Sequence record: MZ475891.1
DNA length: 64,000 nt
Direction: 5' to 3' (one strand)
Part shown: one piece after another, positions 1 through 64,000 of the stretch
How positions within the stretch are numbered: the first letter of the stretch is position 1
Layout of the letters: each line of letters starts with the position of its first letter
Position numbers and translations under genes: made by a program
Notes under the pieces: generated by a model
What the model saw: only the letters and a program-made list of their open reading frames with translations
What the model was told of the DNA's origin: nothing
Database searches by the model: none

Positions 1-161
1 ATTGTGTGCGTGCAGCTACGCGCTTCATGGCACACGTTCAGCAAACCTACAGGGGTGCGAACATTCTGTTTGTCTACGGACGTGTCAAACAAAAATAAGT
101 GCTGCATAGCAGACTTGCGAATGTTTTCCTGTATAACAGCTCCAGCAGAAACGAATAGCAT
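1..161 (-). CDS. Hypothetical protein, N-terminal part only (runs off the window start)
   Basis: Manual translation: AGGAG RBS, then ATG at 161, MLFVSAGAVIQENIRK..., open to position 1; follows a terminator. Confidence 0.4.
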   Translation of the reverse strand, partial: MLFVSAGAVIQENIRKSAMQHLFLFDTSVDKQNVRTPVGLLNVCHEARSCTHT

Positions 162-171
162 ACAAGCTCCT

Positions 172-211
172 AAAACGAAAGAGGGCAGACACCTTTCGAT
201 GCCCACCCTTT
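172..211 (-). terminator. Rho-independent terminator
   Basis: Minus strand AAAGGGTGGGCATC-GAAA-GGTGTCTGCCCTCTTT then CGTTTT, just after the stop of 215..796. Confidence 0.65.
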
Positions 212-214
212 AGA

Positions 215-796
215 TCACACGAGCAGGCGTCCTGCGATAGTGATCGCCACACCGTTAAGCGTAGTATCAGCAGTATCAGGCGCAACGATGCGAAGCTGAT
301 CACCAGATACGAGAATGATTTCCTGATCTTGGTAAGCAGCAAGCGGAGCAAATACGCCAGATTTTGAACCAGCACCGAATGAGACGGTACCAAGCTGGAT
401 AACAGCCGCAGTTGCAGAGTCATACGCGCTGATCTTAAAAGCAGAAGCAGCGGTAGCAGCAACGTCAGCAGTAGCCAGAGAGCCTGCAAAGTTTTTAGTG
501 ATAGCTGTTGTGCGCACAGAGAGGAAACGAGAAATCTCTTGGCCACCAGCGTAACGCTTGAGCACGTTCATGCCCAAGTCATATGGGTTGTATGATTGTA
601 GTTGGCTAACCCACTTTGCTCGCACTTGACTATACACGTATAAGCCAGGCTGGTTAGCACCCGACACAGCAGTCAGGTTCCATACGCGACCGTTAGTCGG
701 GCTAGCAGGGAAAGTTGGGCCAGAAGAATTTGGATCACCTGGGGCGCGAACAATCTGAGAGTTCACACCTGCAAGTTGTAGACCGTAAGAAAACAT
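215..796 (-). CDS. Putative virion fibre/whisker-associated protein
   Basis: 193 aa, Ala/Thr/Gly-rich beta-type composition; GPTFPASPTNGRVW resembles fibre-linker motifs of neighbouring genes. Confidence 0.5.
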   Translation of the reverse strand: MFSYGLQLAGVNSQIVRAPGDPNSSGPTFPASPTNGRVWNLTAVSGANQPGLYVYSQVRAKWVSQLQSYNPYDLGMNVLKRYAGGQEISRFLSVRTTAITKNFAGSLATADVAATAASAFKISAYDSATAAVIQLGTVSFGAGSKSGVFAPLAAYQDQEIILVSGDQLRIVAPDTADTTLNGVAITIAGRLLV

Positions 797-807
797 CAGT
801 ATTCTCC

Positions 808-1029
808 TTAGGCGATTCGCACTTCACCTGTCACCGCGTACGGGAAGGTAATCTTAACAGTGTCCGAGTCAACGATGATTACATCTAGCGGCAGCACTTG
901 ATGTAACTTACCATCAGGTTGCATAGTGCATGTAGTCACGGCGACAGGACGCCCGAAGTTGTGCAGAATCGTCCATTCAGAAGCAGGCGTGTCTTGCTTG
1001 AAGCTACGCCCCATCGAATAGTTGAGCAT
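808..1029 (-). CDS. Small virion protein, single W-x3-H-x-[LF]-G beta module
   Basis: WTILHNFGRPVAV...LPLDVIIVDSDTVKITF; same module in 1051..1647, 1711..3330, 5858..6682. Confidence 0.6.
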   Translation of the reverse strand: MLNYSMGRSFKQDTPASEWTILHNFGRPVAVTTCTMQPDGKLHQVLPLDVIIVDSDTVKITFPYAVTGEVRIA

Positions 1030-1050
1030 AAGAGCCTCGCGATTGTGGCG

Positions 1051-1647
1051 TTAGTACAGGATTACAGTGCCAGACTCAGGATTGTCGAAGGTAATCGTCA
1101 ACTGGCTGGTGCTGTCATGCACGATAGACTTAGGCTGTACTTCATTCGCACCTTGATAGATACGCACCGCAGGGTTATAACCGAGATTATGCACAACAAC
1201 CCACGTAGCCAGATTCTCATAAGATGCAGTGAATGCAACGGTAGGAGTAGGCAGACCTGACTCAACGCCAGACAACAGTACAGCAGTACCAGCCACGGCA
1301 GAAGGGAAGAGGACAACGATGTTGTTAGCATCATCGGCGTGAATTGAAGACGGCTGTACCACGTCACCATTCTCATCGTAGCACTGTACGATAGGCGTAG
1401 CGGTATTCATCTTGTGGTTAATCTCCCAACGAGACGAAGCAGTAGGTTGCGAGTAGCGAACCATAGTCATCTGTTGAGTTAATGGAACCCAGACAGGAAC
1501 ATCTTCGATAGACACGCAGAACATCAGACGCTTGTCCATGAAGATAGCCATACCAGGCTTAGGGTTAAGAGGCCAGTCAGTCGCTACGTCAAACGCGAAG
1601 TTAGCAAGTGAGCCAAACTCTAAATCAAGAGTCCCTAGGACTTTCAT
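1051..1647 (-). CDS. Virion protein with two tandem W-x3-H beta modules
   Basis: WEINHKMNTATPIVQCYD...QP and WVVVHNLGYNPAVRIY...QP repeats; GGAG RBS. Confidence 0.65.
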   Translation of the reverse strand: MKVLGTLDLEFGSLANFAFDVATDWPLNPKPGMAIFMDKRLMFCVSIEDVPVWVPLTQQMTMVRYSQPTASSRWEINHKMNTATPIVQCYDENGDVVQPSSIHADDANNIVVLFPSAVAGTAVLLSGVESGLPTPTVAFTASYENLATWVVVHNLGYNPAVRIYQGANEVQPKSIVHDSTSQLTITFDNPESGTVILY

Positions 1648-1667
1648 AAATCTTTCTCCTGAGAGGT

Positions 1668-1697
1668 AAAAGGGGCAGGCAGAAGCCCACCCCTTTT
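1668..1697 (-). terminator. Rho-independent terminator
   Basis: GGGGTGGGC-TTCT-GCCTGCCCC hairpin followed by TTTT on the minus strand (T-run also on plus); intergenic. Confidence 0.7.
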
Positions 1698-1710
1698 GTT
1701 TGTGTCGTTA

Positions 1711-3330
1711 TTACTCAGCCGGAGTGTAAGCGTTCGCACCAGTAACGAATGCGATTGCCACTTTCTTCTCGGTGGTCAGTTCAACACGCAGCGTGTTAGC
1801 GTCAACAAACACGACCTCATCAGGGATGATCTGATAGCCGGTATCGTCAACGACGGTAACGGTACCGTATTTGACGCCTGCATTGTGTGCGAAGGTGTGA
1901 GTGGTGTTGGCCACGTCACCGCTTGCAGTTTTGTCGTACTGGTACAGCTTAGCAGCAGAACCGCTTGAGCCAGCAGCAATCGCATCGTCAACATATTTCT
2001 TGCTGACAACAGACTCATCAACCAGCGCTTCGGTACCAGTCAGAGTAAGGGCTTCGACAGCGCCGCCTTCACCAGCGATGAAACCAGCGCTTTTTAAGGC
2101 GTCTTGGTCCACGATGATTTTGCTGTTGGTAGTGTCCTGTTTCAGGCCAGTACCCAGAGCAGCGCCTGCGATCTGCGCATAGCCAACACCACCGTCAGTG
2201 ATTGCCAGACCATCAGCAGTACGTGACAGAGTAGCACCGTCCAGCTTAACGCGAGTAGCACCAGCGTTATCTTCCAGGCCACCAGCAGCATCCAGCTTAG
2301 CAGTAACAGCGTTGCCAGTGATTTCGATACCAGCGCCAGTAACCACGTTAACGACGTTCGAAACTTTCTCCAAACCATTACCTGGGTTGAAGTCAGAAGC
2401 ACCACCGAAGGTAGTCCACTGAGTAGCGTCGAAGCGACGGTATTCTTTGATGCTCTTAACCCAAGTTACAGCACCACCAGCTTCGCTGTCTGCTGGGTTG
2501 AATACAACAACGAACGCAGTGCCATTGTAACGCACGATAGCGTTATCAACCAGGCCGCTGATAGTACCGAAGTTCGGGTTAACAGTGTCTGCATCGAGGA
2601 TGATATACTGCTTACCGTTCTCCAGCACAGGGTCGAGGGTGCCGTCAGTCTGAATGTCATCAGAATCGTGCAGCCAATCGATACCAGCGATAGCGTTGTC
2701 AATGTCGATCTTACGAGCGGCATCGTTCGCGTTGGCAGGCGCGGCCAGGTTGGTGATGGTGTTACCGTCAGCGTTCAGGTCACCAGTCAGAACACCAGCG
2801 CCTGCATCCAGCTTACCTGCCAGTGCAGTTTCGTTGGCATCAGCTTTGTTCTTGACTGCGGTGATCTGAGTCTGAATAGAAGAGGAAGCACCCTTCAAAT
2901 AGCCCAGTTCAGTTGCAGTAACATCGCTTGTTTCCAGAGTGCTGTCAGCGCCTGCAAACACAACGGCGTTTTCGGTCAGACCAGACAGTTTATCCTGCTT
3001 ACCACTGATAACGGTTTCAACGTGCTTCTTACTAACAGCAGCGTTATCTTCTGACGCGCTCTGGTCTGGACCAGACAGCAGCAGATCGGCAGTCATGGCT
3101 ACGGTACCGTCAGCGAGGATAACACCCTCTACAGAACCACCGCCTTCACCCAGCTCTTTGATTGCCGTACCGTCGAAGTATTTATACTTCTTGTCTGTGG
3201 TGTTATACCACATGCGCCCTTCCTGTGCGGCAACCAAGTCACCTACAGCAGGGTCAGCGGCAAGTTGTTCCGGGCGGAAGTTCTTGAGCTGGGCACCTAA
3301 CATCAGTTCAATATTACCAGTACGCATCAT
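1711..3330 (-). CDS. Putative fibre/whisker protein
   Basis: 539 aa; phage-fibre motifs (EGRMWYNTTDKKYKYFDG, AVSKKHVE/VVSKKYVD, NLAAPANANDAARKIDID), Gly-periodic segment, C-terminal H-x-x-G module. Confidence 0.65.
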   Translation of the reverse strand: MMRTGNIELMLGAQLKNFRPEQLAADPAVGDLVAAQEGRMWYNTTDKKYKYFDGTAIKELGEGGGSVEGVILADGTVAMTADLLLSGPDQSASEDNAAVSKKHVETVISGKQDKLSGLTENAVVFAGADSTLETSDVTATELGYLKGASSSIQTQITAVKNKADANETALAGKLDAGAGVLTGDLNADGNTITNLAAPANANDAARKIDIDNAIAGIDWLHDSDDIQTDGTLDPVLENGKQYIILDADTVNPNFGTISGLVDNAIVRYNGTAFVVVFNPADSEAGGAVTWVKSIKEYRRFDATQWTTFGGASDFNPGNGLEKVSNVVNVVTGAGIEITGNAVTAKLDAAGGLEDNAGATRVKLDGATLSRTADGLAITDGGVGYAQIAGAALGTGLKQDTTNSKIIVDQDALKSAGFIAGEGGAVEALTLTGTEALVDESVVSKKYVDDAIAAGSSGSAAKLYQYDKTASGDVANTTHTFAHNAGVKYGTVTVVDDTGYQIIPDEVVFVDANTLRVELTTEKKVAIAFVTGANAYTPAE

Positions 3331-3351
3331 GTTCTCCTAGTGCGTGGGGGA

Positions 3352-4095
3352 TTAGAAAAACTGACCGTCACATTCACCAAGACTGCAACGCAGTTCCTGG
3401 TATGCAGCGATCCGTTGTTCAATTACATTAATAAACTTGTCATCAATATCATACTTCACACGAAGCGGAGCATCATATCCTTCTAAGAGGCCGTGACGTC
3501 GATACGCATCTGCACGGAGCAGCGGTGCGCTAACGTGAGCACGTTCCATAATGCTTAAATCTATCTTATCGGCATAGATGAACGGCCGCTCTCGTTTACA
3601 CAGAAGGTAATCGATCTCGTGTAAATTAAAGAGTGTGAAATTCATATAGCCAATAATGAACTCCGCAATCAAACGAAAACTATCTGCCATATCTGCACTC
3701 AGATTGTGAGCGAGTATGGGTTCTATGTGTGGTTGCAGTTCAGTACGCATGTCGTACCAAGCTTCACACAGAACAGCAGGGAAGTCTTCAGGGTGAGCGG
3801 CCATAAGACCCATCACCCCTTTCTCCATATCTGCGAATGAGCTTAAAAGATTAGCGGTATCTTCAGGTGTTTCAATACCGCGACCCGTTGAAATGAACTG
3901 GCATTCAATTTCTCTCAACCAAGACTCGGACGCAGATAGGTATTGGAGAAGTGTCTCCCGCGCGCCAGCCGAAAACTCATGTCGGTCAGACTCAAGAGCC
4001 TGGTCCAACAAGAAGGCTTTAGCTTTGTAGAAGTCACTATAGCGTTCAGCGGTAAAGCGGCGGAACGCTATATTATTTCTCAAATAGCCTATCAT
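3352..4095 (-). CDS. Hypothetical soluble, mostly helical protein
   Basis: 247-aa ORF, 4-nt ATGA overlap with 4092..4595; no recognisable motif. Confidence 0.65.
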   Translation of the reverse strand: MIGYLRNNIAFRRFTAERYSDFYKAKAFLLDQALESDRHEFSAGARETLLQYLSASESWLREIECQFISTGRGIETPEDTANLLSSFADMEKGVMGLMAAHPEDFPAVLCEAWYDMRTELQPHIEPILAHNLSADMADSFRLIAEFIIGYMNFTLFNLHEIDYLLCKRERPFIYADKIDLSIMERAHVSAPLLRADAYRRHGLLEGYDAPLRVKYDIDDKFINVIEQRIAAYQELRCSLGECDGQFF

Positions 4096-4595
4096 CGCAA
4101 TTTCCTCAGATCATTCGACTCCGAAGCGCCTAAGCCGGGCGGAGCCGTATACAACGAACTGGAGAGGCTCTGCAATCTTAGCCCTAGCTTCTCTAGCTCA
4201 TGTTGATTACCATCAAGACGGCCTAACACTTCACGCATTAGGTCAACTGACTCCTGATGGTCACGGGACTGCTGTGATATAATCCGCTCAAACCGCTGAA
4301 CTGCTCGAAGAACTGAGTTCAATCCCTCTTTAAGATCTATATTGTCGACCTGCGTGGTTTCCGAAAACTCATTAAGGGCTTTGAGGACCTGCGCTAGTTC
4401 TGCTTCTAGTGACTCACCATCGAGCACTACGGGATTTGCTTCTAACTCGGCTAACTTCTCTTTGACCCGTTCATAGTCCTGCATGTCGGGAATGACTTTC
4501 CACCAGTAAAAGCCAGCTCCTGCAATGAGAAGAACTACTGACAGGACAGTTGCGAAGTTGGACGCAAGCACTTGTCCTAGTATTTCAGCCCACAT
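4092..4595 (-). CDS. Single-pass membrane protein with long coiled coil
   Basis: Hydrophobic FATVLSVVLLIAGAGFYWW near the N-terminus, then a heptad-rich acidic region. Confidence 0.65.
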   Translation of the reverse strand: MWAEILGQVLASNFATVLSVVLLIAGAGFYWWKVIPDMQDYERVKEKLAELEANPVVLDGESLEAELAQVLKALNEFSETTQVDNIDLKEGLNSVLRAVQRFERIISQQSRDHQESVDLMREVLGRLDGNQHELEKLGLRLQSLSSSLYTAPPGLGASESNDLRKLR

Positions 4596-4600
4596 TTCTT

Positions 4601-4885
4601 CTAACCCTTACAGGCTCGGTCATTGAGTTCGATAATAACTCGCTGTGCGCCTGGTTCGTTTACATCAGTGGTTTTATACGTGTGCGCCATCTTTGGCTTG
4701 AACTCTAAGCAGCTCTGTCCATATCGTCCGTCAACGACGCAGATAGCAGACAGGCAGCTCACATCTTCCTTGAGGATTCTCGATTCAGGATCTGGGTTGA
4801 CACTTCTAACGGCCGTGACAATAAGCGACACAAAGGCCAAGGCAATGCCAACCAAAATCACAATCTTGATTTTCCCGGCGTTCAT
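4601..4885 (-). CDS. Small membrane-anchored protein with a four-Cys domain (probably periplasmic)
   Basis: KIK + IVILVGIALAFVSLIVTAV N-terminal TM; CLSAIC...C...C in the C-terminal part. Confidence 0.65.
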   Translation of the reverse strand: MNAGKIKIVILVGIALAFVSLIVTAVRSVNPDPESRILKEDVSCLSAICVVDGRYGQSCLEFKPKMAHTYKTTDVNEPGAQRVIIELNDRACKG

Positions 4886-4916
4886 TTCGCTCTATCCAGT
4901 TGAATTTTGATAGGAG

Positions 4917-4924
4917 AAATTAGC
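4917..4924 (-). promoter_or_regulatory. Candidate late-promoter motif GCTAATTT
   Basis: Exact motif 31 nt upstream of the 4885 start; recurs 23-42 nt upstream of five other starts. Confidence 0.5.
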
Positions 4925-4946
4925 GACCGCGCAGATCCTAAACGGG

Positions 4947-5984
4947 TTATTCATCCAATACTCCACTTATATCTTGGAACATGTTTTTATACACAAGGCT
5001 GCCTCCAAGTTTGTCCAGTCGTTCAATCGAAACATACATATGCGGTTCTGTATTCACCTGTGCCCACTTGTTGTCTGTACTCAGGTTTTCCAAAGAAGGA
5101 ATAAGAACAATGCTCAAGTTATCAGAAGCCCTAACGAAAGCCACATCGATATGATTCTTATTGATTCGAATGATGTATCGGTTGATTGCGTCCAAACCAA
5201 CCGTGCGATTGAACTCTACATCACTGACTGTATTCACCAAACTAATAAGGAAGCCTTTCGGGCGACTGTTTATGTCGAACAGCGAACTCTTCAACTCAGA
5301 GAGGGTAGTAGCCGAGAAGTGTTGAACATCATGGCCCTTGCCTCTTAGACACTCACCCAAGATGCGACTCGATTCAATGTGCGCGGTGTTGTCATCACGC
5401 ATGATATAAATCGGTGCACCTCTGTTGTATGTGCGCTCGGTAATCTGCTGTATCAGGTCGCATGTAGGCTCCGTAACAGTAGACAGGCCTTTATACGCAA
5501 TAACAAACTTGTCCTTGTACAGGTCGTAAATCTCAGGCGGCATGTACTTCATGTAATCGTCATCGAGGCTCAAAATCAATCGAGGCTTAACGAGAGGAAT
5601 CACAAGCTGCACAGACCGCAGAGCGTCCTTGTACTCCGTGTCAGATAGCACACGGTTTATAGGTAGGTACTGCACAGTCACATACGGGTCAGAGCCTGTA
5701 TCGACGATAGAGCGAACGGCGGTGCTGCCTACATTAGGACCTGCGGAGAACTGAGTGATAATCATCAAACTGTTCTGGCCTAAGCCCCCGCCACCAGCAA
5801 CTGTAGTAGCACTACCATCTGCATTCTGGACTGTCTTAGAGCGCGTCAGCGTTGGCGCTACTCGGTCGTCTCGTCCGTTATCGGCATATACATTAACTGC
5901 GCAACACCAGAGACAGCTTCCAAGAACGTAAGCAGCAATACGTTGTCGGGATCTGCGTCTGCCGGGTTGACGGTGTCCGGCCAT
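4947..5984 (-). CDS. Periplasmic binding protein type-1 fold (COG2984/ABC substrate-binding-like) with putative signal peptide
   Basis: Motif order SLMIITQFS...VQYLPINR...KPRLILSLDDD...FVIAYKG...IYIMRDD...TTLSELK follows the family pattern as I recall it (VLILxSY...EYMDTKR...PDVIIAxDDxA...VVFxG...I.VLxD...TxxEW); N-terminus RRRSRQR-hydrophobic-VYA|D. Start uncertain (127-nt overlap with 5858..6682). Confidence 0.65.
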   Translation of the reverse strand: MAGHRQPGRRRSRQRIAAYVLGSCLWCCAVNVYADNGRDDRVAPTLTRSKTVQNADGSATTVAGGGGLGQNSLMIITQFSAGPNVGSTAVRSIVDTGSDPYVTVQYLPINRVLSDTEYKDALRSVQLVIPLVKPRLILSLDDDYMKYMPPEIYDLYKDKFVIAYKGLSTVTEPTCDLIQQITERTYNRGAPIYIMRDDNTAHIESSRILGECLRGKGHDVQHFSATTLSELKSSLFDINSRPKGFLISLVNTVSDVEFNRTVGLDAINRYIIRINKNHIDVAFVRASDNLSIVLIPSLENLSTDNKWAQVNTEPHMYVSIERLDKLGGSLVYKNMFQDISGVLDE

Positions 5985-6682
5985 AATACTTCTCCTTTCT
6001 CGTCAGTGACATAAGGAATACCGGCGCCTTTACCCAATCCATGACGTAAGGCCCATACGGTGTCGGCATTCTCTTGAACGAACACAAGACCATGTACCTG
6101 TGCTTTATCCCCTGTCTGCTCAAGCGCTGTCACACGACTATCGAGTAACTGCGTTTGCGATTGGAGAGCACGAATCGATGCAAGGTTGGAGTTAACACGC
6201 GTGTTCATGTTGTTGAACATGGTGAAGAAGCTGTTGTTCATCGCAGTACGGACGCTGTCCGTGTACGACTTAGGAATCAGCTCATTGCTGTCAAACGTTG
6301 TTGCGCCTGGTCGAACGAATACCTTACCTTGAAGCGTACCGCCGCTTGCACTGATGATCTGAGGTGCAGGCAGATCAGCTGCGTCCCAAGTCTGAACAGT
6401 GTTCATCACAGTAGCGTAGTCCGTTTCCTCCTGCCACGTATTCTTGTACGGGCTGGTGGCTGTTTTAGACTTGCGGCGTAACACTTTCTTGTAGCTGGCG
6501 TTGGCGCCATCAGCAATGATCCAGAGACCGTTCAGAGGGAATGTATGCGTAACAGGTTCAGCAAACGCCAGTATGATAACGACGTCCGCTCCTACCTTAT
6601 ACACAATATCATTCGACGCCGAAAGTCCCTGCTGTTGCGCAAGGCTTACGAGCGTGTCCACATAGTTAGTCAACTGGCTCAT
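5858..6682 (-). CDS. Fibre-associated protein (coiled coil plus C-terminal W-x3-H-x-L-G module)
   Basis: LIPKSYTD motif, coiled coil ending LDSRVTALE, then WALRHGLG...VTDEKGEVLWP. Confidence 0.65.
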   Translation of the reverse strand: MSQLTNYVDTLVSLAQQQGLSASNDIVYKVGADVVIILAFAEPVTHTFPLNGLWIIADGANASYKKVLRRKSKTATSPYKNTWQEETDYATVMNTVQTWDAADLPAPQIISASGGTLQGKVFVRPGATTFDSNELIPKSYTDSVRTAMNNSFFTMFNNMNTRVNSNLASIRALQSQTQLLDSRVTALEQTGDKAQVHGLVFVQENADTVWALRHGLGKGAGIPYVTDEKGEVLWPDTVNPADADPDNVLLLTFLEAVSGVAQLMYMPITDETTE

Positions 6683-7142
6683 CCGAAACTCCTAAGGTTT
6701 TTAGAATTGAAGAACTTCTATCGGAGAAGGCTTTTGCAATTGACAGAGCAGCAGCCTTATCGATAACGATTGTGCTGATAACGCCTTTGGTGTTGCATAC
6801 GATTGTTTGAGGAGCGTAGTCAACACAAGCTAAGGCGAATAGCAGATGATTACCGAGTTCACCGCTGATACAAACGTCTACGTCGAGGTCAGGCACGTAA
6901 ACGTTCTGGTTAATCTCAGAAATAAACTGCGCCAGCGCAACGGGATCAAACTTAGGAGGCGCTGTATCGTATTCCGCAATCAAGTCAATCTGTTTGGTTG
7001 CGGGATCGTATTCAAATGCGTTAATGTCCGAGATGATACGACCAAAGAGTTCGTTGCTTACTTCAATGCAATACTCATCAGACTTCTCACGGACGCGACC
7101 AACTACCTTGTTAGTCGCTGGGTTGATACGAATGATTGGCAT
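6666..7142 (-). CDS. Putative tail-fibre assembly/chaperone-like protein
   Basis: 158 aa, adjacent to a collagen fibre gene; acidic; position-based call only. Confidence 0.4.
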   Translation of the reverse strand: MPIIRINPATNKVVGRVREKSDEYCIEVSNELFGRIISDINAFEYDPATKQIDLIAEYDTAPPKFDPVALAQFISEINQNVYVPDLDVDVCISGELGNHLLFALACVDYAPQTIVCNTKGVISTIVIDKAAALSIAKAFSDRSSSILKTLGVSDEPVD

Positions 7143-7144
7143 AA

Positions 7145-7966
7145 TTAGTCGCCCTCTGCACTATACCAGAAGTCCCAGCCGACAACGTTTGTGCCAGTAG
7201 ACTTAATGGTGAAGCCACCCAACAGGGCGTTCTCGTTCATCGCACTTGTACCATCCAGATTATATAGCTGGAAGGTCCGAGATTGATTGGTTGCAGTATT
7301 GACGAACGTGATTTGCACAGACACACAGCGGTTGATGAACGGGCTGTTGAAGATAACGTTAATCGTATCAGTAGTGGATGTATTCACCACACGACCAAAG
7401 TTCTTCGTGTAACCAGTGTTCAGATCGCGGTCGCTACCAATCCATGCGTTAGGAATAGGCTGACCTGTGATAGGGTCAAGCGCTTGTGCTACGAGATACT
7501 CATTGATAGCAGCATCACGTCCTGCATTACCAGTAGGACCAGTTGGGCCTGTAGGACCCACACCGCCTGTGTTACCTGTAGCGCCGACAGGGCCTGTGTT
7601 ACCAGTAGGACCTTGACGGCCACGCTGACCACGAGGGCCAGGACAACCGTCTTCACCATCAGCACCATCACGACCATCAGCACCAGGCAGACCACGTAGA
7701 CCGTCTTTACCCTGCTTGCCTTCCTTGCCTGACTTCAACTGGTCGGCAGTAGGCAGACCAGGCACGGTGCTCTGACTACCGTCTGGCCATACAATAGTAA
7801 GCGTACCACTCACTGGGTCGAACTGTACGCCTTGTGATCCCGGAATGTTAGCTGCCTCTGTCGGGTCAATAAACGCAACAGAGTTCAGCGTTTGTTTGCC
7901 GAGAACTTTACCGACAGGAAATGCACCGCCATCGATTAGTCCCGGACTTATTTTCTGCAAAGACAT
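7145..7966 (-). CDS. Collagen-like fibre protein (24 Gly-X-Y triplets) with C-terminal beta domain
   Basis: GKEGKQ...GNAGRD uninterrupted triplets preceded by the FD..G.L....G....GLPT cap. Confidence 0.85.
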   Translation of the reverse strand: MSLQKISPGLIDGGAFPVGKVLGKQTLNSVAFIDPTEAANIPGSQGVQFDPVSGTLTIVWPDGSQSTVPGLPTADQLKSGKEGKQGKDGLRGLPGADGRDGADGEDGCPGPRGQRGRQGPTGNTGPVGATGNTGGVGPTGPTGPTGNAGRDAAINEYLVAQALDPITGQPIPNAWIGSDRDLNTGYTKNFGRVVNTSTTDTINVIFNSPFINRCVSVQITFVNTATNQSRTFQLYNLDGTSAMNENALLGGFTIKSTGTNVVGWDFWYSAEGD

Positions 7967-7976
7967 GGGCTAGCTC

Positions 7977-8180
7977 CTAACCAGTCAGTGTTGTCCAATC
8001 AGGTTGGCCTGATTGACCCGCTTCGGGATTCTTAACTTTCGTGTTGTTGATTGTCATACGAATCCAACGCACAGTACCGTCAGAATCCTGCCAGCGAATC
8101 TTCGTTCCACCGTATGCTAAATTAGCTACCCATCTGTCTCTGCTAGGGTCTTTGAAAGCAAGACGTGCATAAGCAGGCAT
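7977..8180 (-). CDS. Small virion protein
   Basis: 67 aa, Trp-rich; loosely resembles the N-terminus of 11107..13128; AGGAG RBS. Confidence 0.55.
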   Translation of the reverse strand: MPAYARLAFKDPSRDRWVANLAYGGTKIRWQDSDGTVRWIRMTINNTKVKNPEAGQSGQPDWTTLTG

Positions 8181-8189
8181 AAGTTCTCC

Positions 8190-11063
8190 TTAGATTTCGT
8201 CAGGTTCCCAACACAGAATAGGACGGCGATACACTTGGAATACGCCAGTAGGTGCGTAGCTTGAGCTAAGGTATTCTTTAGCGTTTGTACTGAGGCTACG
8301 TTCTGACGTAAGCAACTGTTGCCTGTTGTGCGTCCACTGACAACGACCACAAGACTCTGCTTCGATACCTGCATCTGAATCCCAACCAGGCACGTCGAAT
8401 GTTTTGTTCCATCCGTTGAAGTGGTGAGTAGACACCGCTCCGTTGCCTGTTGCACACAGCACCATATACTGGTAGTCAGACTCGAAGTAGATAGGCACGT
8501 TACGGCCTGTAGGGATAGAAGGACCGTTAGCGTTATACGTCAACTGCCAACCAGTACGGTCTGCTGAGCCTGTAGACATGAACAACGGTCTACGGATAAT
8601 CATCATGATACCGTTCTGCGTTCCGTTGTCGCTAGTCTTAGTGCAGTACGCATTACAGCGCAGCGCACGGTCAACAGTGAACAACGTACTGTTGGAGAAG
8701 TCAGCATTGTACAGGTTAGCAGCCCACTGAGGTAAGTTAGCAGCTTCTGGTACAATGAAGTGGCGCTCTGCCAGTTCCAGATCACCGTAGCGGTCATAAG
8801 CAAACACGATATACTCATAGCCTGCATCGATCTGAATGTTGTGACCTTGAGAACCCACACCAGTCCACTTCCAAACAATCTGCCAGTCGTTAGTATCACG
8901 TCCAGGCGTATCGTTTATCAGGCCGTACTTGCGTTCGTATATCTGCCACACGCGAGAGCCACCAGTCGCAGCAAAGTACAAGCTGCCTGGATTAGAGCGG
9001 TCACCACCACAACGAGTAAGATGGTCAGGGCCTGCTTCGTTGTAAGCACTGGCTCCGCCTACACCGTCAAACATTTCCCAGTTCATCATCAAGTGAGAGG
9101 TGCACAACTCATTTGGTCCGCTATCATCCGTTGTCGTAACAAGATATTCGTACTGGTCAGCAAACGGATAGTAGACAGTCTCTGTTCCTGCCATAGCAAC
9201 ACGACGAACCCAATCGTGTGACTGCACTTTAGGTACAGGGAAGCAAGGGTTAGTCACAGACACGACGAAACTTTTAGTCTCGTACATCGGCAGCTTTTTG
9301 AAGCGGTTATCACGAATCGTTACCGTGTGCTTCATGCCGTAAGTCTGTGCACCGTCCATACCGCCTAGCACTTTGTAGTAGCTGAGATGCGCACTCTTGG
9401 TGCTCTCGTATAGCCCCGTGATGCCAAGCGACATGGCGCTGTTACGGTCAGTACCACAGCAATACTGATTGCCGTAGCTGTCATACGCGAAGCCCACAGA
9501 GAAGTAGCTATCAGGGTCAGACGACTGAGATCCGTAGTACATCTCAGTAGGCGCATTGCCCTCACCAACACCAGGCAGGCCAAAGCAGCAATAGCAACCG
9601 CGATACTGATACTGTCCGCCTTCGTACACGCGACGAGAAGCACCTATGCGATACATAGCACCAGCAAGTCCGCCTTGAGTACGGTTAACGTTCGCCGTGT
9701 CATAGGAAACGACATAAACAAAGTGGTCGGCGCCAATCGAGTTCAGGAACGCAGCCATGTTAGCAGCATTCGTTGTTCCTGGTGCAGTACCTTCGGCCGA
9801 AACGTGAATGTCATACGCTCTGCGATCTACGAGCACTTGGTCGGACTTGCGAATCTTGTACACGTTGAAGCCGCGAGAATCTCGGTAGTACACGCCATTC
9901 ACATACGTGTAACCAACATCGCCTGTGTCAAGCGTGCGCTGATAACCTACGATGTGGCTGAACACGCTACTACGCGCTTGCAGACTCGCACCGTTATCGT
10001 TCGACCAGTTGACAGATACATCACCAGCAGCCATACGCGCAGCCCAATCATCAGGCTTGTATGGGTAAGTGGTCACGTCAAAGTTAACGCCATACGCACT
10101 GCCTATTTCTACGCAGCACGGGTCACGATAGATGATCTCTGGGTCAAGAATAACATCGTCAGGAATATCGACTTGACCACAGTACATCTGACGCCACACA
10201 CCAGCTTGACCGCCGATAGAACCCGGGCCAGCAGCACCTGCGCCAGAGTTGAACTGGTAAGCAGCAGACGCACGGTAGTTCTTTTGGTTGCTTAACTGTG
10301 GAACGTTCAGCCAGCCTACGTGGTCACCAAAAGCATTGATGGACTTAGAACGCGCAGCCTGAGTAGCGACAACGTTAGCAGCACCATTGCTTGTGATACC
10401 AAGCGGACTAAAGATAGCGTTGAAGTTAACGTTACCCTCGTACGGACCTTTCTGGAGTACAATCAAGCTGACGCCGTTACGGTGTGCTTCACGCAAGGCA
10501 TTAAGCATCGCAGTAGGCATCGACTGACCGCTAGACGACAGCAGCAACATAACGCAGGACCATTGCTGGAAATACTTGTAGGTTCCGTCGTAACCGTAAG
10601 CACCAGCATTGATTTCATCCCACGTATGAGACAGCATATCAAGAGGCATACGCTCAAGATAGTGAACAAGCTGTCCCCATGACTCCATTGCAGATTCATC
10701 ATCCACAGAAGCGCCATCACTAATGACCAGCATCGTCGAGCCAGCAGTGATGTTAGAGTTATATGCACGCTCGGTCAGGAACTGGCGCAGCGCACCCATG
10801 TTGTTAATTGTGGTATTGCGATAGTTACCCATCCAGCCGTAGCCTTCAGTAACCATTGGACTATCACTGCGAATGAAGCTACCGTTCATATACACAGAAC
10901 CGTAACCGCAAACATACGCGAGAGCATGACCATCAACAACAAAGGATGTGTAGCGATTGCTATCAACGCCCATCGCATCAACAGCAGCTACGGAGCCATC
11001 ACCTACACCGCCAGTAAAGACAGGAGTAATGCCTCGTGCATACAAGCAACTTTGTTGCAGCAT
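8190..11063 (-). CDS. Large virion/fibre protein with ILEI (PANDER-like) domain
   Basis: GFNVYKI...RAYD...AAFLNSIGADHFVYVVSYD...IGA...YRGCYCCFG..G.G matches the ILEI pattern (~9490-9875); three C-terminal W...Y.Y.V repeats. Confidence 0.7.
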   Translation of the reverse strand: MLQQSCLYARGITPVFTGGVGDGSVAAVDAMGVDSNRYTSFVVDGHALAYVCGYGSVYMNGSFIRSDSPMVTEGYGWMGNYRNTTINNMGALRQFLTERAYNSNITAGSTMLVISDGASVDDESAMESWGQLVHYLERMPLDMLSHTWDEINAGAYGYDGTYKYFQQWSCVMLLLSSSGQSMPTAMLNALREAHRNGVSLIVLQKGPYEGNVNFNAIFSPLGITSNGAANVVATQAARSKSINAFGDHVGWLNVPQLSNQKNYRASAAYQFNSGAGAAGPGSIGGQAGVWRQMYCGQVDIPDDVILDPEIIYRDPCCVEIGSAYGVNFDVTTYPYKPDDWAARMAAGDVSVNWSNDNGASLQARSSVFSHIVGYQRTLDTGDVGYTYVNGVYYRDSRGFNVYKIRKSDQVLVDRRAYDIHVSAEGTAPGTTNAANMAAFLNSIGADHFVYVVSYDTANVNRTQGGLAGAMYRIGASRRVYEGGQYQYRGCYCCFGLPGVGEGNAPTEMYYGSQSSDPDSYFSVGFAYDSYGNQYCCGTDRNSAMSLGITGLYESTKSAHLSYYKVLGGMDGAQTYGMKHTVTIRDNRFKKLPMYETKSFVVSVTNPCFPVPKVQSHDWVRRVAMAGTETVYYPFADQYEYLVTTTDDSGPNELCTSHLMMNWEMFDGVGGASAYNEAGPDHLTRCGGDRSNPGSLYFAATGGSRVWQIYERKYGLINDTPGRDTNDWQIVWKWTGVGSQGHNIQIDAGYEYIVFAYDRYGDLELAERHFIVPEAANLPQWAANLYNADFSNSTLFTVDRALRCNAYCTKTSDNGTQNGIMMIIRRPLFMSTGSADRTGWQLTYNANGPSIPTGRNVPIYFESDYQYMVLCATGNGAVSTHHFNGWNKTFDVPGWDSDAGIEAESCGRCQWTHNRQQLLTSERSLSTNAKEYLSSSYAPTGVFQVYRRPILCWEPDEI

Positions 11064-11106
11064 ATTATGTCCTTAGATCGGCAAGAGGGGCCGAAGCCCC
11101 TTCCTG

Positions 11107-13128
11107 TTAGCCAAATACAATCTCAGTGATTGCAAGATACGTCACATCGTTTGAGTCGCCACGGTCACCAGAACCGTAGGCCATCAACCAAATCTCTTCA
11201 CCTGCAGGGATGTTAGTGTCGAATGTGATACGTTGCAGAACGTTAGCGCTTGAGTAGACACGTTGCGCTGCACCAGCACCTGCATAACGTTCGTAGATGG
11301 ACATGTCGTGCCAGCTACCGTTATTACCATCAAACACCCAATCAAATGTGATTCGCTTGATAGGTCGAGTGAAGAAGTTATTCCACTTGAACCAACCATT
11401 CGAGCCACCCCAGAAGTTCATATAGCTGCCGTCCCAAACTTTCAGGTTCTCAATGCCACCGCTGACTGTACGACCGCCAGTCTGTGTGAATGCATAGCAG
11501 TACCATGGGAATGGATCTGAATCAGGCGGCTGTGAGTTGCCACCAGCAACTGTGATGCAGCGATACGGAACTGTGAAGTCTCTGACGTTAATGTGCGGAG
11601 GCTGAATCGGACAGTACACATAGTAAGACCAGTCACACCCGATAGGGCCTGTAACGCGCACTGTGATCTCAGAACGCAGAACATGCTCAGGGTATTTCCA
11701 GAACTCAAGTGTACCAACAGCGCCTGCTACGACAATCGACGTATCAAGCAGATTCATATCACGGTCAAACACCTCGAACTTGGTGTCGAATGAGTTAGCA
11801 ACGCATACGACCAGCTCTGCTCGGATATCTGTCTGTGTGCCTAACGCAAAATTATCTTCTGTGGTTGGATGACCGGCAGAGTAAACGCTGTAGCTTTGGC
11901 ACGGATGCATGAACTCACGCGCACCACGCTCCGAAGGACAATAAAGGCTGTAGAAGAAGCTGTCGAGTGATTCAGCGTTTCCAAAGTCTTTAGATACCAC
12001 GCGCACCATAATGTCACACGCGATGTTCTTAGGGTCAAAGTAGAAATACAGATAACCCTCAAGTGTCTTCGCATCAAGCGTTGTTGCAATACGTCTACCG
12101 TTTTGATACACCTCAATGAAGTCGAGCGTTTCCCACGAGGTATAATCAAGGTACATCCAGCCTGCTGTCCAGCCCACAAAGTGATAATACTCGAACGCGT
12201 TAGCATTCTGAATACGCTCTGCAATAGGCCACACTGAGGCATGACACGGAGCTGGGAAGACTGGCGTGCCGATATAGTCAGGGTTGATAACGTCAGGGTA
12301 ATTGATAACGTCATACGCGGCTTGACTGTCGAGCGCTAACCCACCACGGTCAGAAGGTGCAGAAAGCAGAGGAGGATAAACCATCATGCTCCAGCCGTAA
12401 CCTTGAGTTGTGCGCACACGTATCATGATACGCATATCGGCAGCGTCAGGGTCAAACTGGAACTTGATGCGAGAACGTCCTGTTACTTTACCGCAAGATG
12501 AAGCTACGCGCACGCCCATGTGATAGACGTCAATGCTTGCACCAGCAGGAGCATACGAAGCAAAGTTAACCTCGACATAACCTTCAGTTGCAGGCAGAGC
12601 GTAGATCGTTTCAGTGATAACAGCACCACGACCGTGAGTAGATGCATAAGGCACGTTGGGGTTAGCATACGTGCCCAGACCTGCTCTCGATGCTACGCCT
12701 ACAGGGTCATAAGACTCAAGCGTCTTGATGCCTGGGCGATTGATACTGCGACCAGTTGGCGGTGCTGACGAGTTGACTACACCGAAGCCTGTACGACCCG
12801 CATCAGGCAAGTCGAAGCCTATTGGATAGCCTCCAAGAATCGTATAGCTCTCACGACCACCACTGCCTATACCGTTACCGGAGCCTTTGGTTGTTGACGT
12901 AGGGCCACCGCCACATGCACCTGTTTCGAGATTTGAACAGGGATCATCATACGTAGGGTCAAACGTGTCATCGATTAAATGCCAGCGCTTGCCCCACTGA
13001 TTACGCACGCTGAACTTCTCAGGTGTTAGAGGAGTCCAGTCACCTTCCTTGGTGCGAACGTACATGGGCGTATCGACACAATCAAGCCAACCGTTATTCG
13101 CAGCATTACGAACGCGAAAACGTGACAT
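11107..13128 (-). CDS. Virion protein with three tandem beta-sandwich repeats
   Basis: Three ~85-aa units with I.V.V/IRV and ending WSMMVYPP, FFYSLYCP, WSYYVYCP. Confidence 0.65.
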   Translation of the reverse strand: MSRFRVRNAANNGWLDCVDTPMYVRTKEGDWTPLTPEKFSVRNQWGKRWHLIDDTFDPTYDDPCSNLETGACGGGPTSTTKGSGNGIGSGGRESYTILGGYPIGFDLPDAGRTGFGVVNSSAPPTGRSINRPGIKTLESYDPVGVASRAGLGTYANPNVPYASTHGRGAVITETIYALPATEGYVEVNFASYAPAGASIDVYHMGVRVASSCGKVTGRSRIKFQFDPDAADMRIMIRVRTTQGYGWSMMVYPPLLSAPSDRGGLALDSQAAYDVINYPDVINPDYIGTPVFPAPCHASVWPIAERIQNANAFEYYHFVGWTAGWMYLDYTSWETLDFIEVYQNGRRIATTLDAKTLEGYLYFYFDPKNIACDIMVRVVSKDFGNAESLDSFFYSLYCPSERGAREFMHPCQSYSVYSAGHPTTEDNFALGTQTDIRAELVVCVANSFDTKFEVFDRDMNLLDTSIVVAGAVGTLEFWKYPEHVLRSEITVRVTGPIGCDWSYYVYCPIQPPHINVRDFTVPYRCITVAGGNSQPPDSDPFPWYCYAFTQTGGRTVSGGIENLKVWDGSYMNFWGGSNGWFKWNNFFTRPIKRITFDWVFDGNNGSWHDMSIYERYAGAGAAQRVYSSANVLQRITFDTNIPAGEEIWLMAYGSGDRGDSNDVTYLAITEIVFG

Positions 13129-13139
13129 GTACTATCTCC

Positions 13140-13631
13140 TTACGGGCGAATCCACAGTGCACCTGCTGAAATCTCTTGGTCGAGTGCAGGGTCAGTGTCT
13201 TGAATGAATATCTCCAAGACACCTGGGTTTCCAGGAGCACCAGTCGGTCCTGTAGCACCGGTAGGACCTGCTGGACCACGAATACCCACATAGCCTTGCT
13301 TGCCTGGCAGACCATCGATACCACGAGGACCAACACATCCGTCAGTACCACGCTTACCGTCAGAACCCATCAGGCCGTCGATACCATCACGACCAGAAGC
13401 ACCAACGCCACCTTCAGGGCCGTAGCCGATGCTGTAGATAGTAGGCAGGCCAGAGATAGCGAGCTTTCCGATACTCGGAATATTGATAGACAGCACACCT
13501 GTCAGTTGATCGAAGGCGCCTTGTAGCGTTGTTTCGTCTTCGGCCACATCAACAGACACACCGCCTTGAGTTGCTACTACCTTACCAGACGCATTCGTCT
13601 TGAGTAGCGATATATCAACCTTTTCTACCAC
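13140..13631 (-). CDS. Short collagen-like fibre protein (23 triplets)
   Basis: GPEGGV...GNPGVL; cap motif GLPT; C-terminal AGALWIRP. Confidence 0.85.
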   Translation of the reverse strand: MVEKVDISLLKTNASGKVVATQGGVSVDVAEDETTLQGAFDQLTGVLSINIPSIGKLAISGLPTIYSIGYGPEGGVGASGRDGIDGLMGSDGKRGTDGCVGPRGIDGLPGKQGYVGIRGPAGPTGATGPTGAPGNPGVLEIFIQDTDPALDQEISAGALWIRP

Positions 13632-13640
13632 GAGAACTCC

Positions 13641-14273
13641 TTATGGCCATGTGGTGCCTTGATCTTTAGTAGGGTCGACCCAGAGCGTGCCGGCAGCTAC
13701 AGCTCCTGGCTGGGTAGCGCTAACGATAATTGCAAGACGACCGGAAGGACCTGCAGGACCAGTTGGGCCAGTAGGACCAGTACCACCAGTAGAGCCAGTA
13801 GGACCAGTACCACCGCGAGGACCAGTAGGTCCAGTCGGCCCCATAGGTCCTTCACGACCTTCTCTGCCCGTAGGCCCAACATTACCGTCACGGCCATCAC
13901 GACCATCCGGGCCTGGTATGCCTTGCTCGCCATCTGGACCAACAGGGCCTGTACAGCCTGGACCGCCCGTTGCACCATCACGACCATCACGACCGTCTTT
14001 TCCGTCTGCACCTGTTTCACCTTTCTGACCTGTACGACCTGCTGGAATATCAGACGCAGTTGGGAAACCTGAGACTTTGAGACTACTGCCGTTAGCAAAG
14101 CGCAGAGTTAACACGCCCGCAGTAGCGTCATACGAGGAATCTGACGTGACTTCTGATGGAGCTTCGGACTCCGCGCTGTTGACAACAAGTGTACCGCCAG
14201 ATGCTCGGACAGGTGTCGCAACAGAGCTTACGCCCGCAGCGATTAAACTTGTTTTTACCTTTATCAAACTCAT
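13641..14273 (-). CDS. Collagen-like fibre protein (34 triplets)
   Basis: GRTGQK...GPSGRL; cap motif GFPT; C-terminal AGTLWVDP. Confidence 0.85.
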
Positions 14274-15709
14274 TACGTCTTCTCCGCCTGAGCAGTCATA
14301 TCCGTGTTATGAGCCAGAACATCACCAACGAAATAGCAGTCGAAAGGTTCAACGTCTATGTCTACGGTATTAACGAGTTGGTCTATACGACGACATTCGT
14401 ATACAGACACAGGACCTTTACGTCCTCTGACTTGCATTCCTTGCTTAACTTCACGAGCAGGAACATAGCGCCATTGCTTATCATCGTAGATCAGCACAGG
14501 ATGTTCGTGCGTAAACTTCTGTCCGTTAATGACGAAGTAGTGATCTTCCTGACCGTATTTGAGTGCTCGAACAGCAGCATAGACATTCTTACCTTTCAGA
14601 CTTGGTGAGGACCATTTACGGAACTCTTTAGGCTGATTGGAGAACGATGCAAGCATATCACCTACAGACAAACGCTCAACAGGCACAGAGCCTGCGATTG
14701 TATGCACAGTAGAGCCGAACACGATACAGCCAGATGTTTTACTCACAGGGTTACGTGCAACTACGGTCAGAGCAGACTTCACTGTGACTGTAGGTCGAGA
14801 GGGTTGCCCCATGTCTGTTACTAAACAACTGATGGTGCCTTTGATTGTACGATCAGCACCGAGACCAAGACGCAGATAGAAGTTAACTATACAGGTGTTA
14901 GTCTCTATGGCGTCAAGATTAACGCCCTCAGTTGTTGTGATTGTCCACTTGTACTTGTATGGACCCACACCGCCACGCGCATTGACAGGCAGATAAGCAA
15001 GCGAGGTGAATACGTCAGACCCTTGTACTGTGCGCGTGCCTACCATGTACAGACTAGACACAGAAGCAACAAGTGGGCTGATAGTAGGAAGAGGAGGTGC
15101 TGGCGATACGTTAGCAGTCGGGTACAGCCACACGAACACGTTAGATGCAGTGGGCTGCACATTAGACAGCACAGCAGTTTCGATAGGCGCAGGACCAGTA
15201 GGACCCGTTGCGCCCGCGATACAGCTTGGACCGTCATTGCCTCGTGGACCGAGTATGCCAGTAGGACCCGTTGGACCGATTGGCCCTGTAGGCCCGTCTT
15301 TACCGTCAGGACCCGTGTCACCGTCAGGACCAGTAGCGCCGTCACGACCAGGTTCACCCGCAGTGCCGTTAAGACCTCTAGCACCAGGGAGACCACCACA
15401 GCCGTCAGCACCAGTAGAGCCATCACGTCCATCACGACCGTCACGACCAGCAGCGCCTGGCGCACCTCTCTTACCTTGCTTACCTGAACCAAACATTGCA
15501 CTCGTAGGCAGGCCGGGGATATTAACTAAATCCCCATTCTGTTTGATGAGTACGAGCACGCCGTTCTTACTGTCAAACTTTACGCTTGCGATCTGTGTCG
15601 TTGTCAACACATCGGAGGATTCGAATTGAATACCACCAGCAACAGCAACAACGGATTTACCTTCATCGTTGCCTGTTGTCTCGATTTGCGAAAGTTTTAA
15701 GTCTGTCAT
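14273..15709 (-). CDS. Collagen-like fibre protein with Ig-like segment and C-terminal Hint domain
   Basis: 29 triplets + CIA break + 3 triplets; [10 protein letters not shown] Ig-like motif; Hint domain at the C-terminus. Confidence 0.85.
14306..14728 (-). other. Hint (Hedgehog/intein) autoprocessing domain, endonuclease-free, 141 aa
   Basis: G|CIVFGSTV (C1), [14 protein letters not shown] (block B TxxH), VDIDV...[10 protein letters not shown]|T (blocks F/G, +1 Thr). Confidence 0.85.
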
Positions 15710-18045
15710 TTAGGCTCGACCTTAATGCACAAGTTACCAATCAGCTTCGAACCGTAGCTCGTGATTTGGGCATTACTGATACGCACCTTAGCGACAATAT
15801 CAATAAAGCCTTGAGGTTGGTTCTCGGCTAACACAACAAGCATCTGGGTGATACTGACATTCGAATATGCGATGATCTCGGTCAGGTTTTCTGTAGAATC
15901 AACAACGTTGAAACCACTGCTACCCGTACCTTTAAGACCACGACCATATTCAGCCTCAGCAAGGCCAGGCGTCTTGTACGATAGAACGTACTCGATATGC
16001 TCTTTGCCGCTGGTGGCCTTGAAGCCAGGACCCAATTGACACTGGAAGTCTGCAACACAGGTAAGCATAACACCTTTCTTGAACTCGATGCGCTGCGTAA
16101 TCGTCAGCTCCTCTGAGTCCTCAACATCTTGGTGGATGTTGTACATGTTCTTAGGGTCAGCTTCTTCTGCGAGCGCTTGCGTGTTGCTGATGGTGATGTT
16201 CGGCCACTCACCACTGATCTTAATGCCTTCACCCTGAATGATTTCAGGAACGAACATAGGCACATCAATCGGCGAGAGTCCCTGACGCTTGAACATGAAG
16301 CCTGTTGGCGTAGGGATAACATCAATGATAACGCCATCAACAGAACTGTCTTTCGAGCCTACAGCCATCACGTTTTCGAAGATGGTGATTTCCACCAGCG
16401 TGTCTGCTGGGATAGGCGATACAGTCTGCAACGAGTTACCAACAACGGTGAAGTCAGAAGGATGAATCGTCAGACCACCCATCGTTGCAACAACGTGCGC
16501 TTTGTTCAGTGGGCTAGTCGGAAGAATGTATGTATCAGCATCATAAGGAAGGCGATACTGAGAAACACGCATACGAGTAGACCAGTTGGCGCGTTCTTCA
16601 TAGCGGGCAACATAGAAAGAATATTTCTGGCCAGAAGGAATTGCCTGCGTTAGCGTAATCTTATTGCCGTTGTTGATCTTGTAGACTGTGGAGGGCTGCC
16701 ACGTTGAGCCAACAACACAGAAGACCATATCGGCGCTTTCGATTACTTGACTACCAAGAGAGAACTGAGTTGTCTGACCGTCACCTACACCTTCGTACAG
16801 CTCAAACAGAACGACATGGCCTTGAGATGGTTCGATACGGAACTGTCTCAGGTCAAGCAGCATCTGTTGTTCAGGGTAGGACGAGAGCAGCAACTGATCT
16901 TCCTGAACGGAGTATGCAGTACGCGGCTGGAGAACGCCTGACGTGCCTACAAACAAATCAGTAGAGCTATCAAGAATCTCGGTCAGTTGGTAACGCAGAG
17001 CATCAGGAGTAGCTGTGGTCACAACAGAACTAAACAGCATCTTGCCTGGAGGTACAAACAGGCTTGCAGTCGTCTGACGTGAGCCACCAACAGGACCCCA
17101 ATACGGTTCGTTGTCTGCACCACGCATCAATCCCCAAGTGCTCGGCACATCGTTGTTAGCAGGCCACGGGATGCCAGCGCTCGGCGTAGTTGGGTTAGTG
17201 ATTCGACGCCACACAGCGATAGACGTTTGCGCAGATACGAATGGGATAGCGCTGTCCAAGTTGACAAGCTGCTGGTTGGTGTATTTGAAGTGACGACAAG
17301 CGCCTGCACCAGTACCTGCAATAGTCTGCACGAGGACGGTCTCACCTTCTTTGAGAGAAGTAAGACTTGGAATCTTAAACGTGTTAGCGTTAATGAAACC
17401 AGTAGAGGTAATCTGGCCGCTGAACACACGGTCGTGCTCGCTGAAAGCCCAATAGTAAGAGCCTGCACCGTAGCGCGAAGCCTGACCAGGAGATTTAGAG
17501 CCATCGCTGTTGATATGCATGTCCAGCACAGACACAACGTTGAACACGTTATCGTTCAGGCTAGGCAGATTCTCCAGCGTTGCTACACTCGGGATAGACG
17601 TGTAATCTGCCATCTCAACAGCAAGAATCTTCTGGACGTCCTGCGTCAAATGGATGAGCAAGCTAACGCGAGACACAGAGTTTGGAACTGCAATGATAGG
17701 CTCTTGCAGAACAACGTGACCGAAAGGACGGTTGTCTTTGAGCATGATCATCAACTCACCCACACGCTTCAATTGCTCACCAGCAGCGTAGGTCAGTTTT
17801 ATATCAAAGATAAAGCGTGCGCTATTCTCAGAGAGAACCTGTACATAGGACAGAGCACCGGAAGCAAGCTCGTTGCCAAGTAACTGCTCTGGAACCTCAG
17901 ATGGGTTAGAGCCGATATAGTCACCTGCTTTGAACGAAACTGGCTGCACAGCAATGCCGCCTGCGTTAGCGTTCGCAACGGCCTGTTCTCCCTGAGGCGT
18001 TAAACGCAGAGCGTCAACGTAGATAGATTCATCAGCGGCCATCAA
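15706..18045 (-). CDS. Tail fibre/baseplate attachment protein
   Basis: N-terminal [12 protein letters not shown]...F.AGD resembles tail-collar fibre N-termini; repeated GDG.TT.F / V.V.G..Q..S.Y modules; position next to the wedge gene. Confidence 0.6.
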
Positions 18046-18072
18046 AAGAACTCCTTGAATATTTACGTTCTT

Positions 18073-18080
18073 AAATTAGC
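18073..18080 (-). promoter_or_regulatory. Candidate late-promoter motif GCTAATTT
   Basis: Exact motif 27 nt upstream of the 18045 start, directly after a terminator. Confidence 0.55.
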
Positions 18081-18087
18081 AATAAAC

Positions 18088-18126
18088 AAAAAGGGAGCCA
18101 GGAACACGCAGCTCCAAGCTCCCTTT
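18088..18126 (-). terminator. Rho-independent terminator
   Basis: AAAGGGAGC...GCTCCCTTT stem followed by TTGTTT on the minus strand, after the stop of 18132..22658. Confidence 0.7.
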
Positions 18127-18131
18127 ATTTT

Positions 18132-21100
18132 CTACTGGTATCTGACGGTCAGCACAGAACTGCCGAAAGCACGCGCATTGGTACGATAGATACAGACAAC
18201 ATCTGTCAGGTTATCGTAGACTCTGCGCCCAACAATCGGTCCTGTTTTACCATCTGATCCCGTTACTGGCCACTGAGCACCATCAAAGCCTAACCACGCA
18301 CGATTCACGTTACCCGTAGCATCAGCAGCAGCGCTGAACACAGGCGTACCGTAATCTTGGCGCACAACAAAGTAACCATATTCCTCTGTCTTAGTTGACA
18401 GTACGAACTGGCCACCTGTGTTAGAACGCAAGCGCGTAGGCAGTTGATCGAGTGCAATGCTTATCGTTGTCAAACCGAATGGCGCAACACCGAAACGAGG
18501 ATAGGATGAATACGCTGTCATGAAGTGGGTCTGCGTCAAACGCTGTTGCCCTTCAATGTACAGTGCTTTCACACCAAACTTGGTATCGTTGAGCAACGTA
18601 CCGATAACCAGCTTACCTGTCTGAGCGTTAATGCTGATACCTTGCACGTCTACAACGTCACCCTTCTCGTTTGTTATTTGCCACAAACATTTGGCGCTAA
18701 CATCTTCCTTGTCAAACGTACCAGTACGACCGAGCAATGCGCTGATCTGCATCGCGCTATCATCGCGCACGTTAGTGTAACCACCCACAGATAAATCTTG
18801 AGGGAAGCCAACGCCTGGACAAACGATTGTCTGTGTCAGGCTTATCGTGGTGCGCTGTTCCGTAATGATACATTCCACTTGAACAGTCTGCGGGTCCTTC
18901 GAAGCAGCAAAACTAAACGTACCGTCTTGTGCTAAGGTGAATCCAGTAGAAGACTTAACAACGTTCCATTGGAAGGACACAGAGTTAGCATCAGGCAGAA
19001 CAGACGAGCCTGTCGCACCAGAACGGCGTTCATAGTATGCGATAAACTTGTAATCTTTGTTTGGCTCAATGTTTGAAGCAGGGTTCTCGATGGCACCACT
19101 AAGGATAGTGTTCAACGTTTGCAGATTAACAGTACGACTGCTGGTAATCGTTTCATCCACCAGCGAATACGGGTTCTGCTTGGTGAACGTGGCGTTGATT
19201 GTAATCAGACCATCAGACAACTGAGACTGACCGATATACAAATGACCGTTAAGCTGATCAATCGATACGCCATCAACGTTGGTGCTTTCCCCAATAGACC
19301 ACAGTGCGTCTGTTGTTGTCAGTTCATCATCGGGGTCGATAATGATACGCAGCGAGAACGGAACGAACCAGCGACCATTCTCGTACCCAACATCAGGGTT
19401 ACGATCAGACACATCCCACACAATATCAGGACCAACGATACCCATCTGACGCAGATACGTGTTAGCCTGTACGAGGAATACAGTCAGCGTCTTTTCAATC
19501 TGATATTGGTCACAGGTATAACGCGCACGCAACGTCACAGCACCATTAACGTTCTGGTTAGGTGTGATGTTACCTTCATCGTCAATCACTGCGATTATAT
19601 CGTCGGTCGGCACAAGCACTGTCGTATTGTTCGGACCTGCCTGTGTGTAATACTGACCGATGATAGCCCACTCGGCATACTGCTCAAGTTCGAACGTGGT
19701 AGGCTTCTCTTCCAGATATGAACCATCAATCGTTCGCGCTACGCCTCCTGTTTGATACGTGAGTACAAGCGCATAAGACTCGGACAGCACGCCAGCAGAA
19801 ATCTGAGTAGCACCTTCAATGCGACTGTTGATCACATTGTTGATACTCTCTTTAGGCTTAGGCGAAACGATTAGATCAATCTTGTTGCTCACACGGAAGA
19901 ACGAAGCAATCACCTGAGTGTACGTCGGATAGAGACACTTACCCGCTTGCAGTATCGCACCATCGTAGAACGTATTCTCCAAATCAGTCAGACTCGCAAT
20001 GGAGTTGAACATAGGCAGCTTGGAGACTTTCATCGCACGGAAGTCTTTGTACGACGCAGGCGTTGAGCCTTCTACGATTTCAACAACAGCCATACCACTA
20101 TAACGACCAGGCGAGAACTGTAGGACTTTGTAATCGTCTGTGTCTTTATCTGGCCAGTTGCCCGACCACTGTGCGGCAGTAACGTATTCCTGAGTGCCAT
20201 CTGCATAGGTCGCGAGCAAACGCACAAAGGTACGCGTGTTCGAATACAGGGTGTCAGGACATTCGATAGTGATTGAATCCACCAGCGCACGTAATGGAAT
20301 AAGCTGAATGTCTCGGTAGTTGACTAACTCAGTGCCTTCGTATTCATAGTGCATAGTAATACGTGCAGCACCATGCAAGTCACCTTGGAAGTAAAGCGAG
20401 TATTCATCCGACTGACGTTCCATAATCGGGTCATACACACTGTTGGACGAGGCAGATACGTTCAGCGTTACCCAGCGAGCATAATCAGGATTATCGGGGT
20501 CATACTGCGTTGGGTCCTGACCTTGTTCGACAGCTTCCTGTTGCAGCTTGATGGTACGCTCACGCGCTTCTTCCTTGGCGCTCGCACTTGGCACATACTC
20601 AACGCTAACCGATGCAGCGGCCGCATACACTTGACCGTCGTTCCACAAACATACAGTAGGCAGCATCAACGTGTTACCGTTACCGATAGACGATGAGCTA
20701 CGAAGATCCACCTGTTTAGGAATCATGATAGTGTCATTGATCAAGAACAGGTTCTGGTATGTCTGTGTTGTGCCTTCTGTGTAAGCAAAGCACAAAGCAT
20801 AACGCACAGCATCACCATCAACCAGAGGTGCAGTGAACTCACCACTCTTCGGGTCAACATACGTGAGGGCATGTGTATCGGTCGCTGTGTCAGCACGACT
20901 GAACCAGACGCCTTGAACCTCTGTGTAAGCTACCACGATCGAGGGGTCACGCGCAGCAATCTGCTCAGGCGTTGCAGCGGCAAGAACATACAGCGCCATA
21001 GCTTTAGGACGAATGATTGTGCGCTCGACGATGATGTCAGGGATAACGAGGTCAACAGTCGCAAGCGCAATCTCAGGTGCCTTCATCTTGATCTGACGCA

Positions 21101-22658
21101 CAGCCTGAATAGGAGTGACGTCACCAAACTCAGCATACAGCGAGGTCATGTAATCCTGACGCATCACCTTAGACTTGAGCGTGGACTCTACAATGTCAGT
21201 CCATTCAGAGGTAGAGCGGCATTGCGCAGAGGAGACCTTAGACGTACCATCGTTGTATGTAACGACATACTTGATAGCTTGGTCCTGCCCTTGAGCAATC
21301 TCGTCGTCAACGAGAATCTCCAGATTGACAGGCACAAGGTCTTTGACGCTGCGGTTGACAGCAAACTCTTTCGTCTGCGTCATATTAAACTGACCCTGGA
21401 AGTCTACCGTGATATCCAGAGTGGTATCAGCATCAACACTAGGCAGCACCAAAGTCGAACCGTTGAACGTACCCAGAGTAGAACTCAGTTTGACCATGCC
21501 GCTATCAGTCAGGTCCTTTGTCTGGCCCGTAGTTTTATACAGACCGTACACTTTGACCTTAGCGCTTGAGTTACCATACAGGCTAGACGTTTCGATTGTC
21601 AGCTCATCTGGGTCAGGCTCAACGCCGATAGGGTAGATGCGACTCTCCAGCACTTGGCTGGTGGTGTTATAGCGCAAGGTAAGGCTAATCGATGTGATAG
21701 CAAGAGGCTCATTGAAACGCACAGCATTACCATCACGCTCTGCAATCCACGAACTGTCTTCTACCCACACTTCGACTGTTTGTTCTGTGTTGTCGCTGTA
21801 GCTGATAACAGCACCGAACGTCATCCACTCACCACCACGAATAAACTCAGGCTGAATGAATGAGATAGCAGATTGCAAAGGACTACCTACAGTGAATCGG
21901 CGAATAGGCTCTACCACTGTATGTGCACCGATATAAATCTGCGCTGTCATGTTGATTGCAGCGTACACGCCTTCCAAAACTTCTTCGATAGGCGCCCACT
22001 GGTAGAACAGCTCGGAGATGCGACGATAGAACATTGCACTACGCGCCGTGTACTGCTCAACATCGTTGTTCACAGGGTCAAAGCCAATGTGGTTGTTGAA
22101 CCAGTCTTCGGCTTCTGTCTGCGTCAACCCTACTTGCTGTAGAGCATTCACAACATCGGTCTGCGCATCTTTTGTGATCGTCAGATCAAGGCCACCGTCA
22201 ATCAGATGCGCATCGACTTCCAGATTAACCTTGTTCGTCTTATACCACTGGCCACCATCTTGAATCAAAGCACCAAGAGGTGTAGGTAGGAATGTCTGAT
22301 AGTCCGCTGTGTACAGGCGGTTAGTATCAAACTGGCCACCCAGCAACAGACCAACAAACTTGTTCCACTGTGTTGTTCCACTGACTTGCTGCCAATCAGG
22401 CAGACAATCGATAACACGCTTTAACGTAGGCAGACGCGCACTCATCAGATCACGCGTCAAGTTGATGCCTAACTGGCGAATGGATGCAGCCGCCAGTTCA
22501 TCGTTAGAGTCAGCATTGATGCGACGAAGGTCTAACAGTTGCTGAATCGCTGCTAGGTTTTGTTCGTCGTTGTGGTCATCAAAGATTTGGAACAACTCAG
22601 CCCATGCTTCATTCGACTCAACAAAGTCGATGTTAAAGGCTATTGAGTTAGTCTTCAC
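18132..22658 (-). CDS. Large baseplate wedge protein with multiple Ig-like repeats
   Basis: 1508 aa; N-terminal region like P2 gpI/T4 gp7-type wedge subunits; repeated A.Y.DG....V.A.W Ig-like units; directly downstream of the J-like gene. Confidence 0.65.
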   Translation of the reverse strand: MKTNSIAFNIDFVESNEAWAELFQIFDDHNDEQNLAAIQQLLDLRRINADSNDELAAASIRQLGINLTRDLMSARLPTLKRVIDCLPDWQQVSGTTQWNKFVGLLLGGQFDTNRLYTADYQTFLPTPLGALIQDGGQWYKTNKVNLEVDAHLIDGGLDLTITKDAQTDVVNALQQVGLTQTEAEDWFNNHIGFDPVNNDVEQYTARSAMFYRRISELFYQWAPIEEVLEGVYAAINMTAQIYIGAHTVVEPIRRFTVGSPLQSAISFIQPEFIRGGEWMTFGAVISYSDNTEQTVEVWVEDSSWIAERDGNAVRFNEPLAITSISLTLRYNTTSQVLESRIYPIGVEPDPDELTIETSSLYGNSSAKVKVYGLYKTTGQTKDLTDSGMVKLSSTLGTFNGSTLVLPSVDADTTLDITVDFQGQFNMTQTKEFAVNRSVKDLVPVNLEILVDDEIAQGQDQAIKYVVTYNDGTSKVSSAQCRSTSEWTDIVESTLKSKVMRQDYMTSLYAEFGDVTPIQAVRQIKMKAPEIALATVDLVIPDIIVERTIIRPKAMALYVLAAATPEQIAARDPSIVVAYTEVQGVWFSRADTATDTHALTYVDPKSGEFTAPLVDGDAVRYALCFAYTEGTTQTYQNLFLINDTIMIPKQVDLRSSSSIGNGNTLMLPTVCLWNDGQVYAAAASVSVEYVPSASAKEEARERTIKLQQEAVEQGQDPTQYDPDNPDYARWVTLNVSASSNSVYDPIMERQSDEYSLYFQGDLHGAARITMHYEYEGTELVNYRDIQLIPLRALVDSITIECPDTLYSNTRTFVRLLATYADGTQEYVTAAQWSGNWPDKDTDDYKVLQFSPGRYSGMAVVEIVEGSTPASYKDFRAMKVSKLPMFNSIASLTDLENTFYDGAILQAGKCLYPTYTQVIASFFRVSNKIDLIVSPKPKESINNVINSRIEGATQISAGVLSESYALVLTYQTGGVARTIDGSYLEEKPTTFELEQYAEWAIIGQYYTQAGPNNTTVLVPTDDIIAVIDDEGNITPNQNVNGAVTLRARYTCDQYQIEKTLTVFLVQANTYLRQMGIVGPDIVWDVSDRNPDVGYENGRWFVPFSLRIIIDPDDELTTTDALWSIGESTNVDGVSIDQLNGHLYIGQSQLSDGLITINATFTKQNPYSLVDETITSSRTVNLQTLNTILSGAIENPASNIEPNKDYKFIAYYERRSGATGSSVLPDANSVSFQWNVVKSSTGFTLAQDGTFSFAASKDPQTVQVECIITEQRTTISLTQTIVCPGVGFPQDLSVGGYTNVRDDSAMQISALLGRTGTFDKEDVSAKCLWQITNEKGDVVDVQGISINAQTGKLVIGTLLNDTKFGVKALYIEGQQRLTQTHFMTAYSSYPRFGVAPFGLTTISIALDQLPTRLRSNTGGQFVLSTKTEEYGYFVVRQDYGTPVFSAAADATGNVNRAWLGFDGAQWPVTGSDGKTGPIVGRRVYDNLTDVVCIYRTNARAFGSSVLTVRYQ

Positions 22659-24118
22659 TGATTCATCTTCCTTTCGCTATAAAGGATATTGACTCGCAGG
22701 TTACGCAGAGCAACATACTCAAGCACGGTGTTAGGAATGATATCCTGAACAGGGCTTGGGATATTGCAGTAGTCCACTTCTGGACGACGCACTGGCTTGT
22801 CTGGGTCTGTCCAATCATACAGCACACGGTCAGTAATGTCAGACAGCGCAAGACGTTTACCCAACATGCCAGGGCGGCGCTCAAACAACTTGAGAACAGA
22901 CGCTTCCAGCACAGACTGATTAGACTCACGCGTACCAGGTGCATCAGCATAAAGCGACACGTCCAGCACACAGTCAATCTGCAACTTGTCTGGGTTCCAT
23001 GATTGAATATCGAGTGGGCTGCTGTATTGTGAAAGCCAGTTGAGGAACTTAGTCCACTGTGCCGACGAAGGGTTCGGGTTGATGCCGCCCCACGAGCTGG
23101 TGTTACGAGGCAGCACACAGATGCGTACAACGCCTTGCCACTCTTTGTCGTTAGGTGCTATCTCTGCTTGCCCCTGAACAACAACGTCAGCAACGTCTGG
23201 ATAGAGCGCACACGCCGCCTTCCATTCATCACGACGAATCAGTTTCTTGCGGCTACGACCAACAATCGGGCTGTAGTTGCGATAATACTCAGGAGGAGTT
23301 TCATCAGAACCACCAAGCGCGGCAGTAGTAGTCTTGCCTTGAAGCTGAGGGTTATCTAAGCACTGCACTTTCAGGCCCATGCTGTCAGTATTACCAGCAG
23401 CGCCTACCGCCTTGATGCCCTGAACTTTCATTGTATAGCCAGCTGGTGGTTTGATTCCCCACTGCTCACCACCGAACTGAATCTCAACGTCACCGTTATC
23501 TGTCGTCACATCGAGGAAGATCTGTTGTCCAGCATACGCTTCAAACAAACACTTCTCATAGCGCTGATACTCAGTCTTGGTACCAGTAGGATGTTCGAAC
23601 CAGACACGCAGGTCAGACGTAAGCTCGAAGTTCTCGGTGCCTAGCGCGACAGTCATGTAATCATACGGGTTAGTGATCACTTGGCTGAACGTGAACATGC
23701 TACCGATAATCAAATCAACTGTCTTGACTTCGCCTGGTGCCCATTGAGTTACTTCGGACAGGAGAGCATTACTATCGCCTACAGTGAATGCCGTGTACTT
23801 GTCATAACTGACTTTCACAGCACTCAGGTTAGCGATGGTGGCACTAACAGTAGACGTTGACTTGCGTCCAATGTCCACACCAAGATAACGGGCGTTAGCG
23901 AGGAGGCTTGTGTTACGACGAGCAAGACGGCTGAACGCTTCACGCGCTGCAATCAGTGTAGCCCACGAGTTAGATACACCGATATCGCCAAGAGCATCGG
24001 CAAGGAGTGCAGTCAATGAACTGACTTGACTATCAGTCCAGTAAGAAGATTCGTTGATACGCTTGAGGAAGTCTTGTGCAAACTCCTCGTGCGTAGTGTA
24101 CGTGTTAAGCATGGACAT
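22655..24118 (-). CDS. Baseplate J/T4 gp6-like wedge protein
   Basis: VEIQFGGEQWGIKPP, ALGGSDETPPEYYR...IRRDEW, YPDVADVVV motifs; context. Confidence 0.8.
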   Translation of the reverse strand: MSMLNTYTTHEEFAQDFLKRINESSYWTDSQVSSLTALLADALGDIGVSNSWATLIAAREAFSRLARRNTSLLANARYLGVDIGRKSTSTVSATIANLSAVKVSYDKYTAFTVGDSNALLSEVTQWAPGEVKTVDLIIGSMFTFSQVITNPYDYMTVALGTENFELTSDLRVWFEHPTGTKTEYQRYEKCLFEAYAGQQIFLDVTTDNGDVEIQFGGEQWGIKPPAGYTMKVQGIKAVGAAGNTDSMGLKVQCLDNPQLQGKTTTAALGGSDETPPEYYRNYSPIVGRSRKKLIRRDEWKAACALYPDVADVVVQGQAEIAPNDKEWQGVVRICVLPRNTSSWGGINPNPSSAQWTKFLNWLSQYSSPLDIQSWNPDKLQIDCVLDVSLYADAPGTRESNQSVLEASVLKLFERRPGMLGKRLALSDITDRVLYDWTDPDKPVRRPEVDYCNIPSPVQDIIPNTVLEYVALRNLRVNILYSERKMNQ

Positions 24119-24537
24119 TATTGGGCCCTCATGGCAAACGTAACTGACTGCGTGTTTTCCAGTTTAGGACAACGCCAGTTGATGGTACACACATAGGTCT
24201 GATCGTACTGAGCGCTCATACCACACGTTGTCCTTACATCGGTAACGTCATCAGTCAACCCGTTCGCTGGGTCTTCCAGTGCGATACGCATGTAGGTTGC
24301 AATCCACTGCGCGGTCTTATCATCAAACGGTTCGAACAGGTATTGATAGACGTCAGCACCAAACGCTTCACGCCATTTACGTGAACGCTTTCTCGTACCA
24401 ACAACCATCAGAATCTTTTGGACGATGCTGTCCATGTTCTGAACGTTATCGCGAGGCTCAAGATGAATCCACACGTTAACGTCACAGTAAACACGCTCGG
24501 AGACAGGCACGTCAATCAAACGAATAGCGATAGCCAT
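24118..24537 (-). CDS. Baseplate wedge gp25/GpW-like protein
   Basis: GTRKRSRKWREAFGADVYQYLFEP matches the gp25 family T..GER...P.FG..L...LFEP pattern. Confidence 0.8.
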   Translation of the reverse strand: MAIAIRLIDVPVSERVYCDVNVWIHLEPRDNVQNMDSIVQKILMVVGTRKRSRKWREAFGADVYQYLFEPFDDKTAQWIATYMRIALEDPANGLTDDVTDVRTTCGMSAQYDQTYVCTINWRCPKLENTQSVTFAMRAQ

Positions 24538-24827
24538 TAGCCAAATCTCACGTTGTTGCTGCCATTGGATGCGGTGTCATTGCACGTATTAGGATCACCG
24601 TTGCGTTGAGCAGGCTTACCGTTAACACGCACAGTCGAACTGGAAATAGCGTAGCCCACATGCGGTGGTTTCTTAGGTGCTGAGTGTGGCTGATACGCAT
24701 CACCCTGACGCACGCTTCCCTTACCGTTGATCATGACATTGGCTGAGGCTTGTACTGCGACAACAGGATAAAACCCGTTGTGTCCTGTGGACTGGTCTGC
24801 GCCTAACCGAATTGCTTTCTGGCCCAT
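24537..24827 (-). CDS. PAAR-repeat spike-tip protein (T4 gp5.4-like)
   Basis: AIRLGAD..TGH, V.INGK..VR.GD...H, VRVNGKPAQRNGD...C; His/His/His/Cys metal ligands. Confidence 0.9.
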   Translation of the reverse strand: MGQKAIRLGADQSTGHNGFYPVVAVQASANVMINGKGSVRQGDAYQPHSAPKKPPHVGYAISSSTVRVNGKPAQRNGDPNTCNDTASNGSNNVRFG

Positions 24828-24850
24828 TGTTATTCTCCTCTGTTAGGCAC

Positions 24851-24858
24851 AAATTAGC
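24851..24858 (-). promoter_or_regulatory. Candidate late-promoter motif GCTAATTT
   Basis: Exact motif 23 nt upstream of the PAAR start, just after a terminator. Confidence 0.55.
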
Positions 24859-24876
24859 TTTATACGTGACAGAAAC

Positions 24877-24903
24877 AAAAACGGGCAGCCTAATGGCCAC
24901 CCG
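24877..24903 (-). terminator. Rho-independent terminator
   Basis: CGGGTGGCC-ATTA-GGCTGCCCG-TTTTT on the minus strand. Confidence 0.75.
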
Positions 24904-24926
24904 GTTCTTGCGCTTGGATTTTGTCG

Positions 24927-25088
24927 CTATTCCCACATCCCTCGAACGTGTGCCACTGTGCCCTCAAGCACGTAGCCGGAATGAATAGAGGAAGGATAGA
25001 CTGCCTGAGGTCCTTCCTGTAACGATAACAACCGACCAAGCATTGCGATTGCTATCAGCGACAATATGAGCAGTATAATCGTCATCAT
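24927..25088 (-). CDS. 53-aa small membrane protein (absent from the supplied ORF track)
   Basis: Manual translation MMTIILLILSLIAIAMLGRLLSLQEGPQAVYPSSIHSGYVLEGTVAHVRGMWE*; followed by a terminator; weak RBS (AAGAG). Confidence 0.5.
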   Translation of the reverse strand: MMTIILLILSLIAIAMLGRLLSLQEGPQAVYPSSIHSGYVLEGTVAHVRGMWE

Positions 25089-25094
25089 ATCGTC

Positions 25095-26075
25095 GTTACT
25101 CTTCTTTTGGCCGAACGGTATTGCATGGTTTGATCAGATTACTCCGCTGCCTATCGTCCACGATCACTTAGGTTTCAGTTTCTTCATCTCTTTACCGCCT
25201 GCGCTGCGGTCAAGCCGCACACCCTGCACACGAGTCTAACACAAAGGGGCGGAAGAACCTTTATGCTCGAAACATGCACCTGGCGAAGGAGGCCACGCAT
25301 CGGTGATCTGCTGGTGTTAACACACTTTTAAGGCCTTTCTTTTGTGCACCATTCAAGAGACAGGGCCACCAGCTAGTGATCTCTTTAAGGTATTGCACTG
25401 ACTTGTGAACAAGTCACGGGTTGAAAACTATACACTTCCATATGCGCATCGGGAGAAACGCATAAGGCTGATGCACAGCTTTGACTAAGAAGGATTGCGC
25501 CCGTCGCCCGACTTCACTTGGGTATCGACAATCGTTCTCTCTTACTCCCTTGAGCACAGCGCAAGGAACACTGAGTCAATGAGTAGTCTGCGGGTGTTTC
25601 TCACTAGAGGGTGAAAGCCTCTTAGATTCATTATTCTGCACAGCGCCTTAGTGGACTTGAATCGCCCGCTGGAGCATCCAATAAGGCCCTCTCGGTTAGG
25701 CACCTTGCTGCACAGAAAACCCGGGGAGTACGTTACCATATAAAACGACTCTCCCCAATGCATACCAGAGCGACTTGATATGCATCAGGCAGTGAACGTT
25801 TGCAGAAGTTCAACTGCTTTGCTTCCCGCCGAACTAGAGCCACACCGTTGAGTCTACGGTCCACAGTAGTTACATGCCTAGAGGATATTGCCTTGGAGTT
25901 TATGTCCTATGGAATAACCGGGCTCGTCGCGTCGGTGCCACAGCAATATTCTATCATGTGGTGCTGGGGTTGTTCCCCACATTATGCGATTGCTCGCAAC
26001 CAGCTGGAGGTCTGCGTCCGATGAAAAGAATAACTAAGACGCAGATGAGCTTTTCAGAAAAAACGGCACACCAAG
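25095..26075. ncRNA. Candidate large structured non-coding RNA (G-U pairs favour the + strand)
   Basis: ~1 kb with no credible long ORF in an otherwise gap-free genome; more than 12 back-to-back hairpins between 25399 and 26045. Boundaries approximate. Confidence 0.5.
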
Positions 26076-26145
26076 AAAATTGGCTAAACTCAGTGTGCGT
26101 ATAGATATTACTATCTACAATTTTTATTTACAGATTTTTCTGAGA

Positions 26146-27909
26146 TTAGAATGCCTTACGTTCAACATTCGAATAATACGTTTCGTACGGCTCAGAATAC
26201 AACTCAGGACCGCGCTGCGCACGCACAGTAACATAGCCTGTGTGGCGATTCACTGCGGTGATTTCGATAGTAGGCTGTTTAGGCTTAATCGTGCCGTAGA
26301 TAGGCGCGTTCATCGTTGGTGGGTCTGTCTGAATCTTGTTTACAGATTGCAGTGCAGCACCAGACAGCGTAGGGAACTTAAAGCGCAATTCAGCACGCGT
26401 GCGGCCTGTAGCGATCTTGATACTACCAGCAGGCAGTTCAACGCCGCTCTGTTTCAGGTAAGCAGCGATGCGACGACCAATACCCGCCAATTGGTTCTTA
26501 GCGACAGGGTCCATCAGACCATCGAAGCTAATAGCAGCCGGAGGTTGATTCACTGACAGATGCATACCAGTGTTGAAGTAGCCTTCTGCGAGGAAGCGAT
26601 ACAACTGACGAACAATCTCAGGAGTGTTCTGTGCAATCACAGGCGTCAACAACTCAGGTGGGTTGGTCTTCATTGGGTCGCGGTATTCAACCTGACCCTG
26701 CGAGTAACCCATGCTGATATGCTTAACACGAGGATAAGCAGACTGCAATGAACCAGTAGAGCGAATCAGGATAGAGCCAGACTTCGCTTGATCATACAGT
26801 TCATCGCTGGTGGTTGTTGAGAACAGGAAGTAGTCGGTAGGCACAGCCATACGACCGATAGCTTCGATTGCTTTCGTCTGCACTTCTTTGATCGTCGAGC
26901 CGAACACTACACGACTGCGATTAGGCTGAGCAGTAGACACAGCAAAGAATGCACCGTACACTACCTTCTGGTCTTTGACGATAGGCGAAGCAGACTTAAC
27001 CTTTTGACCGCCAGGCAGAGGAGGTAGCTTAACGCCCACCAGCTTGCCTTTAGTGATTGCTTTGTTCGCAACAACAGGCTTCAAGGAAGACAGCAGCTTG
27101 TTCAACTCAGACCCGTCAAGAATCTTCTCCAGCGGAACAACGAGGTTCTGCGGCAGATAGTGTTTCTTGCGCAACGTATAGATAACGGTGTCTTTCTTGA
27201 TCTGTAACGGAGTAGCCATGTTACGACCAGCTTGACCAACAGGCTGGAACGTATTCGCTTTATCCTGCCCAACAGAGCCGAACTCTTTGTCAAACACAGA
27301 CTGACCGATGATGTTCGCTGCACGCAGATGACCACGCACGTTGAACACAATCTTAGGTTCATCTTTCATGCGCAACTCATAGCGGTCACGCGTCAGATAG
27401 ACCATGCTGAACTTGTCGCCTTTCTCCAGCTCAAGGTCATACTCGTCGTTAGCGTCATCGATAACAACTTTCTTACCCTGATAGGTAGCGTACACGCGAG
27501 CGGCAGCAGACTCCGAAGCAATCTTCAACGCTACGCCACAGTTAGACAGCGCGGTAGCATAGTTGGTTGCGTGGAACAGCGCGTCATTCGATTCCGTGAT
27601 AGCGACTTCTTTACCGCGTACACCCAGCGCAAGGTGGATAGCGCTAGAGCTGGACATGAACACAGTGTGACCTGTATCTTCATGCTTACCAGCAAAGGAC
27701 ATACCACTAACACGCGACACAGACAGCGCATTCAGGTGCGGAGTAGTGAACGTATCACCCGCAGCAAAGTCAAAGATTTCACCTTGACGCCACGCGTAAC
27801 CGATGTTGTTTGAACTCAAGCCAACAAACGCATCACCCACCTGTCGAATCGTAGTAGGGATAATGCTGAGATCGCGAACGATCTGATTTTGTTTCTGAAT
27901 GATGGTCAT
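26146..27909 (-). CDS. Putative internal virion protein with the shared ~60-aa domain
   Basis: 587 aa; IASESAAA followed by YATYQG...LEKGDKFSM...RYEL...PKIVFNV, similar to segments of 40618..41295, 49232..50362, 56465..58411. Confidence 0.65.
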   Translation of the reverse strand: MTIIQKQNQIVRDLSIIPTTIRQVGDAFVGLSSNNIGYAWRQGEIFDFAAGDTFTTPHLNALSVSRVSGMSFAGKHEDTGHTVFMSSSSAIHLALGVRGKEVAITESNDALFHATNYATALSNCGVALKIASESAAARVYATYQGKKVVIDDANDEYDLELEKGDKFSMVYLTRDRYELRMKDEPKIVFNVRGHLRAANIIGQSVFDKEFGSVGQDKANTFQPVGQAGRNMATPLQIKKDTVIYTLRKKHYLPQNLVVPLEKILDGSELNKLLSSLKPVVANKAITKGKLVGVKLPPLPGGQKVKSASPIVKDQKVVYGAFFAVSTAQPNRSRVVFGSTIKEVQTKAIEAIGRMAVPTDYFLFSTTTSDELYDQAKSGSILIRSTGSLQSAYPRVKHISMGYSQGQVEYRDPMKTNPPELLTPVIAQNTPEIVRQLYRFLAEGYFNTGMHLSVNQPPAAISFDGLMDPVAKNQLAGIGRRIAAYLKQSGVELPAGSIKIATGRTRAELRFKFPTLSGAALQSVNKIQTDPPTMNAPIYGTIKPKQPTIEITAVNRHTGYVTVRAQRGPELYSEPYETYYSNVERKAF

Positions 27910-27917
27910 ATTGATCC

Positions 27918-28352
27918 CTAATACGAAACAAGGCGGAAGGCATTCTTCTTGAGAAGATTCAAATTGCCTAACATGAGACTGTAGGCCATTGTGCCGTGCT
28001 CTTTAATAAGCTCGTCAGGCACAAGTGAACCGAAATAAATTGAGCGGTCTGGACGTGAGTTAATCTCTACGCCACTGGACTTCATTGCATTCGGTACGAT
28101 GAAGCACCAAGGCTCTGCAACGTACTTACCTTTCACATACTGAACTCTATAGCCAACGGCAACGCGCTGGCCTTTCGGCGGGCTGTATGAAAAGACATCC
28201 GTCTGCAATTCGAGGGCTTTCGATACGGAGAAAAGCGCCATAGTCAGAAAGCGTTGCTCGAATTGTGGAATGAATGCGTTGTCTTCGCATATCTTTTTCA
28301 GTACAGCCTCTTGCCGTGCTCGTGGGAACGAAGCGAAGAGGCTCAGGTTCAT
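27918..28352 (-). CDS. Hypothetical protein
   Basis: 144-aa ORF, 4-nt overlap with tmk. Confidence 0.65.
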   Translation of the reverse strand: MNLSLFASFPRARQEAVLKKICEDNAFIPQFEQRFLTMALFSVSKALELQTDVFSYSPPKGQRVAVGYRVQYVKGKYVAEPWCFIVPNAMKSSGVEINSRPDRSIYFGSLVPDELIKEHGTMAYSLMLGNLNLLKKNAFRLVSY

Positions 28353-28963
28353 CCGAGACGCGCCAGAATCTGTCGAACTACCTCAGACACAGATGCCGTT
28401 TCAGTATCGATAACAAGATCGAAACCACCAGGCACTTGCTTGTAGCGTTCGCTGTATTGCTCGAACACTTCTTTGGTCTGACGTTGTTCTATGCGGTCTT
28501 CACCACCAACGCGATGTTTACGGCGCTCTACCGAAGTCTCATAAGAAACATTCAGCAGCACAGTAAGGCGCTTCTCAGGTGCGAGCACTTCCCACGTATG
28601 ACGATAGATGCGATCATTGATATCCGAATCACCCGCTTGATAAACGAAGGTGGACGGATAACCACGATCAGCAATAATCATCGTGTTCGGTTCGTTAGCG
28701 AGAATACGCTCGTAGGAATTCATGGTCGATGAACGCGCGGCCAAGAACAGCAGCATTTCGGTGCGACTGTCCATATCTGTTGCGAGGCCGCCTCTGTCGT
28801 TAAGCAGAATATCACGCAGATGTTCTGACAAAGGAGTACCACCAGGCTCGCGCAGTCTCAGGACCTGAGAACCACGTTGTTGCAAAATTTCGGAGATTGC
28901 TGTGCAAACGGTAGATTTGCCAGAACCTTCGGGACCTTCTACTAAAAGATAAACAGAGTTCAT
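28349..28963 (-). CDS. tmk: Thymidylate (dTMP) kinase
   Basis: VEGPEGSGKST P-loop, LREPGGTPLSEHLRDILL, LLFLAAR, ADRG motifs. Confidence 0.93.
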   Translation of the reverse strand: MNSVYLLVEGPEGSGKSTVCTAISEILQQRGSQVLRLREPGGTPLSEHLRDILLNDRGGLATDMDSRTEMLLFLAARSSTMNSYERILANEPNTMIIADRGYPSTFVYQAGDSDINDRIYRHTWEVLAPEKRLTVLLNVSYETSVERRKHRVGGEDRIEQRQTKEVFEQYSERYKQVPGGFDLVIDTETASVSEVVRQILARLG

Positions 28964-28972
28964 AGGGATTCC

Positions 28973-29464
28973 TTAGGCAAATCGCCCACCACGCCATGCG
29001 GCCTTGATGAGCAACTTAGCCACGATTTCGTTCTTCATTGTCTTTCGCTTTGCATTGCTACGGACAAATGCAGAGCCGAACTTATTCACGACAATCAAAC
29101 CAACACCGCTCACGCGTATGCGTTCGATTATTCTATCGCCGTGAGATTCAAACAGAGCCTCGTCTATGGCAAAGTACATACGCATACAAAACGGTAGATA
29201 CTTGTGCCACTTCTTATCGGTATTGAAATCAGCCCAGCAACTCTTAACCTCAGTGATAATCATATCGCATTTGGTATTAAGGCAGAACACATCTGCTCTT
29301 AGATTGCCGTGCTTAATCAAACCCAGCTCAACATGACAGGAATAACGTTTGTCAATCCAATAACGCTGAGCTGCCTCAGTGATAAACATAGTCCTATCAG
29401 GACGACTCATTGAGGCAAAGACTGCCTGTGTTTGACGTTCAGCTTTGCGGCGCTTAAAGGCCAT
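28973..29464 (-). CDS. mmcB: MmcB-family PD-(D/E)XK DNA-repair nuclease
   Basis: RADVFCL...IITEVKSCWADFNTDKKWHKYLPFCMRMYFA follows the MmcB pattern RAD...EIKSS..DF..D.KW..Y...CDR.YFA. Confidence 0.8.
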   Translation of the reverse strand: MAFKRRKAERQTQAVFASMSRPDRTMFITEAAQRYWIDKRYSCHVELGLIKHGNLRADVFCLNTKCDMIITEVKSCWADFNTDKKWHKYLPFCMRMYFAIDEALFESHGDRIIERIRVSGVGLIVVNKFGSAFVRSNAKRKTMKNEIVAKLLIKAAWRGGRFA

Positions 29465-29909
29465 ACGAGTCGATAATGTCCAGCGCCTGAGCTAAAATTG
29501 GGCGGAGTTTCTTGTCCACCTTCTTTAGAGCTTTATCAGCACTGAACCACTTACGCTCACGCATGCCTGCTTCATCGTATTCAGTCAGTTCCTGCTTGAC
29601 CTTCATGATGAACCATTCAACGTTCTGGGCGCGGCCGGTCTTGCCTTTAACATACTTCATAATGTCGATGAAGTCTTTAGGCTTACCAAGAATGCCGCCT
29701 TCTTCCATGGCTTCTTTAAGCGCGGAATCCAGTGGCGTCATACCTTTCTCAACGCCGCCTTTAGGGAATCCCCAATTGTTTCCGTGTGTGGTGCGAATCA
29801 ATAAGATCTGCACTTCACCTTTTTTCTTTTTGTATGGGACAACGCCTGACTGCTTACGCGCTTTCTTTTCAGAAGGCAGCTTAGCAGAGAGTGACACATT
29901 CAGCATCAT
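29454..29909 (-). CDS. Nudix hydrolase (diadenosine polyphosphate/DIPP-like subgroup)
   Basis: SGVVPY...LLI...WGFPKGGVEKGMTPLDSALKEAMEEGG Nudix box; ERKWF. Confidence 0.9.
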   Translation of the reverse strand: MMLNVSLSAKLPSEKKARKQSGVVPYKKKKGEVQILLIRTTHGNNWGFPKGGVEKGMTPLDSALKEAMEEGGILGKPKDFIDIMKYVKGKTGRAQNVEWFIMKVKQELTEYDEAGMRERKWFSADKALKKVDKKLRPILAQALDIIDSYGL

Positions 29910-30406
29910 AGATAATCACTTCCACGAGGCATGTTCACTTCCCAGCGCCCAGAGTTGTCTACCCACAGACCGTTATCTTGCAAACGCTTGTACGCATCAT
30001 ACAGAGAGCATGAGGCGAGCACTCGCAGTTCGGTGCCGAAGTCCGACATTGAATAGCTGTAGATAGATTCAGGCAGGTACGACAGGCGCTGGCCTTCATA
30101 CGAGTCGTGAACAATACAGCCATCAGCATCAGTAACAACAGCGTGAGATGCAACGAGGGTAGGCCCCAGAACAACGATACGATAGTCTGGGTGCTTGTTG
30201 TAGTTGCGCTGAATGAACAACGCAGCTTCTGCAAACGGACGTGCGACTTGCGCAGCGCGTGTGCAGTTTTGTTCAAACGCAGATTCAGACAAAGAGCGTG
30301 CACCAGTCAAATTCATGGCCGATGCAAAGATCATTGTTGTCAGATCGTTTGGTGCGATAGCTGTGGGGAAGAACTTCGTGCCCCACGCTTGATCTAAAGA
30401 AAGCAT
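29906..30406 (-). CDS. Hypothetical protein
   Basis: 166-aa ORF, AAGGAG RBS, 4-nt overlap with the Nudix gene. Confidence 0.7.
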   Translation of the reverse strand: MLSLDQAWGTKFFPTAIAPNDLTTMIFASAMNLTGARSLSESAFEQNCTRAAQVARPFAEAALFIQRNYNKHPDYRIVVLGPTLVASHAVVTDADGCIVHDSYEGQRLSYLPESIYSYSMSDFGTELRVLASCSLYDAYKRLQDNGLWVDNSGRWEVNMPRGSDYL

Positions 30407-30436
30407 GGACCGTCTCCTTATTCGATAGTCTAAACT

Positions 30437-30444
30437 AAATTAGC
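30437..30444 (-). promoter_or_regulatory. Candidate late-promoter motif GCTAATTT
   Basis: Exact motif 30 nt upstream of the 30406 start, in a 39-nt intergenic gap. Confidence 0.55.
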
Positions 30445-30445
30445 G

Positions 30446-30736
30446 TTAATCAGCAGGACAGATAAGGACTTGTCTGCGATTCTGCATAAAAGACTTTGGA
30501 GCAGGGCCACCTATCACGATAGCGTATTTTAACAGGAAGCCAGGCTTCTTTGTCGCTACGTTACAGCCACCGTGTGAAAGAGCTGCCAGAGCTTGACTGC
30601 GAAAAGGACCAGTCAAACACAGCGTATGAGCGAAGAAGGGTTTGCTCACCTTCTTCATTGTTCTGCTCATCAGAGCGCGGATAGCTTCGCATTGTTCCGC
30701 AGTAGGCTCAGCACCGCAATAAACATCGAAATGCAT
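30446..30736 (-). CDS. Hypothetical protein
   Basis: 96-aa ORF, TAATG-coupled to 30736..31437. Confidence 0.6.
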   Translation of the reverse strand: MHFDVYCGAEPTAEQCEAIRALMSRTMKKVSKPFFAHTLCLTGPFRSQALAALSHGGCNVATKKPGFLLKYAIVIGGPAPKSFMQNRRQVLICPAD

Positions 30737-31437
30737 TATGCGCCCTTAATAGTCATAAGGCTCTTGTACAGGCCGAACTTCTTCGAGAAGTCAGCAAGCG
30801 CATAGCCAGCCATATCTGCGGAGTCAATCTGCTTAGTGATCAGCTTGCAGTTGGACGCGCTCAGGTTGTTTGCTCTGTCTTCATACAGGACAAGGGTGTG
30901 ACCATCATAGCGCTTATCGTCTGTGAAGAACACACCAAACTCTTTCCACGAGCGAGTGCCGTACTCAAGGACGAACACCGATGCTTCATAGAAGCCAGTG
31001 CCCATCTCCTGACTGTTGTCATTGAGGAAGTGCTGGTCAACGTGGTCAGCAGCAACAACGTCAATCGTAATGAACTCACACACCTCAGGACAGTTGCGCA
31101 GCCACGCACGCATACTGCGGTCAAAATACGCAGCCAGTGCGCAGCAGATGCAGCTACGATTGTTCGGGTCTTTATCGACACGAGGGATAGCTGTCAGCAA
31201 ACGATCATACACAGCCCACGAGATGAAATCTGTGTCCAGACGTCCATCCGAGTACTCGTATTCTTCGTCGTTGATAACAAACAGATTGTGGCGCTGCATG
31301 TTGATGTTGCCTAACACATGCTTAACGCGGTTCATCTGCCCGTAAGGGAATTGGAATAGAACCTCGGTGTTGATAACACGAGGTACGCCATTTTCTAAGT
31401 AGGCAAACTCCATAGGGTGCCGTAATACAGAACGCAT
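30736..31437 (-). CDS. Hypothetical protein
   Basis: 233-aa ORF with AAGGA RBS; no motif recognised. Confidence 0.7.
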   Translation of the reverse strand: MRSVLRHPMEFAYLENGVPRVINTEVLFQFPYGQMNRVKHVLGNINMQRHNLFVINDEEYEYSDGRLDTDFISWAVYDRLLTAIPRVDKDPNNRSCICCALAAYFDRSMRAWLRNCPEVCEFITIDVVAADHVDQHFLNDNSQEMGTGFYEASVFVLEYGTRSWKEFGVFFTDDKRYDGHTLVLYEDRANNLSASNCKLITKQIDSADMAGYALADFSKKFGLYKSLMTIKGA

Positions 31438-31447
31438 TGTCTTTCCT

Positions 31448-32236
31448 TTAGTTCAGGTGGATTATCTGGCCATTAGCTGTAATGTCTTGACCTGCTTCAA
31501 TTCCGACGCGGCCTTTGACGTCCAGAGTATCATCGCCCTTTATTGTGGTCTTGCGATTACCTTCAATCACAACTGTCTGATTGCCTGTAATCTTCGTGTA
31601 CTGATTACCACCATCACCTTTCGCAACACCAGCAAACTTGATGCGCTTCTTAGGGTCAGGCTTGAGAGCTTTAGGCGTCATCGTCGGGTCATTCAAGATA
31701 TAATCAGGAATGTCGTTCTTGCTGCCTGTGACGATAAGCTGTTGGTTGCCTACGATTGTCTGATTCACGTCACCCATGATCGTCATGTTGAAATCACCAG
31801 ACGTCACAAGGAAGTGTTCGTTAGTCAGACGGTCAATAATCAACTGCGTACCTGTAGACAGACGCACACCCACACGGTGGGGGTAGTTGATCAAGAACTC
31901 AGGCAGCTTATCAGCTTCTGTCATGCGCACGTTGGTGCTGTATACGCCCTCATGCAACTGACCAGTAGGGAATCTGACAGATACCTTAGCGCCCATCATA
32001 GGAACGAACTGTGCACCAAACACAGTTCCAGTAGAGCCACCTTTGAGTCCTTCAAGATGACCGATGCCTGGACGAATCCACGGAATCATCTCGTCAGGAA
32101 TATCATCGGTAAGTCCCATGATGCGTGCGCGTATCATCTGAATCTTCTTGGGGTCGGAGCTATCAATAACAATAGCTTCGTACTCCATTTGCGGGTCAAT
32201 CCCTTTCTTTGAGTTTACAGCATTTAGAGGAATCAT
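31448..32236 (-). CDS. Baseplate central spike (gp5/GpV/VgrG-like: OB fold + beta-helix), no lysozyme insert
   Basis: YEAIVIDSSDPKK...IRARI.GL...PW, P..GAKVSVRF..G, and C-terminal I.GN.T..I.G repeats. Confidence 0.85.
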   Translation of the reverse strand: MIPLNAVNSKKGIDPQMEYEAIVIDSSDPKKIQMIRARIMGLTDDIPDEMIPWIRPGIGHLEGLKGGSTGTVFGAQFVPMMGAKVSVRFPTGQLHEGVYSTNVRMTEADKLPEFLINYPHRVGVRLSTGTQLIIDRLTNEHFLVTSGDFNMTIMGDVNQTIVGNQQLIVTGSKNDIPDYILNDPTMTPKALKPDPKKRIKFAGVAKGDGGNQYTKITGNQTVVIEGNRKTTIKGDDTLDVKGRVGIEAGQDITANGQIIHLN

Positions 32237-34131
32237 TGTTTTACTCGCGGTAGGTACATCTCAAGTTTCTCACCGTCTGGTGTGCCTGTTTTATTAGAGC
32301 CATCAACAGTGCCGTCACCAAGAGAACACAGGAAGTTACGCAGGTCTTCTTCTGCTTGTCTGATCAACTGGCTCAAGTTAGTGCTCGGCCCCATCAGCTT
32401 ACTGATAGAGGAAGCATCGAGACACTTGTCAGGCAGAGAGTTGTCCAGCATCTTCTGCATATCATCAAGTTTGTTTGAGACGCAGCGCTGATTGATCTGA
32501 GGACCATCAAGATACTCAGCGGGAATATCACCGTTAGCGATAAGACCGTTAATATCGCCGGTCATGCCACCCAACATATTCTCCATGCTATCCAGACGAC
32601 CGGCAAGTCCATCGAGTATGCCTGTCTTATAGTTGATGGACAGGTCAACGCTCATCTTCTGGAGTTTGTTGAGTGCAGCACACATACCCGTAAGCAGCTT
32701 GGCAAGGCTGAACTCTTGCATAAGACTGTTTAGGTAGTCAGCACCTTCTCCATACTTAGCGGCCAGCTCTGGGAACTTGAATGCTTCGCTGTCTACTTGG
32801 AATTGGTTGAGCATCACATCAAGTTTAAGGCTGTGTTGCTGTGCAATCCAATCGAGTGGGCTGGCACCATCAAGCGCCTGTTTGATGTTCGCGTTAATCT
32901 GCATAGGGCGCAGAATGTTAGCGACAGTATCGAGAGGAGTAAGGATGATGTTCTTACCACCACCGATATTCGATGTGCCTTCAACAGGAGTGAAGTTACG
33001 GGCCAACAGGAATGCTTCGCTGTACATGTGCCCTGAGTAAACGCGAGTACGCCCGATGATAATCCACTTGCCTGACAGCTTCTCATCGAGAATCAGTTCA
33101 CGGTTAGAAGACACCATGCCAGCAGTCACTTCGACAATATCAAACAGGTCAACCTCAGGACAGCCGCCCATGATAAGTGCGCGTGCAGTCTCGGTATACG
33201 TCATTGTCTGACGCTTGTTTGAATAGAACGCCTGCATGTATTTATCGTGCAGGTTAATGTCGTTCGAAGGTCTGGCATAGGCTTTACGTGCACCAACAAT
33301 ATCACCACGCGTGTCGCTGTTGATATTGAGAGGGTCACGGCCTTTGACAGTCACTGTGGACATTTCATTGACAGCACCTTTGCTATCAGCCCACAGCAGC
33401 TTGTCACCATAGTTCGACATACCGTTGAAGATGCCGCTAAGCGATTTCGGGCGGAACTCATGCACGTTGTACTCAGGACTACGACCTGTTGGCGTGTGGT
33501 TAAACGTCCAGTAAGCTACAGGGTCTTTGTCGAACTGAGCATTGAGGTCACGCACTATCATGCGCTTGTCTGCGCTGATAATCATCTTAGGTGCAGCTTC
33601 TTCCGATATCCAGATGTGCTGCTCAATCTCCGACGCAAACTTCTTAGGCGAACACGCAGCAGACACCCAGCTCATAATGTCTTTGGTCTGCATATCACCT
33701 GCATCAAGCGTAAGCCCACACGACTGTGCGACTGTGCGTAGCGCCTCAAGGCTGGTGGATCGCATTGCATAGGAGCGAGAGTCGAAGAGGAACTTGGGTG
33801 CGTCGATAGCACACAGCACGTTCATCATATGGAAGCCACCCTCGTCGTACTCACGCACGGCGAACACACTAAACGTCAGTGTCGTGGACCTATCAACTGA
33901 GGGACCAGTGGTTATCGTGATCTTTGTACCATCAACGATAGCGTGGGAGCTACGCAGGATATTTGTGCGATCAGCTAATACGAGAAGACAGGCAGGAACA
34001 GCGAAGGTGTTTTCATACGTGTGAACGTTGCGAACAAGGTTCGGTGCATCCGGAGGAGCTTTACCGTCAAGCAACAGACCAAAGTAGCCCTGATTCTTGA
34101 CGCCACCAGCGGAAGGATTTTCCATCGCCAT
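32233..34131 (-). CDS. Baseplate hub protein (gp27/late-control D-like) with C-terminal helical extension
   Basis: Position upstream of the spike; C-terminal OB-like end LSGKWIIIGRTRVY...YSEAFLLAR; then ~230 extra residues. Confidence 0.6.
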   Translation of the reverse strand: MAMENPSAGGVKNQGYFGLLLDGKAPPDAPNLVRNVHTYENTFAVPACLLVLADRTNILRSSHAIVDGTKITITTGPSVDRSTTLTFSVFAVREYDEGGFHMMNVLCAIDAPKFLFDSRSYAMRSTSLEALRTVAQSCGLTLDAGDMQTKDIMSWVSAACSPKKFASEIEQHIWISEEAAPKMIISADKRMIVRDLNAQFDKDPVAYWTFNHTPTGRSPEYNVHEFRPKSLSGIFNGMSNYGDKLLWADSKGAVNEMSTVTVKGRDPLNINSDTRGDIVGARKAYARPSNDINLHDKYMQAFYSNKRQTMTYTETARALIMGGCPEVDLFDIVEVTAGMVSSNRELILDEKLSGKWIIIGRTRVYSGHMYSEAFLLARNFTPVEGTSNIGGGKNIILTPLDTVANILRPMQINANIKQALDGASPLDWIAQQHSLKLDVMLNQFQVDSEAFKFPELAAKYGEGADYLNSLMQEFSLAKLLTGMCAALNKLQKMSVDLSINYKTGILDGLAGRLDSMENMLGGMTGDINGLIANGDIPAEYLDGPQINQRCVSNKLDDMQKMLDNSLPDKCLDASSISKLMGPSTNLSQLIRQAEEDLRNFLCSLGDGTVDGSNKTGTPDGEKLEMYLPRVKQ

Positions 34132-34134
34132 ATT

Positions 34135-34347
34135 TTACTCCAGAATGCGAAAAGGCCCGCTAACAAAGCGGATAGCTATGTTACTCAGGCCATGTTGTTT
34201 CAACAGTTTTGCACAGCAGTTGCAGCAAAGTCTTTTGTCAGTTGGATTGATTACGGACGAGGCGTATTCGCTTATCACGTAATTGTCGTACGGTTCATCG
34301 CAGAACTGACACAGCTCCTGCTTTTCGAGTGATACTCGGATGCGCAT
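34135..34347 (-). CDS. Small zinc-finger protein
   Basis: CQFCDE...CCNCC in 70 aa; GGAG RBS. Confidence 0.6.
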   Translation of the reverse strand: MRIRVSLEKQELCQFCDEPYDNYVISEYASSVINPTDKRLCCNCCAKLLKQHGLSNIAIRFVSGPFRILE

Positions 34348-34349
34348 GG

Positions 34350-34772
34350 TTAGCCCTCGGCGTCAAGCTCCAGCGCAATGGCTTTCAGTTTCGCAGCAAG
34401 CAACTTAATCTCAGAAGACTTGGCTTGCATGTTAAAGCCACCACGCCCTGGTTTTATTTCAGAGTCTTTCTTCGTGTTGTACCACTTGCGCACTTCTACG
34501 ACACGGTTACCGGCATCATCGTTAGCAAGATCAACAGACAGGAAGGTGTTAGGGCCGATAGCGATGCGAAACAGCTCTGGTGCGGAAGTCTCTTTGCGAG
34601 TCTTCTTTGCTTTCTCTTTCACAGGCTCAGACTTTTTAGTCTTCTTAACAGTCTTCGCTAACTCTCCCTTAGCGGGCTTCTCTGTCTCACGTTCGACAGG
34701 CTTAACCTTGCTCAGGGTCTTCTTGATCTTCTTCGCTTTCGCGCCAACGATTTTGCCGTTAACCATTGCCAT
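34350..34772 (-). CDS. PC4/Sub1-like ssDNA-binding protein with Lys-rich N-terminal tail
   Basis: FLSV...VEVRKWYNTKKDSEIKPGRGGFNM matches the PC4 motif VDIR.[WY]Y.......PG.KGI.L. Confidence 0.75.
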   Translation of the reverse strand: MAMVNGKIVGAKAKKIKKTLSKVKPVERETEKPAKGELAKTVKKTKKSEPVKEKAKKTRKETSAPELFRIAIGPNTFLSVDLANDDAGNRVVEVRKWYNTKKDSEIKPGRGGFNMQAKSSEIKLLAAKLKAIALELDAEG

Positions 34773-35062
34773 TAGATTTGCGTCCTCTTAACTTGCTTTA
34801 TTGCAGCACTAGGACGAGGCTGGGGAATAGCAACGAGTGCGCCTGCCAGCATCTCGGATGAGTGAACCCAACCGTTAGCTATCAGAATATTCCGCCAGTA
34901 TGCGTTAGTGCTGAGTTCTTTGTACGACAGCAACTGAGGATTCCCCTCCATAGATGCGTCGATACGTTTGGTCGTGAACAACGATCTGTCCACATCGTCG
35001 AATACAGAAACAGACAGCGGGTCAATTCCCCACTTGTCTATGTTAGCGATAGTTTCAGCCAT
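34772..35062 (-). CDS. LysM-like/gp53-like small baseplate protein
   Basis: PQLLSYKELSTNAYWRNILIANG...GALVAIP resembles LysM/tail-X (D.LA...YG....W..I..AN...G..L.IP). Confidence 0.65.
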   Translation of the reverse strand: MAETIANIDKWGIDPLSVSVFDDVDRSLFTTKRIDASMEGNPQLLSYKELSTNAYWRNILIANGWVHSSEMLAGALVAIPQPRPSAAIKQVKRTQI

Positions 35063-35781
35063 TTTTTCAGATCCTCACGAGTCACGGCAAAGTAACTGCT
35101 TACCTGCAGGACGAAGTCAACGGAGATTGGATTCCCTGTACCATCTTCCCACACGTTGTCGAAGTTAGCACTGACGCTATCAACAACGCAGGGTGTCATA
35201 GAGAAGAAATTACCAATATCAACTGAGAACGCTTCGTCATCAGAAAACTCTATGTTCTGTCCAGCTTGAGCAGCGGCCGCATTAGCGATTGCTTTAGCTG
35301 GGCTTGGGCCTGGCGCAACAAGTATCCCGCCTACCTCAGACGGAGCACACAGGCTCAACAGATTATAGGTTGTCTCGACGACTTCGCTGCGCGTATCATC
35401 GTAAGCATCAACGAAGATAGGGAGGTCAAGCGTAAAGTAACTTGGTCCTCCCCACATCTTGAAGCTGGCCAACTTGTGAATGGAACTGGCACCGCCGAGC
35501 TTTAACGCTGAGTCAGCAGTGCCTGCGAGTCTACCCAACATACCGCCAGACCTATCAGAAATTCCCTGACCGATTGAAGTGTCCCCGAAAGGAGCACTCC
35601 AACCGCTTGACAGAGAGAACGTAAAGTCAGGTGGCACGAATCCGGTAAACTTGATGGTGCCGCTTTTGTTGTAGATCTGAACACGGTACATGTTATCGAC
35701 GCTTATCACGTCACCACGTTGTCGTGCAGTACCCACAGCAGTGGCAGTGTTACCATCAGCAGGAATCAGATAGTTAGCCAC
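35038..35781 (-). CDS. Tail tube initiator/baseplate hub-associated protein
   Basis: 247 aa between tape-measure-like and LysM genes; IGNFFSM..CVVDSVSANF...GNPISVDFVLQ resembles tube-initiator folds. Confidence 0.55.
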   Translation of the reverse strand: MANYLIPADGNTATAVGTARQRGDVISVDNMYRVQIYNKSGTIKFTGFVPPDFTFSLSSGWSAPFGDTSIGQGISDRSGGMLGRLAGTADSALKLGGASSIHKLASFKMWGGPSYFTLDLPIFVDAYDDTRSEVVETTYNLLSLCAPSEVGGILVAPGPSPAKAIANAAAAQAGQNIEFSDDEAFSVDIGNFFSMTPCVVDSVSANFDNVWEDGTGNPISVDFVLQVSSYFAVTREDLKKWLKLSLT

Positions 35782-35792
35782 AGATAATCCTC

Positions 35793-38573
35793 TTACATAT
35801 AGTCCATAGTAATCATGTTCGTCATAGGGTCGTTCATGAATACTGGAATACCATCCAATGAATGTGCATTGCCTGGGCGACCTTGAGCAGGAACAGGACC
35901 TTGCTGAGGAGTAGCAGCACCTGTAACTTTAGCCGTATCTGTCGGTGCAGGAGGCGGCGCTACAGGCTCAGGCACTTCGGTACGAGCAACATCGCCTACA
36001 GATACTAGAGGCTGGTGATCGACTTCGGGCTGAGGTTGCTGTTTAGGCTCAATGCGTGATACTTGGTCCTGTACTTCTTTAGGCTGTAGCCCACCAGCTT
36101 GCTCATCGTTGACACGCTTACGCGCAGCAGGCAGCTCCTGACTGTTAATGTCTTTGCCTTGACCAGAAGCAACGAGGTCTTGCATCTTACGGTCGTAGTC
36201 TGCTTGAGACTGCTTAGGCGTGACAGCACCTTTGCCAGTCAAGTCTGGGACGTTTTTGTTTGCATCCACTTGCGTGTTCGCATAGTCCTCAGGCTTACCA
36301 GTGCCTTTCTTCAACTCAGGGAACTTCTCGGCAATGCGACGATCTTCATCGGACATATCTGTCAGCTTAGGCATCTTTACAGACTTATTTAGGTCTGCCT
36401 CAGATACTTTGAGCAGCACGTCCTTTTCGTTTTGAGCACGGTTCGCTACTGATTGTTGCGTCTGTGCTGAACTCGATTTGAAGTAACGATCGGTTGTCGC
36501 GGCTTTGTAGTCCTGAATGGTCTTAATCATATCCGCATCGGACATGGAGTTAACGTCTTTGCCTTTAAGTGCATTGGCAATAACGCTAGTACCAGCACCA
36601 TACTGAACTGCCGTACTGTACATCAGCTCCTTGACACCAGCACCACGCTTCGTCAAGTCTACACCAACATCGTTCTGCACTTTAGCAGCAAGTGGTGCGT
36701 AGTGAGTACGCGTAATGTAATCGCCCTGTGCTTTATCGAACTCTTCTCCTTGAGTGTTAGCAACGTCCTTGTACACAGAGTTGAACTGTGCTGTGCCCGG
36801 AGCAAGGCCACCGAAACGAGCAAGGAATGGTTTGCCTTCAGGACTGTTCAGGAAGTTAGTCATACTGCCTGTGTTAGTAGCAAGCTGGTGCTTACCGTAG
36901 CTTACACCACCAGCATCACCTGCGCCCGTAGACACAGTACCAACACCACGACCGCCTGATTCGAATTGCTCTGACACTGAACCAAGACCGCCCTCAGCAA
37001 TAGCCTTGTTAGCAATATCGGTTACTTGCTTGCTGTCCATACGACGAGAAGGCTGTGCACGGAACGGGCCTTGATACTGACCAGCACCAGAGCCAGGCAT
37101 ACCACCAGCAAGAGCGCCTAAGTTAAACGGTACAACAACAGGTGCAGGAGTCTTAGACTTGTCCAAGTTCTCAAGCGTTGTGTCGTTGTATTCATCCATC
37201 TTCTCTTGGCGATCTTTCTCACCATCAGCAATCATCTTGTCAGAGGTGTCGGTAATCTTGTCAGACACGTACTCACCAACAGAGCTACCGAAGTAGTCAC
37301 CTAGGATGCCGCCAATAGTAGCACCAAGAGCAGCGCCAGCAGCAGTCCCCGCTACAGGTACGACAGACCCCAATATGCCACCAATCCAACCGCCAGCCAC
37401 TGCGCCGATAGAGCCACCAGCAGTGCCACCAATGGCCGAGCCAGCAGCCTTCTTTTTAGCTCCAGCTTTCTCAGCATCTGTCATGTCCTGATCAGCATCG
37501 ATGTGTTGAACATCATTTGCGTATGAAAGGCCATTACCTAACGCTGGACCGATTACAGGGATGCGCTTAGAAGCACCCATAAGCAGTGCGCTGGTTCCCG
37601 CAACTGCAACGTCCTGAACAGCGGAAGGTGCAGTTGGTGTCTTAGCAGCGATAGTCTGTGCAGCACTATCGCCAGCTTGTGTTGTGTCTTGTTGTGCAAC
37701 GGATGGATTAACCGCAGCAGGAACAATGTCAGGCTTACCTGCACCTTCGTTGCTTGCGTTGTCATCAACAGAATCCGTGTCAGTCTTATCCTTGAGCCAG
37801 TTACCTACACCCAGACCAGCAGCGGCAGTAAGAGCAACAGCAGCAAACGATCCCCACTTACCAAGCTTACCCAAACGAGGGAAGCGCTCACGTAGAGGTC
37901 TGCGACGATTAGGCAAGTCACGACCTGGACCACGACGTTCACCACGGTTACGTCCATAGCGTCTACCACGTCTGCGACCTCTTCTGCGATCTGGCCCATC
38001 AAGGTCTATGCCTGGACCGTCATCCGCTGGTGGTGGACCATCGTCATTAGCAGACTTACCGCCTTCGCCATTCTGTTGTCCATACGGGTCAGACTTGGCT
38101 TTGTTCTTAGCGCGGAATGCTTCTGACTTCTCCCACGCTAACCATTCTTCCAGTGCTTTCTGCGTCTTCTGATTGACTAACGTACCGTCACGAATAGCAT
38201 CAACGATTTCATCACTGGAGCGCTCGCCTGAGATGAACAGGTCTTCAAGCGCAGACTCAACCTGTTTAGGATTCGGCACGGTAGCACGCGGCGATGGGTC
38301 CTGACTTAGGTTGATATTGATTGCACGTTCTTTCTCACGGGCAGCTTTACGCTCACGCACAGCACGGTTCTTAGCACGCGAACCTGGGCCAACATAATAC
38401 TCGTCTTCATCATCCACGAGATCATCGTCGTGCATGTTAAACGAGAAGTCAGGACCTTTCTTCCGCGCTTTGCGTCCTTTAGGCATACCCGCTACAAAGG
38501 AGCCTAAGCCATCAGCGTGCTCGATCATTAGTTCGAGTGCAGACAGCTCTTTCTCTTGAGGCTTAGCCATCAT
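35793..38573 (-). CDS. Tape-measure/hub protein with VgrG3-type peptidoglycan hydrolase domain
   Basis: Arg-Gly-rich segment, Gly-zipper hydrophobic stretch, then SEQFESGGRGVGTVSTG.GD.GGVSYG.HQL (~36410-36990) typical of VgrG3-like muramidases. Confidence 0.7.
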   Translation of the reverse strand: MMAKPQEKELSALELMIEHADGLGSFVAGMPKGRKARKKGPDFSFNMHDDDLVDDEDEYYVGPGSRAKNRAVRERKAAREKERAININLSQDPSPRATVPNPKQVESALEDLFISGERSSDEIVDAIRDGTLVNQKTQKALEEWLAWEKSEAFRAKNKAKSDPYGQQNGEGGKSANDDGPPPADDGPGIDLDGPDRRRGRRRGRRYGRNRGERRGPGRDLPNRRRPLRERFPRLGKLGKWGSFAAVALTAAAGLGVGNWLKDKTDTDSVDDNASNEGAGKPDIVPAAVNPSVAQQDTTQAGDSAAQTIAAKTPTAPSAVQDVAVAGTSALLMGASKRIPVIGPALGNGLSYANDVQHIDADQDMTDAEKAGAKKKAAGSAIGGTAGGSIGAVAGGWIGGILGSVVPVAGTAAGAALGATIGGILGDYFGSSVGEYVSDKITDTSDKMIADGEKDRQEKMDEYNDTTLENLDKSKTPAPVVVPFNLGALAGGMPGSGAGQYQGPFRAQPSRRMDSKQVTDIANKAIAEGGLGSVSEQFESGGRGVGTVSTGAGDAGGVSYGKHQLATNTGSMTNFLNSPEGKPFLARFGGLAPGTAQFNSVYKDVANTQGEEFDKAQGDYITRTHYAPLAAKVQNDVGVDLTKRGAGVKELMYSTAVQYGAGTSVIANALKGKDVNSMSDADMIKTIQDYKAATTDRYFKSSSAQTQQSVANRAQNEKDVLLKVSEADLNKSVKMPKLTDMSDEDRRIAEKFPELKKGTGKPEDYANTQVDANKNVPDLTGKGAVTPKQSQADYDRKMQDLVASGQGKDINSQELPAARKRVNDEQAGGLQPKEVQDQVSRIEPKQQPQPEVDHQPLVSVGDVARTEVPEPVAPPPAPTDTAKVTGAATPQQGPVPAQGRPGNAHSLDGIPVFMNDPMTNMITMDYM

Positions 38574-39409
38574 TTACTCCTATTGCGCTTCGATTTCTCC
38601 AGCGCTCGGGCTTCTTCTGCTTTGTTCTTATCGTGAACGTAAGCACTATGCCAGTAGAGCAGTTTGTTTATATTGATATTGTCTGGCACGTAAATGTTCT
38701 TGGCCGAGGCAAGGTCCAACGTCATGTTGTTCATTGACGTATCGGAGTACACACGCAAGTAACCCAAGATATTGATAGGGCTTTTGTGTTTGTACGTGCG
38801 GAAGCAGCGGTTACACTTGTGGGTTGTTTCCAACTCGCAGCTAATGTACTCGTAGCTTCCTGCATTAAGCAGCTCGGCAGGGTCCGTGTACAGGATGGTA
38901 TCTTCCAGTGATAAATCGCTGTCCACGTAAAGCGCATTCATTACCTGTGTGCGTTCATACGTCTCTGCCAACAACTCGGCTTCAATCCAACGCTGCACTG
39001 TAGGGTGACGAACACCAGCAGGTACATCATACCACTTGTGTTCAATGATGCGCTGCTTACTCACTTCCTCTGTGTTAAGCATATCACAAGGCACTTCAAC
39101 GAACTTGCGACCACGTGGTCTGTCGTAATGACGTTCACCACGCATATCAACATAGAACGATTGCACACAGCGCCACTCATACAGACGGTGAGACTGAGGC
39201 CAACTGTTTCTGTCGAACATTGCAAGCATGTAGCGGAAGTCTTCCAAATACATATCGCGGACACGCACGTTGGTAAAACGTTGCAGCGTGTCAACAAAGA
39301 GGTCAGGCAGTTTATACTTCTGTGCGTTGTACAGGCTAGACATAGCATCAGCCGTGACCTGTTGAATACGCACATCGGTCCTGCCTGAGGGCAGATATAT
39401 CTCTAACAT
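38570..39409 (-). CDS. Baseplate hub assembly chaperone (T4 gp26/gp51-like)
   Basis: N-terminal YLPSG, C-terminal HKCNRC Zn motif; paralogous pattern to the upstream gene. Confidence 0.55.
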   Translation of the reverse strand: MLEIYLPSGRTDVRIQQVTADAMSSLYNAQKYKLPDLFVDTLQRFTNVRVRDMYLEDFRYMLAMFDRNSWPQSHRLYEWRCVQSFYVDMRGERHYDRPRGRKFVEVPCDMLNTEEVSKQRIIEHKWYDVPAGVRHPTVQRWIEAELLAETYERTQVMNALYVDSDLSLEDTILYTDPAELLNAGSYEYISCELETTHKCNRCFRTYKHKSPINILGYLRVYSDTSMNNMTLDLASAKNIYVPDNININKLLYWHSAYVHDKNKAEEARALEKSKRNRSK

Positions 39410-40092
39410 TAGCTGATAAAGATCTGAGGTGTCATTTCCCAGCGACGAGTCGAGTGACGGCCGCAGGAAGGACAGAGCAGTTCAATATCATTGAGCACAC
39501 CATGACGAGAAGCAAGCACCCACTCAGACAATTCAGTCCATAGCTTGAGGTCTTGTTGATCTTCTAAGCGTGCCATGTTGCGATCAAAGTTAGGACCAAG
39601 ATGCGCTACGTGCCAGTTGAAAATATCTTCTGACGCGCGGTCATAATCACGCATACGAGGCAGGTCAAAGTGTTCATGCTCAGCAGTCAGCACCGCGATT
39701 GTCATAGACGAATCATCGATGATACCCACGTTACGGCTGGCGCACGGGAAGGTGTTGATAACGCCTGCGTCCGTACGTAATTCGTTGACGATACCATCAG
39801 AATATTCAAACAGAGGTTTCTTACACTGCCAGTATGTGCGCAGCGGCACAACAGGCGACATGAACATGCGTTGCTGGAATACAAGTGCGTGCGCATCAGG
39901 TATTGTCAGCTCATCCAGACTGACGTTCAGGCAAGGGGCTAGAGCATCAAGCAAGATGTAGCGCATATCTTTTGTTTCAACTGCTTTGGCGATAGCACGG
40001 TTCTGTCTGCCGCTAAAGTGTGTCATCTCAAACGACTCAGGCAGGTTAGCCTTGTAGCCGCGTGACGGTAAGCTCGCTGTTTGAATTTCCAT
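39409..40092 (-). CDS. Baseplate hub assembly chaperone (T4 gp26-like); start revised to MEIQ at 40092
   Basis: LPSRGY motif, LTIPDAHALVFQQR, C-terminal CPSCG; the longer track start overlaps the tube gene. Confidence 0.65.
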   Translation of the reverse strand: MEIQTASLPSRGYKANLPESFEMTHFSGRQNRAIAKAVETKDMRYILLDALAPCLNVSLDELTIPDAHALVFQQRMFMSPVVPLRTYWQCKKPLFEYSDGIVNELRTDAGVINTFPCASRNVGIIDDSSMTIAVLTAEHEHFDLPRMRDYDRASEDIFNWHVAHLGPNFDRNMARLEDQQDLKLWTELSEWVLASRHGVLNDIELLCPSCGRHSTRRWEMTPQIFIS

Positions 40093-40099
40093 AATGATC

Positions 40100-40615
40100 T
40101 CAACTAAATTCAGGGATTTGGGCATCAAGCTGCATTTGCACTGACCATACACCACGGCCGCCTGTGCCGTTAAGTTGTATGCCTTGCCCACCCACTGGCC
40201 AACAGTTACGAAGCTGCATAGCGGCAACCATTTTTCCTTGGTTGTCGTACAGTTCAATGAACATATTCTTTTTATAAGCTGACGGTAAACGCATACCGCC
40301 TGTGTACGGATTCTGAATCAGGTTCTGCCACGCTGTGAAATACTTCATTACAGCAAGACGTTGGTCGATACCGAACATCAGATTGAATCCGTCAATGCTG
40401 GAACCATGTGGCCAGTTGATTGCTACAGAAGCCACTTCTTTTGATTTAGACTGAAAGACAGAGAACGGCAAATCGACTTCTTCACACGCAAAAGGACTGA
40501 GTGACACACCGCCCATTGTAGGAAACTCACGGATGCGCCACTTGTCCAGCATGAAGGGATCGTCTAAGCCAGGTGCAGATGTGTCTTGCAGGTCAGCAAG
40601 CGTCGGCAGCGGCAT
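40100..40615 (-). CDS. Tail tube protein paralog (gp19/gp54-like)
   Basis: FTAWQNLI.NP.TG...YKK...IELYDNQG......L.NCWP; similar to 41344..41856. Confidence 0.75.
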   Translation of the reverse strand: MPLPTLADLQDTSAPGLDDPFMLDKWRIREFPTMGGVSLSPFACEEVDLPFSVFQSKSKEVASVAINWPHGSSIDGFNLMFGIDQRLAVMKYFTAWQNLIQNPYTGGMRLPSAYKKNMFIELYDNQGKMVAAMQLRNCWPVGGQGIQLNGTGGRGVWSVQMQLDAQIPEFS

Positions 40616-40617
40616 GA

Positions 40618-41295
40618 TCAGTCCTCTACAATAATAAGCACAGGTCTAACAGCATCATCGAACTTGATGAACGCAGCGCCAACAAGATAGCCACCCTTCT
40701 CTACTTGTTTCACGACAGCCTTTTCAAGATCTGTTTCCCACTTATCGCGCTGTGCGGGTTTGTAAGAAGCAAACGTCTCAGAAGCATCGTAGTAGTTATA
40801 GGTACCACCAGTAGGCATTGGGATACGTGCAAGGAACTCTAAGCGACTACAGTTCTTGAACGGGGTCTTGCGTAGCTCTTGCGTCAGCTTGGTGTTCTCT
40901 GATTTAGAGCCAGGCACAGCGGTGAATACTTTCTTAGGCTGAGGCTCACGAGGAGCAGCAGGCATCTTCTCACGCGCTGGCGTATTCTTGTCGCTGGCTT
41001 TCTTAACACGAATACCAGAAACAGTCCCTGTGAATGGACGACTGCGACCAAGCAACGAACGTGCGGCCGTAGCATCAACAACAAACACAACAGACGGGTC
41101 ATCACGGTGCAGCACATAGAACTTGTTACGTGCAGCGGCCTTGATACCGAATACGTCTTTGTCCTCAATATCCGCTTCGTGTTCTTTGTTCTCGATACTG
41201 ACCTTGCGCTTACCTTCAAAGCGATACCAGTCGCAGTCATTGATAGACACGATAGGTGTTTTGCGTGAAGCACTCTCGCTCAGAAAAATAAGCAT
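40618..41295 (-). CDS. Putative internal virion protein (N-terminal SESAS + shared ~60-aa domain)
   Basis: MLIFLSESAS...WYRFEG...IEDKDVFGI...FYVL...PSVVFVVD...LLGRSRPF. Confidence 0.7.
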   Translation of the reverse strand: MLIFLSESASRKTPIVSINDCDWYRFEGKRKVSIENKEHEADIEDKDVFGIKAAARNKFYVLHRDDPSVVFVVDATAARSLLGRSRPFTGTVSGIRVKKASDKNTPAREKMPAAPREPQPKKVFTAVPGSKSENTKLTQELRKTPFKNCSRLEFLARIPMPTGGTYNYYDASETFASYKPAQRDKWETDLEKAVVKQVEKGGYLVGAAFIKFDDAVRPVLIIVED

Positions 41296-41314
41296 GGTAT
41301 CTCCAGGAAACGAG

Positions 41315-41338
41315 AAAGGGCCAAAACATCTGGCCCTT
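41315..41338 (-). terminator. Rho-independent terminator
   Basis: AAGGGCCA-GATGTTT-TGGCCCTT-TCTCG after the tube gene; short U-tract. Confidence 0.55.
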
Positions 41339-41343
41339 AGTTA

Positions 41344-41856
41344 TTACGATGCGAGTTCAACGTAGTCGAAGGACCATTCGATTGAGATCGGTACAGCCTG
41401 TGCAGCGCCAGAGAAGCTCAGGTCAGGAACCTGCTTCGGCCACACACCGAACACGTTGTATTCTGCAACCACAGAACCATCCATATCAAAGATACGGAAG
41501 ATAGCTTTGGTTGAGTAGTCCGCTTTCTTCGCACCCAACTGAGTCTGCGTAGCACGAACGAGTTCATGCCATGCTTCCAGTTGTTTGTACACAGCCATCT
41601 CTGAGTTCTCGTTATACTCAGTAGAGATTGTGTGCGAGAAGGTTTTACGACCCGCGTAGTTAAGCTGGTGGCCGAACGCTTCTTTCAATACTTCTTCCAG
41701 CGTTGAGCCAGGCTTAACGCCAGTCTTACAGAAGATACGCAGAGTACGCGCATAGTCTGTACCACCAACTGGCGGGTTCGGAATCAGGAACTCGAAGTTG
41801 TCATCGAGTAACGGATCGAGCGTAGACGAAAATTCGTCAAGAGTTACCTTTGGCAT
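41344..41856 (-). CDS. Major tail tube protein (T4 gp19-like)
   Basis: Directly after the sheath; LEAWHELV...Y.....IFRIFDMDG......Y...GVWP..V.DL.F...WSFDY. Confidence 0.85.
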   Translation of the reverse strand: MPKVTLDEFSSTLDPLLDDNFEFLIPNPPVGGTDYARTLRIFCKTGVKPGSTLEEVLKEAFGHQLNYAGRKTFSHTISTEYNENSEMAVYKQLEAWHELVRATQTQLGAKKADYSTKAIFRIFDMDGSVVAEYNVFGVWPKQVPDLSFSGAAQAVPISIEWSFDYVELAS

Positions 41857-41866
41857 CTAAAGCTCC

Positions 41867-43552
41867 TTAGATTGCGCCAGACTGGATGAGTTGCAGCGCG
41901 TACTGGATATCGCCAACAGGTGGCACGATAGCAGTTACGTGAATGCGTTTAGTGTAGCGAGTCGGGTCAAGGAAAATATCGATGATCAGATCGCCACGCG
42001 CTTCGTCTTCTGCGGTGTTGTTGGTATAGTCACAAGTAACTGCATACCAACGCAGGCCACGACCGGTCTTAATCGGTTCGAGGATTGCTTCCATCGCAGA
42101 CTTCTGGCGCTGCTTCAGGATGTCATCGTTCGGCTCAAACACGGCGCTAAGGTTGTTAGCACGCGCAGATGCATGAAGCATCGCAAGCAGACGACGTACA
42201 CCGATATCCTGAAGAGGAGACTTCGTGGTGTAAGTGGTATCAGCACCCCACATGAAGATGCCTTCACCTTCGAAGATAGCAATCGGGTTGATTTGGTTCT
42301 CAACCAGAATATCGCGATCCCCGAGTTTGAAGCGATAGCGCACGTCAGTAGCGAAGTCCAGTTTACCACGTTGCAGACCGCCAGGAGCAAGCCATGAAGC
42401 AACTTGGTCAGCAGTCAACATGCAGTAAGCAGAACACACAGACGCAGGCACATAGAAGTCGCGTGCGTTGTCGTTGTCGCGTGCTTTAACATCGGAGTTA
42501 GCCAGAGAAGACCAAGAACCCGTGATAGAGAACTCAGCGTTCTGGTACTCTTTGTTACCACGACGATACGCAACAGCGTTGTCACGACCTTGCAGCAGCA
42601 CAGGGATACCGTGCGTTGCAATACAGTCCATGCGAGACTCGGCCAGGGTGTCAATCTTGTTGGCAATCACTGGATGCTCAAGACCACCAGAGCACAGGAT
42701 GCCAGCTTGAATGTCTTCCCAATCGCGGTAGTTATCCCACGCACTGACAACAGCGCTCAGACTCTGATTCGCTATAGTTGCATCGGAGTGATCGACGTCA
42801 ATAACAGCACCATCAGAACCGCCAGTAAACTGACCGTTAACTGCATCAGGGTCCGTAGGATCAGCTGGCCCACCACCGATAGCATTGATGACCACATAGT
42901 TTGGGTCCTCCAGCAATTTGTAGTGATCGGTATTCAGCTTGACACGGATATATTTGGACGCTGTGTTGATAACGTCTTCAATATAGAACTGATTGCCAGC
43001 TTCGTCTTTGTAGTAACGAGTAGTCACCACGTGGGTTTCGAGTGCTGTCAGGTAACCTGTCTGATACACTTTGATGATGGACTTAATGCCCAGTGCATCA
43101 GTCACGTCAGGTTCAAACGTGATGTACAGGTTGTTCGCCGCTGCATACTGAGACAAGGAATAAATCAGGCAAATGTCGCGGGTAGAGAAAGCGACTTGCT
43201 CTGGGTCATCTAATCCAGCATCACCCAGAGGGCGGCAGGTGGCGAAGTTGTTATAAGTTGTGAGGAACACACCTGCGTACTTAACAGAGAGAGCAACACG
43301 CGTAATGTTCAGCTTGGTCGCCTTCGTCATCAGAATCTTAGCGATCTGAACGTTGTTGGCATACTGACCGGTCGCTGGACCAAACAGGGCATCAATCTCG
43401 TCTTTGCTTGTCACAGTTGTGTTAACGCCAACAGGACCTCGTGGGAACGGCAGCACAAGAGTACACATGCCAAAAGTGACAAGTGACGCTTGGTTACTGC
43501 GGTCGTTCTCCATCGAGTAAACCCCAGGAGAGGGGTGATTCGGAATTAACAT
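41867..43552 (-). CDS. Contractile tail sheath protein
   Basis: PGVYSME...GPVG, WLAPGG..RG, L.ENQINPI..F.G.G..MWGADT, VRRLL, VFEPND, C...NNT motifs. Confidence 0.93.
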   Translation of the reverse strand: MLIPNHPSPGVYSMENDRSNQASLVTFGMCTLVLPFPRGPVGVNTTVTSKDEIDALFGPATGQYANNVQIAKILMTKATKLNITRVALSVKYAGVFLTTYNNFATCRPLGDAGLDDPEQVAFSTRDICLIYSLSQYAAANNLYITFEPDVTDALGIKSIIKVYQTGYLTALETHVVTTRYYKDEAGNQFYIEDVINTASKYIRVKLNTDHYKLLEDPNYVVINAIGGGPADPTDPDAVNGQFTGGSDGAVIDVDHSDATIANQSLSAVVSAWDNYRDWEDIQAGILCSGGLEHPVIANKIDTLAESRMDCIATHGIPVLLQGRDNAVAYRRGNKEYQNAEFSITGSWSSLANSDVKARDNDNARDFYVPASVCSAYCMLTADQVASWLAPGGLQRGKLDFATDVRYRFKLGDRDILVENQINPIAIFEGEGIFMWGADTTYTTKSPLQDIGVRRLLAMLHASARANNLSAVFEPNDDILKQRQKSAMEAILEPIKTGRGLRWYAVTCDYTNNTAEDEARGDLIIDIFLDPTRYTKRIHVTAIVPPVGDIQYALQLIQSGAI

Positions 43553-43594
43553 CGTGAATCTCCATAAGAGAGGGTATCGTGCAACGACTGGTGT

Positions 43595-43602
43595 AAATTA
43601 GC
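43595..43602 (-). promoter_or_regulatory. Candidate late-promoter motif GCTAATTT
   Basis: Exact motif 42 nt upstream of the sheath start, intergenic. Confidence 0.55.
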
Positions 43603-43608
43603 GTGTTG

Positions 43609-43953
43609 TCAGTAGCAAATCACATTAACACGCTGATCAACGTCACTTACCAGAACACTTTTATCCATAGAGCCAGTAAGAGTAAACTGACCTTCGATAA
43701 TCATCTGGCCACCAGCGAATTGCAGAATAATAGGCTCGGCAGTATCGATATACAACAGGCCTACGATAGCAGGCAGTTGATATCCAGTAGGTCCTACGAT
43801 AACAGACTGCATCTGATACAATCCATCGAGAGGTACGCCCACAGCATGAGACTGACGCTTGAGCACTTCGTTCTGATTAGAAGTAACTGAACGCACACGG
43901 CTGTCAACGACTAGCGTACGGTCGAGCTTACGATACTTTTGGCGCGTATACAT
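43609..43953 (-). CDS. Hypothetical virion protein
   Basis: 114-aa ORF, TAATG-coupled to the upstream gene. Confidence 0.65.
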   Translation of the reverse strand: MYTRQKYRKLDRTLVVDSRVRSVTSNQNEVLKRQSHAVGVPLDGLYQMQSVIVGPTGYQLPAIVGLLYIDTAEPIILQFAGGQMIIEGQFTLTGSMDKSVLVSDVDQRVNVICY

Positions 43954-44624
43954 TACTCTTCCTCTTCGTCGTCAGGCAATCCCAAGTCCATATCGATCTC
44001 AACGTTCTCGGAGACTTCACCGTAGTTGTTGATTTTCGCTTGTTCGAGGTTAAAGCCAATCTTTGTTTTAATCGAGAACGGGATCTCAAGTTCAAAGCTG
44101 CCCGGCGTTGAGCCTTCATCAAGGTTATCGATGGTGGGCATTGGGATGCTGTCACCGTCAAGCAACACACGCACAGTCCATGCTGACGTAGGCATCTCAA
44201 TCTTAAAGCTGAGCAGTTCGGTGATGGATGCGATCAACAGTTGCTGCGTGAACAACAGCGCTTGGTCGATATCCATGAACTTGACATAGAAGCTACCACT
44301 AAGCGTAACAGGAAAGTAGTAGTTAGTGACAACGATGGCATTGGTATCGTCTTGACCCATTGCCCAACCAGAACCAAAGCGAGCAACAGTCTTAGGGTTG
44401 GCCATCAGTTCACGGTCGAATGTGATGTTGGACAACTTGAACCAACCGTAAGGATATTCTGTACTCTGATTGTTGTTAGCACGAATACCTTGCTTAGGGT
44501 TGTTGTGTACAGACCACACAAAGCGCTTTAGACCAAAGCCTCGGCATAGTTGTCGTTGTACTCCGAAAATCGAGGTGCGCAATGAAGTAGAGTTCTTCAT
44601 CAGACCTGTAATGTTTACCGTCAT
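43953..44624 (-). CDS. Putative tail terminator/completion protein (gp15-like position)
   Basis: 223 aa between capsid and sheath genes; beta-rich PVTL...V.F and ELEIPFSIKT. Confidence 0.5.
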   Translation of the reverse strand: MTVNITGLMKNSTSLRTSIFGVQRQLCRGFGLKRFVWSVHNNPKQGIRANNNQSTEYPYGWFKLSNITFDRELMANPKTVARFGSGWAMGQDDTNAIVVTNYYFPVTLSGSFYVKFMDIDQALLFTQQLLIASITELLSFKIEMPTSAWTVRVLLDGDSIPMPTIDNLDEGSTPGSFELEIPFSIKTKIGFNLEQAKINNYGEVSENVEIDMDLGLPDDEEEE

Positions 44625-44643
44625 TTGTGGTACCCCAGATACG

Positions 44644-44670
44644 AAAAAGGGCAGCCGAAGCCACCCTTTT
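44644..44670 (-). terminator. Rho-independent terminator (UUCG loop)
   Basis: AAAAGGGTGGC-TTCG-GCTGCCCTTTTT; ends the capsid operon. Confidence 0.8.
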
Positions 44671-44689
44671 GGTTACCCGTAATCGGGTG

Positions 44690-45094
44690 CTAGTCGAGAC
44701 GCAAGCGAATCAGCGAGCTAGACTCAGAATCAACAACGGTAACGTCATCTTCATCGTCCAGGTCTTCTTCGTCTTCAACATCATCCGCAGAATCATCTTC
44801 GGAGGTATTGAGACTAACTACTTCATCGTCATACAACGACTCGGCTCTTTCTTCCTCGGCAGTAAGCGCTAAGGCCGCAGACAGAGCAGTAACCGAATCA
44901 GCCATGCTTGACGCACTACTCACGGAGTTAACGAGGCAGTTAGCTTCGAAGTTATCAGTGAGTTCGCATTCAAGGAACTGATCAGCATCTGGCGCAACAG
45001 CAGCTTGAGTTAACAAGCGTGCTACGTCCAACCACTGTCCGTCACGCGCGGCGACAATTGCCAGTGCAGCTAAGGAACCAGATAAGGTCTTCAT
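44690..45094 (-). CDS. Small acidic head protein
   Basis: 134 aa, helical N-half, D/E-rich C-half with DSESSS; directly after the MCP. Confidence 0.7.
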   Translation of the reverse strand: MKTLSGSLAALAIVAARDGQWLDVARLLTQAAVAPDADQFLECELTDNFEANCLVNSVSSASSMADSVTALSAALALTAEEERAESLYDDEVVSLNTSEDDSADDVEDEEDLDDEDDVTVVDSESSSLIRLRLD

Positions 45095-45149
45095 GTTTGG
45101 TCCTCAGTGAAGAGGGCAGCTTATGCCACCCTCAGATTGCACAACAATG

Positions 45150-46250
45150 TTAGCCTCGAACTGCTTTGGCAACGGAACGCACGTTCGCCAGAGTGAAGGA
45201 GAAGGTGCTTGACAGCAACCAGCCGCGGTCAGTGTTACCCTGGTTAGCACCAGAGGTAGGAGTAGACTGCGTACCGCCACGAGTGGTGTACACTGCATGG
45301 TAGTCCTGGTCAGCCAGAACATACAGCTCGCCCTGTTTCAGAACGATGTGCTCTGGAGCACGCATACCATCGGTAACCAGCTCCATACCCAGCAGGGTAC
45401 CCAGACGACCGGTGATCAGCAAATCATACTTAGACACTGGGTCCAGAGCAGAAGAGAACTGATCGTTACCGATAATGTCGTTCCAGTAGTCCCACGCCAT
45501 CACGGCGGTAGAGGTCGGCAGCGGCCATGAAGCAACGCTGTTTTTCAGGGTAGACAGCAGACGCGGAGTCAGGTCACCGTGAACGTAGGTGATCGGGTTA
45601 GCGATACCAACAGCTTCGTCACACGCTTGTTTCCACAGACGGTCTTCTGCAACCATGATAGAAGACAGGCCGTCTTGCTGCGCACGGTCCAGCAGGTCGC
45701 CGTTGATCTGGTCCAGATCCATTTTGCTTACGCGGATGTTGGATTTCAGTTCGAACTCAGCCGGCTGGTAGGTACGGCCGCGGAACTGGCGGTAACCGAA
45801 ATCGGTAGGACCAGTTGCGATGATTGCTTCTGCCTGGTGAATTTTCAGTTCGATACGAGCAATGTCGCCCTGACGAACGGTAGCACCCTTACAGACTTTG
45901 CGCAGCAGACCAGCACGCTCAGCACGGTCTTCGATAGATGCAACGATAGAAGCACCCAGCGAGTCCCACTTAGCGCCAGAGGTATCAGCAGCAGCTTCGG
46001 CGAACAGCTCAATCTTCTCAGCTTCTGACAGACCGTTAGAAGCGTTAGACTGTGAATGAACCAGCTCACCATTTTGGAACGCGTTAGCCAGACGGCTGAT
46101 CTGAGAGATCAGGTCTTTCTGGCTTGATGCGTTAATCTCACCAGTGCTTTGGCTCAGAGCTAATTCATTGCTCTTGCCGAAACGCAGGTCTTCAATCGGG
46201 GCGCCATTACGCAGAGTTACTTTCGCGCCGCGCATTAAGGAATTAGTCAT
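45150..46250 (-). CDS. Major capsid protein (HK97 fold)
   Basis: 366 aa, strongly biased codon usage, E-loop/P-domain-like pattern (P..FEL.S...V...DL; G.LG.L.GM....D), terminator-bounded operon after scaffold and protease. Confidence 0.8.
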   Translation of the reverse strand: MTNSLMRGAKVTLRNGAPIEDLRFGKSNELALSQSTGEINASSQKDLISQISRLANAFQNGELVHSQSNASNGLSEAEKIELFAEAAADTSGAKWDSLGASIVASIEDRAERAGLLRKVCKGATVRQGDIARIELKIHQAEAIIATGPTDFGYRQFRGRTYQPAEFELKSNIRVSKMDLDQINGDLLDRAQQDGLSSIMVAEDRLWKQACDEAVGIANPITYVHGDLTPRLLSTLKNSVASWPLPTSTAVMAWDYWNDIIGNDQFSSALDPVSKYDLLITGRLGTLLGMELVTDGMRAPEHIVLKQGELYVLADQDYHAVYTTRGGTQSTPTSGANQGNTDRGWLLSSTFSFTLANVRSVAKAVRG

Positions 46251-46313
46251 TGCTTTGCTCCTGAGATTTTAATCTCGTAGTTTCAGTTTCTAACAGTTAC
46301 GGTGCGCGACGAA

Positions 46314-47036
46314 TTAGGCGCCGTAAGAGGAAGACATTTCGATGATCAGGTAACCTTTATCAGAGGTCGGCGAGTGCTTGATGATGCAGCCAGTCAGCTC
46401 AGTACCGGTACCGCCGATAGTCAGCATACCGTTCGGGCCCAGGGTAGGATGCAGCACATTGTCAGCAGACCAGTCAACAGACGGGTCGAACATTGACGTT
46501 GCGATGTTACCCAGCTTGATATAGCCGATACGGCCAACAACGTTTGATGCCAGACCACCGATAGGAGCATCAGCAGTGTAAGAACGCGCTTCGGTAACGG
46601 TCAGCTCGTATGCGTACTGAACGTATACGGTTTTGCCAACGTCATCAGCGTGGAAGTACAGGTCAGCGCCATCAACGCCAACGATACCTTTAGCAGACGC
46701 TTCGGTATCAGCTTCCTGGTCAGCTTTTTTGCCGTCGATTTTAACGAACAGCTTACCAGCATCAGGTACGCGAGAAGCAGTGAACTTTTTGGTAGCGTCG
46801 ATAGTGAAGGTTTCAACGCGGTTCATGTGCGCAGGCGGCATGTTACGAGCCAGAGCGAAACCAGCGAACACTTCGTTAGCAGCACCAGTAGACAGACGCA
46901 GGAATGATTGACCGTTTTCACGGGCCCATACCAGCGCAACGCCTTCTTCGTGGATTACTTCGCCCGGCAGCAGGTCAGCTTCCTGGGTCTGTACAATGTC
47001 AGTAGCATTCTGATACAACATAATTGGAATCTCCAA
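46314..47036 (-). CDS. Capsid decoration/cement protein
   Basis: 240 aa immediately upstream of the MCP; EEGVALV...FAGFA...G.I pattern typical of decoration proteins. Confidence 0.6.
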   Translation of the reverse strand: MEIPIMLYQNATDIVQTQEADLLPGEVIHEEGVALVWARENGQSFLRLSTGAANEVFAGFALARNMPPAHMNRVETFTIDATKKFTASRVPDAGKLFVKIDGKKADQEADTEASAKGIVGVDGADLYFHADDVGKTVYVQYAYELTVTEARSYTADAPIGGLASNVVGRIGYIKLGNIATSMFDPSVDWSADNVLHPTLGPNGMLTIGGTGTELTGCIIKHSPTSDKGYLIIEMSSSYGA

Positions 47037-47071
47037 TAAGAGAGTAAAGTTTAACTAGCGTAAGGCCGCTC

Positions 47072-49168
47072 TTATGAGCAGCGCAAACGGGCCAGTTTAT
47101 CTTCGAACGAGTCAGTGGAAGCTGAACTCTGTGATTGAATAGGTGCACTATCTTCGTCACCCAGAAGCTGCGCTGCAACGCTTGGTTGCTGCGGCTTAAC
47201 AGGTGCGGTGACCTGCTGTTGAACTACAGGCTGAGCCTGCTGCACGGTACCGGCTGCGGCTTCGATTGACTGTGCAACTTCGTTCTGTGCAGTTTCAGAC
47301 ATAGACATAAGAGTCTGTGCTTTTGCCAGAGAAGTTGTCAGGAAATCTTTACCATGCGCGATAAACGCGTTTTGAATCAGCGCGTTCGGGTCTTTGATGC
47401 CTGCGGCAGACAGAGAGCGAACGAGAGAATCAACGATCGGGTTACGCACTTCACCCCAGTAGTTTTTGGTGATACCCAGCTGAGCAGAAGACAGGGCAGC
47501 AATCAAACGTTCCTGATGGGAAGCAACAGTGTCGTTGATGGTAGACGATACGCTGGTAGTGGCTTCGTTGATGCGAGCATCAGATTCAGCAACCAGCAAC
47601 TTGTCTACAGGCATTTCGATTTGATACGGCATAAAGCCATACGCTTCGACTGTACCTACAACACCGCTTTGAACCAGGCTGTGTGAAACGGCACGGATGA
47701 AATTATCAGTTGCGAAAGATTTACGCGCAACTTCTTCACCAACAACGTTAGACACAGAGTTGAACGTGGCGCGAGCAACTGGCTGGCCGTCGTAGTACAT
47801 GTGTACCGATTCGACTTTACCGCCGTTAGAACGGCTGAGGCTTACCAGGGTCGGGTCCAGTTCGCCGTACTGAGCTTGTACGGTAGACAGGCTGTCGAAG
47901 GTGCGATTAACGACTTTAGATTCAGAATCGAAGTCTTCATCGTCGAGGTCGAGATCATCTTCTTCCAGATCTTCGTCCTCGTCGAGGTCTTCGTCTTCAT
48001 CAGCGCCAGACTCAGAATCGAAATCTTCGTCTTCGTCTTCGCCTTCGAGGTCCAGATCGTCTTCATCCAGATCTTCGTCGTCGTCGTCGCCTGCACCAGA
48101 TTCGGAGTCGAAGTCTTCGTCATCTTCGAGGTCTTCCTCGTCTTCGTCGTCCAGATCATCTTCATCCAGATCTTCGTTGTCGAGGTCATCCTCTTCGTCT
48201 GCCTCTTCGTCTTCCTCTTCGTCTTCGTCGAAGTCATCTTCATCGAAGTCGTCTTCATCTTCATCACCATCAGATGATTCAGAATCAAAGTCGTCGTCAG
48301 AATCTTCGTCTTCGTCGTCGAGGTCCAGATCGTCTTCGTCCAGGATATCAATGTCGCTGTCGCTATCATCGTCACCGGAGTTAGATTCAATCGGCTCGTC
48401 GACCAGCGCCGCAGAGCAATGCGCACAGAAGACAGGCTCTTCATCGGAGCTTACAGTAAACGGCTGTTCGCATTTAGCGGAGCAGCTATAGATGTGAGCT
48501 TCGACGGTACCGTCAGCGGCAGCAGAAGACAGAGCAGTAACAGCTTCAGGGGCTTCCTGAGCGTCACAGCTATCAACAGCCTGGCCGGTGTACGGGTCGA
48601 ATTTGGCAACAGTAGCAGCGTTGAAGCTACCAGTGTTGGACAGCGCTGTGAACGTTTGAGCACCAGACAGGGCCTGCGCGAAGTTGCGTTGAGCTTCTTC
48701 GGCAGTCTCGCCAGTAGCGATCAGGCTCGCGTGTTCAATCTGTTCATCAGCGTTTGCGCTCTCAGCAAGGAACTGTGATACGCGTTCATCAGTGATTTCT
48801 GACAGGTCAGCAGAGCACGACGGGCAGCAGCCCTGAACGAGCGAAGCACTGTCGCTGATAACGTGGCTACCACAACCATCCAGACAGATAGTGTAATGCG
48901 CCTTCACGTCACCAGCAGAAGACTGAGACTGAACTTCGGCTTTCTCAACCAAATCAGGATGCTCATCCAGCAGTTCGTTACCGCCGGTTGGGTTGTAGAG
49001 GTCAGCGCCACTTTGCGAAGCAAAGCCCACACCGTCAGAAGAACCATAAATCATTAAGTTCTGGCCTAACGCAGTGCGACGAAAGTTCTCTACTGCCTGA
49101 TTATGGTTTTTACCGACACACAGGATACCCGCGAGTTGGGTAATCTTTGGCATGGTTAAAACCCTCAT
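47072..49168 (-). CDS. Putative prohead core/scaffold protein with Zn-ribbon motifs and long acidic tract
   Basis: CLDGC/CPSC and CSAKC/CAHC pairs; ~150-residue D/E tract (~47925-48375) with four FDSES; position between protease and capsid genes. Confidence 0.6.
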   Translation of the reverse strand: MRVLTMPKITQLAGILCVGKNHNQAVENFRRTALGQNLMIYGSSDGVGFASQSGADLYNPTGGNELLDEHPDLVEKAEVQSQSSAGDVKAHYTICLDGCGSHVISDSASLVQGCCPSCSADLSEITDERVSQFLAESANADEQIEHASLIATGETAEEAQRNFAQALSGAQTFTALSNTGSFNAATVAKFDPYTGQAVDSCDAQEAPEAVTALSSAAADGTVEAHIYSCSAKCEQPFTVSSDEEPVFCAHCSAALVDEPIESNSGDDDSDSDIDILDEDDLDLDDEDEDSDDDFDSESSDGDEDEDDFDEDDFDEDEEEDEEADEEDDLDNEDLDEDDLDDEDEEDLEDDEDFDSESGAGDDDDEDLDEDDLDLEGEDEDEDFDSESGADEDEDLDEDEDLEEDDLDLDDEDFDSESKVVNRTFDSLSTVQAQYGELDPTLVSLSRSNGGKVESVHMYYDGQPVARATFNSVSNVVGEEVARKSFATDNFIRAVSHSLVQSGVVGTVEAYGFMPYQIEMPVDKLLVAESDARINEATTSVSSTINDTVASHQERLIAALSSAQLGITKNYWGEVRNPIVDSLVRSLSAAGIKDPNALIQNAFIAHGKDFLTTSLAKAQTLMSMSETAQNEVAQSIEAAAGTVQQAQPVVQQQVTAPVKPQQPSVAAQLLGDEDSAPIQSQSSASTDSFEDKLARLRCS

Positions 49169-49198
49169 AAGGAATGAAGTCGTTGAATCGACAGGTTG

Positions 49199-49206
49199 AA
49201 ATTAAC
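49199..49206 (-). promoter_or_regulatory. Variant late-promoter motif GTTAATTT
   Basis: One mismatch to GCTAATTT, 30 nt upstream of the 49168 start, intergenic. Confidence 0.45.
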
Positions 49207-49231
49207 GAAAGCAGAAAAATTTAAGGTATTT

Positions 49232-50362
49232 TTAGACTTTTCTGCTATCAATATCTGACTGAGGAATATAGCGATTTTCGAAGTATTTATTCACTACTTC
49301 GACACCGTTTAGCGTATAAACGTTACGCAAACTATCTCCCCATACCATTAGTTCTGCCAGCGTTGCAAAGTGCTCCGTAGGCACGGATTTAATGGTCAGT
49401 GCATTGTTCGAATCAGGATGGATTCGCTTACCACGAATGGCCTGATCAAACTTCATACGGTCTACGTTACGCAGCATAGTATGGTCCACAAAGTGAGCCA
49501 ATTCATGCGTCATAACGTGGGCCATACTTTTGCTGTTATATCCACCCAGCAGACGAACAAGCTGTTGTGGACTAATAGCGATAACACCGTACATAAAGCC
49601 ACGAATCATGTACGTGCTAATGTGAGAACCGCCTACATCGTTACCTTCTTGCCCGCCCAGAATAGAAACGTACAGACGCTTAAACGGCAGATTAACGTTC
49701 AGCCCAACAGCAGGCATTACGTTGTCCTGGATATCCTTTAGCACGAATGCTGGTGGACTAACACCGTTGACTGAGATGTTTAGGCCAGGGATATTCAGTT
49801 CATCTGCACCACGCACTTCGAGATGTACCGTACCACATTTAGGTAGTGGTTGAATTGCGTAGTTGTTTGGAGTACCACCAGCATAAGCAATATCAGAGTA
49901 TTGCAGAGGCGTAAATTTACCGAACTGAGGCCTGTCAAGTTCTCGACGTTGACGCGCTTCTTTGGATGCACGATCATCATCGATAGGAGTATCAACAGGA
50001 GGTTTTGGCTCGGGTTCAGGCGGTGGGATTGGCACTTCGGCAGCGGCAGGTTTTGGAACTTTCGCAGGCTTAGGCACTTTGACAGGCTTAGGCTTAGCAG
50101 ACTTCTCCTCGAGTGGAGTAAAGTCAAAGCTATCAAACAACGCATCAGGCTGAGCAGCAAAAGGTCTGCTATTAGCCAGTATCATTCCAGCGCTCTCCCC
50201 GCTGATTGCAACAGCTTGAGGGTACTTAGGGTGAGCGATGTAATAGAGGTCATCGTTAACTTGATGGAGACCTACGACCTCGCGTGGCTGCATACGCACA
50301 CCATTTGAAATCATAGTATCTCCACCTAAGTAACGGACGAATTTGTAGTCCGTTATATCCAT
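49232..50362 (-). CDS. Zinc metallopeptidase (HExxH) with N-terminal shared domain and Pro-rich linker; start revised to MDITDY
   Basis: VMTHELAHFVDH (~49493-49507) and downstream EHFATLAE; ATG at 50362 overlaps the TAA of the protease gene. Confidence 0.75.
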   Translation of the reverse strand: MDITDYKFVRYLGGDTMISNGVRMQPREVVGLHQVNDDLYYIAHPKYPQAVAISGESAGMILANSRPFAAQPDALFDSFDFTPLEEKSAKPKPVKVPKPAKVPKPAAAEVPIPPPEPEPKPPVDTPIDDDRASKEARQRRELDRPQFGKFTPLQYSDIAYAGGTPNNYAIQPLPKCGTVHLEVRGADELNIPGLNISVNGVSPPAFVLKDIQDNVMPAVGLNVNLPFKRLYVSILGGQEGNDVGGSHISTYMIRGFMYGVIAISPQQLVRLLGGYNSKSMAHVMTHELAHFVDHTMLRNVDRMKFDQAIRGKRIHPDSNNALTIKSVPTEHFATLAELMVWGDSLRNVYTLNGVEVVNKYFENRYIPQSDIDSRKV

Positions 50363-51141
50363 TAACGCATCCGCAGCAGGTGTTCTTTGTACGTTGCAGC
50401 ACAAGCAAACGCTGGGTCATCCACAGAGCTACACTCGAAACCAGTGAGGCCCTTACAGTCACGATAAACCAGGCGGCCTGTACGTGCATCCAAATACGTA
50501 GGCTTGTTGAACGCTGTGTGCGAGCAGAAGTTACGATTCTTCGGTGTTACCATCTGACCACAGATACTGCATTTATAAGCACGGTAGGTTGTGCCCTTGC
50601 TGTACGTGTTCAGTTCACCGCTGAGAATACGATCACAACGTTCCTTACAGCGCGTGCGGTCAAACGCCAGCAACAGAGTCAGACGCGCATGATTGCCACG
50701 GAAGTTTTTCAGCTTAGACAGGTTTGAGTCAAAGATCATGCCCATTGCTTGGCGATAGTCTTTGTTGTTGTGCTCGATAAACGTCGGCTTACCAATGAAC
50801 GTCTGATATGCAAGGCGTCCTTGATCAGGGTTAAACGTCAACCATTCCTGCAAGCTGAATGCATCACCGTTAGTGTTCGGCAGCTCCGTGATGTTTACCA
50901 CAACAGGCGCAATGATATAGTCACGGATATCACGCGAGGTGTTGTACATCTCAGCAGCTTTAGGCAGCCACACGTTAACGTCGAGGTTAAAAGATCCCGT
51001 CTCAATACCGAAACGCGAAGCATCAACACGAATAGACTTAGCGTTTCGGCTAACATCTTCTTTGTGCATATCAATCGCGTTCAGTCCGACGAGGCCCATG
51101 TCTGAGGTATCAAACGACTCAGACTTGATGAGCTGGGTCAT
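50362..51141 (-). CDS. Prohead maturation protease (HK97/herpes-type serine protease) with Zn-binding insert
   Basis: FIGKPTFIEHN (His), NTYSKG (Ser), CSICG...CSH insert, GFECSSVDDPAF. Confidence 0.75.
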   Translation of the reverse strand: MTQLIKSESFDTSDMGLVGLNAIDMHKEDVSRNAKSIRVDASRFGIETGSFNLDVNVWLPKAAEMYNTSRDIRDYIIAPVVVNITELPNTNGDAFSLQEWLTFNPDQGRLAYQTFIGKPTFIEHNNKDYRQAMGMIFDSNLSKLKNFRGNHARLTLLLAFDRTRCKERCDRILSGELNTYSKGTTYRAYKCSICGQMVTPKNRNFCSHTAFNKPTYLDARTGRLVYRDCKGLTGFECSSVDDPAFACAATYKEHLLRMR

Positions 51142-51151
51142 CGTGTTCTCC

Positions 51152-51589
51152 CTATTGGAAATTGTTTATGTTATCAAGGCCGCAATTGGCTAGACGCACA
51201 TGCGACTCAGGCACCTCGAAGATTTGAGAGCAACCCAAGTCGGTCAGTTGATATATCAATCGTCCATTAGAAATTATTGCGTTTTCAACATAGGCAGCAA
51301 CTTCTGTACCATCTTCTTGCTTGACCATAACTTCAACGCCAGGATAGAATACGTCGAAACTCTTGGAGCTAAAGATAGGTCGAACAATGTCGGTCTCTGC
51401 AACAGGGTGCTGGGCATAGCGCGTTTGAATCATATACAACGCACAGTCACCGCTGATCAGGATAGTATTGATTGTGCCACGCAGATTGTACGGAGCACCC
51501 TGAGCAGTAGTGCCAGCAACGAACGTGACAATATCACCGATGTTATACGCAAACGAGAACTGAGCCATGTTAACCTCGAAGTGCACCAC
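51152..51589 (-). CDS. Hypothetical protein with two KOW/SH3-like units
   Basis: YNIGDIVTF...G.I..I.I and FYPGVEVMV...V....I; 145 aa. Confidence 0.6.
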   Translation of the reverse strand: MVHFEVNMAQFSFAYNIGDIVTFVAGTTAQGAPYNLRGTINTILISGDCALYMIQTRYAQHPVAETDIVRPIFSSKSFDVFYPGVEVMVKQEDGTEVAAYVENAIISNGRLIYQLTDLGCSQIFEVPESHVRLANCGLDNINNFQ

Positions 51590-52424
51590 GCGCCCAAGAC
51601 TTAGCGAGAGCCAGAGTCATGCGGCTAGGGTTCTGGAGTTTGACTTCACCCCGATGAACAGCAGTGAACGGTTCATTAGGGTTCTCGCTGCGCCCAGAAC
51701 GATACGCAGATTCATTGAAGCCATCAAACAAAGTAACCAGCCAGCCAGTTGACTTATCAGAGCATTCGCCGCACTTGTTATCCCAGCTAATCTTACCACA
51801 TGTACGGCCACCAGCATTGATGGCGTATGACACACGGTCTTTGTCAGAGTAAACGTCCTTGGCACGAATGGTCTTGAACGTCACACGAGACGAGGACTCG
51901 GAGCGCGGCATCATGCGTGCTTTAATCGCTTCTGCATCAATCGAGGACCAGAACGATTCAAACAGCATACCCAGCTTCTGATCGATAGGCAGCTTGAGTC
52001 CATTGATTTGGGCAATGGTACTGGAGCTATCATTGATAACGCGATTCAGGAAGTAGCCACCAATGATTATCGGCAGCTGTGTTCCCTGTGTGCCTACAGT
52101 AATACCAGATTGCTTGCAGTAGATCTCAGACAGACCGATAGCAAGACGCGCAAGAACCTTGAACGTCTCTTTCTCTGTCGTGTTTGCGATTTCAGTATAC
52201 AGACGCGCTGCAATGTTCGGCACGACTGTACGCTTGGCAACGCTGGCAATATCTTCGGCTGTGATAGTCTGACCAAGTTTCTTCTTGGCCGCTAACGCAA
52301 AGGCGTTATACAGGCTGGCTTTGTTCTCCGACGTCAGGGCCTCGTTCAGCTTGCTGATCGTCGTCTCCGCGCTGCTTTTCAGACTCGGAGTTTGAACTGT
52401 TTTGAGTCTCGCAACTTTCGGCAT
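51570..52424 (-). CDS. Hypothetical protein (two domains separated by RSESSS)
   Basis: 284-aa ORF with AGGAG RBS. Confidence 0.7.
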   Translation of the reverse strand: MPKVARLKTVQTPSLKSSAETTISKLNEALTSENKASLYNAFALAAKKKLGQTITAEDIASVAKRTVVPNIAARLYTEIANTTEKETFKVLARLAIGLSEIYCKQSGITVGTQGTQLPIIIGGYFLNRVINDSSSTIAQINGLKLPIDQKLGMLFESFWSSIDAEAIKARMMPRSESSSRVTFKTIRAKDVYSDKDRVSYAINAGGRTCGKISWDNKCGECSDKSTGWLVTLFDGFNESAYRSGRSENPNEPFTAVHRGEVKLQNPSRMTLALAKSWARGALRG

Positions 52425-53538
52425 TGGAGTTTTTCTCCTGGTTGAGGGCTTGCTTCGCTAAAATCCCAAGCAGGCCAGAGGCTTTGATTTCTGTCTCAAC
52501 GTCAAGCCCACGATGCAGACTGAGTTGAGCTAAATAGTTCAATGCAGGTTCGACCATATTAAGATTACGACAACCCCAATAGGCGCATTCGTAACATAAG
52601 TCTAAATTAACAGAGGTCTGGTCAAACAAGAAACTTTTTGGATTCTGTTGCGCAACAGACAGTCCCTGGATAGCCATGCCCACAGAGTTGATCATATCGT
52701 CACGGCGATAGAAAATATCAGACAGCATCGCGTAGCATTCAATACGATCAGAGCGGGCTGCAATAGCACGATAGCAGCAGTTAACGGCTTCCTGAATAAA
52801 GCCCTGCTTGAACGTTGCTTTTGACAGTTCCAGATTAGCCACAGCAACATAGTCAGACCACGTTGCGAGTTTGGTGAGACGTGCCACTTCGGCGCGTGCA
52901 TCATCAAGCAGGTCAGCACGGTCATAGTAAGCAACCGAATAGCACAGTTCACGCGCATAATAGAACGAGCAGCGCTGGTCACGAGGCCAATCGCCCGCAT
53001 CACGCGCCAGCTCCATGAGATAACCACGAGGCTTAGTGTGATCTGGGAAATGGTCAGTAGCGAACTCAGCACGCACAGTATGCGGTGGGTTACCTTCACG
53101 AATACGCATCAACACTTCATGCGCACGGTAACGCCACGTATATGCTCGGCTCTTGTATGCTTTCATCTGGTCATACTGGCTATCTCCGTTACGCATCAGA
53201 ATCCAAACACCATCAGCCTGTTCAATGTCAGGCATCTGACGTAACTTCTCAACCCAATCTGGATCGTCGAAGCGTTCATCAATGTCCAGCCAAACGATTA
53301 AATCATCTTCATGGAATGGCGCAGCGGCCAGGTCGCGACTAGCACCCAGATTGCGTTCTTCGGAGATGTCCGTAGAGTGATACAGCGCTGGGTGCGCGAA
53401 CTCGGAAACAATCTGAGTCGTTGCATCAATGCTGCCTGTGTCCACGATACTGATAGCATCAGCAGCAGACACATGCTTCAACCACTCGGCCATATTCTTT
53501 TCTTCATCACGGCAGATAGCCGCTACGCAAATTCTCAT
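52306..53538 (-). CDS. Glycosyltransferase family 2 with C-terminal TPR repeats
   Basis: ICVAAICRDEEKNMAEWL, IVDTGSIDAT, WLDIDERF (DxD), W.YRAHEVL, P.D.R..FYYARE, helical repeats. Confidence 0.88.
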   Translation of the reverse strand: MRICVAAICRDEEKNMAEWLKHVSAADAISIVDTGSIDATTQIVSEFAHPALYHSTDISEERNLGASRDLAAAPFHEDDLIVWLDIDERFDDPDWVEKLRQMPDIEQADGVWILMRNGDSQYDQMKAYKSRAYTWRYRAHEVLMRIREGNPPHTVRAEFATDHFPDHTKPRGYLMELARDAGDWPRDQRCSFYYARELCYSVAYYDRADLLDDARAEVARLTKLATWSDYVAVANLELSKATFKQGFIQEAVNCCYRAIAARSDRIECYAMLSDIFYRRDDMINSVGMAIQGLSVAQQNPKSFLFDQTSVNLDLCYECAYWGCRNLNMVEPALNYLAQLSLHRGLDVETEIKASGLLGILAKQALNQEKNSNAESCETQNSSNSESEKQRGDDDQQAERGPDVGEQSQPV

Positions 53539-53549
53539 GAGTGCCTCTT

Positions 53550-54458
53550 TTATACAAGAACGTTACCGCTATCCCACCACTTCTTGCCATAGATTTCAGA
53601 CAGGCGGTAGTCAAGCACGATTTGTTGGTCAAGATCGACCTGAAGGATATCGCGACCTAGTGCAGCGCTATAAACTGTTTTCTCCTCAGTGTATACGCGT
53701 ATCTCTAGTTCCATGTCGCCTTGCGAATACTTGGGAACGAACGGCACATTCAGATCGCCGTTGAACCCCTGACCGAGCGTATCGTCAAAGTAAGTAGACA
53801 TACGAATCTCGGTGCCCTGATTGATAATGGTGGGTGCATACACCATGCGATTGTTATACGCCGTGTAGTCGGCCACCGTGGACTGTTGAATCAGGCGGCG
53901 CTTATAGATGCGCGTTACGCCTTTGTCATCCACTACCGTACGATACTGATTGTAGAACCAGTTGATCTCATAGAACTTAACTGGCTTGAGGCCAGCAGAT
54001 GAAACCAACGAGGCAGTCATACGGTGATAGGTCTTCTCCGTATTCAGACGATAGAGCAGAATCTTAAACGCGTACCATTGGTAAACGTCTAACGTGATTG
54101 AGCCTGCATCTGATTGCTGAGTACCGTTAGTGAGGATATACGAGAAGCAATCGCCACCAACGTAACCGCTACGGGGATCGTAAATGAACGCATCACTAAA
54201 GCTATTCAGTTCGACAGTACCCAACAGTGGGTCGCTCACTTTGATTGCAGCAAGGCGCCAACCACGCTGGGCTGGAACCTTGTCGAGAACGCCTTCTGTG
54301 GGACTGTGACCTGTTAGCTCGTCGCGTGCGCCTTGCAGAATCTGATCGATAGTGATTTCAGTTTTACCTGAGTTCTTCACACGTATCGTTCTGTTTGGTG
54401 CTATTGGCTTATAGTTACGCCAGTAGTCAAACGTACAAGGCAAAGAGAGCATAGTCAC
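53550..54458 (-). CDS. Virion protein with Ig-like (Big_9/cadherin-type) domain
   Basis: FIYDPRSGYVGGDCFSYILTNG...ITLDV matches the Y.P..GF.G.D.F.Y.V.DG pattern. Confidence 0.65.
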   Translation of the reverse strand: MTMLSLPCTFDYWRNYKPIAPNRTIRVKNSGKTEITIDQILQGARDELTGHSPTEGVLDKVPAQRGWRLAAIKVSDPLLGTVELNSFSDAFIYDPRSGYVGGDCFSYILTNGTQQSDAGSITLDVYQWYAFKILLYRLNTEKTYHRMTASLVSSAGLKPVKFYEINWFYNQYRTVVDDKGVTRIYKRRLIQQSTVADYTAYNNRMVYAPTIINQGTEIRMSTYFDDTLGQGFNGDLNVPFVPKYSQGDMELEIRVYTEEKTVYSAALGRDILQVDLDQQIVLDYRLSEIYGKKWWDSGNVLV

Positions 54459-56425
54459 TCCAACTTATATTTACGTCGGAACTCTGCTAGACCCATGACA
54501 GGAATGCCTTTGTCCATGGCCTTCTGGAGTTTCGCAGAACCCGAGCCTGGGTCTTTGGCGATAAGAATGGTTGTATCTGCCTTCATGCTATCTGAGGCAG
54601 TACCACCAAGCTCAACGATACGCTGCATCAGTTCACGATCACGAATGCCCGTGAATGCAACGTTAACGCCTTTCAGCTTAGAACTCTTCACCTGAACGCG
54701 CTTCGGTGCCACCAGCTTAACACCGATTTCATTCGCAAGCTGATACGCAGACACGCACGCAAGAGCAATGTCAGGTGATTTCGTTTTGATGCCATGAATA
54801 TCCGAGATAGCTTTAGCGAGCGCCAGAGGATTCTGTTTGCGCACTAGCTTGTCAAGGTCAGGCACGCTATCGACCACTTTATCAAACGTAGTGTTAGCGC
54901 CACGCATGAAGTACGGCGAGCACGCTTTAAGCCACGTATTGACAGCAACGCCTGAGCGTAATGCTTTGAGGTCTTTCGCAAGCTGAGCGCCACGCGAGTC
55001 ACCAACAACTTCACGCAGCACACCGATAGTTGCAGCGAACAAACGGGCAGGTGTATCAATGCCAGACTCTACGAGCAGCTTCGACGTACTCGGTCCTGTG
55101 TTAGCAACGTCCAATCCTTTGAGGAATGAACTGAGCAGTCGAGTAGTGCCTACCTCAGTCTTGGTATTGATAACGAACTCAACGCCATTGACTTTGTAAG
55201 GCACATCAGGCAGCTTTGGCTTCTTCGCAGGCTTGAGAATCTCCATGATGTATGGGATTACCTTACCGCTACGAATCAGCTTAACGGTAGCACCCGGGCC
55301 AAGAGGTTTCTTAGCGTGAGGTGCAGTCGCTTTGCCTTTAGGCTTGAGATAGCCGTGCTCAACATAGAATCCATTGTGACCATTAGCACGCTGCACAGTA
55401 ACACCGCCAGTCATCAACGTCGGTGGGAAGATGATAACAGGCTGCAAGATACCGTACTTGGTTTCTTGATAGATAACATCCTCTACCTTAACTATCACTG
55501 TGTCAGCTTCTGCATTCATCTTAAACTTGAATGCGTGCTTTGGATTGGATGCAGTCGCTTTAGGGCTGGGTACATCTTCCGTGAGTACAACACCATCCAG
55601 CTCGTAGATAGCTTTAGACAGACGGCGCTCCAAGAACGCGATCAACTCATCTTCTGAGTTGAAGCGCTTTGGTGGCGTATGCCTAACGACTTCGAATCCC
55701 CAGCGCTCTAGCAGGGCGAACTGCTTAGACTGTTTGAGCGTAGCACCATCACCGCCGATGATAGAAAAGCACACCATGCGGACGTACTTGAACTCGGACG
55801 CTGTTTCAAAGTTACGCACAAGTCCAGATGCAGCGTTACGCGCAGCCTTGAAGCGACCACCAGCAGACTCATGCATCTTAGCCATGAATGTCTTTTGAGG
55901 AATGAGTGCCTCAAAGCGCAACACCGTCTGACCTCTGACTGGAATCTTTTTAGGGATTTTCATCGCAGGGATATGATGGGATACGTCTTTACCATGAGTA
56001 GCATCACCACGGGTATAAGCCTTTACAGGCACCCCGTCTTGATACACAATCTCAAGGCTCAAGCCATCGAGCTTGTCTGTTGCAACGTAGTCCACATCTT
56101 TCGACAGTGCTTTGGCAATCTGCTTCGAGCCAGCCTGAAACTGATTGAGACTTGCCATAGGAACAGGCAGCTTAACATCGGCATCATCACGCTGGCCAAT
56201 CTTACGCGCCAGCTTAGACTTGGGCCATTTAGCGTCGATGTAGTTACGGATTGAATCGTACACCGCATCGCTCACCAGACCTTCATCATCCGTATGATAT
56301 GCGTTGTCCAGAGCGGTTATTAAGTTACGCACTTGCGTCTGGTTCAAGGTGTCCAAGACCTTTTGAGGGTTCTTGGACAGTTGCTTGAGACTAACAGAGG
56401 CAGAAATAGAAAGCCTTACTTTCAT
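54455..56425 (-). CDS. ligA: NAD+-dependent DNA ligase
   Basis: Domain Ia AYH...VSDAVYD, KLDG adenylation motif, TRGD..G.DV, R..A.G, YELDGVV, AFKF, OB fold, C-terminal BRCT (VAFTG...GG...K..KA...GIPV); no tetracysteine Zn finger evident. Confidence 0.93.
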   Translation of the reverse strand: MKVRLSISASVSLKQLSKNPQKVLDTLNQTQVRNLITALDNAYHTDDEGLVSDAVYDSIRNYIDAKWPKSKLARKIGQRDDADVKLPVPMASLNQFQAGSKQIAKALSKDVDYVATDKLDGLSLEIVYQDGVPVKAYTRGDATHGKDVSHHIPAMKIPKKIPVRGQTVLRFEALIPQKTFMAKMHESAGGRFKAARNAASGLVRNFETASEFKYVRMVCFSIIGGDGATLKQSKQFALLERWGFEVVRHTPPKRFNSEDELIAFLERRLSKAIYELDGVVLTEDVPSPKATASNPKHAFKFKMNAEADTVIVKVEDVIYQETKYGILQPVIIFPPTLMTGGVTVQRANGHNGFYVEHGYLKPKGKATAPHAKKPLGPGATVKLIRSGKVIPYIMEILKPAKKPKLPDVPYKVNGVEFVINTKTEVGTTRLLSSFLKGLDVANTGPSTSKLLVESGIDTPARLFAATIGVLREVVGDSRGAQLAKDLKALRSGVAVNTWLKACSPYFMRGANTTFDKVVDSVPDLDKLVRKQNPLALAKAISDIHGIKTKSPDIALACVSAYQLANEIGVKLVAPKRVQVKSSKLKGVNVAFTGIRDRELMQRIVELGGTASDSMKADTTILIAKDPGSGSAKLQKAMDKGIPVMGLAEFRRKYKLE

Positions 56426-56464
56426 GCTTTTCTCCGATCGACATTAACACTCTTGTTTACAGTG

Positions 56465-58411
56465 TTATGATGCGATAGGGTCCTTGTTGACCTCGTAATC
56501 TTCCGCCATGTCGTACACGCGATTGAACAGCTTAGGCGCCATATCTTTCACATGCTCGGCATAGTCAAACAGGTTCTGCTTACGCGCACGATTGACACGC
56601 ACCTGACGTACTTCGTCTGGGCTATTCGTAATGTCATACAGCGTATACACAACGATGTTATCGGATGAGTTATGAGTGCTTACTTTGAGGACTACCCAAT
56701 CGCGTTGCAGCTTAGCATCAGCCTTGAAGCGGAGGACGTCGCCCTCTTCGGCTTCATCTGCACGCGCATCAGGAGTAGACTTGTTAGTTGCGGCAATCTT
56801 CTTCGCAGTCTCGGCAGCTTCTTTCTCTGCCTCAGCCACATCAGAGTCTTGGTCTTCATCCGCTTCTGTTTCGTCTACGGCATCAGAGGTATCGTCAGCG
56901 GAGTCGTCGGCTTCTTCGTCGTCATCTCCAGACGTATCTTCCTCGTCATCTCCTCCGTCGTCGGCATCATCGGGATCCACATCGGAGTCGTCATCTGAAT
57001 CGTCGGAGCTATCATCCCCATCCTCATCATCAGACTCTGAATCGCTATCGTCAGCATCTTCTTCTGCATCTGGATCGTCCTTTTCCGTTTCGTCGTCTGG
57101 GTCAACGTCACCGCCTTCAGGGTCATCCTCTTCCAGCTCGGAGTCGTCGTCGAGGTTATCCTCTTCGGAGTCGTCTGGCTCATCATCCTTGGTTGAGTTC
57201 TTAGCAGAGCCACCTTTCTTGCGAACCTTAGACTTAGGAGCAACTTCCTCTTCGTCATCATCTGGCTCATCAATGTCAGACAGGTCAAGCTCGGAATCGA
57301 CTTCGTTGTCTGCGCTATCATCACCGCCGAACATAGAACTAACGGTGTCCTCCAGACTGAATACATCACCTGCAAACGGGCTACGTTGAAGAATGTCTTC
57401 AAGGCGTTGCTCATCGAGGTCCTGCTCAAGGTCCAGATGTTCTTCGATAGCATCATCGAGGTTTTCATGCTCAATGACTTTAGGCAGACGACGACGATCA
57501 TTCAGGCCAGGGTCATCGGAGTAGATGGTACGCTGTGGTCCTGTAGGCGCTTCAATCTCACCGTCACGCACTTTGCGTCTGAGGTCACGCATCTCTGCGC
57601 TACGCTCACGCGCTTTCTTACGTGCTTCCTGTGCGAGTTCCTTGCGCTGTTGTTTGCGCTCAAGGGCAGATGCCTCACGACCTAAACGTTCAGCTTCTTC
57701 CTGTTCACGGCCTTCGCGATGGCGAGCACGACGAACCATACGACGATACTGTTTGATAGTATCAACATCAACACTACCAACAGGCCAGTCATTAAGAGGC
57801 AGAATGTTTGTGTCATGCACAATCAGATCGTACTGAGCGTCATCAACTTTCAGGAACAGGCCTTCTGTGTTGATAACGATACCGCCTTTGCCTTGACGCA
57901 AGAAACGCACGCCAATCATATCGTTGCGGTACATCTTATAAATACCCTTGGTAGTCTTCACAGGATACTCATTGCCCGGCACCATGCGCCATTGATAGTT
58001 GGCAAAGTCAACGCCATACACAGCTTCTGACTTAACCGATTTCGGCATAAAGCGAGGAGCATCAAACAGGGTGCGATTGATTTTACGCTCAAGGCTCTTA
58101 GCACCAGCAACGCGTGCAGTAGTACCGGCCTCACGTTTAACCACAGCTGGTGGCTTACGCAACTTAGAGCTACGTTCAATGAGGAACAGACCTGTCGTTT
58201 TGTCGAGAGGGAAATCGACGTGCGGCATGTCTGGGAAAATCAGTGTATAACGACCACCATTCCTGAGTGGCAGAATACCAAAAGTGTCGCCATTACGAAT
58301 CATACGTTTGTGTGATCGCTGCGTCACCTCTCGCCCACGTGAACCAGTAAACTGCATCCACGCGTACTTCGATACGGCATCTTCATATGATGCGGATTCG
58401 GAGAGTACCAT
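56465..58411 (-). CDS. Putative internal virion protein: SESAS, two copies of the shared domain, charged coiled coil, long acidic tract, C-terminal SH3/KOW-like domain
   Basis: Read directly from the translation; acidic tract ~56830-57330. Confidence 0.7.
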   Translation of the reverse strand: MVLSESASYEDAVSKYAWMQFTGSRGREVTQRSHKRMIRNGDTFGILPLRNGGRYTLIFPDMPHVDFPLDKTTGLFLIERSSKLRKPPAVVKREAGTTARVAGAKSLERKINRTLFDAPRFMPKSVKSEAVYGVDFANYQWRMVPGNEYPVKTTKGIYKMYRNDMIGVRFLRQGKGGIVINTEGLFLKVDDAQYDLIVHDTNILPLNDWPVGSVDVDTIKQYRRMVRRARHREGREQEEAERLGREASALERKQQRKELAQEARKKARERSAEMRDLRRKVRDGEIEAPTGPQRTIYSDDPGLNDRRRLPKVIEHENLDDAIEEHLDLEQDLDEQRLEDILQRSPFAGDVFSLEDTVSSMFGGDDSADNEVDSELDLSDIDEPDDDEEEVAPKSKVRKKGGSAKNSTKDDEPDDSEEDNLDDDSELEEDDPEGGDVDPDDETEKDDPDAEEDADDSDSESDDEDGDDSSDDSDDDSDVDPDDADDGGDDEEDTSGDDDEEADDSADDTSDAVDETEADEDQDSDVAEAEKEAAETAKKIAATNKSTPDARADEAEEGDVLRFKADAKLQRDWVVLKVSTHNSSDNIVVYTLYDITNSPDEVRQVRVNRARKQNLFDYAEHVKDMAPKLFNRVYDMAEDYEVNKDPIAS

Positions 58412-58444
58412 GTTATTGTCTCTTTGTTATACGAACGCTCATTG

Positions 58445-58452
58445 AAATTAGC
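58445..58452 (-). promoter_or_regulatory. Candidate late-promoter motif GCTAATTT
   Basis: Exact motif 33 nt upstream of the 58411 start, intergenic. Confidence 0.55.
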
Positions 58453-58462
58453 TTTTTGAGGG

Positions 58463-58484
58463 AAAGCGGGGATTATCCCCCGCT
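58463..58484 (-). terminator. Possible terminator hairpin overlapping a stop codon
   Basis: AGCGGGGG-ATAAT-CCCCGCT followed by only TT; weak U-tract. Confidence 0.35.
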
Positions 58485-61400
58485 CATATAACCTCGTGCG
58501 GAACAAGACATAGAACCACATGCAGAATCACACACGGTTACCTGTGCCCACGTCCATGCACCATTAGGCTGCTCGATAGCGTACACAGCAGACGCATCGA
58601 ATCCCCAAACCTGAGTAGCATTTTGCAGCGCCTCCAGCTCAGTAGCGAAGTAACCCTCTTTGAGTGGCTCATCTCGCGTACCATGATTAGGAGTTGCAGT
58701 CCACGTTTCAAACACAGGACCTTTGACACGCACAGCACTGTTGGACGTAGTTTTACGCGCAGTAGGCACTTTAGCACGAACAACAGGACGAGCTGTAGTC
58801 TTAGGCGCACTTACCTTAGCACGAACAGCATTAGCACTCACGACCTTGATAGGCGGTGCTGCCTCTGGATGTCCGATAGCCGCAGTAGGAACGTGTTTGA
58901 TTCCCTCGTTTGAAGCCAGATACGCAGGCGCTGTAGCTTTGAACGCAATACTGTGCGGAACTACTGAATCAGCCACCAGCTTCAATTGATAGAACTGAGG
59001 ACGTGATGGGTCAATCAGATATTTCTGCGGAGCTTTCTGCCAGTCAGACGCAGCAGGACCTACGTGGTAGTAGACAGGGTTCGTATGGAAACGAACGAAC
59101 GGTATCTCAGGCATAAAGATTACTGCCGGATGATATACCGGATCCACATACTTACCGACGATAGCCTTGACCTGATACGTCACTACCGAAGGCATCCACT
59201 GAGGACGTGCTGGGTCGATGTGATACGTTGTCGATGTAGACACATACACAGGCAGTGCAGTATCAGCAGCGTACAGGCCTGGCTGTTTGACGTACTGAGG
59301 TCGTGCACCTTCAACGACGACATAAGAGTGATCGACTTTACGGCCGGGCGCAGCAGGAACATGATGCAGGCCAGGCTCAGGGCGATACTTACCTTCTGTC
59401 TTAGGTGCTACAGCCAGAGTCTGCTTGACGTAACGCGGCGCAGCAATCTCGAATGAATCCCATGCAGCTTCCAAACTAAAGTGCGCATCGAACTCAGGGA
59501 CAAACGCATCAGCTACTGCCTTACTGCCTTGCGTCATCTCAAACAGTGGGAACTCTGCAACAGAGTCCTTTTGTCCGAGTGTTGCTTCGAACAGAGGCAT
59601 GTCTGTGACTGTGTGCTCTGTGCCTTGAGTCAGTTCGAATAGCGGCATGTCCGTGACTGCGTGCTCGGTGCCTTGAGTCATTTCAAACAGATCAAACTCA
59701 GTTACACCATTAGAGCCTACAACCGCTTCTGGCTTCATCAAAGGAGTTGTTTCGACAACATCCTTCTTACCTTCCACCAGCTCAAACAAAGGCATGTCCG
59801 TTACTGCTTTCTCTGTGCCTTCCACAAGTTCGAACAGGTCGAAATCGGTAACAACAATATCCGAACGAGCAATAAGATCTGCCATGCGGAAGTTATCAAC
59901 GAAGTCTTTCTGACCTGTATCAAACGCAGGACCTGCAACAGTTTCCGCATTGAACTCAGGTGCTACGAAGTTTCTGACAAGAGGCTCTGCGAGAACAACA
60001 GACGCGTCTTCGAACTCAAACAGGTCAATGTAGTTAGCACTGTCTGTCTTAGTCGCGTACTCAACCTCGATCGAGGTAACGTTCTCCGTATGTGCTGCGA
60101 CAAAGTGCTGGTCAACGAACTGTGCTGTTTGCTCTCCCCACTCGTAGGTAGGGTCAACCGTCATGTCGTACAGCCAAGGCAGTGGTGCATTGCCCAGCAT
60201 CAACGTATGCGGCTGATCGTGCGACGGCAGGCCGTAGATTTTCAGCATCGTGTCTGCGCATTCGAATGGACCTACAACGAGTCCTTGATTCTTATACACA
60301 CCACGTACGTCCAGCTCTTGGACAACACGATTGCCGTCAACATCAAGCAGCAGACCTGCAGGCACTGTGATATACGTCCAGAAGTTATCTGGGATGTTAT
60401 CAAAGAAAATGTCACCGCTATCTGCCATGACGTAACGTTCGGCACGCTTTGTCTGAGGCACATCACCAAGCCACACCTTGTCAGCCCACACGTACCATTC
60501 GTAATCGTGCTGCTCTGTGCTGAACTTGACAGTATATTGAATGTTCTCTGTAGGCGTGAACTCAATCTGAGCCGTACCGTTAGCAGGGACAGTTACTGTC
60601 TTGCCTCCTGACACAAACTTAGCATCGGTGTCAGTGATTGTCAGGACAAGAGCACTGGTGCCTGTGTTGCGAATAACATCAGAACGTACAGGCTTACCGA
60701 TAGGCGCGTATGCCCAGTGACGTCCTACATCCAGCACAGGTTCGACTATGGTGTACACACCAAACGAGGAGCTTGTCTTGCCTACCTCAACGCTAATCTT
60801 TGTCGTGTTGTTTTGTTGCAGCACTTCGAAGCCAAGCGTCTGACCGTTACGAATAACAGCAGGCTGGGCAGTCTCTACGCCATCAACAAAGATCTTAACA
60901 CGTTCATCAGTTGCTTCTTCACCATCCACCAGCACTGTGATAGGAACGGTAACGTTGATGCCACTGATTGTCACATCTTCGGTGCGTGTCCACGTATCGT
61001 TCTCAACACCAACAATGTTCTCCCACTTGAAAGCGTTAGGAGTATCGTCGATTTTAGTTTCGAACTGATATACGGTGCGGCCGATTGCTACAGGGAAAGA
61101 TGTTCCTGTGATGTAAGCATGAGACAGCGTGACAGTAACTTCATCACCGTTGAACACATGCGTTACAGGCTTACCACCAACAGTTGCTGATACAGACACA
61201 CCTGCAGGCGTTGAGATAGCGAGAGGTAAGTCTGGGTCTTCTGCCTGAACTGTCAACGTGAAACTAACAGTCGGACCAAGCTCAACATCAGCCAGGTTAG
61301 GCCAGACAGTGTTGTAGTTGCGATAGTCGATGTGTTTCAGGTTGTTCGTAGGACGTGCTGCGTAATAGAACAGGCGGTCATACTGATCTGCATCAGTGTA

Positions 61401-62666
61401 CGGAGCATTGAACAGCGATAGCACAGGCCAACCGCTGCGCGTAGACGTAGCAACATCTGAACCACGCAGTGAACTGATAAGAGCATCCGTACCATCAGTA
61501 CACATACCCTTGGACATATAACCAGCATCAGTCCAAGCACCGTCAGACCAGTAGAACAGTCTGTCACCATTATCACTGCGACGACTGCCCTGTCCAGCAA
61601 ACGACCAACGCATCTCATACACACTTGCGCGGGTAGGGTCTGTGTCATACGCAGCAGTGTTAAAACCAACGGCAACAGTTGAGCCAGTAGGGAACTGGAA
61701 CCATAAAGTGTTTGCTGGTGGTGTGTAGCTGCCGTTATCAGTAACGAAACCGATCATTTCACCTGATGCAGTGACGAGTATGTCATTACCATCAGAGGCG
61801 TTGACGTAGAACTTATCCGTCAATACCTTAGTCTGATTGAAAGACGCATCGAGGTAATGTGCAGCACCATCACGGTCAAACACCACATAGCTATCAGCAG
61901 TACCGTTAAGCGCGAAGTTAGCGCGACGATACACAACACGGTTGACCTTATACCCGAGTTGGATAGGGTCCGCTGTAGACGTCAGGGCTTCATCGAGAAT
62001 ATCGATATGACCATCACGATGAATCAGCACCAGACCTGTACGCTTACCAGTAGAGTCAAAAGTCACATGGTAGTGTGCAAGGTCAACGTCAGTCAGTGCG
62101 CTGAAGATCTTCGTGTTAGCCACAGCACCGTTAGTGTATAAACAGTACAGGGTTTTAGCTTGGCGATCATATACGAACGACACACGCTTGGTAAGGTCAA
62201 ACGGTGCGTATGCGAGATCACTGATTTTAACTACAGGCGATTGCTGCAATTCAGCCTGAGTAGGATTGCGTACACCACCACCAATAACAAGACCGTTGTA
62301 CGTCGGGTTTAGGGACGCACCAAGCGGCATTGCATCAACGCCTTGCGTGAAGAAGCGATAGTCCAGCGTCTTCTTGCGAGGTACGGTGAAGATACGAGAA
62401 GCTGAATGAACCAGCATCCAGTTGTCACCGTCTTTGTAATAGACGACTACAGGCTGGGTTGTTGTCTCATCAACAGTGATAGTTGCCTTGAGGGATAGTG
62501 CATACACAGAACCCGTTGGCGTAATGTCCATCTGAGATGTGTTGTTGCTAAACGTACCACCAGCAACACGAAACGTCAGGACGTCGGTATGACCAGAAAT
62601 CGTTACGCTATCTGACCACGTAACTGGACCGCTGGCCTGCTCGACTACAGGAATCAATTCAGCCAT
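58473..62666 (-). CDS. Large virion (tail/fibre-associated) protein with propeller-like N-part, Ig-like units and internal repeats
   Basis: 1397 aa; DDTPNAFKW...VTISGI.V motif common in phage tail proteins; 16-aa acidic repeats; Pro/Ala/Val-rich C-terminus. Confidence 0.65.
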   Translation of the reverse strand: MAELIPVVEQASGPVTWSDSVTISGHTDVLTFRVAGGTFSNNTSQMDITPTGSVYALSLKATITVDETTTQPVVVYYKDGDNWMLVHSASRIFTVPRKKTLDYRFFTQGVDAMPLGASLNPTYNGLVIGGGVRNPTQAELQQSPVVKISDLAYAPFDLTKRVSFVYDRQAKTLYCLYTNGAVANTKIFSALTDVDLAHYHVTFDSTGKRTGLVLIHRDGHIDILDEALTSTADPIQLGYKVNRVVYRRANFALNGTADSYVVFDRDGAAHYLDASFNQTKVLTDKFYVNASDGNDILVTASGEMIGFVTDNGSYTPPANTLWFQFPTGSTVAVGFNTAAYDTDPTRASVYEMRWSFAGQGSRRSDNGDRLFYWSDGAWTDAGYMSKGMCTDGTDALISSLRGSDVATSTRSGWPVLSLFNAPYTDADQYDRLFYYAARPTNNLKHIDYRNYNTVWPNLADVELGPTVSFTLTVQAEDPDLPLAISTPAGVSVSATVGGKPVTHVFNGDEVTVTLSHAYITGTSFPVAIGRTVYQFETKIDDTPNAFKWENIVGVENDTWTRTEDVTISGINVTVPITVLVDGEEATDERVKIFVDGVETAQPAVIRNGQTLGFEVLQQNNTTKISVEVGKTSSSFGVYTIVEPVLDVGRHWAYAPIGKPVRSDVIRNTGTSALVLTITDTDAKFVSGGKTVTVPANGTAQIEFTPTENIQYTVKFSTEQHDYEWYVWADKVWLGDVPQTKRAERYVMADSGDIFFDNIPDNFWTYITVPAGLLLDVDGNRVVQELDVRGVYKNQGLVVGPFECADTMLKIYGLPSHDQPHTLMLGNAPLPWLYDMTVDPTYEWGEQTAQFVDQHFVAAHTENVTSIEVEYATKTDSANYIDLFEFEDASVVLAEPLVRNFVAPEFNAETVAGPAFDTGQKDFVDNFRMADLIARSDIVVTDFDLFELVEGTEKAVTDMPLFELVEGKKDVVETTPLMKPEAVVGSNGVTEFDLFEMTQGTEHAVTDMPLFELTQGTEHTVTDMPLFEATLGQKDSVAEFPLFEMTQGSKAVADAFVPEFDAHFSLEAAWDSFEIAAPRYVKQTLAVAPKTEGKYRPEPGLHHVPAAPGRKVDHSYVVVEGARPQYVKQPGLYAADTALPVYVSTSTTYHIDPARPQWMPSVVTYQVKAIVGKYVDPVYHPAVIFMPEIPFVRFHTNPVYYHVGPAASDWQKAPQKYLIDPSRPQFYQLKLVADSVVPHSIAFKATAPAYLASNEGIKHVPTAAIGHPEAAPPIKVVSANAVRAKVSAPKTTARPVVRAKVPTARKTTSNSAVRVKGPVFETWTATPNHGTRDEPLKEGYFATELEALQNATQVWGFDASAVYAIEQPNGAWTWAQVTVCDSACGSMSCSARGYMSGG
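59508..59845 (-). repeat. Coding tandem repeat, 48-bp/16-aa unit, about seven degenerate copies
   Basis: [FM][DP]LFE[LM][VT][EQ]G..K/H.VTD; two near-identical 48-bp units at ~59592-59688. Confidence 0.8.
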
Positions 62667-62691
62667 TGCTTTTCCTCACGATGTAGAAACT

Positions 62692-62715
62692 AAAAAGGGC
62701 GGCCGAAGCCACCCT
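62692..62715 (-). terminator. Rho-independent terminator (UUCG loop)
   Basis: AGGGTGGC-TTCG-GCCGCCCT-TTTT; 23 of 24 nt identical to the 44644 terminator. Confidence 0.8.
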
Positions 62716-62728
62716 GTGAGGAATAGGC

Positions 62729-63901
62729 TTAGGCGCCTGAAGTTGGAGCTGGGTCTGCCGCTTTGTAGCCACGCAGGAAGAAGACACGCATACCGGTGTT
62801 GTTCGGACTGTTAGCAGTCAGAGCTTTATAGGTACGCTTCTTCGGCGTAGTGCCATCGCTTTCCATCTCGTTGTACACCTGCACGTCGAGGTCGGTACCG
62901 TTCGATACAACGTCAGCAGACGCGTAACCAACAATGTCCATCTCGTACGGGTAGCTGTAGCGCTGCGTGTTGAAGCCAGCAGGCAGACGGAAGTCGAAGT
63001 GGTTATCCTCAGAGAATGGAACCATCTGATATGGGTTGATAACCGCAGAGCAGTCAGCGCTGTGCAGATGCGCAGGAGCTGGAGCAGTCGGCGCATTCAC
63101 ATCAGATTCACGCACGGTAAAGCGCATGAGCTGGTACGAACCTGGGCTGTACGTGATAGGACGCACTTCGGTGTTGTTATCCGCAGCGCCACCACCGTTA
63201 ACGGTGAACATACAGAACAGAGGAGCTTTACCATCAACAACCACAGTACCATCGCTGTTGATAGCACGCTGAACAACGAACCACGCTGCACGGCAACCAT
63301 CAGAGTCATGGCCTTCTGCCTGAATGTGAACAGCGAAGCCGTGCTCAGTCAGAGAGATGTGGTAAGTGAACGGCGTAGCTTCTGGGTCAGCGAAGATCAG
63401 ACTGTCTGGGTTAGTCTGAGTTGGCGTGGTAACGTTCTGTGGGAACGCCATAGTGCCGCTGTAGTACACGCTGTTTTGGTTAGCACCAGCAATACCACGA
63501 TGCCAGAAGCATACTTCGGTATCACCAGTTGCACCCTGAGTACCAGTGAAGCGAGCACCAATCTGACCTGAATACTCAGGCATAGAGTTGGAGGTGGTAC
63601 CAGTAGTGCCTGTCTTAGACACAGTGCCCGTGTCAGAGATCTGCGTAGGCGAAGCAACATAAAGCTGCGTGCGCTTATCAGTTCCCTTCATGGCCACACG
63701 CCATTTCTGCGTAGCAGCCAGCGGATCAATGGTATCAGTCGCTTCGATTACGAAGGACGACAGGTCGGTAGAAGGCACAGTGGTTGCTGCCGTACCGTTG
63801 AAGCTGATCAGCTTAAAGCCATTAGCCAACAAATCATTCAGAATGTCTTTCCACATCTTCAGGTTGTTGGTGTAGCCTGATTTAACAATCAGTTTGTTCA
63901 T
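62729..63901 (-). CDS. Virion structural protein
   Basis: 390 aa, Thr/Gly/Ala-rich, highly biased codon usage, followed by a terminator. Confidence 0.65.
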   Translation of the reverse strand: MNKLIVKSGYTNNLKMWKDILNDLLANGFKLISFNGTAATTVPSTDLSSFVIEATDTIDPLAATQKWRVAMKGTDKRTQLYVASPTQISDTGTVSKTGTTGTTSNSMPEYSGQIGARFTGTQGATGDTEVCFWHRGIAGANQNSVYYSGTMAFPQNVTTPTQTNPDSLIFADPEATPFTYHISLTEHGFAVHIQAEGHDSDGCRAAWFVVQRAINSDGTVVVDGKAPLFCMFTVNGGGAADNNTEVRPITYSPGSYQLMRFTVRESDVNAPTAPAPAHLHSADCSAVINPYQMVPFSEDNHFDFRLPAGFNTQRYSYPYEMDIVGYASADVVSNGTDLDVQVYNEMESDGTTPKKRTYKALTANSPNNTGMRVFFLRGYKAADPAPTSGA

Positions 63902-63919
63902 GTTTCAAATCCCCTAAGA

Positions 63920-64000
63920 TTAAGCTGAATCGCCGGCAGCAACAGGAAGCATCAGACGCATACCACGGTTGTCTTTACCGTTAGCGTTCATACCCTGATA
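63920..64000 (-). CDS. C-terminal end of a paralog of 62729..63901 (partial)
   Basis: Manual translation YQGMNANGKDNRGMRLMLPVAAGDSA*, versus YKALTANSPNNTGMRVFFL in the downstream gene. Confidence 0.6.
   Translation of the reverse strand, partial: YQGMNANGKDNRGMRLMLPVAAGDSA

Follow-up and report, generated by a model that had tools for sequence, protein, structure and literature searches.

A 345-codon gene in the fibre module of a jumbo phage

The gene described here lies on the minus strand of the 64,000-nucleotide stretch of DNA that we analysed (hereafter, the window). Bases 3300–7200 of the window are 100% identical to Erwinia phage pEa_SNUABM_13 (MZ475891.1, 264.7 kb; coordinates in this record equal the window position plus 62000) and 99.5% identical to pEa_SNUABM_7 (genus Snuvirus). 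pEa_SNUABM_13 is a jumbo phage of ~265 kb, and the phage group in question is that of the 'hairy' jumbo myoviruses, with Y3, Yoloswag, Alexandra and Dickeya JA11/AD1 (PMC6143709). The gene sits within a long minus-strand stretch of structural genes, downstream of a baseplate/PAAR region, several 'tail fiber' genes and a collagen-repeat fibre gene (7145..7966). The block of genes to which it belongs is followed by the gene for a 539-aa virion protein (1711..3330) and then by a series of fibre-like genes. No broken genes were found in this region, and both the annotation and the genome match bear out the earlier note, which had placed the gene in the fibre locus of a jumbo phage. A promoter and terminator scan gave matches at chance level only, and a literature search found no functional or proteomic data on the gene.

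The 345-aa open reading frame that the note had reported exists, and its translation contains every string quoted there (SLMIITQFS, VQYLPINR, KPRLILSLDDD, FVIAYKG, IYIMRDD and TTLSELK, together with an N-terminal basic and hydrophobic stretch). GenBank and RefSeq, by contrast, call only 4947..5765, which gives a 272-aa protein starting at M74, and phrog_31505 likewise matches residues 74–345 only. The first 127 nt of the long frame share their DNA, in a different frame, with the upstream gene (Table 1). Given the overlap and the annotated start at M74, the signal peptide could conceivably be an artefact of choosing the longest reading frame; the tests of the overlap described below argue otherwise.

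Table 1. Positions of the 345-codon gene, its parts and its neighbours in the window.
Feature	Position	Strand	Description
Full-length gene, 345 aa	4947..5984	-	Predicted signal peptide, variable linker and two-lobed alpha/beta domain
Shine-Dalgarno-like AAGGAGA	5991..5997	-	7 nt before the ATG at 5984; within the Gly-Glu codons of the upstream gene
Predicted signal peptide, residues 1-34	5883..5984	-	Basic n-region, 19-residue uncharged stretch, V-x-A before Asp
Dual-coding stretch, 127 nt	5858..5984	-	Last 42 codons of the upstream gene and first 42 codons of the 345-aa gene
Low-complexity linker, residues 35-73	5766..5882	-	Variable, ~39 residues
Core domain, residues 74-345	4950..5765	-	Conserved; predicted PBP type-1-like fold
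Upstream fibre-module gene, 274 aa	5858..6682	-	RefSeq label 'HNH endonuclease'; 3' end holds the overlapped signal-peptide codons
94-aa membrane protein	4601..4885	-	Single-pass, predicted N-in; ~65-aa outer part with four conserved cysteines
167-aa membrane protein (gp106)	4092..4595	-	Single-pass; short N-terminus, helix, coiled coil predicted cytoplasmic
247-aa soluble protein	3352..4095	-	Helical; PHROG label 'ABC transporter' unsupported

The N-terminus resembles a Sec signal peptide

Judged by rule, the N-terminus has the three parts of a Sec signal peptide, namely a basic n-region (net charge of +6 in the window protein), an uncharged h-region and small residues at positions -3 and -1, the last of which place the inferred cleavage after residue 34. 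The same arrangement recurs in most of the 14 lineages compared below, with net charges of +3 to +6, uncharged runs of 15–23 residues and V-x-A before Asp or Ser. The h-region is moderately hydrophobic (Kyte–Doolittle value of about 2.0–2.5 over 10 residues) and rich in cysteine, and it holds a lipobox-like L-G-A/S-C. Given this motif, the protein may be processed either as a lipoprotein or by cleavage of an ordinary Sec signal. A Tat signal was considered and rejected, as there is no consistent twin-arginine motif beside the h-region and the signals of far relatives are short and Sec-type. The sequence features and the homology to relatives with classical signal peptides together indicate that the first ~34 residues form a Sec-type signal peptide and that the protein is predicted to leave the cytoplasm. 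The signal-peptide-like N-terminus pointed out earlier is thus conserved and, as detailed next, under selection. Two cysteines of the core (C102 and C139) are invariant in the close family and would suit an oxidising compartment.

Selection acts on the overlapped frame

We compared 14 lineages, comprising the window, three Alexandravirus isolates and ten metagenomic contigs, whose cores are 44–79% identical to that of the window. The frame is open in all 14 and leads from a homologous methionine, by way of a basic and then a hydrophobic stretch and the variable linker, to the core. Because the C-terminus of the upstream protein is itself conserved, amino-acid conservation of the overlapped peptide is partly automatic, and our tests were therefore aimed at features that the first frame does not impose.

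One such feature is the start codon, which some 20 lineages retain. The ATG takes its A from the third position of a variable upstream codon (TTA, CTA, ATA or GTA) that always ends in A among the 14 lineages, and only about 16–17% of the local Leu, Ile and Val codons do so. The upstream Trp codon that follows this base is once replaced by Cys, with the TG still kept, and Dickeya JA11 (25% identity) has GTG at the exact position of the ATG in the others. The Shine-Dalgarno-like sequence ahead of the ATG is a strong one in the window; its GGAGA is kept in Erwinia-type lineages and is weaker but still purine-rich in L006, L009 and L011.

The avoidance of stops is a further such feature. We defined as at risk each third position of an upstream codon that precedes AA, AG or GA, since a T there would put a stop into the second frame. 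Across the 14 lineages, T occurs at 0 of 127 such sites, at which the bases vary among A, C and G, compared with a share of 31% for T-ending codons. Resampling of synonymous codons within each lineage gave probabilities of 0.006–0.08 for an open frame and of 0.001–0.013 for an open frame with the ATG. The 14 lineages are not independent of one another; the deep ones (the window group, L006, L009, L011 and L018) share 46–67% of synonymous third positions, so that their codon choices are largely independent. Stop avoidance and start retention point to purifying selection on the second frame beyond the demands of the first.

The frame is also maintained outside the overlap. The non-overlapped linker has no in-frame stop in the 14 lineages, compared with 27 and 22 stops in the other two frames, and the distance from the ATG to the core takes nine values between 150 and 228 nt, each a multiple of three. 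Alternative starts are scarce near the core. L011 lacks ATG, GTG and TTG altogether between the upstream stop and the core, and in L009 a TTG at the start of the core is the only alternative. Yoloswag has no alternative start that would take in the conserved first strand, and those of pEa_SNUABM_5 lie only inside the core; neither phage has a Met where the core starts, and their annotated starts remove the conserved first strand and helix. With the long form as a tblastn query, residues 1–345 align in Y3, AD1, Yoloswag and Yersinia phage fHe-Yen9-02, and the record of the last of these already annotates the long overlapping coding sequence.

These observations bear on a rival account, in which an M74-started cytoplasmic protein of 272 aa is the sole product and the frame ahead of it, though never translated, is a side effect of the conserved 3' end of the preceding gene. 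We consider this account highly improbable in view of the stop-free at-risk sites, the start retained through varying upstream codons, the stop-free and frame-keeping linker, the relatives without any start at the core and the signal peptides borne by far homologues, even though the short form is the one annotated by GenBank and RefSeq in nearly all relatives, M74 is found in 12 of the 14 lineages and the conserved C-terminus of the upstream protein would conserve the alternative frame automatically. Synonymous sites also speak for the short form to a degree, their constraint being just modestly higher in the overlap (third-position identity of 0.62, compared with 0.54 outside; Mann–Whitney p = 0.23); the minimum of third-position diversity over the h-region is equalled at one other place in the upstream gene. 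The pattern of conservation indicates that the gene comprises 345 codons rather than 272 and starts at the ATG at 5984, within the 3' end of the upstream fibre-like gene.

Far relatives carry non-overlapping signal peptides

A profile search of 1.8 billion representatives returned 56 proteins at E<=1e-3. Of the 23 far homologues in which 13 or more residues precede the core, about 21 have a signal-like hydrophobic start when judged by eye, and 17 do so by a crude rule. Relatives at about 20% identity have the same gene order and carry ordinary non-overlapping signal peptides or a lipobox, the latter in P0041. The genomic contexts of this family that could be read here are all phage-like.

In two of these relatives, P0039 (L019) and P0041 (L023, a 278-kb contig), the gene order matches that of the window. 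A small protein, a collagen fibre, a ~160-aa protein and a ~270-aa fibre-like protein precede the homologue of the 345-aa gene, which is followed by proteins of ~90–120, ~160–230, ~250 and ~550 aa. Each of the three downstream genes of L019, as well as its upstream gene, has its homologue in the window. For L023, tblastn recovered the upstream gene and two downstream genes but left gp106 unmatched. The signal peptide lies outside the overlap in both, and the overlap with the upstream gene amounts to 4 nt in L019 and 1 nt in L023. Export is therefore probably ancestral to the family, and the Erwinia, Dickeya and Yersinia phages show a derived state, in which the signal peptide is overprinted on the neighbouring gene's 3' end.

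The core adopts a predicted type-1 periplasmic-binding-protein fold

Sequence searches placed the protein in no known family of binding proteins. Pfam gave no match at E<=1 for the 345-aa protein or for any of 40 family members, and among 20 further remote homologues it returned no binding-protein family, the nearest being a single sub-threshold hit to Peripla_BP_4 (E = 0.033). NCBIfam gave no match to a binding-protein family, and PADLOC returned nothing meaningful for the protein. Searches of PDB sequences with the single protein, with a close-family profile (A2) and with a broad profile (A3) also returned nothing meaningful, and neither 3lft nor 6hnj was among the results. Membership in COG2984 or PF04392 (ABC_sub_bind) thus finds no support from family profiles.

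Structure prediction was more informative. An AlphaFold2 model built from the 40-sequence A3 alignment has a pLDDT of 86.5 and a pTM of 0.83; it replaced an earlier run on 23 close sequences that had reached a pLDDT of 67 and gave weak fold matches. Strands and helices alternate in the model in a manner consistent with a chain that passes from lobe 1 to lobe 2, back to lobe 1 and again to lobe 2. A Foldseek search of the PDB yielded 33 matches at E<=1e-3, nearly all of them to the type-1 periplasmic-binding-protein (PBP) fold. The top match was 3lft, a COG2984 protein with Trp bound (E of 2.7e-5, TM of 0.53/0.51), and the second best was AmiC; further matches included CD0873 (6hnj), LivK-like proteins, GGBP, LacI and the flytrap domains of mGluR, CaSR, taste and NMDA receptors. 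These matches are not tight (TM of 0.4–0.54, rmsd of 6–11 Å, about 10% identity), and the large rmsd may reflect a difference in lobe opening or hinge angle. A few matches to caspases and racemases mark the lobes as generic alpha/beta units. In a viral fold library, only uncharacterised homologues were found, from Yoloswag, from Dickeya JA13 and in one further protein.

At the level of the fold, then, the predicted model shows the 272-residue core to be a two-lobed alpha/beta domain of the type-1 PBP fold, with structural matches over its whole length. The Foldseek comparison that the earlier note had called for thus agrees with the fold it had assigned, with 3lft on top. Its further statement that the motif series is characteristic of PBP1/COG2984 finds no support, since Pfam, NCBIfam and PDB sequences provide no link and the likeness exists at the fold level only.

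Core residues conserved family-wide are Y33, P61, D124, E184, N202, H205, N216 and L253, to which close relatives add the motifs DDD-Y and RDDN-x-x-H-x-E. In the model, most of the conserved polar residues (Y33, D124, E184, N202, H205 and N216) lie at the C-terminal ends of strands, which probably correspond to the cleft positions of the type-1 PBP fold.

A co-conserved block spans periplasm, membrane and cytoplasm

The 345-aa gene is followed by three genes that travel with it. The 94-aa protein has one N-terminal membrane helix with Lys ahead of it, hence its predicted orientation, and the four cysteines of its outer part are kept at 34% identity. The 167-aa protein consists of a 13-residue N-terminus, one helix and a coiled coil, and the greater positive charge of the coiled coil underlies the C-in prediction. 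These two were also considered as a spanin pair and rejected, because the 94-aa protein lacks a lipobox and the coiled-coil protein is predicted to be C-in. The PHROG label of the 247-aa protein as an ABC transporter finds no support, since a Walker A motif is absent and neither Pfam nor NCBIfam gives a match.

The block, together with the upstream gene, has homologous and collinear counterparts in L006, L009, L019, L023 (with gp106 unmatched there), Yoloswag, JA11 and fHe-Yen9-02. A deep clade of 'hairy' jumbo phages thus shares a fixed order of the four genes, as judged from sequence comparison, and the two adjacent membrane proteins to which the earlier note had drawn attention are linked to the gene in every relative examined. 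The 345-aa gene and gp106 are the fastest-diverging members of the block. Relative to L003, the 345-aa gene is 64% identical and the upstream gene 81%; relative to JA11, the values are 27% for the 345-aa gene, 39% for the upstream gene and 51% for the 247-aa gene. Given the predicted topologies and the strict linkage, the partners of the block would together span periplasm, membrane and cytoplasm.

Among the product names that the 99.5% identical RefSeq phage has in the window, there is no permease, ABC ATPase or sensor kinase, and the only labels with 'kinase' or 'ATPase' are a thymidylate kinase and one unrelated ATPase. The window therefore contains no annotated transporter or sensor kinase, as had been observed from the DNA alone, and, with no cognate permease and ATPase genes nearby, the 345-aa gene is not part of an ABC importer.

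Possible roles of the exported protein

Taken on its own, the statement that the protein is exported, has a binding-protein fold and carries an overprinted signal peptide is highly probable. The earlier interpretation of the gene stands as regards export, fold, linkage and the lack of a transporter, and is unsupported in its appeal to a characteristic COG2984 motif series. The explanation that we favour, and regard as reasonably probable as a whole, combines these elements with a function. The protein would be exported to the periplasm by means of the overprinted signal peptide, its core would bind a ligand from the periplasm or envelope in the inter-lobe cleft, where the conserved polar residues are predicted to lie, and it would act through contact with its membrane-bound neighbours, in the manner of LuxP, TorT and ChvE, instead of feeding a permease. 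The specific proposal of a ligand sensor that works through these neighbours, drawn by analogy, is a tentative possibility. A more ambitious version, in which the four-gene block is an unrecognised envelope-spanning signalling device core to the 'hairy' jumbo phages, appears decidedly unlikely. In such a device, the PBP-fold receptor would sense a periplasmic cue and pass it through the two single-pass proteins to the cytoplasmic partner, which could tune late events, for instance the timing of lysis or the assembly of fibres, and the signal peptide would have been reinvented by overprinting of the neighbouring fibre gene.

Several other roles would also place the protein in the periplasm. It might be a superinfection-exclusion or receptor-masking protein that binds an envelope component used in adsorption or DNA entry and thereby protects the progeny or the cell under infection, in the way of Llp of T5, Sp and Imm of T4 and Sim of P1. 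In other phages, genes that block receptors are often located among fibre genes, so the fibre-gene setting, the predicted export and the fact that the 345-aa gene and gp106 evolve fastest in the block would all fit; we nevertheless consider this role unlikely, because the gene is a core, collinear gene in phages of Erwinia, Dickeya, Yersinia and AT-rich hosts, unlike typical accessory exclusion genes, and because the protein has no similarity to known exclusion proteins. The dominance of binding proteins among the fold matches, together with the lack of any catalytic family at the sequence level, makes a periplasmic enzyme whose scaffold resembles a binding protein, and whose substrate might for instance be peptidoglycan, lipopolysaccharide or capsule, rather improbable. 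Such an enzyme would nonetheless account for the weak fold matches to racemases and caspases, and the Asp, Glu, His and Asn residues conserved where strands end, among them those of the DDD-Y and RDDN-x-x-H-x-E motifs of close relatives, would suit a catalytic site as well as a binding site.

The architecture of the block recalls the T/RI/RIII system of T4, with a small periplasmic-domain protein, a coiled-coil protein and a cytoplasmic partner, and the block might accordingly time lysis in a holin/antiholin-like or spanin-like fashion, with the 345-aa protein as its periplasmic regulator. This role is very improbable, as the predicted N-out/C-in topology of the coiled-coil protein differs from that of i-spanins, the 94-aa protein has no lipobox, the PHROG matches of the four block proteins include no lysis family and a separate cluster (gp080-083, a lipoprotein and small proteins) is present elsewhere in the genome. 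A scavenging substrate-binding protein that supplies a host ABC permease is suggested by the top fold match, 3lft being a COG2984 ABC substrate-binding protein. This role is extremely improbable, as the protein belongs to no substrate-binding family by sequence, the window holds no transporter genes and the gene is strictly linked to three phage genes that do not encode transporters. The mixed explanation, of an exported PBP-fold protein that may bind a ligand and act through its membrane neighbours, thus remains the one we prefer.

Relation to known systems

The COG2984/PF04392 proteins (3lft from S. pneumoniae and CD0873, 6hnj, from C. difficile) are the best structural matches, with whole-length TM scores of 0.49–0.54, and they resemble the 345-aa protein in size (about 290 aa), in having two alpha/beta lobes and in export or lipid anchoring. 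Identity to them is about 10%, however, with no profile match even at E<=1, and, unlike them, the gene has no permease or ATPase partner and is encoded by a phage inside a fibre module. AmiC of the AmiC–AmiR pair, the second-best fold match, works without a transporter by protein contact, and LuxP–LuxQ, TorT–TorS and ChvE–VirA are transporter-independent type-1 binding proteins that signal in the same way. The 345-aa gene resembles such transporter-independent binding proteins in lying beside membrane or regulatory partners rather than a transporter. Its partners differ from AmiR, LuxQ, TorS and VirA: two are small single-pass proteins, the third is a helical protein of the cytoplasm, and no kinase or regulator domain can be recognised in them.

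RI, Sp and Imm of T4, Llp of T5 and Sim of P1 are phage-made proteins with a signal peptide or lipobox that act in the envelope of the infected cell. The 345-aa protein is like them in being phage-made and in carrying such a signal; they are small accessory proteins with no sequence or fold relation to it, whereas it is the product of a core gene and has ~300 aa. To our knowledge, lytic phages are rarely known to put a ligand-binding-type receptor in the host periplasm.

The fold, exported phage proteins and overlapping genes are each known already, and it is their combination that is new. A PBP-fold family without sequence relatives among known families belongs to the collinear core genes of a jumbo-phage clade; the gene is embedded in a fibre module with membrane partners; and its signal peptide has shifted into the alternative frame of the neighbouring gene, where almost all public records miss it. 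A core exported PBP-fold protein with membrane partners, found in phages of Erwinia, Dickeya and Yersinia and in other phages, suggests a function at the level of the envelope that the annotation of jumbo phages overlooks, the present labels being 'hypothetical', 'HNH endonuclease' and 'ABC transporter'. Nearly every public record shortens the 345-aa protein and hence assigns it to the wrong compartment, which makes it a clean case of export signals concealed by longest-non-overlapping gene calling.

Rz/Rz1 of lambda and the overlaps of phiX174 are overprinted phage genes in which one stretch of DNA yields two proteins in different frames. As in these cases, two frames are used here and selection is visible as the avoidance of stops in the second frame. 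The 345-aa gene differs from them in that the signal peptide alone is overprinted and in that the overlap is derived, given the non-overlapping arrangement in the far relatives L019 and L023. Comparison of the overlapped with the non-overlapped arrangement thus offers a view of a signal peptide arising by overprinting.

Origin of the signal-peptide overlap

The far-relative contigs L019 and L023 carry the gene under study with its signal peptide outside the upstream gene (L019:4459-5367 and L023:7001-7999), and one of these two proteins is a predicted lipoprotein. Because the signal peptide is not overlapped in either contig, the overprinting seen in phages of Erwinia, Dickeya and Yersinia, where the overlap measures 127 nt, is a derived event. 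The long, overlapping coding sequence is already annotated in Yersinia phage fHe-Yen9-02 (OR620964.1; L025 1501..2469); the homologous start codon in Dickeya JA11 (L027, at about 1828) is GTG, and the annotated TTG start in Yoloswag results in the loss of conserved residues.

The linker extends 26–95 nt past the upstream stop, and its sequence also varies in nearly every lineage, with the reading frame always maintained through the changes in length. A short, semi-conserved motif, G-(L/I/M)-x-x-N-(S/G)-L, lies directly ahead of the core.

Features of the gene under study and its surroundings
Feature	Coordinates	Strand	Description
Helical soluble protein gene	3352..4095	-	Label 'ABC transporter' from phrog_19088
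Single-pass membrane protein gene, 94 aa	4601..4885	-	Outer domain with four conserved cysteines
Linker	5766..5882	-	Signal peptide to core; variable length and sequence, frame kept
Upstream gene	5858..6682	-	RefSeq label 'HNH endonuclease', source phrog_24148
Fibre protein gene	7145..7966	-	Long collagen-like Gly-X-Y run
Large ORF, 957 aa	8190..11063	-	Upstream, same operon
Large ORF, 673 aa	11107..13128	-	Upstream, same operon

Neighbouring genes in the block

The product of 3352..4095 has a conserved counterpart in L019 (25% identity) and shows no Walker A motif, Pfam or NCBIfam match, or membrane segment; its transporter label is unsupported. The outer part of the 4601..4885 product is suggestive of a disulfide-bonded periplasmic mini-domain, as its four cysteines are retained across relatives at 34% identity.

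Outside the window, the cluster gp080-083 (NC_061451.1 46294..47679; L021 6295..7680) comprises a 'lipoprotein' and three small proteins. This cluster could be the spanin or holin set of the phage, and, if so, it would argue against a role in lysis for the block formed by the gene under study and its downstream neighbours.

Upstream gene and fibre locus

The endonuclease label of the upstream gene looks wrong. Its product has no Pfam match, its N-terminus is similar to the tail proteins phrog_14098 and phrog_13325, and the gene is flanked by fibre genes that are conserved along with it. The C-terminal part resembles that of the 1051..1647 product, given that the tblastn match of gp103 is the C-terminus of the L019 homologue. 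The collagen-like fibre gene is conserved and adjoins the block in all relatives, and its relatives match Pfam Collagen. The two large ORFs further upstream may encode distal fibre or receptor-binding parts; relatives of the 957-aa product match PF15711 (ILEI) weakly.

Follow-up and report, generated by a model that had tools for sequence, protein, structure and literature searches.

Four paralogous collagen-stalk proteins of an Erwinia jumbo phage, here called A to D, carry a cysteine at one and the same height of the stalk, the X position of the 10th Gly-X-Y triplet (Cys-10X), and 113 of 117 distinct sequences of the family retain it. We tentatively favor the view that these outward-facing cysteines crosslink the parallel, in-register stalks of A–D, judging from sequence conservation, an idealized helix model, and analogy with known collagens. 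Collagen-like stalks are frequent in phage fibers, and we know of little that describes how several different fibers are arranged on one baseplate. In the "hairy" jumbo phages, moreover, the fiber and hair proteins have remained without assignment (PMC6143709). One residue at a fixed height in four paralogs, together with a second that changes in concert, provides a concrete and cheap hypothesis of fiber architecture. If the stalks are covalently bundled, they would be a natural case in which distinct collagen triple helices are held in one heteromeric assembly by cysteines that face outward, which would be of interest both to collagen design and to the engineering of phage host range. If the thiols are instead free, what remains is a constraint that is unusually clear-cut and lacks an explanation.

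Four stalk genes in a baseplate module

The window, a 64-kb stretch of DNA, comes from the "hairy" Erwinia jumbo myovirus pEa_SNUABM_13 (Snuvirus); a near-identical record (G001) served as the genome in place of the window's own assembly. Collagen runs of at least six triplets occur only four times in the whole window, once in each of A–D, and pEa_SNUABM_7, a close relative, has just four cap modules in its complete genome. The same four genes are present in every complete related locus retrieved, from Erwinia, Dickeya, and Yersinia phages, from the Pseudomonas phages PaBG and Lu11, and from uncultured relatives. A metagenome scan with collagen-only patterns returned generic collagen ORFs, with the cap in a single locus (L090), from the same contig as L029, which was already in the set. 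Among the sequences searched, the cap-bearing family is confined to this group of jumbo phages.

All four genes and their features lie on the minus strand. Paralog A (7145..7966; 273 aa) comprises the cap, a six-residue linker, 24 triplets (7514..7729), and a C-terminal globular tip domain; its GLPT (residues 70–73) is followed by the linker ADQLKS, and Cys108 (TGT, 7643..7645) occupies X of triplet 10, within GCP. Paralog B (13140..13631; 163 aa) has the cap with GLPT at residues 61–64, the linker IYSIGY, 23 triplets (13215..13421) with Cys99 (TGT, 13335..13337) within GCV at the same position, and a 24-residue beta tail. In paralog C (13641..14273; 210 aa), GFPT (residues 69–72) and the linker ASDIPA precede 34 triplets (13734..14039), of which the 10th holds Cys107 at X (TGT, 13953..13955) within GCT, and a 30-residue beta tail follows. 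Paralog D (14273..15709; 478 aa), which shares one base of its stop with the start of C, is the longest: behind the cap (GLPT, residues 66–69) and the linker SAMFGS come 29 triplets (15224..15484) with Cys104 (TGT, 15398..15400) at X of triplet 10, within GCG. After triplet 29 the sequence reads C-I-A, so that Cys163 (15221..15223) takes the place of Gly in triplet 30. Three further triplets follow, then a middle domain and, at the C terminus, an intein-like domain. Translation therefore confirms what the first-pass annotation had described, namely a common cap, a six-residue linker, a single cysteine of the run at X of triplet 10, and runs of 24, 23, 34, and 29+3 triplets in A, B, C, and D. 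Its cap motif is indeed shared by all four proteins, although the spacings as written were wrong. The true motif is [FY]D-x3-G-x-L-x5-[NDS][GI]-x6-G[LF]PT, which spans 25 residues in all four without gaps; in A this hairpin motif, read from FD to GLPT by translation and ungapped alignment with the other paralogs, occupies 7748..7822.

A–D are paralogous collagen-stalk fiber proteins of the baseplate/fiber module. All four exceed the cutoff of the Pfam Collagen family (PF01391; 49.8–53.3 bits against 27.2), A with an E-value of 2.4e-14 and with a weak additional match to Gp53-like_C. A phrog profile of tail fiber proteins (phrog_8745) matches all four at E 4e-24 to 1e-39 (A at 3.5e-31), where a match spans cap and collagen and, for C, also the tail. 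D matches the virion structural protein profile phrog_38766 from end to end (E 4e-250), the RefSeq annotation of the A counterpart in the sister phage is tail fiber protein, and the gene neighbors include baseplate wedge, tail protein, and PAAR genes. Profiles and gene location together point to phage tail fiber or virion structural proteins. Each paralog is most likely a homotrimer.

The idea of a modular fiber set has held up well: the N-terminal module is common, and the lengths and tips differ. A has the weak Gp53-like_C match, B and C have their short beta tails, and D has the middle and intein-like domains. The D C terminus contains Cys328 and an H-N-T ending, where a Hint/BIL domain would have an N-terminal Cys, a C-terminal His-Asn before Ser, Thr, or Cys, and a Hint fold; it scores 18.1 bits against Hint_2, under the cutoff of 28.4, and aligns over its whole length with the BIL domain 2LWY in the PDB at E 0.063. 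Pfam and PDB sequence searches with the cap returned no match, and A–D contain no Pfam gC1q, lectin, or fibrinogen head. In an AF2 monomer of C, the cap strands (47–68) and tail strands (181–199) reach a pLDDT of about 78–80, with a mean of 50.7 for the chain; the collagen part is meaningless as a single chain, and the model was left out of fold searches.

Conservation of Cys-10X and a coupled second cysteine

The 117 distinct sequences, drawn from 193 copies, extend to Pseudomonas phage HRDY3, phage NCTB, and uncultured lineages. Over 108 distinct N-terminal blocks, Cys-10X has an entropy of 0.23 bits, compared with a median of 2.75 at X and Y positions, and is the lowest-entropy position other than glycine. 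Identity between paralogs over this block is only about 39%, most of it Gly. Judged by this low identity and low entropy, the shared cysteine register exceeds chance; a background cysteine frequency of 2.1% in unrelated viral collagen ORFs did not enter that judgment, as the set was contaminated with odd frames and Cys-rich proteins. Both TGT and TGC occur at Cys-10X in every paralog type, and thus the constraint acts at the protein level. The first-pass suggestion that the cysteine is selected has gained strong support, and its position in homologs is clearly not free to vary. In the literature, we found no prior description of a register-locked cysteine common to a set of paralogs.

The register is counted from the cap rather than from the first glycine, with Cys-10X 35 residues past the cap Thr. 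In the L029/L030 lineage, where triplet 1 reads A-x-y, and in Lu11 D, where a Gly-to-Ala change breaks triplet 6, the distance from the cap residue to the cysteine is still 35 residues, and in an A-type stalk that has doubled to 48–49 triplets it remains at triplet 10. Helix lengths are each conserved across lineages as well (23, 24–25, 29+3, and 34 triplets), and triplets 4–7 are charged, with G-[RK]-D repeats; in 95 of 108 blocks, the Y residue of triplet 7 is Asp. In all four paralogs, the register is older than the divergence of the Erwinia-phage lineage from the Pseudomonas-phage lineage.

The four exceptions are all D-type sequences of the JA/Salmondvirus clade, in which Asn replaces Cys at 10X; A, B, and C of that clade retain the cysteine. 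A link to the D intein-like domain, which the JA clade lost together with Cys-10X, was considered and ruled out because D proteins of the Lu11, HRDY3, and L029 types keep the cysteine without the domain, and A–C never had it. Wherever D has its long form (29+3 triplets), Cys163 is conserved, even in the clade lacking Cys-10X; D of the PaBG and Lu11 clades, which has 29 triplets, carries a cysteine immediately after the last of them. As a lead from a single lineage, a 158-aa neighbor loses Cys25 and Cys116 in the clade whose D lacks Cys-10X.

A second cysteine, at X of triplet 20 (Cys-20X), occurs in six distinct D and six distinct C sequences and in none of 55 A and B sequences. Within a genome, it is found in both D and C or in neither. 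The residues that flank it differ between D and C, and gene conversion is therefore not the source of the pairing. Mapped on a tree built from the neighboring 779-aa gene, and thus not from D or C themselves, its state requires two changes, and a single clade is rejected (p-AU 8e-9), in a test that was named post hoc on a tree with long branches. The D–C coupling corresponds to at least two coupled changes on this tree, and to only about two independent ones. A spacing of 10 triplets would place Cys-10X and Cys-20X on the same helix face; this is compatible with bundling but is no evidence for it, because many other spacings would do the same in a 7/2 or a 10/3 helix.

Helix geometry and the meaning of the shared register

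In an idealized triple helix with a twist of 50–56 degrees per triplet, X residues of the same triplet are separated by 8.0–12.3 Å across chains (C-beta to C-beta), and their side chains face away from the axis at a radius of about 4.8–5.6 Å. In a canonical helix so modeled, Cys-10X is too distant from its sister chains for a disulfide within the trimer. Because its own sister chains are out of reach, we propose Cys-10X as a point of lateral crosslinking between stalks. A cysteine at one height in four freely diverged proteins is what would be expected if cysteines of different paralogs must meet. Among the alternatives raised in the first-pass annotation, a fixed-distance crosslink fits best, and a disulfide or knot inside one helix fits poorly.

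The arrangement that we envisage is as follows. The beta-cap and the invariant six-residue linker would trimerize the chains and set the start of the triple helix, placing the cysteine, 35 residues past the cap Thr, on the helix exterior about 8 nm from that start. The four stalks would leave co-planar caps side by side and in register, and disulfides would staple them once the virion is in an oxidizing medium, a chemistry and a timing that we infer. Beyond the bundled stem, arms of 23, 24, 29+3, and 34 triplets with differing tips would diverge. Register, conservation, the coupled second cysteine, and modeled geometry all suggest such bundling. D and C would be its best-supported neighbors; the overlap of the D stop with the C start and the coupling of Cys-20X in D and C count in its favor. 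So do the Cys-rich character of the module's other proteins, the lack of a universally conserved cysteine in the 779-aa and 1508-aa neighbors, and the precedent of disulfide-linked phage tails. That the four homotrimers form one disulfide-stapled 12-chain stem with four arms, matching in a virus the "bouquet" of C1q and possibly serving as the fiber or "hair" apparatus of this group of jumbo myoviruses, is a more specific and rather unlikely version of this proposal.

Several observations speak against stapling. The host cytoplasm is reducing, and a search of the sister genome turned up neither DsbA nor thioredoxin; nor was an Erv1-like oxidase found, which is a weak negative since the Erv1 control genomes were silent too. 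Because of the reducing cytoplasm and the absence of a phage oxidase from what was found, oxidation would have to follow lysis. The D-only loss of Cys-10X in the JA/Salmondvirus clade would leave an unpaired thiol if D bonded strictly pairwise with one partner, and three cysteines per trimer map poorly onto a bundle of four rods. Published AF3 predictions for collagen bundles cannot be relied on (PMC11869133).

The same evidence can be read in other ways. The first-pass annotation had suggested an inter-chain disulfide or metal knot locking chain register, taken here to lie inside one triple helix. This is improbable, even though cystine knots lock collagen III and FACIT collagens and so provide a precedent, a locally unwound helix could bring the thiols together, and the D-type cysteine at the Gly position after triplet 29 (Cys163) is modeled at only 3.4–4.5 Å between adjacent chains. 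Cys-10X itself has the 8- to 12-Å separation given above and occurs three times per trimer, Gly-X-Y is unbroken near triplet 10 in all 117 sequences, and the register is already fixed by the cap and the invariant linker. The related suggestion of heterotrimers, with chains such as D and C sharing one helix like the A, B, and C chains of C1q, draws on the D/C gene overlap and the covariation of the second cysteine in D and C. It is highly improbable: heterotrimeric collagens have matching helix lengths, whereas those of the window are 23, 24, 29+3, and 34 triplets, each length being conserved over more than 100 sequences; the post-collagen beta segment particular to each paralog would fall out of register; and same-triplet X residues in one helix cannot bond in any case.

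A role for Cys-10X other than crosslinking, whether as a packed free thiol, a metal ligand shared with a neighbor, a modification site, or a residue that a helix without hydroxyproline needs in order to fold or nucleate, is unlikely, though less so. Conservation alone is silent on what the thiol does, assembly takes place in a reducing cytoplasm with no phage oxidoreductase found in the sister genome, and one clade tolerates Asn in D. Against it, folding or stability would not require the cysteines of four paralogs this diverged to sit at one height, and such a role leaves the coupled Cys-20X of D and C unexplained; nor can a trimer bring its three thiols onto one metal ion, since X side chains point outward. 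Somewhat less unlikely is separate tethering, in which the cysteine of each stalk binds a common non-collagen anchor (baseplate, collar, or sheath) through equivalent sockets about 8 nm deep, so that the register is equal because the socket is the same and not because stalks touch. The conserved cap, linker, and charged triplets 4–7 resemble a shared docking module, the genes lie in the baseplate module and adjoin a tail-collar-fiber-like 779-aa protein and a 1508-aa tail protein, and the loss of Cys-10X in D of one clade is easily accommodated. However, neither of these two neighbors has a cysteine conserved across the lineages. Among the genes within about 9 kb, invariant cysteines occur only in a 673-aa protein; there are six of them, and the even number hints at pairing within that protein. 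A common anchor would also have to change in step with the joint appearance of Cys-20X in D and C at one height.

Comparison with known collagen and tail assemblies

Virions of phages that infect Gram-negative hosts are reported to use intermolecular disulfides in their tails (PMC10811340 and PMC13576161). In Agrobacterium phage Milano and in siphovirus tail-tube rings, the bonds join sheath or tube subunits and not collagen fibers. Scl1/Scl2, BclA, PRD1 P5, and the phage "collagen-like minor tail" proteins share with A–D the plan of a globular or beta cap, a hydroxyproline-free, charge-rich stalk, and a tip; for these proteins, we found no report of a register-locked cysteine common to a paralog set. 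The knots of collagen III and the FACIT collagens resemble the phage stalks in having cysteines at a fixed register, and they link chains covalently. However, they use two adjacent cysteines at the helix end within one trimer, whereas Cys-10X stands alone in the middle of the helix, out of reach of its sister chains; the only knot-like feature is the extra D-type cysteine that replaces Gly in triplet 30.

The closest analogues of the proposed stapled stem appear to be the collagen IV 7S domain and the C1q stem. In the 7S domain, the N-terminal ends of four triple-helical molecules lie side by side with lateral overlap, and intermolecular disulfides fix them. The likeness lies in four laterally disulfide-fixed triple helices, as proposed for the phage stalks. 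The 7S molecules are identical, are partly antiparallel, and carry lysine-derived crosslinks in addition, whereas the phage would use four paralogs with a single cysteine each (two in some D and C sequences). In C1q, A–B and C–C disulfides give an (A-B)6(C-C)3 assembly (PMC11869133). A–D have no gC1q head and no homology to C1q beyond Gly-X-Y, the C1q cysteines lie in a short N-terminal non-collagen segment rather than at an X position 10 triplets in, and three-chain heterotrimers are present in six copies where the phage would have four different homotrimers. Nevertheless, C1q and the other defense collagens have in common with the bundle proposed here an N-terminal start shared by several triple helices, a parallel and in-register course, disulfides near that start, and heads that diverge beyond it.

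Four collagen-stalk proteins with one cysteine register

With window positions 7000–16000 as the megablast query, this DNA is 100% identical to Erwinia phage pEa_SNUABM_13 (MZ475891; 264.7 kb), 97.6–98.8% identical to eight sister phages in the genus Snuvirus, and ∼75% identical to Y3, AD1, Alexandra, and others. pEa_SNUABM_13 and its relatives are jumbo "hairy Myoviridae," whose annotated tail-fiber genes have been proposed as candidates for hair proteins (PMC6143709). Collagen is mentioned neither there nor in the PaBG paper, and our literature search, with the Y3 paper outside its scope, found no description of the collagen nature of these fibers or of their cysteine register.

Four genes on the minus strand, A (7145–7966), B (13140–13631), C (13641–14273), and D (14273–15709), encode proteins with the same order of parts. 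In translation, the N-terminal region closes with a hairpin motif of 25 residues; a linker of exactly six residues comes next, and then a collagen run. The run comprises 24 triplets in A, 23 in B, and 34 in C; that of D has 29 triplets, a cysteine in place of Gly, and a further three triplets. Each main run contains one cysteine, always the X residue of triplet 10 (Cys-10X; GCP, GCV, GCT, and GCG in A to D). The first-pass annotation had proposed this register of G[LF]PT, six residues, and collagen with a triplet-10 cysteine, and it holds residue by residue in all four proteins. Its version of the motif named the right residues but miscounted those between them; the true form is [FY]D-x3-G-x-L-x5-[NDS][GI]-x6-G[LF]PT. 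The window contains no further collagen runs, and a search of a complete sister genome found no cap (the N-terminal beta module ending in G[LF]PT) besides these four. Pfam assigns all four proteins to Collagen and PHROGs to tail fiber or virion structural protein; within the collagen-repeat and phage tail-fiber families they are unexceptional. The cap has no match in Pfam or PDB and, as far as our searches show, is confined to this jumbo-phage group.

Two further sequence features recur. Triplets 4–7 of all four runs (7514–7729, 13215–13421, 13734–14039, and 15224–15484) are charge-rich G-[RK]-D repeats, which may stabilize the hydroxyproline-free helix or offer a docking surface. A post-collagen motif, hydrophobic-x-V/I-S/Q...P...G-x-L/I-W-V/I-x-P, is common to the tails of B (13140–13214) and C (13641–13733) and occurs more loosely in D just after the collagen; in C, AF2 predicts two strands there (pLDDT ∼79). 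Since B and C consist of little besides cap, stalk, and post-collagen tail, they may be connectors carrying another protein.

Orthologous modules came from annotated phages (Y3, Yoloswag, JA29, fHe-Yen9-02, PaBG, HRDY3, NCTB, Lu11, pEa_SNUABM_5, and Afa-NA1) and from IMG/VR contigs. Every complete locus has exactly four cap-bearing ORFs by a cap-only HMM. Cys-10X is present in 113 of 117 distinct N-terminal blocks (193 copies) and in all 24 C-type protein clusters of a large protein collection, and both Cys codons are used within every paralog type. Its entropy in the 108-block set is 0.23 bits, against a median of 2.75 for X/Y positions; the runner-up and second most conserved non-Gly position, Y of triplet 7, has 0.86 bits (Asp in 95 of 108). 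Thus, the free variation among homologs that the first-pass annotation named as refuting its interpretation was not seen. The cysteine is unmoved where triplet 1 is A-x-y (D- and A-types of loci L029 and L030), where triplet 6 is A-E-D (Lu11 D), and where the stalk reaches 48–49 triplets (Lu11-clade A-type); the register counts from the cap. The sole losses, in the JA/Salmondvirus-clade D-type, where Asn replaces it, are a single event. As an observation, the cysteine register is well established.

In HRDY3, Lu11, and a relative (L007, L009, and L026), the A-type with its 48–49 triplets is a ∼680-aa protein, the C-type is extended at its C terminus by ∼120 residues, and D and C are separated by an inserted 2.5-kb gene. 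The fiber set of this clade has been remodeled with the cysteine register unchanged.

The end of D and neighboring genes

By sequence, residues 328–468 of D (14306–14728, minus strand) form a putative intein-like (Hint/BIL) domain, which starts at Cys328 and ends in H-N, followed by Thr and nine more residues. The C terminus scores 18.1 bits against Pfam Hint_2, below threshold, and matches the PDB BIL domain 2LWY over its full length (E 0.063). The alignment of JA29 D halts at residue 321 of D, and the D proteins of Lu11, HRDY3, and L029-type loci lack the domain. It is a removable add-on, and possibly it cleaves itself off after fiber assembly. In Yoloswag, NCTB, and Afa-NA1 (L003, L008, and L011), several collagen-gene neighbors are annotated "intein domain" or "large intein domain," among them the ortholog of a 673-aa protein whose copy in the window has no Hint domain by Pfam.

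That 673-aa protein (11107–13128, minus strand; 13 Cys, of which six are invariant in 24 orthologs) lies between B and A, as does a 957-aa protein (8190–11063, minus strand) with an ILEI domain and 20 Cys, some of them in C-C pairs. Each resembles a disulfide-rich extracellular fiber component; the 957-aa gene is absent from Pseudomonas-side lineages. After A, a 158-aa protein (6666–7142, minus strand) has Cys25 and Cys116 in none of the four orthologs from the JA/Salmondvirus clade, the same clade that lost Cys-10X in D, and in all 12 from elsewhere. Because this co-loss covers one lineage only, it may be coincidence. PHROGs and RefSeq label a 274-aa protein (5858–6682, minus strand) as an HNH endonuclease. 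Pfam finds nothing in it, tail-protein PHROGs match its N terminus, and its gene lies inside the fiber module; the nuclease annotation looks doubtful.

Cysteine geometry and coupling

An idealized triple helix, built from approximate collagen backbone dihedrals, has a rise of 8.55–8.63 Å and a twist of 50–56° per triplet, close to the accepted 7/2 collagen values. A disulfide requires a C-beta separation of roughly 4–4.5 Å. In the model, X residues of the same triplet in different chains are 8.0–12.3 Å apart (C-beta to C-beta), so Cys-10X cannot bond within its own canonical helix, and the inter-chain disulfide suggested by the first-pass annotation is disfavored there. X to Y between chains is 4.5–5.2 Å. 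Gly positions of adjacent chains are 3.4–4.5 Å apart, and Cys163 of D (codon 15221–15223, minus strand), which replaces Gly at triplet 30, could therefore be a true intra-trimer knot. The local sequence runs G-P-S, C-I-A, and three more triplets. Cys163 is kept in every long-form (29+3-triplet) D, including the clade without Cys-10X in D; the 29-triplet D proteins of the PaBG and Lu11 clades instead have a cysteine directly after triplet 29, and those of the Lu11 clade an extra one nearby, at Y of triplet 28, plus a C-x6-C segment.

A further cysteine, at X of triplet 20 (Cys-20X), occurs in PaBG, in three related uncultured lineages (L028, L036, and the L172 group), and in L031. It is found in six distinct D and six distinct C proteins and in none of 55 A or B proteins, always in D and C together and never in one alone. 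Since D and C have different flanking residues around it, gene conversion is excluded as its source. A quick, long-branched tree of a neighbor, the adjacent gene of 779 aa, places the PaBG and Lu11/HRDY3 clades as sisters and groups L031 with NCTB. Neither Lu11/HRDY3 nor NCTB has Cys-20X, and two changes of state are required. Forcing the carriers into a single clade, a group defined after the tree was seen, costs 66 log-likelihood units (p-AU 8e-9). The L031 D architecture (29+3 triplets, long C-terminal part) is like that of NCTB and unlike that of PaBG. Joint gain or loss of cysteine at the same height in D and C is what an in-register D–C stalk contact would predict.

A proposed bundle of stalks

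We propose that each of the four fiber proteins is most likely a homotrimer, that outward-facing Cys-10X residues would act as lateral crosslinks between stalks, and that the crosslinked stalks would make up a bundled stem. Homotrimers are favored over the heterotrimers raised as a possibility by the first-pass annotation because the helices differ in length among the four proteins while each length is conserved. The equal height of the cysteine across paralogs, together with the D–C coupling, favors bonds between stalks, and the mechanism has moderate support. Assembly of the fibers in a reducing cytoplasm counts against disulfides, as does the loss of Cys-10X from D alone in the JA clade. 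No phage-encoded oxidoreductase (Erv1, DsbA, or thioredoxin) was found in the sister genome, the Erv1 negative being weak since its controls gave no signal. Disulfide-linked phage tails do exist (PMC10811340 and PMC13576161). The main rival is that Cys-10X tethers the stalks to a common non-collagen anchor; among nearby genes, the 779-aa and 1508-aa neighbors have no universally conserved cysteine, which weakens this reading.

A to D fall outside the C1q family, lacking its gC1q head, and are not of the cystine-knot type either. The likeness of the crosslinked stalks proposed here would instead be in the bundled stem, as in the C1q stem (PMC11869133) and the collagen IV 7S domain.

What the first reader, a model, noticed from the sequence alone, without database searches (positions are those of the whole stretch)
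14306..14728. Collagen fibre terminates in an intact intein-like Hint domain with a 10-residue C-extein
Seen: G|C at 14728, block B TxxH (FTHEH), block F Asp (VDIDV), terminal HN followed by Thr and only [10 protein letters not shown]. Established: these residues drive the N-S acyl shift, Asn cyclisation and splicing in inteins and cleavage in bacterial intein-like domains; selfish inteins normally sit in conserved enzyme cores, often with a homing endonuclease, which is absent here. Inference: a domesticated autoprocessing module that releases itself after folding (analogous to S74 intramolecular chaperones), splices on a short tail, or uses the thioester to ligate the fibre to another molecule.
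Basis: partly seen in the sequence, partly recalled or inferred. Interest (0 to 1): 0.75.

Follow-up and report, generated by a model that had tools for sequence, protein, structure and literature searches.

The report
Self-cleaving intein-like cap on phage fibre
A collagen-like tail-fibre protein of an Erwinia jumbo phage ends in an intact intein-type self-processing domain plus a 10-residue tail. The same terminal module recurs on many unrelated phage fibres, so it looks like a reusable self-removing cap rather than a selfish intein.

Summary
ORF 14273..15709(-), 478 aa, in Erwinia phage pEa_SNUABM_13 ends in a 141-residue Hint domain, from Cys328 (14728-14726) to Asn468 (14308-14306), followed by a 10-residue tail.

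The fold is Hint. A profile of six phage copies gives E=7e-10 against the solved Clostridium thermocellum bacterial intein-like (BIL) domain. The AlphaFold model scores pLDDT 84-94 over the domain, and Foldseek ranks BIL domains first and mini-inteins after them.

G327, C328, T400, H403, D450, H467 and N468 are invariant in 22 orthologues. dN/dS is about 0.13-0.21. There is no endonuclease.

The Hint-less orthologue in Dickeya phage JA11 stops exactly at the linker before G|C, in the same gene order. The mature fibre therefore probably ends there.

The same terminal Hint occurs on non-orthologous phage fibre proteins: 99 of 138 relatives carry tails of 25 residues or fewer. The +1 nucleophile is not conserved, but a Lys near the C-terminus is (96/99).

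Best reading: a type-A-BIL-like autoprocessing cap that excises itself by a Cys328 thioester and Asn468 cyclisation. Whether it cleaves, splices on the tail or forms a Lys isopeptide is not decided.

GenBank notes already say 'contains intein domain' for orthologues. No held paper describes the architecture. I rate it a new variant of a known kind.

The parts
14273..15709 (-). Whole gene: 478-aa collagen-like tail-fibre ('virion structural') protein with a C-terminal Hint domain; the stop TAA (14275-14273) overlaps the ATG of the next gene.
   Evidence: Full-length match to phrog_38766. 100% identical to Erwinia phage pEa_SNUABM_13, MZ475891.1.
15485..15709 (-). N-terminal domain (residues 1-75), shared with the two downstream collagen-like paralogues; probable virion-attachment end.
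   Evidence: PHROG alignments of the three paralogues to the same profile regions. The AF2 model shows short beta strands at low confidence. The attachment role is an inference.
15224..15484 (-). Collagen-like Gly-X-Y region (residues 76-162, 29 triplets).
   Evidence: Pfam Collagen E=1e-13, above the cutoff. The Gly-X-Y run was located. Every Gly is invariant in 22 orthologues.
14744..15223 (-). Neck plus all-beta (Ig-like sandwich) tip domain (residues 163-322).
   Evidence: AF2 pLDDT is about 87-92 for residues 210-322. Weak Foldseek matches to Ig/pilin-type folds. Conserved in 60 phage records, including the Hint-less Dickeya JA phages.
14729..14743 (-). Disordered linker VSKTS-G (residues 323-327) ending in invariant Gly327, the -1 residue of the scissile bond.
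   Evidence: pLDDT below 50. G327 is present in 22/22. The JA11 orthologue stops just before this linker.
14306..14728 (-). Hint domain, 141 residues, Cys328 to Asn468: a mini-intein-sized, type-A-BIL-like autoprocessing domain.
   Evidence: The relatives hit Pfam PT-HINT, Intein_splicing and Hint. dN/dS is 0.13-0.21.
14726..14728 (-). Cys328: block A nucleophile (position 1 of the Hint domain).
   Evidence: 22/22 in the family; at least 90% of 68 distant relatives.
14501..14512 (-). Block B T-x-x-H (Thr400 to His403).
   Evidence: T400 and H403 are 22/22 and nearly invariant in 68 distant relatives.
14351..14365 (-). Block F (VDIDV, with Asp450 and Asp452).
   Evidence: D450 and D452 are 22/22. 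They align to block F of the BIL domain 2lwy.
14306..14311 (-). Block G His467-Asn468 (the terminal Asn that cyclises in inteins and type-A BILs).
   Evidence: 22/22. H and N are at least 90% conserved in 68 distant relatives.
14276..14305 (-). 10-residue C-terminal tail (Thr469 to Thr478), with invariant Asp470, Glu476 and Lys477.
   Evidence: Disordered in the model. A Lys-containing short tail is found in 96 of 99 terminal-Hint relatives.
14282..14285 (-). GGAG Shine-Dalgarno-like motif for the downstream gene, lying inside the Ala475/Glu476 codons of the tail.
   Evidence: Read directly from the sequence. This explains part of the conservation of the tail, but not the Lys in relatives whose SD lies beyond the stop codon (L005, L009).
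13641..14273 (-). Downstream paralogue 1: 210-aa collagen-like tail-fibre protein without a Hint domain.
   Evidence: The gene order is conserved in L001, L002, L004, L005, L008 and L009.
13140..13631 (-). Downstream paralogue 2: 163-aa collagen-like tail-fibre protein without a Hint domain.
   Evidence: same conserved gene order.

Best explanation
The last 151 codons of the fibre gene encode a catalytically complete, endonuclease-free Hint domain of the bacterial-intein-like (type A BIL) kind, plus a 10-residue tail. It serves as a single-use self-processing cap on the distal end of a collagen-like tail fibre, a candidate 'hair' of this hairy jumbo myovirus. The proposed course is as follows. 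After translation and folding, Cys328 attacks the Gly327 carbonyl (N-S acyl shift, helped by Thr400/His403 and Asp450) to give a thioester. Asn468, helped by His467, cyclises and cuts the bond to the tail. The thioester is then resolved by Thr469 or the freed amine of the tail (giving a spliced fibre of about 33.9 kDa) or by water (giving a fibre of about 32.9 kDa ending at Gly327). Either way the 16-kDa Hint domain leaves, and the mature fibre ends at or just after Gly327, where the Hint-less orthologue of Dickeya phage JA11 naturally ends. What is shown: the fold, the residues, their conservation, purifying selection, the modular distribution and the truncated natural orthologue. What is inferred: that the chemistry takes place, in which order, and which product dominates.
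For: Fold. The profile-to-PDB search ranks BIL domain 2lwy first at E=7.3e-10 over its full length, then PT-HINT/BUBL BIL2 and mini-inteins. The AF2 model has Hint pLDDT 84-94. Foldseek gives 2lwy E=7.7e-8 TM 0.81, then BIL2 (6y75/6tmm) about 1e-6 TM 0.75, then gp41-1 and other mini-inteins.

Catalytic set. G327, C328, T400, H403, D450, D452, H467 and N468 are 22/22 in orthologues that are only about 67% identical across the domain. C, T, H, H and N are at least 90% conserved in 68 distant relatives. dN/dS is 0.13-0.21.

Removability. JA11 gp096 (324 aa) has the same neighbours and ends at ...ARNPK, right before the linker, with only 10 nt to the next gene. The JA13 protein is also 324 aa.

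Modularity. 263 representative proteins match at E<=1e-3. Of 138 with an identifiable HN, 99 have 25 or fewer residues after it. Their N-terminal parts include collagen (17/68), Ig, fn3, Calx-beta, BACON and tail-collar domains, and tail-fibre PHROGs unrelated to this one. In phage NCTB a homologue of the neighbouring 673-aa window protein also ends in a terminal Hint, while the window copy has none.

Conserved HN together with a conserved tail argues that Asn cyclisation is used, not only N-terminal cleavage. Type-A BILs are known to form the thioester, cyclise Asn, and give mostly cleavage products plus some splicing (PMC4031507).
Against: There is no direct evidence of processing. No virion proteomics or gel data for this protein were found in the held literature, and the Y3 paper is not held. 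The protein's own Pfam score is below threshold. The AF2 model rests on only 22 fairly close sequences. Thr+1 makes this copy formally intein-like rather than BIL-like. The Hint-less JA11 orthologue also shows the fibre can work without the module, so its benefit is unclear. RefSeq calls the full-length product a 'virion structural protein', but the basis for that name is not stated.
Confidence: 0.62

Rival explanations
1. BUBL-like conjugation. The Cys328 thioester is resolved by the epsilon-amine of a lysine, not by water or the tail's alpha-amine or Thr. The lysine could be the invariant Lys477 of the tail (giving a branched C-terminus once Asn468 cyclises) or a lysine on a neighbouring virion protein (giving an ATP-independent covalent anchor or cross-link of the fibre).
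For: The second-closest solved relative by both sequence profile (E about 2e-4) and structure (E about 1e-6, TM 0.75) is BIL2 of the Tetrahymena BUBL1 locus. That domain forms a Lys(epsilon-NH2)-to-C-terminus isopeptide and transfers its N-extein to various substrates (PMC8616854, section 2.4). 96 of 99 short tails contain Lys, with the last Lys at position -1 or -2 in 55 of them. Lys occurs in the last 4 residues in 70/99, against 12/50 and 10/57 in controls. The Lys persists where the downstream SD lies outside the tail. A Gly or poly-Gly run precedes Cys1 (G327 in 22/22; poly-Gly in 26/99).
Against: The Lys enrichment is a correlation among homologous, not independent, sequences. Within-tail shuffling gives only z about 2.2. 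Part of the tail conservation in this clade is explained by the embedded SD. The tail is disordered in the model, so proximity cannot be judged. No acceptor protein is known.
Confidence: 0.15
2. S74-style intramolecular chaperone. The main job of the Hint cap is to nucleate or register trimerisation and folding of the distal fibre and collagen helix, and it cuts itself off only once assembly is complete.
For: The cap has the same position and logic as Peptidase_S74 caps on unrelated fibres and spikes: a C-terminal, self-cleaving, portable module. The fibre is expected to be trimeric because of its collagen region.
Against: Hint domains are monomeric single-turnover enzymes in all solved relatives returned. 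The trimer prediction of residues 186-478 gave no answer. The JA phages make the orthologous fibre without any such cap. The two downstream collagen paralogues also lack it.
Confidence: 0.12
3. Selfish passenger. The domain is an endonuclease-less mini-intein that entered near the 3' end of the gene, splices cleanly (Thr+1) and persists only because precise deletion is rare. It confers no benefit on the phage.
For: In this clade all class-1 intein residues, including a +1 Thr, are present. Intein-sized Hint domains are common in phage genes (one search lists helicase inteins). The module is dispensable in the JA phages.
Against: Orthologues outside the clade have A, V, M or S at +1, and only 12 of 99 terminal relatives have Ser or Thr, so clean class-1 splicing is not the conserved activity. 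The same terminal architecture recurs on many non-homologous fibre proteins always at the extreme C-terminus, which is not a homing-site pattern. The Hint-less allele carries no counterpart of the C-extein. The nearest relatives are BILs, not inteins.
Confidence: 0.08
4. Retained, non-processing domain. The Hint fold stays on the mature fibre as a structural or binding tip domain and the catalytic residues are not used.
For: RefSeq and PHROG label the full-length product a virion structural protein. No processing data exist.
Against: Complete invariance of the nucleophile, TxxH, block F Asp and terminal HN across divergent sequences is what is expected for chemistry, not binding. The tip beta-sandwich upstream is the more usual binding module, and it is the only one kept in the JA phages.
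Confidence: 0.06

Closest known systems
Type-A bacterial intein-like (BIL) domains (Amitai et al. 2003; Dassa et al. 2004; solved example Clostridium thermocellum BIL, PDB 2lwy)
   Same: Best sequence and structure match. About 140 residues, with no endonuclease. It has Cys1, TxxH, block F and a C-terminal His-Asn. It sits in a variable surface or secreted protein rather than an enzyme core. In the wider clade +1 is usually not a nucleophile. The known chemistry is a thioester plus Asn cyclisation, with cleavage products dominant and some splicing (PMC4031507).
   Different: It sits at the very end of the protein, with only about 4-10 residues after HN instead of a downstream domain. The host protein is a phage tail fibre. 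This copy has Thr at +1. The tail carries a conserved C-terminal Lys.
BIL2 of the Tetrahymena thermophila BUBL1 polyubiquitin-like locus (PDB 6y75, 6tmm)
   Same: Second-best structural and profile match. A Gly precedes Cys1. It is documented to resolve the thioester onto a Lys epsilon-amine (PMC8616854), and Lys is the conserved feature of the tails here.
   Different: It is eukaryotic and is flanked by ubiquitin-like domains. No ubiquitin-like fold is seen here, since the N-extein ends in a beta-sandwich plus linker. Lys ligation here is only a hypothesis.
Class 1 mini-inteins (for example gp41-1, NrdJ-1, DnaB and RecA mini-inteins)
   Same: Same fold and the same A, B, F and G block residues. 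In this clade a +1 Thr is present.
   Different: It is not inserted in a conserved motif of an essential enzyme. The Hint-less allele shows no contiguous extein, and the C-extein is only 10 residues. The +1 nucleophile is not conserved among orthologues. Sequence similarity is weaker than to BILs.
Hedgehog (Hog) C-terminal autoprocessing domains
   Same: The topology is the same: cargo, then a Gly|Cys junction, then Hint at the C-terminal end, with release of the N-terminal cargo through a thioester.
   Different: Hedgehog domains lack the terminal His-Asn and carry a sterol-recognition region. Here HN is invariant and only a 10-residue tail follows. No Hedgehog structure ranks among the top matches.
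Pretoxin HINT (PT-HINT, PF07591) of polymorphic toxins
   Same: Half of the distant relatives (34/68) match this Pfam family, with a best E of 1e-39. Some orthologues carry a precomputed PF07591 hit.
   Different: PT-HINT precedes a C-terminal toxin domain that it releases. Here nothing but a short tail follows. The window protein itself does not reach any Pfam Hint threshold.
Peptidase S74 intramolecular chaperone domains of phage tail spikes and fibres
   Same: It works in a similar way: a portable C-terminal self-cleaving cap found on many unrelated fibre proteins.
   Different: The fold and chemistry are unrelated. No S74 hit was found in Pfam, and the fold is Hint. A chaperone role has not been shown here (one search gave no answer).

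Membership tests
Hint superfamily (fold level) | Hint beta-fold recognisable by structure and profile comparison | tested here: met
   AF2 pLDDT is 84-94 for residues 328-470. Foldseek top 25 PDB matches are all BIL or intein Hint domains, the best being 2lwy at E=7.7e-8, TM 0.81. The profile against PDB gives E=7.3e-10.
Hint superfamily (fold level) | Conserved blocks A (Cys/Ser1) and B (TxxH) | tested here: met
   C328, T400 and H403 are 22/22 and at least 90% conserved in 68 distant relatives.
Type-A BIL domain | C-terminal His-Asn like inteins (block G) | tested here: met
   H467-N468 is 22/22. The definition is taken from PMC4031507.
Type-A BIL domain | No nucleophilic residue (Cys/Ser/Thr) at the C'-flanking +1 position | tested here: not met
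   The window protein has Thr469, and Thr is present in 21/22 of the close family. More distant orthologues have A, V, M or S. Among 99 terminal relatives only 12 have Ser or Thr and none has Cys. The clade as a whole fits the feature, but this copy does not. I therefore file it as BIL-like, not as a strict member.
Type-A BIL domain | Closer in sequence to BILs than to inteins | tested here: met
   2lwy scores E=7.3e-10, against a best intein match of 1.6e-4.
Type-A BIL domain | Resides in variable, non-enzymatic (surface or secreted) proteins rather than in conserved sites of essential enzymes | tested here: met
   The host is a collagen-like tail-fibre protein. Relatives sit on Ig, fn3, Calx-beta, BACON and tail-fibre proteins.
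Type-A BIL domain | Autocatalytic cleavage or splicing activity | not testable with these tools
   No proteomic or biochemical data were found.
Canonical class 1 intein | Cys/Ser1, TxxH, block F Asp, terminal His-Asn and a +1 Cys/Ser/Thr | tested here: met
   All are present in the window protein.
Canonical class 1 intein | In-frame insertion in a host protein whose intein-less alleles have contiguous N- and C-extein sequence | tested here: not met
   The Hint-less orthologue JA11 gp096 ends at the junction and has no counterpart of the 10-residue C-extein. The Hint is terminal, not internal.
Canonical class 1 intein | Homing endonuclease domain or its remnant (typical, not obligatory) | tested here: not met
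   The domain is 141 contiguous residues with no insert, and no endonuclease family appears in Pfam.
Hedgehog-type (Hog) autoprocessing domain | C-terminal Hint after a Gly|Cys junction, lacking terminal His-Asn and followed by a sterol-recognition region | tested here: not met
   The junction and terminal position fit. However HN is invariant and only 10 residues follow.
Pfam PT-HINT (PF07591) | Score above the gathering threshold, with a toxin domain downstream | tested here: not met
   The window protein gives no PF07591 hit and only Hint_2 at 18.1 bits against a 28.4 cutoff. Nothing but a short tail lies downstream. Relatives do match PF07591.
Peptidase S74 intramolecular chaperone | S74 sequence and fold with a Ser-Lys dyad | tested here: not met
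   There is no Pfam S74 hit, and the fold is Hint. Only the position and the presumed logic are alike.
Collagen-like phage tail fibre | Gly-X-Y triple-helix repeats above the Pfam threshold, in a tail-fibre gene module | tested here: met
   PF01391 scores 51.3 bits against a 27.2 cutoff. Tail-fibre PHROGs match. The gene neighbours tail-fibre, tail-protein and PAAR genes in L001.

The most novel reading that the evidence does not exclude
Terminal BIL-type Hint domains with a C-terminal Lys tail form a distinct, widespread class of phage fibre maturation modules that carry out ATP-independent isopeptide chemistry, as the Tetrahymena BUBL BIL2 domain does. In this reading the Gly327 thioester is passed to a lysine epsilon-amine. 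The lysine would be either the tail's own invariant Lys477, leaving a branched C-terminus after Asn cyclisation, or a lysine on a neighbouring virion protein, covalently fixing or cross-linking the 'hairs' of hairy jumbo phages.
Probability: 0.15. Interest if true: 0.85.

Novelty: new variant of a known kind. Interest (0 to 1): 0.55.

Why it matters
The biological purpose of bacterial intein-like domains has stayed unclear since they were described in 2003. Here the domain sits on an abundant, easily purified structural protein of cultivable phages. A natural Hint-less orthologue is available for comparison, so simple virion proteomics could show what the chemistry produces.

It would also add a second, unrelated kind of self-removing C-terminal cap on phage fibres beside the S74 chaperones. 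That matters for annotating fibre genes: the mature receptor-binding end is not the encoded end. It also bears on identifying the still unknown 'hair' proteins of hairy jumbo phages (PMC6143709).

The Lys-tail pattern, if real, points to a ligation chemistry of general interest for protein science.

Tried and rejected
- **Direct Pfam and NCBIfam scans of the protein.** Only a sub-threshold Hint_2 hit and collagen families came back. I relied on profile and fold searches instead.
- **Trimer prediction of residues 186-478 (three copies).** It gave 'no answer', so it counts neither for nor against an S74-like trimerising role.
- **Search for further Hint domains in all six frames of the window.** None was found.
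- **Shine-Dalgarno explanation for the tail's Glu/Lys conservation.** GGAG does lie in the Ala475/Glu476 codons here. In relatives L005 and L009, however, the SD lies beyond the stop codon and the Lys is still present. The SD is therefore a partial explanation only.
- **Within-tail shuffling test of Lys position.** It is only weakly significant (42 observed against 33.6 +/- 3.9), so I treat the C-terminal anchoring of the Lys as suggestive.
- **Literature.** The Y3 paper is not held. The PaBG and jumbo-phage review papers mention only terminase or RNR inteins.
- **Sequencing-run search.** It found soil metagenome DNA runs holding about 0.58 of the words and no RNA evidence.
- **Overlapping plus-strand ORFs (14077..14373 and 14189..14608).** They have no homology support and are treated as chance ORFs.
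Full report
**Where we are.** The window is 100% identical to Erwinia phage pEa_SNUABM_13 (MZ475891.1, 264.7 kb). This is a jumbo myovirus of the Y3/Alexandra/AD1 group, whose members are described as 'hairy Myoviridae' with still unidentified hair proteins (PMC6143709). The finding lies in ORF 14273..15709 on the minus strand (478 aa). This is the first of three consecutive collagen-like genes in a tail module. Upstream are a 779-aa protein with a weak tail-collar N-terminus, a large tail protein and a PAAR gene. Downstream are collagen-like proteins of 210 and 163 aa and a 673-aa protein.

**Observation.**
- Gly327|Cys328, with the Cys codon at 14728-14726.
- Block B: Thr400 to His403.
- Block F: Asp450 within VDIDV.
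- His467-Asn468, with Asn at 14308-14306.
- Thr469, then a tail of 10 residues before the stop. The stop overlaps the next gene's ATG.

One anatomical correction is needed. The order of parts is:
- N-terminal domain (1-75)
- collagen (76-162, 29 triplets)
- neck and an all-beta sandwich (163-322)
- a 5-residue disordered linker
- Hint (328-468)
- tail (469-478)

So the collagen does not itself run into the Hint domain.

**Is it a Hint domain?** Yes.
- On its own the sequence scores only weakly: Pfam Hint_2 at 18.1 bits, below the cutoff, and PDB 2lwy at E=0.014.
- A profile of six phage copies hits the solved Clostridium thermocellum bacterial intein-like (BIL) domain over its full length at E=7.3e-10. 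Next come the BIL2 domain of the Tetrahymena BUBL1 locus and several mini-inteins.
- An AlphaFold2 model built on 22 orthologues gives pLDDT 84-94 across residues 328-470. The linker and tail are disordered.
- Foldseek against the PDB ranks 2lwy first (E=7.7e-8, TM 0.81), BIL2 second (about 1e-6, TM 0.75), and then only inteins.
- Of 68 more distant relatives, 34 match Pfam PT-HINT (best E 1e-39), 25 match Intein_splicing and 12 match Hint.
- There is no endonuclease insert, and no second Hint domain exists anywhere in the window.

**Is it kept functional?** Among 22 orthologues that are on average 67% identical over the domain, G327, C328, T400, H403, D450, D452, H467 and N468 are present in 22/22. 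Thr469 is present in 21/22, and Asp470, Glu476 and Lys477 in 22/22. Pairwise dN/dS of the domain is 0.13-0.21, with dS near saturation. Across 68 distant relatives the nucleophile Cys, the T and H of block B and the terminal HN are each at least 90% conserved. This pattern fits retained chemistry, not a decaying or merely structural domain.

**Natural presence and absence.**
- tblastn finds the Hint domain in 55 phage records: 48 Erwinia, AD1, a Yersinia phage, an Alcaligenes phage, a Salmonella phage, phage NCTB and an uncultured phage.
- The upstream beta-sandwich is found in 60 records. The difference is the Dickeya JA phages (Salmondvirus).
- In JA11 the orthologue is 324 aa. It has the same upstream and downstream neighbours and ends at ...ARNPK, immediately before the position of the window's linker and G|C. 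Only 10 nt separate it from the next gene. BFVD lists the JA13 protein at the same 324 aa.
- So a working phage of this lineage makes the fibre with the protein ending where the Hint domain would cut. This is the strongest comparative argument that the mature fibre ends at or near Gly327.
- Deeper relatives with the same three-gene order keep the terminal Hint: NCTB, Afa-NA1 and metagenomic contigs L009 and L010. Presence therefore looks ancestral and the JA state looks like a loss.

**A portable terminal module.**
- An exhaustive HMMER search with the domain found 263 representative proteins at E<=1e-3.
- Of 138 with an identifiable terminal HN, 99 have at most 25 residues after it, and 77 have at most 10.
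- Their N-terminal parts are heterogeneous. They include collagen (17/68), Ig, fn3, Calx-beta, BACON, PASTA and tail-collar domains.
- Several belong to tail-fibre PHROGs unrelated to this protein (P0075, P0076, P0133). One sits next to an NlpC/P60 gene in a tail-like module.
- In phage NCTB, a 1304-aa protein whose first 460 residues are 36% identical to the window's 673-aa ORF (11107..13128) also ends in a terminal Hint. The window copy has none.
- A poly-Gly run precedes Cys1 in 26 of the 99.
- This distribution resembles that of a reusable C-terminal cap, comparable in logic to Peptidase S74 caps. It does not look like a site-specific homing intein.

**Which chemistry?**
- The +1 residue is Thr only in the Erwinia/Dickeya clade. 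Orthologues further out have A, V, M or S. Among the 99 terminal relatives +1 is mostly A, K, V, L or N, with Ser 9, Thr 3 and Cys 0. Class-1 transesterification therefore cannot be the conserved mechanism.
- This matches type-A BIL domains. They keep His-Asn, lack a +1 nucleophile, form the N-terminal thioester, cyclise Asn and yield mainly cleavage products. Some ligation occurs through the freed amine (PMC4031507).
- The terminal HN is conserved even though only a few residues follow. Asn cyclisation is therefore evidently under selection, which argues that the tail is not irrelevant.
- 96 of the 99 tails contain a Lys. The last Lys is at position -1 or -2 in 55 of them. Lys lies in the last four residues in 70/99, against 12/50 for relatives with non-terminal Hints and 10/57 for window ORFs.
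- In this clade part of the tail's conservation is explained by a GGAG ribosome-binding motif for the next gene, which lies in the Ala475/Glu476 codons. In L005 and L009 the SD lies past the stop codon and the Lys remains.
- BIL2, the second-closest solved relative, is documented to resolve its thioester onto a lysine epsilon-amine (PMC8616854). A Lys-directed ligation is therefore a live possibility, but it is unproven.

**Verdict on mechanism.**
- Most likely (0.62): the domain is a single-use autoprocessing cap that excises itself. Cys328 forms the thioester and Asn468 cyclises. The result is a fibre of about 33 kDa ending at Gly327, or at Gly327 plus the 10-residue tail, together with a free 16-kDa Hint domain (masses).
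- Less likely rivals: the thioester is passed to a lysine as in BUBL; the cap's main purpose is S74-like assembly help (the trimer prediction gave no answer); it is a benefit-free mini-intein passenger; or it is retained uncleaved.
- None of these can be separated without proteomic or structural data.

**Comparison with the known, and novelty.**
- At fold level this is a Hint domain. By sequence and structure it is nearest to type-A BIL domains.
- It fails one strict BIL criterion, because it has Thr at +1.
- It fails the intein criterion of being an internal insertion with contiguous exteins in Hint-less alleles.
- It fails the Hedgehog criteria, because HN is present and there is no sterol-recognition region.
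- It has no downstream toxin as PT-HINT domains do.
- I therefore describe it as a BIL-like terminal Hint cap, not as a member of any one of these families.
- Its mere presence is not new.
- Three things appear undescribed in the held literature (ten searches): the recurrent extreme-C-terminal architecture on phage fibres, the precise Hint-less orthologue, and the Lys-tail pattern.
- I rate it a new variant of a known kind, of moderate interest.

**Limits.**
- No experimental evidence of processing was available.
- The structure model rests on a shallow alignment.
- The representative proteins are homologous, so counts over them are not independent events.
- Metagenomic gene calls may misplace some protein ends.

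Noticed in passing
Proteins P0021-P0171; window tail 14276-14305: Short tails after terminal Hint domains follow the pattern HN-x(0-12)-K-x(0-3)-end. 96 of 99 contain Lys. The last Lys is the final or penultimate residue in 55. Lys makes up 13.6% of tail residues.
   Followed up: partly
Metagenomic proteins P0026, P0033, P0059, P0111, P0113, P0125: These proteins are built of two to four tandem Hint domains joined by very short HN-K-GGGG-C linkers. If every junction is processed, the linkers would be released as tiny Lys-Gly peptides. Their purpose is unknown.
   Followed up: no
window 11107..13128 (-); L002:8308-12222; L005:6111-7337: The 673-aa ORF downstream of the collagen genes is 36% identical over 475 residues to the N-terminal part of a 1304-aa NCTB protein. 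That NCTB protein carries Calx-beta and ends in its own terminal Hint. The ORF is also 56% identical to a 408-aa Afa-NA1 protein labelled 'large intein domain protein'. The window copy has no Hint.
   Followed up: partly
L002:6483-6944 (phage NCTB BN7874_135): A free-standing 153-aa ORF directly after the Hint-bearing fibre gene is a degenerate Hint. It ends in VHN-KVD, has no block B TxxH and hits no Pfam family. It may be a decayed duplicate. BFVD model A0A1C3NFC5 superposes on the window Hint at TM 0.84.
   Followed up: partly
window 15709-14273, 14273-13641, 13631-13140 (all minus strand): Three tandem collagen-like paralogues share an N-terminal domain of about 75 residues. Their collagen lengths differ (about 29, 33 and 22 triplets). 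Each has a Cys inside the Gly-X-Y region, and Cys104 and Cys163 of the first are invariant. They are candidates for the unidentified 'hairs' of hairy jumbo phages.
   Followed up: no
window 14273-14287: The stop of the Hint gene overlaps the start of the next gene (TAATG), and that gene's GGAG ribosome-binding motif lies inside the tail codons. The 10-residue tail is therefore under dual coding and translation-initiation constraint.
   Followed up: yes
phrog_38766; RefSeq orthologues: The PHROG category 'head and packaging' and the product name 'virion structural protein' for this family are uninformative. Domain content and gene neighbourhood indicate a tail-fibre protein.
   Followed up: partly
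L003 (Ruminococcus phage NatCom_28775, two places): A weak Hint match (E=0.01) begins at the very start of an annotated 261-aa CDS in a gut Heliusvirales phage, with a second place in the same genome. The architecture differs from the terminal cap. I did not examine it.
   Followed up: no
window 14276-15709: Two soil-metagenome DNA runs and one other run hold about 0.55-0.58 of the sampled words of this gene, so close relatives occur in soil. No RNA run was shown to hold it.
   Followed up: no

Follow-up and report, generated by a model that had tools for sequence, protein, structure and literature searches.

Comparative evidence for a large, internally duplicated structured RNA beside the baseplate genes of Erwinia, Dickeya and Yersinia jumbo phages

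To our knowledge, bacteria and phages have yielded very few structured RNAs that are well supported and exceed about 500 nt, and each of them has become a focus for RNA structural biology. OLE RNA is encoded on the chromosomes of Firmicutes, is not known from phages, and works with a membrane partner, OapA. GOLLD and ROOL are large ornate RNAs that are often found in prophages and phages, frequently adjacent to tRNA genes. Both have been seen by cryo-EM as RNA-only multimers (bioRxiv 10.1101/2024.12.08.627333).

The locus described here comes from Erwinia phage pEa_SNUABM_13, a 265-kb jumbo myovirus of the genus Snuvirus. The 64-kb stretch of DNA that we analyzed, referred to as the window, is 100% identical to record MZ475891.1 (window position = record position - 62,000) and carries every one of its genes on the minus strand. 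Between the gene for a 587-aa protein and a PAAR gene lie 1318 nt that contain no real open reading frames (ORFs). Each of the three next-largest apparent gaps, of about 220–255 nt, holds a small ORF, so the 1318-nt interval is the sole true non-coding stretch of the window, just as a preliminary description of this DNA had it. The same description placed the feature at 25095–26075, which is slightly too short; the conserved unit extends from 26135 to 24871. We propose that the gap probably encodes a large structured non-coding RNA of a previously undescribed family, produced as a discrete transcript that runs from a 32-nt box to a terminator and acts in trans. Transcription itself and the ends of the transcript are features that we infer from the sequence. 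The unit and its neighbors are as follows.

26146–27909, minus strand: gene for the 587-aa protein, with a KMPT-N domain; the upstream neighbor, always immediately 5′ of the RNA.
24871–26135, minus strand: the whole conserved unit, 1265 nt here and 1208–1309 nt in 13 related genomes.
26104–26135, minus strand: 32-nt box, which starts 10 nt past the stop codon of the upstream gene.
24927–25088, minus strand: 53-aa small ORF (sORF) with a single N-terminal hydrophobic helix, unannotated in MZ475891.1.
24871–24908, minus strand: intrinsic terminator, a 13-bp G+C-rich stem followed by a T-run.
24835–24860: conserved 26-nt box ahead of the PAAR gene, belonging to that gene.
24537–24827, minus strand: gene for the PAAR spike-tip protein, the downstream neighbor and first gene of the baseplate cluster.

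The unit therefore comprises the box, about 1.05 kb of structured non-coding RNA, the sORF and the intrinsic terminator. Past the PAAR gene, the baseplate cluster continues with gp25-like and gp6-like wedge proteins and a tail protein.

The evidence that this interval is folded as RNA is comparative. Alignments were made with MAFFT or by fitting sequences to covariance models, and the alignment designated A2 contains 14 genomes trimmed to the unit between the 32-nt box and the terminator (window 26135 to 24871, minus strand). The preliminary description had proposed a search for covariation in homologous regions, and covariation is what we find: RNAalifold predicts 259 consensus pairs on A2, 122 of which show at least one compensatory double change. 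The unit contains more than 40 conserved helices in which compensatory changes are abundant. To avoid circularity, we also derived a structure from the 11 Alexandravirus genomes only and scored it on the window sequence, which had been left out. Canonical pairing is retained at 60 of 81 doubly changed pairs (74%), compared with 29–54% when the partners are slid by 1–3 columns. For the Y3 sequence, likewise left out, 67% of the doubly changed pairs are canonical versus 30–49% in the slid controls.

Two domains of the RNA, D1 and M2, were modeled individually with Infernal (models R1 and R2, respectively), using slid partners and 500 shuffles as controls. The main structural elements, listed 5′ to 3′ along the minus strand, are these.

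26066–26098, minus strand: P1 hairpin, with a 6-bp stem in the window; the letters of the stem vary by lineage while pairing is kept (alignments A1 and A2).
26011–26049, minus strand: P2 hairpin, with compensatory changes in 7 of 8 pairs across genomes.
25871–26011, minus strand: domain D1, three-way branched with 36 pairs; R1 scores 104.8 bits in the window.
25833–25871, minus strand: conserved hairpin of 12 pairs, 4 of them covarying.
25751–25792, minus strand: 15-bp hairpin, highly conserved, that covaries close to the tip and has a recognizable counterpart in Yoloswag.
25645–25687, minus strand: PK1 hairpin; 9 of 10 stem pairs covary, and the loop is at 25665–25669.
25494–25585, minus strand: module M1, a paralog of M2 (R2 37.8 bits, E 7e-8), with covarying helices.
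25437–25467, minus strand: conserved hairpin with 6 covarying pairs.
25348–25391, minus strand: PK2 hairpin; 7 of 10 stem pairs covary, and the loop is at 25369–25373.
25144–25305, minus strand: module M2, with 46 pairs and conserved unpaired tracts; R2 scores 132.7 bits.

Two further hairpins, specific to Snuvirus, accompany the two conserved hairpins that follow D1, and a short linker connects M2 to the sORF.

Both modeled domains behave as conserved RNA structures. In D1, changes on both sides of a pair are seen for 20 of the 36 pairs, compared with 3–6 in the slid controls, and none of the 500 shuffles reaches any of the five observed measures. The corresponding values for M2 are 28 of 46 pairs and 4–8 in the controls, and again no shuffle out of 500 attains the observed values. 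Paired cells make up 96.7% of the total in D1 and 97.1% in M2, cell counts that overstate the number of independent events because the relatives are phylogenetically clustered in a few subclades. Two pseudoknots add to the nested structure. PK2 emerged when covarying stacks beyond the nested helices were scanned for blindly; its loop (25369–25373) pairs with 25310–25314, this pairing is 100% canonical, and two of its positions show three and two pair types. In PK1, the loop at 25665–25669 forms 5 bp with 25590–25594, again 100% canonical. Three pairing variants of PK1 occur across the genomes, one of which comes from the metagenomic relative L059, a sequence that was excluded when PK1 was defined.

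Folding of the window sequence on its own is far less informative. When the 981-nt region is compared with shuffled sequences, the plus strand folds at -300.1 kcal/mol (z = -0.48) and the minus strand at -322.4 kcal/mol (z = -1.49), neither of which is significant, and in sliding 200-nt windows the folding energy is just mildly below that of the coding flanks. The case for structure is therefore a comparative one, resting on covariation, and the earlier impression that hairpins are packed here beyond chance did not hold up for the single sequence. Most of the individual stems in the preliminary description nevertheless correspond to helices conserved in the relatives, namely 25441–25464, 25466–25480, 25645–25687 with its inner stem, 25758–25785, 25844–25860, 25882–25908/25935–25964, 25965–25979, 25985–25998 and 26011–26045, and the stem at 25399–25416 covaries by eye in alignment A2. 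The stems at 25604–25625 and 25789–25817, by contrast, are Snuvirus-specific insertions and not helices common to the relatives. We consider it nearly certain that conserved RNA structure on the minus strand is real.

The RNA also has a modular architecture. The first unit consists of the PK1-loop hairpin, the PK1 partner and then M1, and the second repeats this arrangement with the PK2-loop hairpin, the PK2 partner and M2; three hairpins separate the two. Model R2, which was built on M2 alone, detects M1 as a second match in the window. The same second match is found in the other group-A genomes, near full length in 10 and partial in 2 (SNU35 and SNU2), and is absent from Y3. Detection of M1 by a model of M2 indicates that a pseudoknotted unit of about 200–250 nt was duplicated in tandem in this RNA long ago. 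Runs that 90% or more of the genomes conserve and that the predicted structure leaves unpaired include GATCACC followed by CCTCCTT (25286–25308), the CCTCCTT tract of M2 being at 25286–25292 in the window, and GGCGGTAAAG (window letters).

Alignments and model matches indicate conservation of the predicted RNA in a clade of jumbo phages from Erwinia, Dickeya and Yersinia. Covariance-model matches are syntenic in Salmondvirus-type phages and in a Yersinia phage. R1 locates D1 at the syntenic place in L057 (32.6 bits, E 8e-6), with weaker syntenic matches in JA11, JA29 and L056 (14–16 bits), and R2 finds module matches in the Yersinia phage (26.9 bits), JA11, JA29 and L057. The linear record of Yersinia phage fHe-Yen9-02 happens to be opened within the equivalent interval. 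Model scores are just 7–11 bits for the group formed by Yoloswag, SNU5 and L054. These phages share the box, a hairpin, the pseudoknot signature and the duplicated motifs, and for that reason their RNA is probably a shorter, rearranged relative. Scans of IMG/VR and metagenomes with the motif and with the neighboring protein returned known phages and near-identical contigs, together with one full-length new lineage (L059), a partial one (L046) and several distant relatives; none of the occurrences in these scans falls outside this phage clade. A search of 185,579 bacterial and archaeal genomes with the module motif gave 21 matches, versus ∼17 estimated by chance, and none was confirmed by R2.

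The 32-nt box is invariant in group-A genomes bar single substitutions, and a G-U pair of its stem in the window is G-C in relatives. It is present in one copy in the window and per genome in the clade, its 8- and 9-nt core occurs once in the 64 kb, and in each of the five distant relatives a core of the box comes after the stop codon of the 587-aa gene. The idea that the box is a general phage promoter was considered and rejected on account of this single copy. A simple sigma-70 promoter scan did not flag the box. We regard it as a candidate dedicated promoter, a candidate 5′-end element (forming a 5′ hairpin), or both.

At the other end of the unit, the sORF is intact in 14 of 14 genomes, with a length of 47–53 aa, and most copies are preceded by a ribosome site of the AGGAG type. 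The hydrophobic helix at the N terminus is conserved and the tail varies. The sORF resembles at the protein level small ORFs, annotated or not, of Yoloswag, SNU5 and JA11; comparison with Pfam and PHROG assigns it to no family. Codon periodicity in the sORF is weak and covarying helices run through this region, so the segment may be both coding sequence and RNA structure. The stem of the terminator stays paired through G-C to G-U changes, and in a survey of the region for repeats, tandem repeats and simple promoters, the terminator was the one informative feature.

This arrangement raises the most serious rival to a discrete RNA, which is that the whole element is a giant cis-acting leader, a 1-kb 5′ UTR that controls either how the sORF is translated or whether transcription continues past the terminator into the PAAR and baseplate genes. 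RNA, sORF and terminator do lie in one unit, with no terminator to separate RNA from sORF. The covarying helices extend through the sORF region, the ribosome-site region of the sORF falls within a predicted helix, although there is little covariation at that point, and in Yoloswag the start codon of another small gene sits immediately at the end of the RNA. However, known leaders come nowhere near a structure with over 40 helices, a pair of pseudoknots and a module present in duplicate. Nor do the CCTCCTT tract and the ribosome site of the sORF covary: the window and SNU3 keep the tract without having an AGGAG site, and Y3 shows the reverse. The related phages provide a further argument against a leader. 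Yoloswag has two copies of the box, one before the RNA and a second directly before the sORF, as well as a terminator between the upstream gene and the box, and in both Yoloswag and SNU5 three to seven small genes intervene between RNA and sORF. Because the two are separated in these phages, and the sORF has its own box in Yoloswag, RNA and sORF can be uncoupled. The simplest reading would be that the box is a promoter or 5′-end element able to drive the RNA and the sORF separately, and separate copies for each would argue that the RNA is more than a leader for the sORF. With a conserved small ORF and a terminator lying downstream of the RNA in one unit, the leader stays in contention as a minority explanation. 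We think it unlikely, and a role solely as an mRNA leader appears less likely than one as a trans-acting scaffold or ribonucleoprotein. That the product is a discrete trans-acting RNA or ribonucleoprotein rather than a leader is, from its sequence features, a proposition to which we would give even odds.

In the explanation that we favor, the 32-nt box beside the upstream stop codon would be a dedicated promoter or would mark the 5′ end of the RNA, and the product would be a discrete transcript from box to terminator that also carries the 53-aa membrane sORF. The RNA might then act in trans as a folded scaffold or ribonucleoprotein. The two homologous pseudoknotted units would hold sequence-invariant unpaired tracts in fixed positions, where they could be contacted by a protein partner or by other RNA, a mode that we liken to that of other large ornate bacterial and phage RNAs. 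A bolder form of this proposal, in which the RNA founds a class of its own, made up of giant phage RNAs with pseudoknots and an internal duplication, and serves as a host-takeover machine or decoy, is speculative and strikes us as a long shot. The unpaired GATCACC and CCTCCTT tract presumably resembles the 3′ end of 16S rRNA, and one guess is that it captures a host translation or RNA-processing factor. Another guess is that the RNA self-assembles into a cage that is tethered to the membrane by the co-encoded 53-aa protein. The roles put forward in the preliminary description, those of a decoy or sponge for host defense proteins and of a packaging or scaffold RNA, are likewise guesses.

The interval could instead function as DNA, as a replication origin, a packaging site or a protein-binding control region, with its hairpins acting as DNA structures. 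Large phage non-coding regions often contain origins or packaging sites, the invariant box resembles a protein-recognition site, and the place at which the fHe-Yen9-02 record was opened would suit such an element. This explanation is very unlikely because pairing is strongly strand-asymmetric, pseudoknots are present, and the region has no iterons, tandem repeats or AT-rich unwinding region and a flat GC skew with no turn. The predicted minus-strand pairs include 558 G-U cells versus 44 A-C cells, and 119 kcal/mol separate the consensus energies of the two strands, neither of which is expected for DNA hairpins. In addition, the pseudoknots covary and a terminator closes the unit. The structured origin that the preliminary description offered as an alternative is thus disfavored.

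The asymmetry between strands also decides the direction of the RNA. The preliminary description had favored a plus-strand RNA, antisense to the genes, on the argument that several stems close better on that strand through G-U pairs. Any helix can form on either strand, and the plus strand of the single sequence does fold at -300 kcal/mol, but its z of -0.48 gives this energy no weight, and the comparison of relatives refutes the idea. RNAalifold was run on a 13-genome alignment and on its reverse complement, and the consensus is far stronger for the minus strand (-283.8 kcal/mol, 307 pairs) than for the plus strand (-165.2 kcal/mol, 227 pairs). Several of the G-U pairs are invariant across the alignment. 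Both covariance models, R1 and R2, match the minus strand only, and no terminator-like site was found on the plus strand inside the unit. From the consensus energies, the excess of G-U over A-C cells, the model matches and the minus-strand terminator, we conclude that the RNA is sense to all genes, and a plus-strand RNA is highly improbable. A GNRA loop on the minus strand, which had been listed earlier as counter-evidence, pointed to the right strand.

The sequence constraint in this interval is not that of a protein-coding region. A gap of 1.27–1.46 kb is found at the same place in all examined Alexandravirus, Snuvirus and Sasquatchvirus genomes and can be aligned from end to end; the window copy is 54–62% identical to those of other genera, and the Alexandravirus copies are 70–93% identical to one another. 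Among nine Snuvirus genomes the gap is 98.6–99.1% identical, compared with 97.4–98.1% for the surrounding 12 kb. The score for three-base periodicity of substitutions is 1.0–1.4 in the gap versus 3–7 in the flanking genes, with no periodicity detected anywhere between 26145 and about 25100. The gap has a mean pairwise mismatch of 0.23–0.36, below the 0.37–0.53 seen in the flanks at whichever codon position varies most. In a six-frame peptide comparison the matches between genomes are spread over several frames and both strands, the pattern that conserved nucleotides would give by themselves, and the sORF alone looks gene-like. These comparisons show that the region is non-coding yet constrained. 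Minus-strand ORFs of 34–73 aa do tile it, and several records (e.g. SNU17, SNU35, SNU32 and SNU22) annotate small ORFs over the RNA that we consider spurious. A string of tiny genes or a decayed gene, with the conservation reflecting coding, is nevertheless barely credible given the lack of periodicity, peptide matches that are independent of frame and strand, and a length that has been kept across genera in a way that decay would not produce.

A diverged member of the GOLLD, ROOL, OLE, group I or II intron, RNase P RNA or tmRNA families, of a similar size class and in two cases (GOLLD and ROOL) also phage-borne, is equally hard to credit: Rfam 15 gives no match in the 64-kb window at the gathering threshold and nothing relevant in the region up to E = 10 or in 11 relatives up to E = 5, and ARAGORN finds no tRNA or tmRNA in the window. 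These searches agree with the preliminary description, in which no tRNA, tmRNA, RNase P or group I/II intron core had been recognized. They likewise give no match to HEARO, raiA, 6S or SRP RNAs in the window, the region or the 11 relatives, and both genes that flank the gap are complete, so that no interrupted host gene of the kind sought in a test for an intron is seen. The earlier suggestion of a possibly undescribed large structured RNA is now strongly supported, by the covariation, the hold-out test and the pseudoknots as well as by the Rfam result. Our literature search for an RNA at this locus found no paper that describes one. A 2023 catalog (PMC10690425) lists some 10,000 candidates for structured RNAs drawn from IMG/VR and could include pieces of this RNA. 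We judge it very probable that the RNA represents a new, previously undescribed family.

Comparative support for this RNA is unusually clear, and its organization is modular, with two homologous pseudoknotted units. Its locus is fixed, and the lytic jumbo phages of Erwinia, Dickeya and Yersinia that carry it can be cultivated, so that its expression, structure and any binding partners are open to direct study. The analysis also corrects annotation, both for the records in which spurious small ORFs lie over the RNA and for that of pEa_SNUABM_13, from which the 53-aa membrane sORF is missing.

Several known systems share part of this design. Structured mRNA leaders of the riboswitch or attenuator type are likewise found upstream of an ORF and end in an intrinsic terminator, but the phage RNA is several times larger and more complex, and it is separable from the sORF in related phages. 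CsrB/RsmB sponges also consist of repeated structural units that present conserved unpaired sequence. The phage RNA, however, has only two units, which are pseudoknotted domains of 200–250 nt rather than short hairpins, and it lacks an array of GGA loops; no Rfam model of this type matches, and inspection of A2 by eye, without a formal count, picks out a handful of conserved GGA sites. The closest parallel in gene order is OLE with OapA, in which a large structured RNA is followed by the gene for a small membrane protein in one unit. The likeness is one of arrangement only, as the RNA has no match to the Rfam OLE model, and the 53-aa sORF, with its single helix, is without any Pfam or PHROG match that would relate it to OapA. 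By analogy, this arrangement suggests a membrane-associated ribonucleoprotein. GOLLD and ROOL are the most similar in kind. They too are phage-borne, hundreds of nucleotides to about 1 kb in length, and built from many covarying helices and pseudoknots, with no known function and no obligatory coding partner. Unlike them, the RNA predicted here has no match to their Rfam models and no neighboring tRNA genes (ARAGORN, window). It belongs to lytic jumbo myoviruses of Enterobacterales, its locus is fixed between the KMPT-N gene and the baseplate cluster, and the internal tandem duplication is specific to it.

The gene that encodes the 587-aa upstream neighbour lies directly 5' of the proposed structured RNA in every case, down to a protein identity as low as 40%, and its product is assigned to a PHROG that has no functional annotation. 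The elements discussed here, within the RNA and on either side of it, are as follows.

Features of the RNA locus (window coordinates unless a related locus, L, is named)
26146–27909, minus strand: 587-aa neighbour, with a KMPT-N domain (residues 139–201) as its sole domain
about 25795–25828 and 25604–25625, minus strand: two Snuvirus-specific hairpin insertions in variable regions of the RNA
25286–25308, minus strand: GATCACC and CCTCCTT tracts of module M2, conserved and predicted to be unpaired
24927–25088, minus strand: conserved small ORF (sORF) for a predicted 53-aa single-helix membrane protein
24835–24860, minus strand: 26-nt box that includes the ribosome site, directly 5' of the PAAR start codon and nearly invariant across genera
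L002 3436–3585, L009 1846–2007, L015 2400–2543 and L016 1953–2429, plus strand in the locus: hypothetical proteins annotated inside the RNA, on its opposite strand, in several RefSeq records

The 53-aa sORF is not annotated in the pEa_SNUABM_13 record, and some relatives do carry an annotation (for example, SNU17 gp112). Its reading frame is unbroken in all 14 genomes of 14, and the C-terminal octapeptide is the same in the window, Yoloswag and SNU5. The opposite-strand hypothetical proteins are probably spurious because the RNA region lacks codon periodicity. On the PAAR side, the 26-nt box occurs only once in the window and may be a site at which the baseplate operon is regulated. An additional ORF of ∼40 aa separates the terminator from the PAAR gene in AD1, SNU3, SNU33 and the metagenomic lineage L059 (loci L007, L008, L018 and L059), and is absent from the window.

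A 24-nt motif is present in two copies in distant relatives (L010 5604–5627 and 5866–5889, and likewise in L013 and L014). This motif seems to be the counterpart of the duplicated module's apical hairpin, and the presence of both copies in these phages suggests that the duplication is older than the split of these genera. The linear record of Yersinia phage fHe-Yen9-02 (OR620964.1, whose two ends are L012 and L087) is opened within the interval equivalent to the RNA, ∼90 nt past the module match; the opening may mark a physical terminus of the genome or may have been placed there arbitrarily.

The second of the two M2 tracts, CCTCCTT, is absent in Y3, and a similar one is retained in JA11 and JA29. 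Together, GATCACC and CCTCCTT appear to resemble the anti-Shine-Dalgarno end of 16S rRNA.
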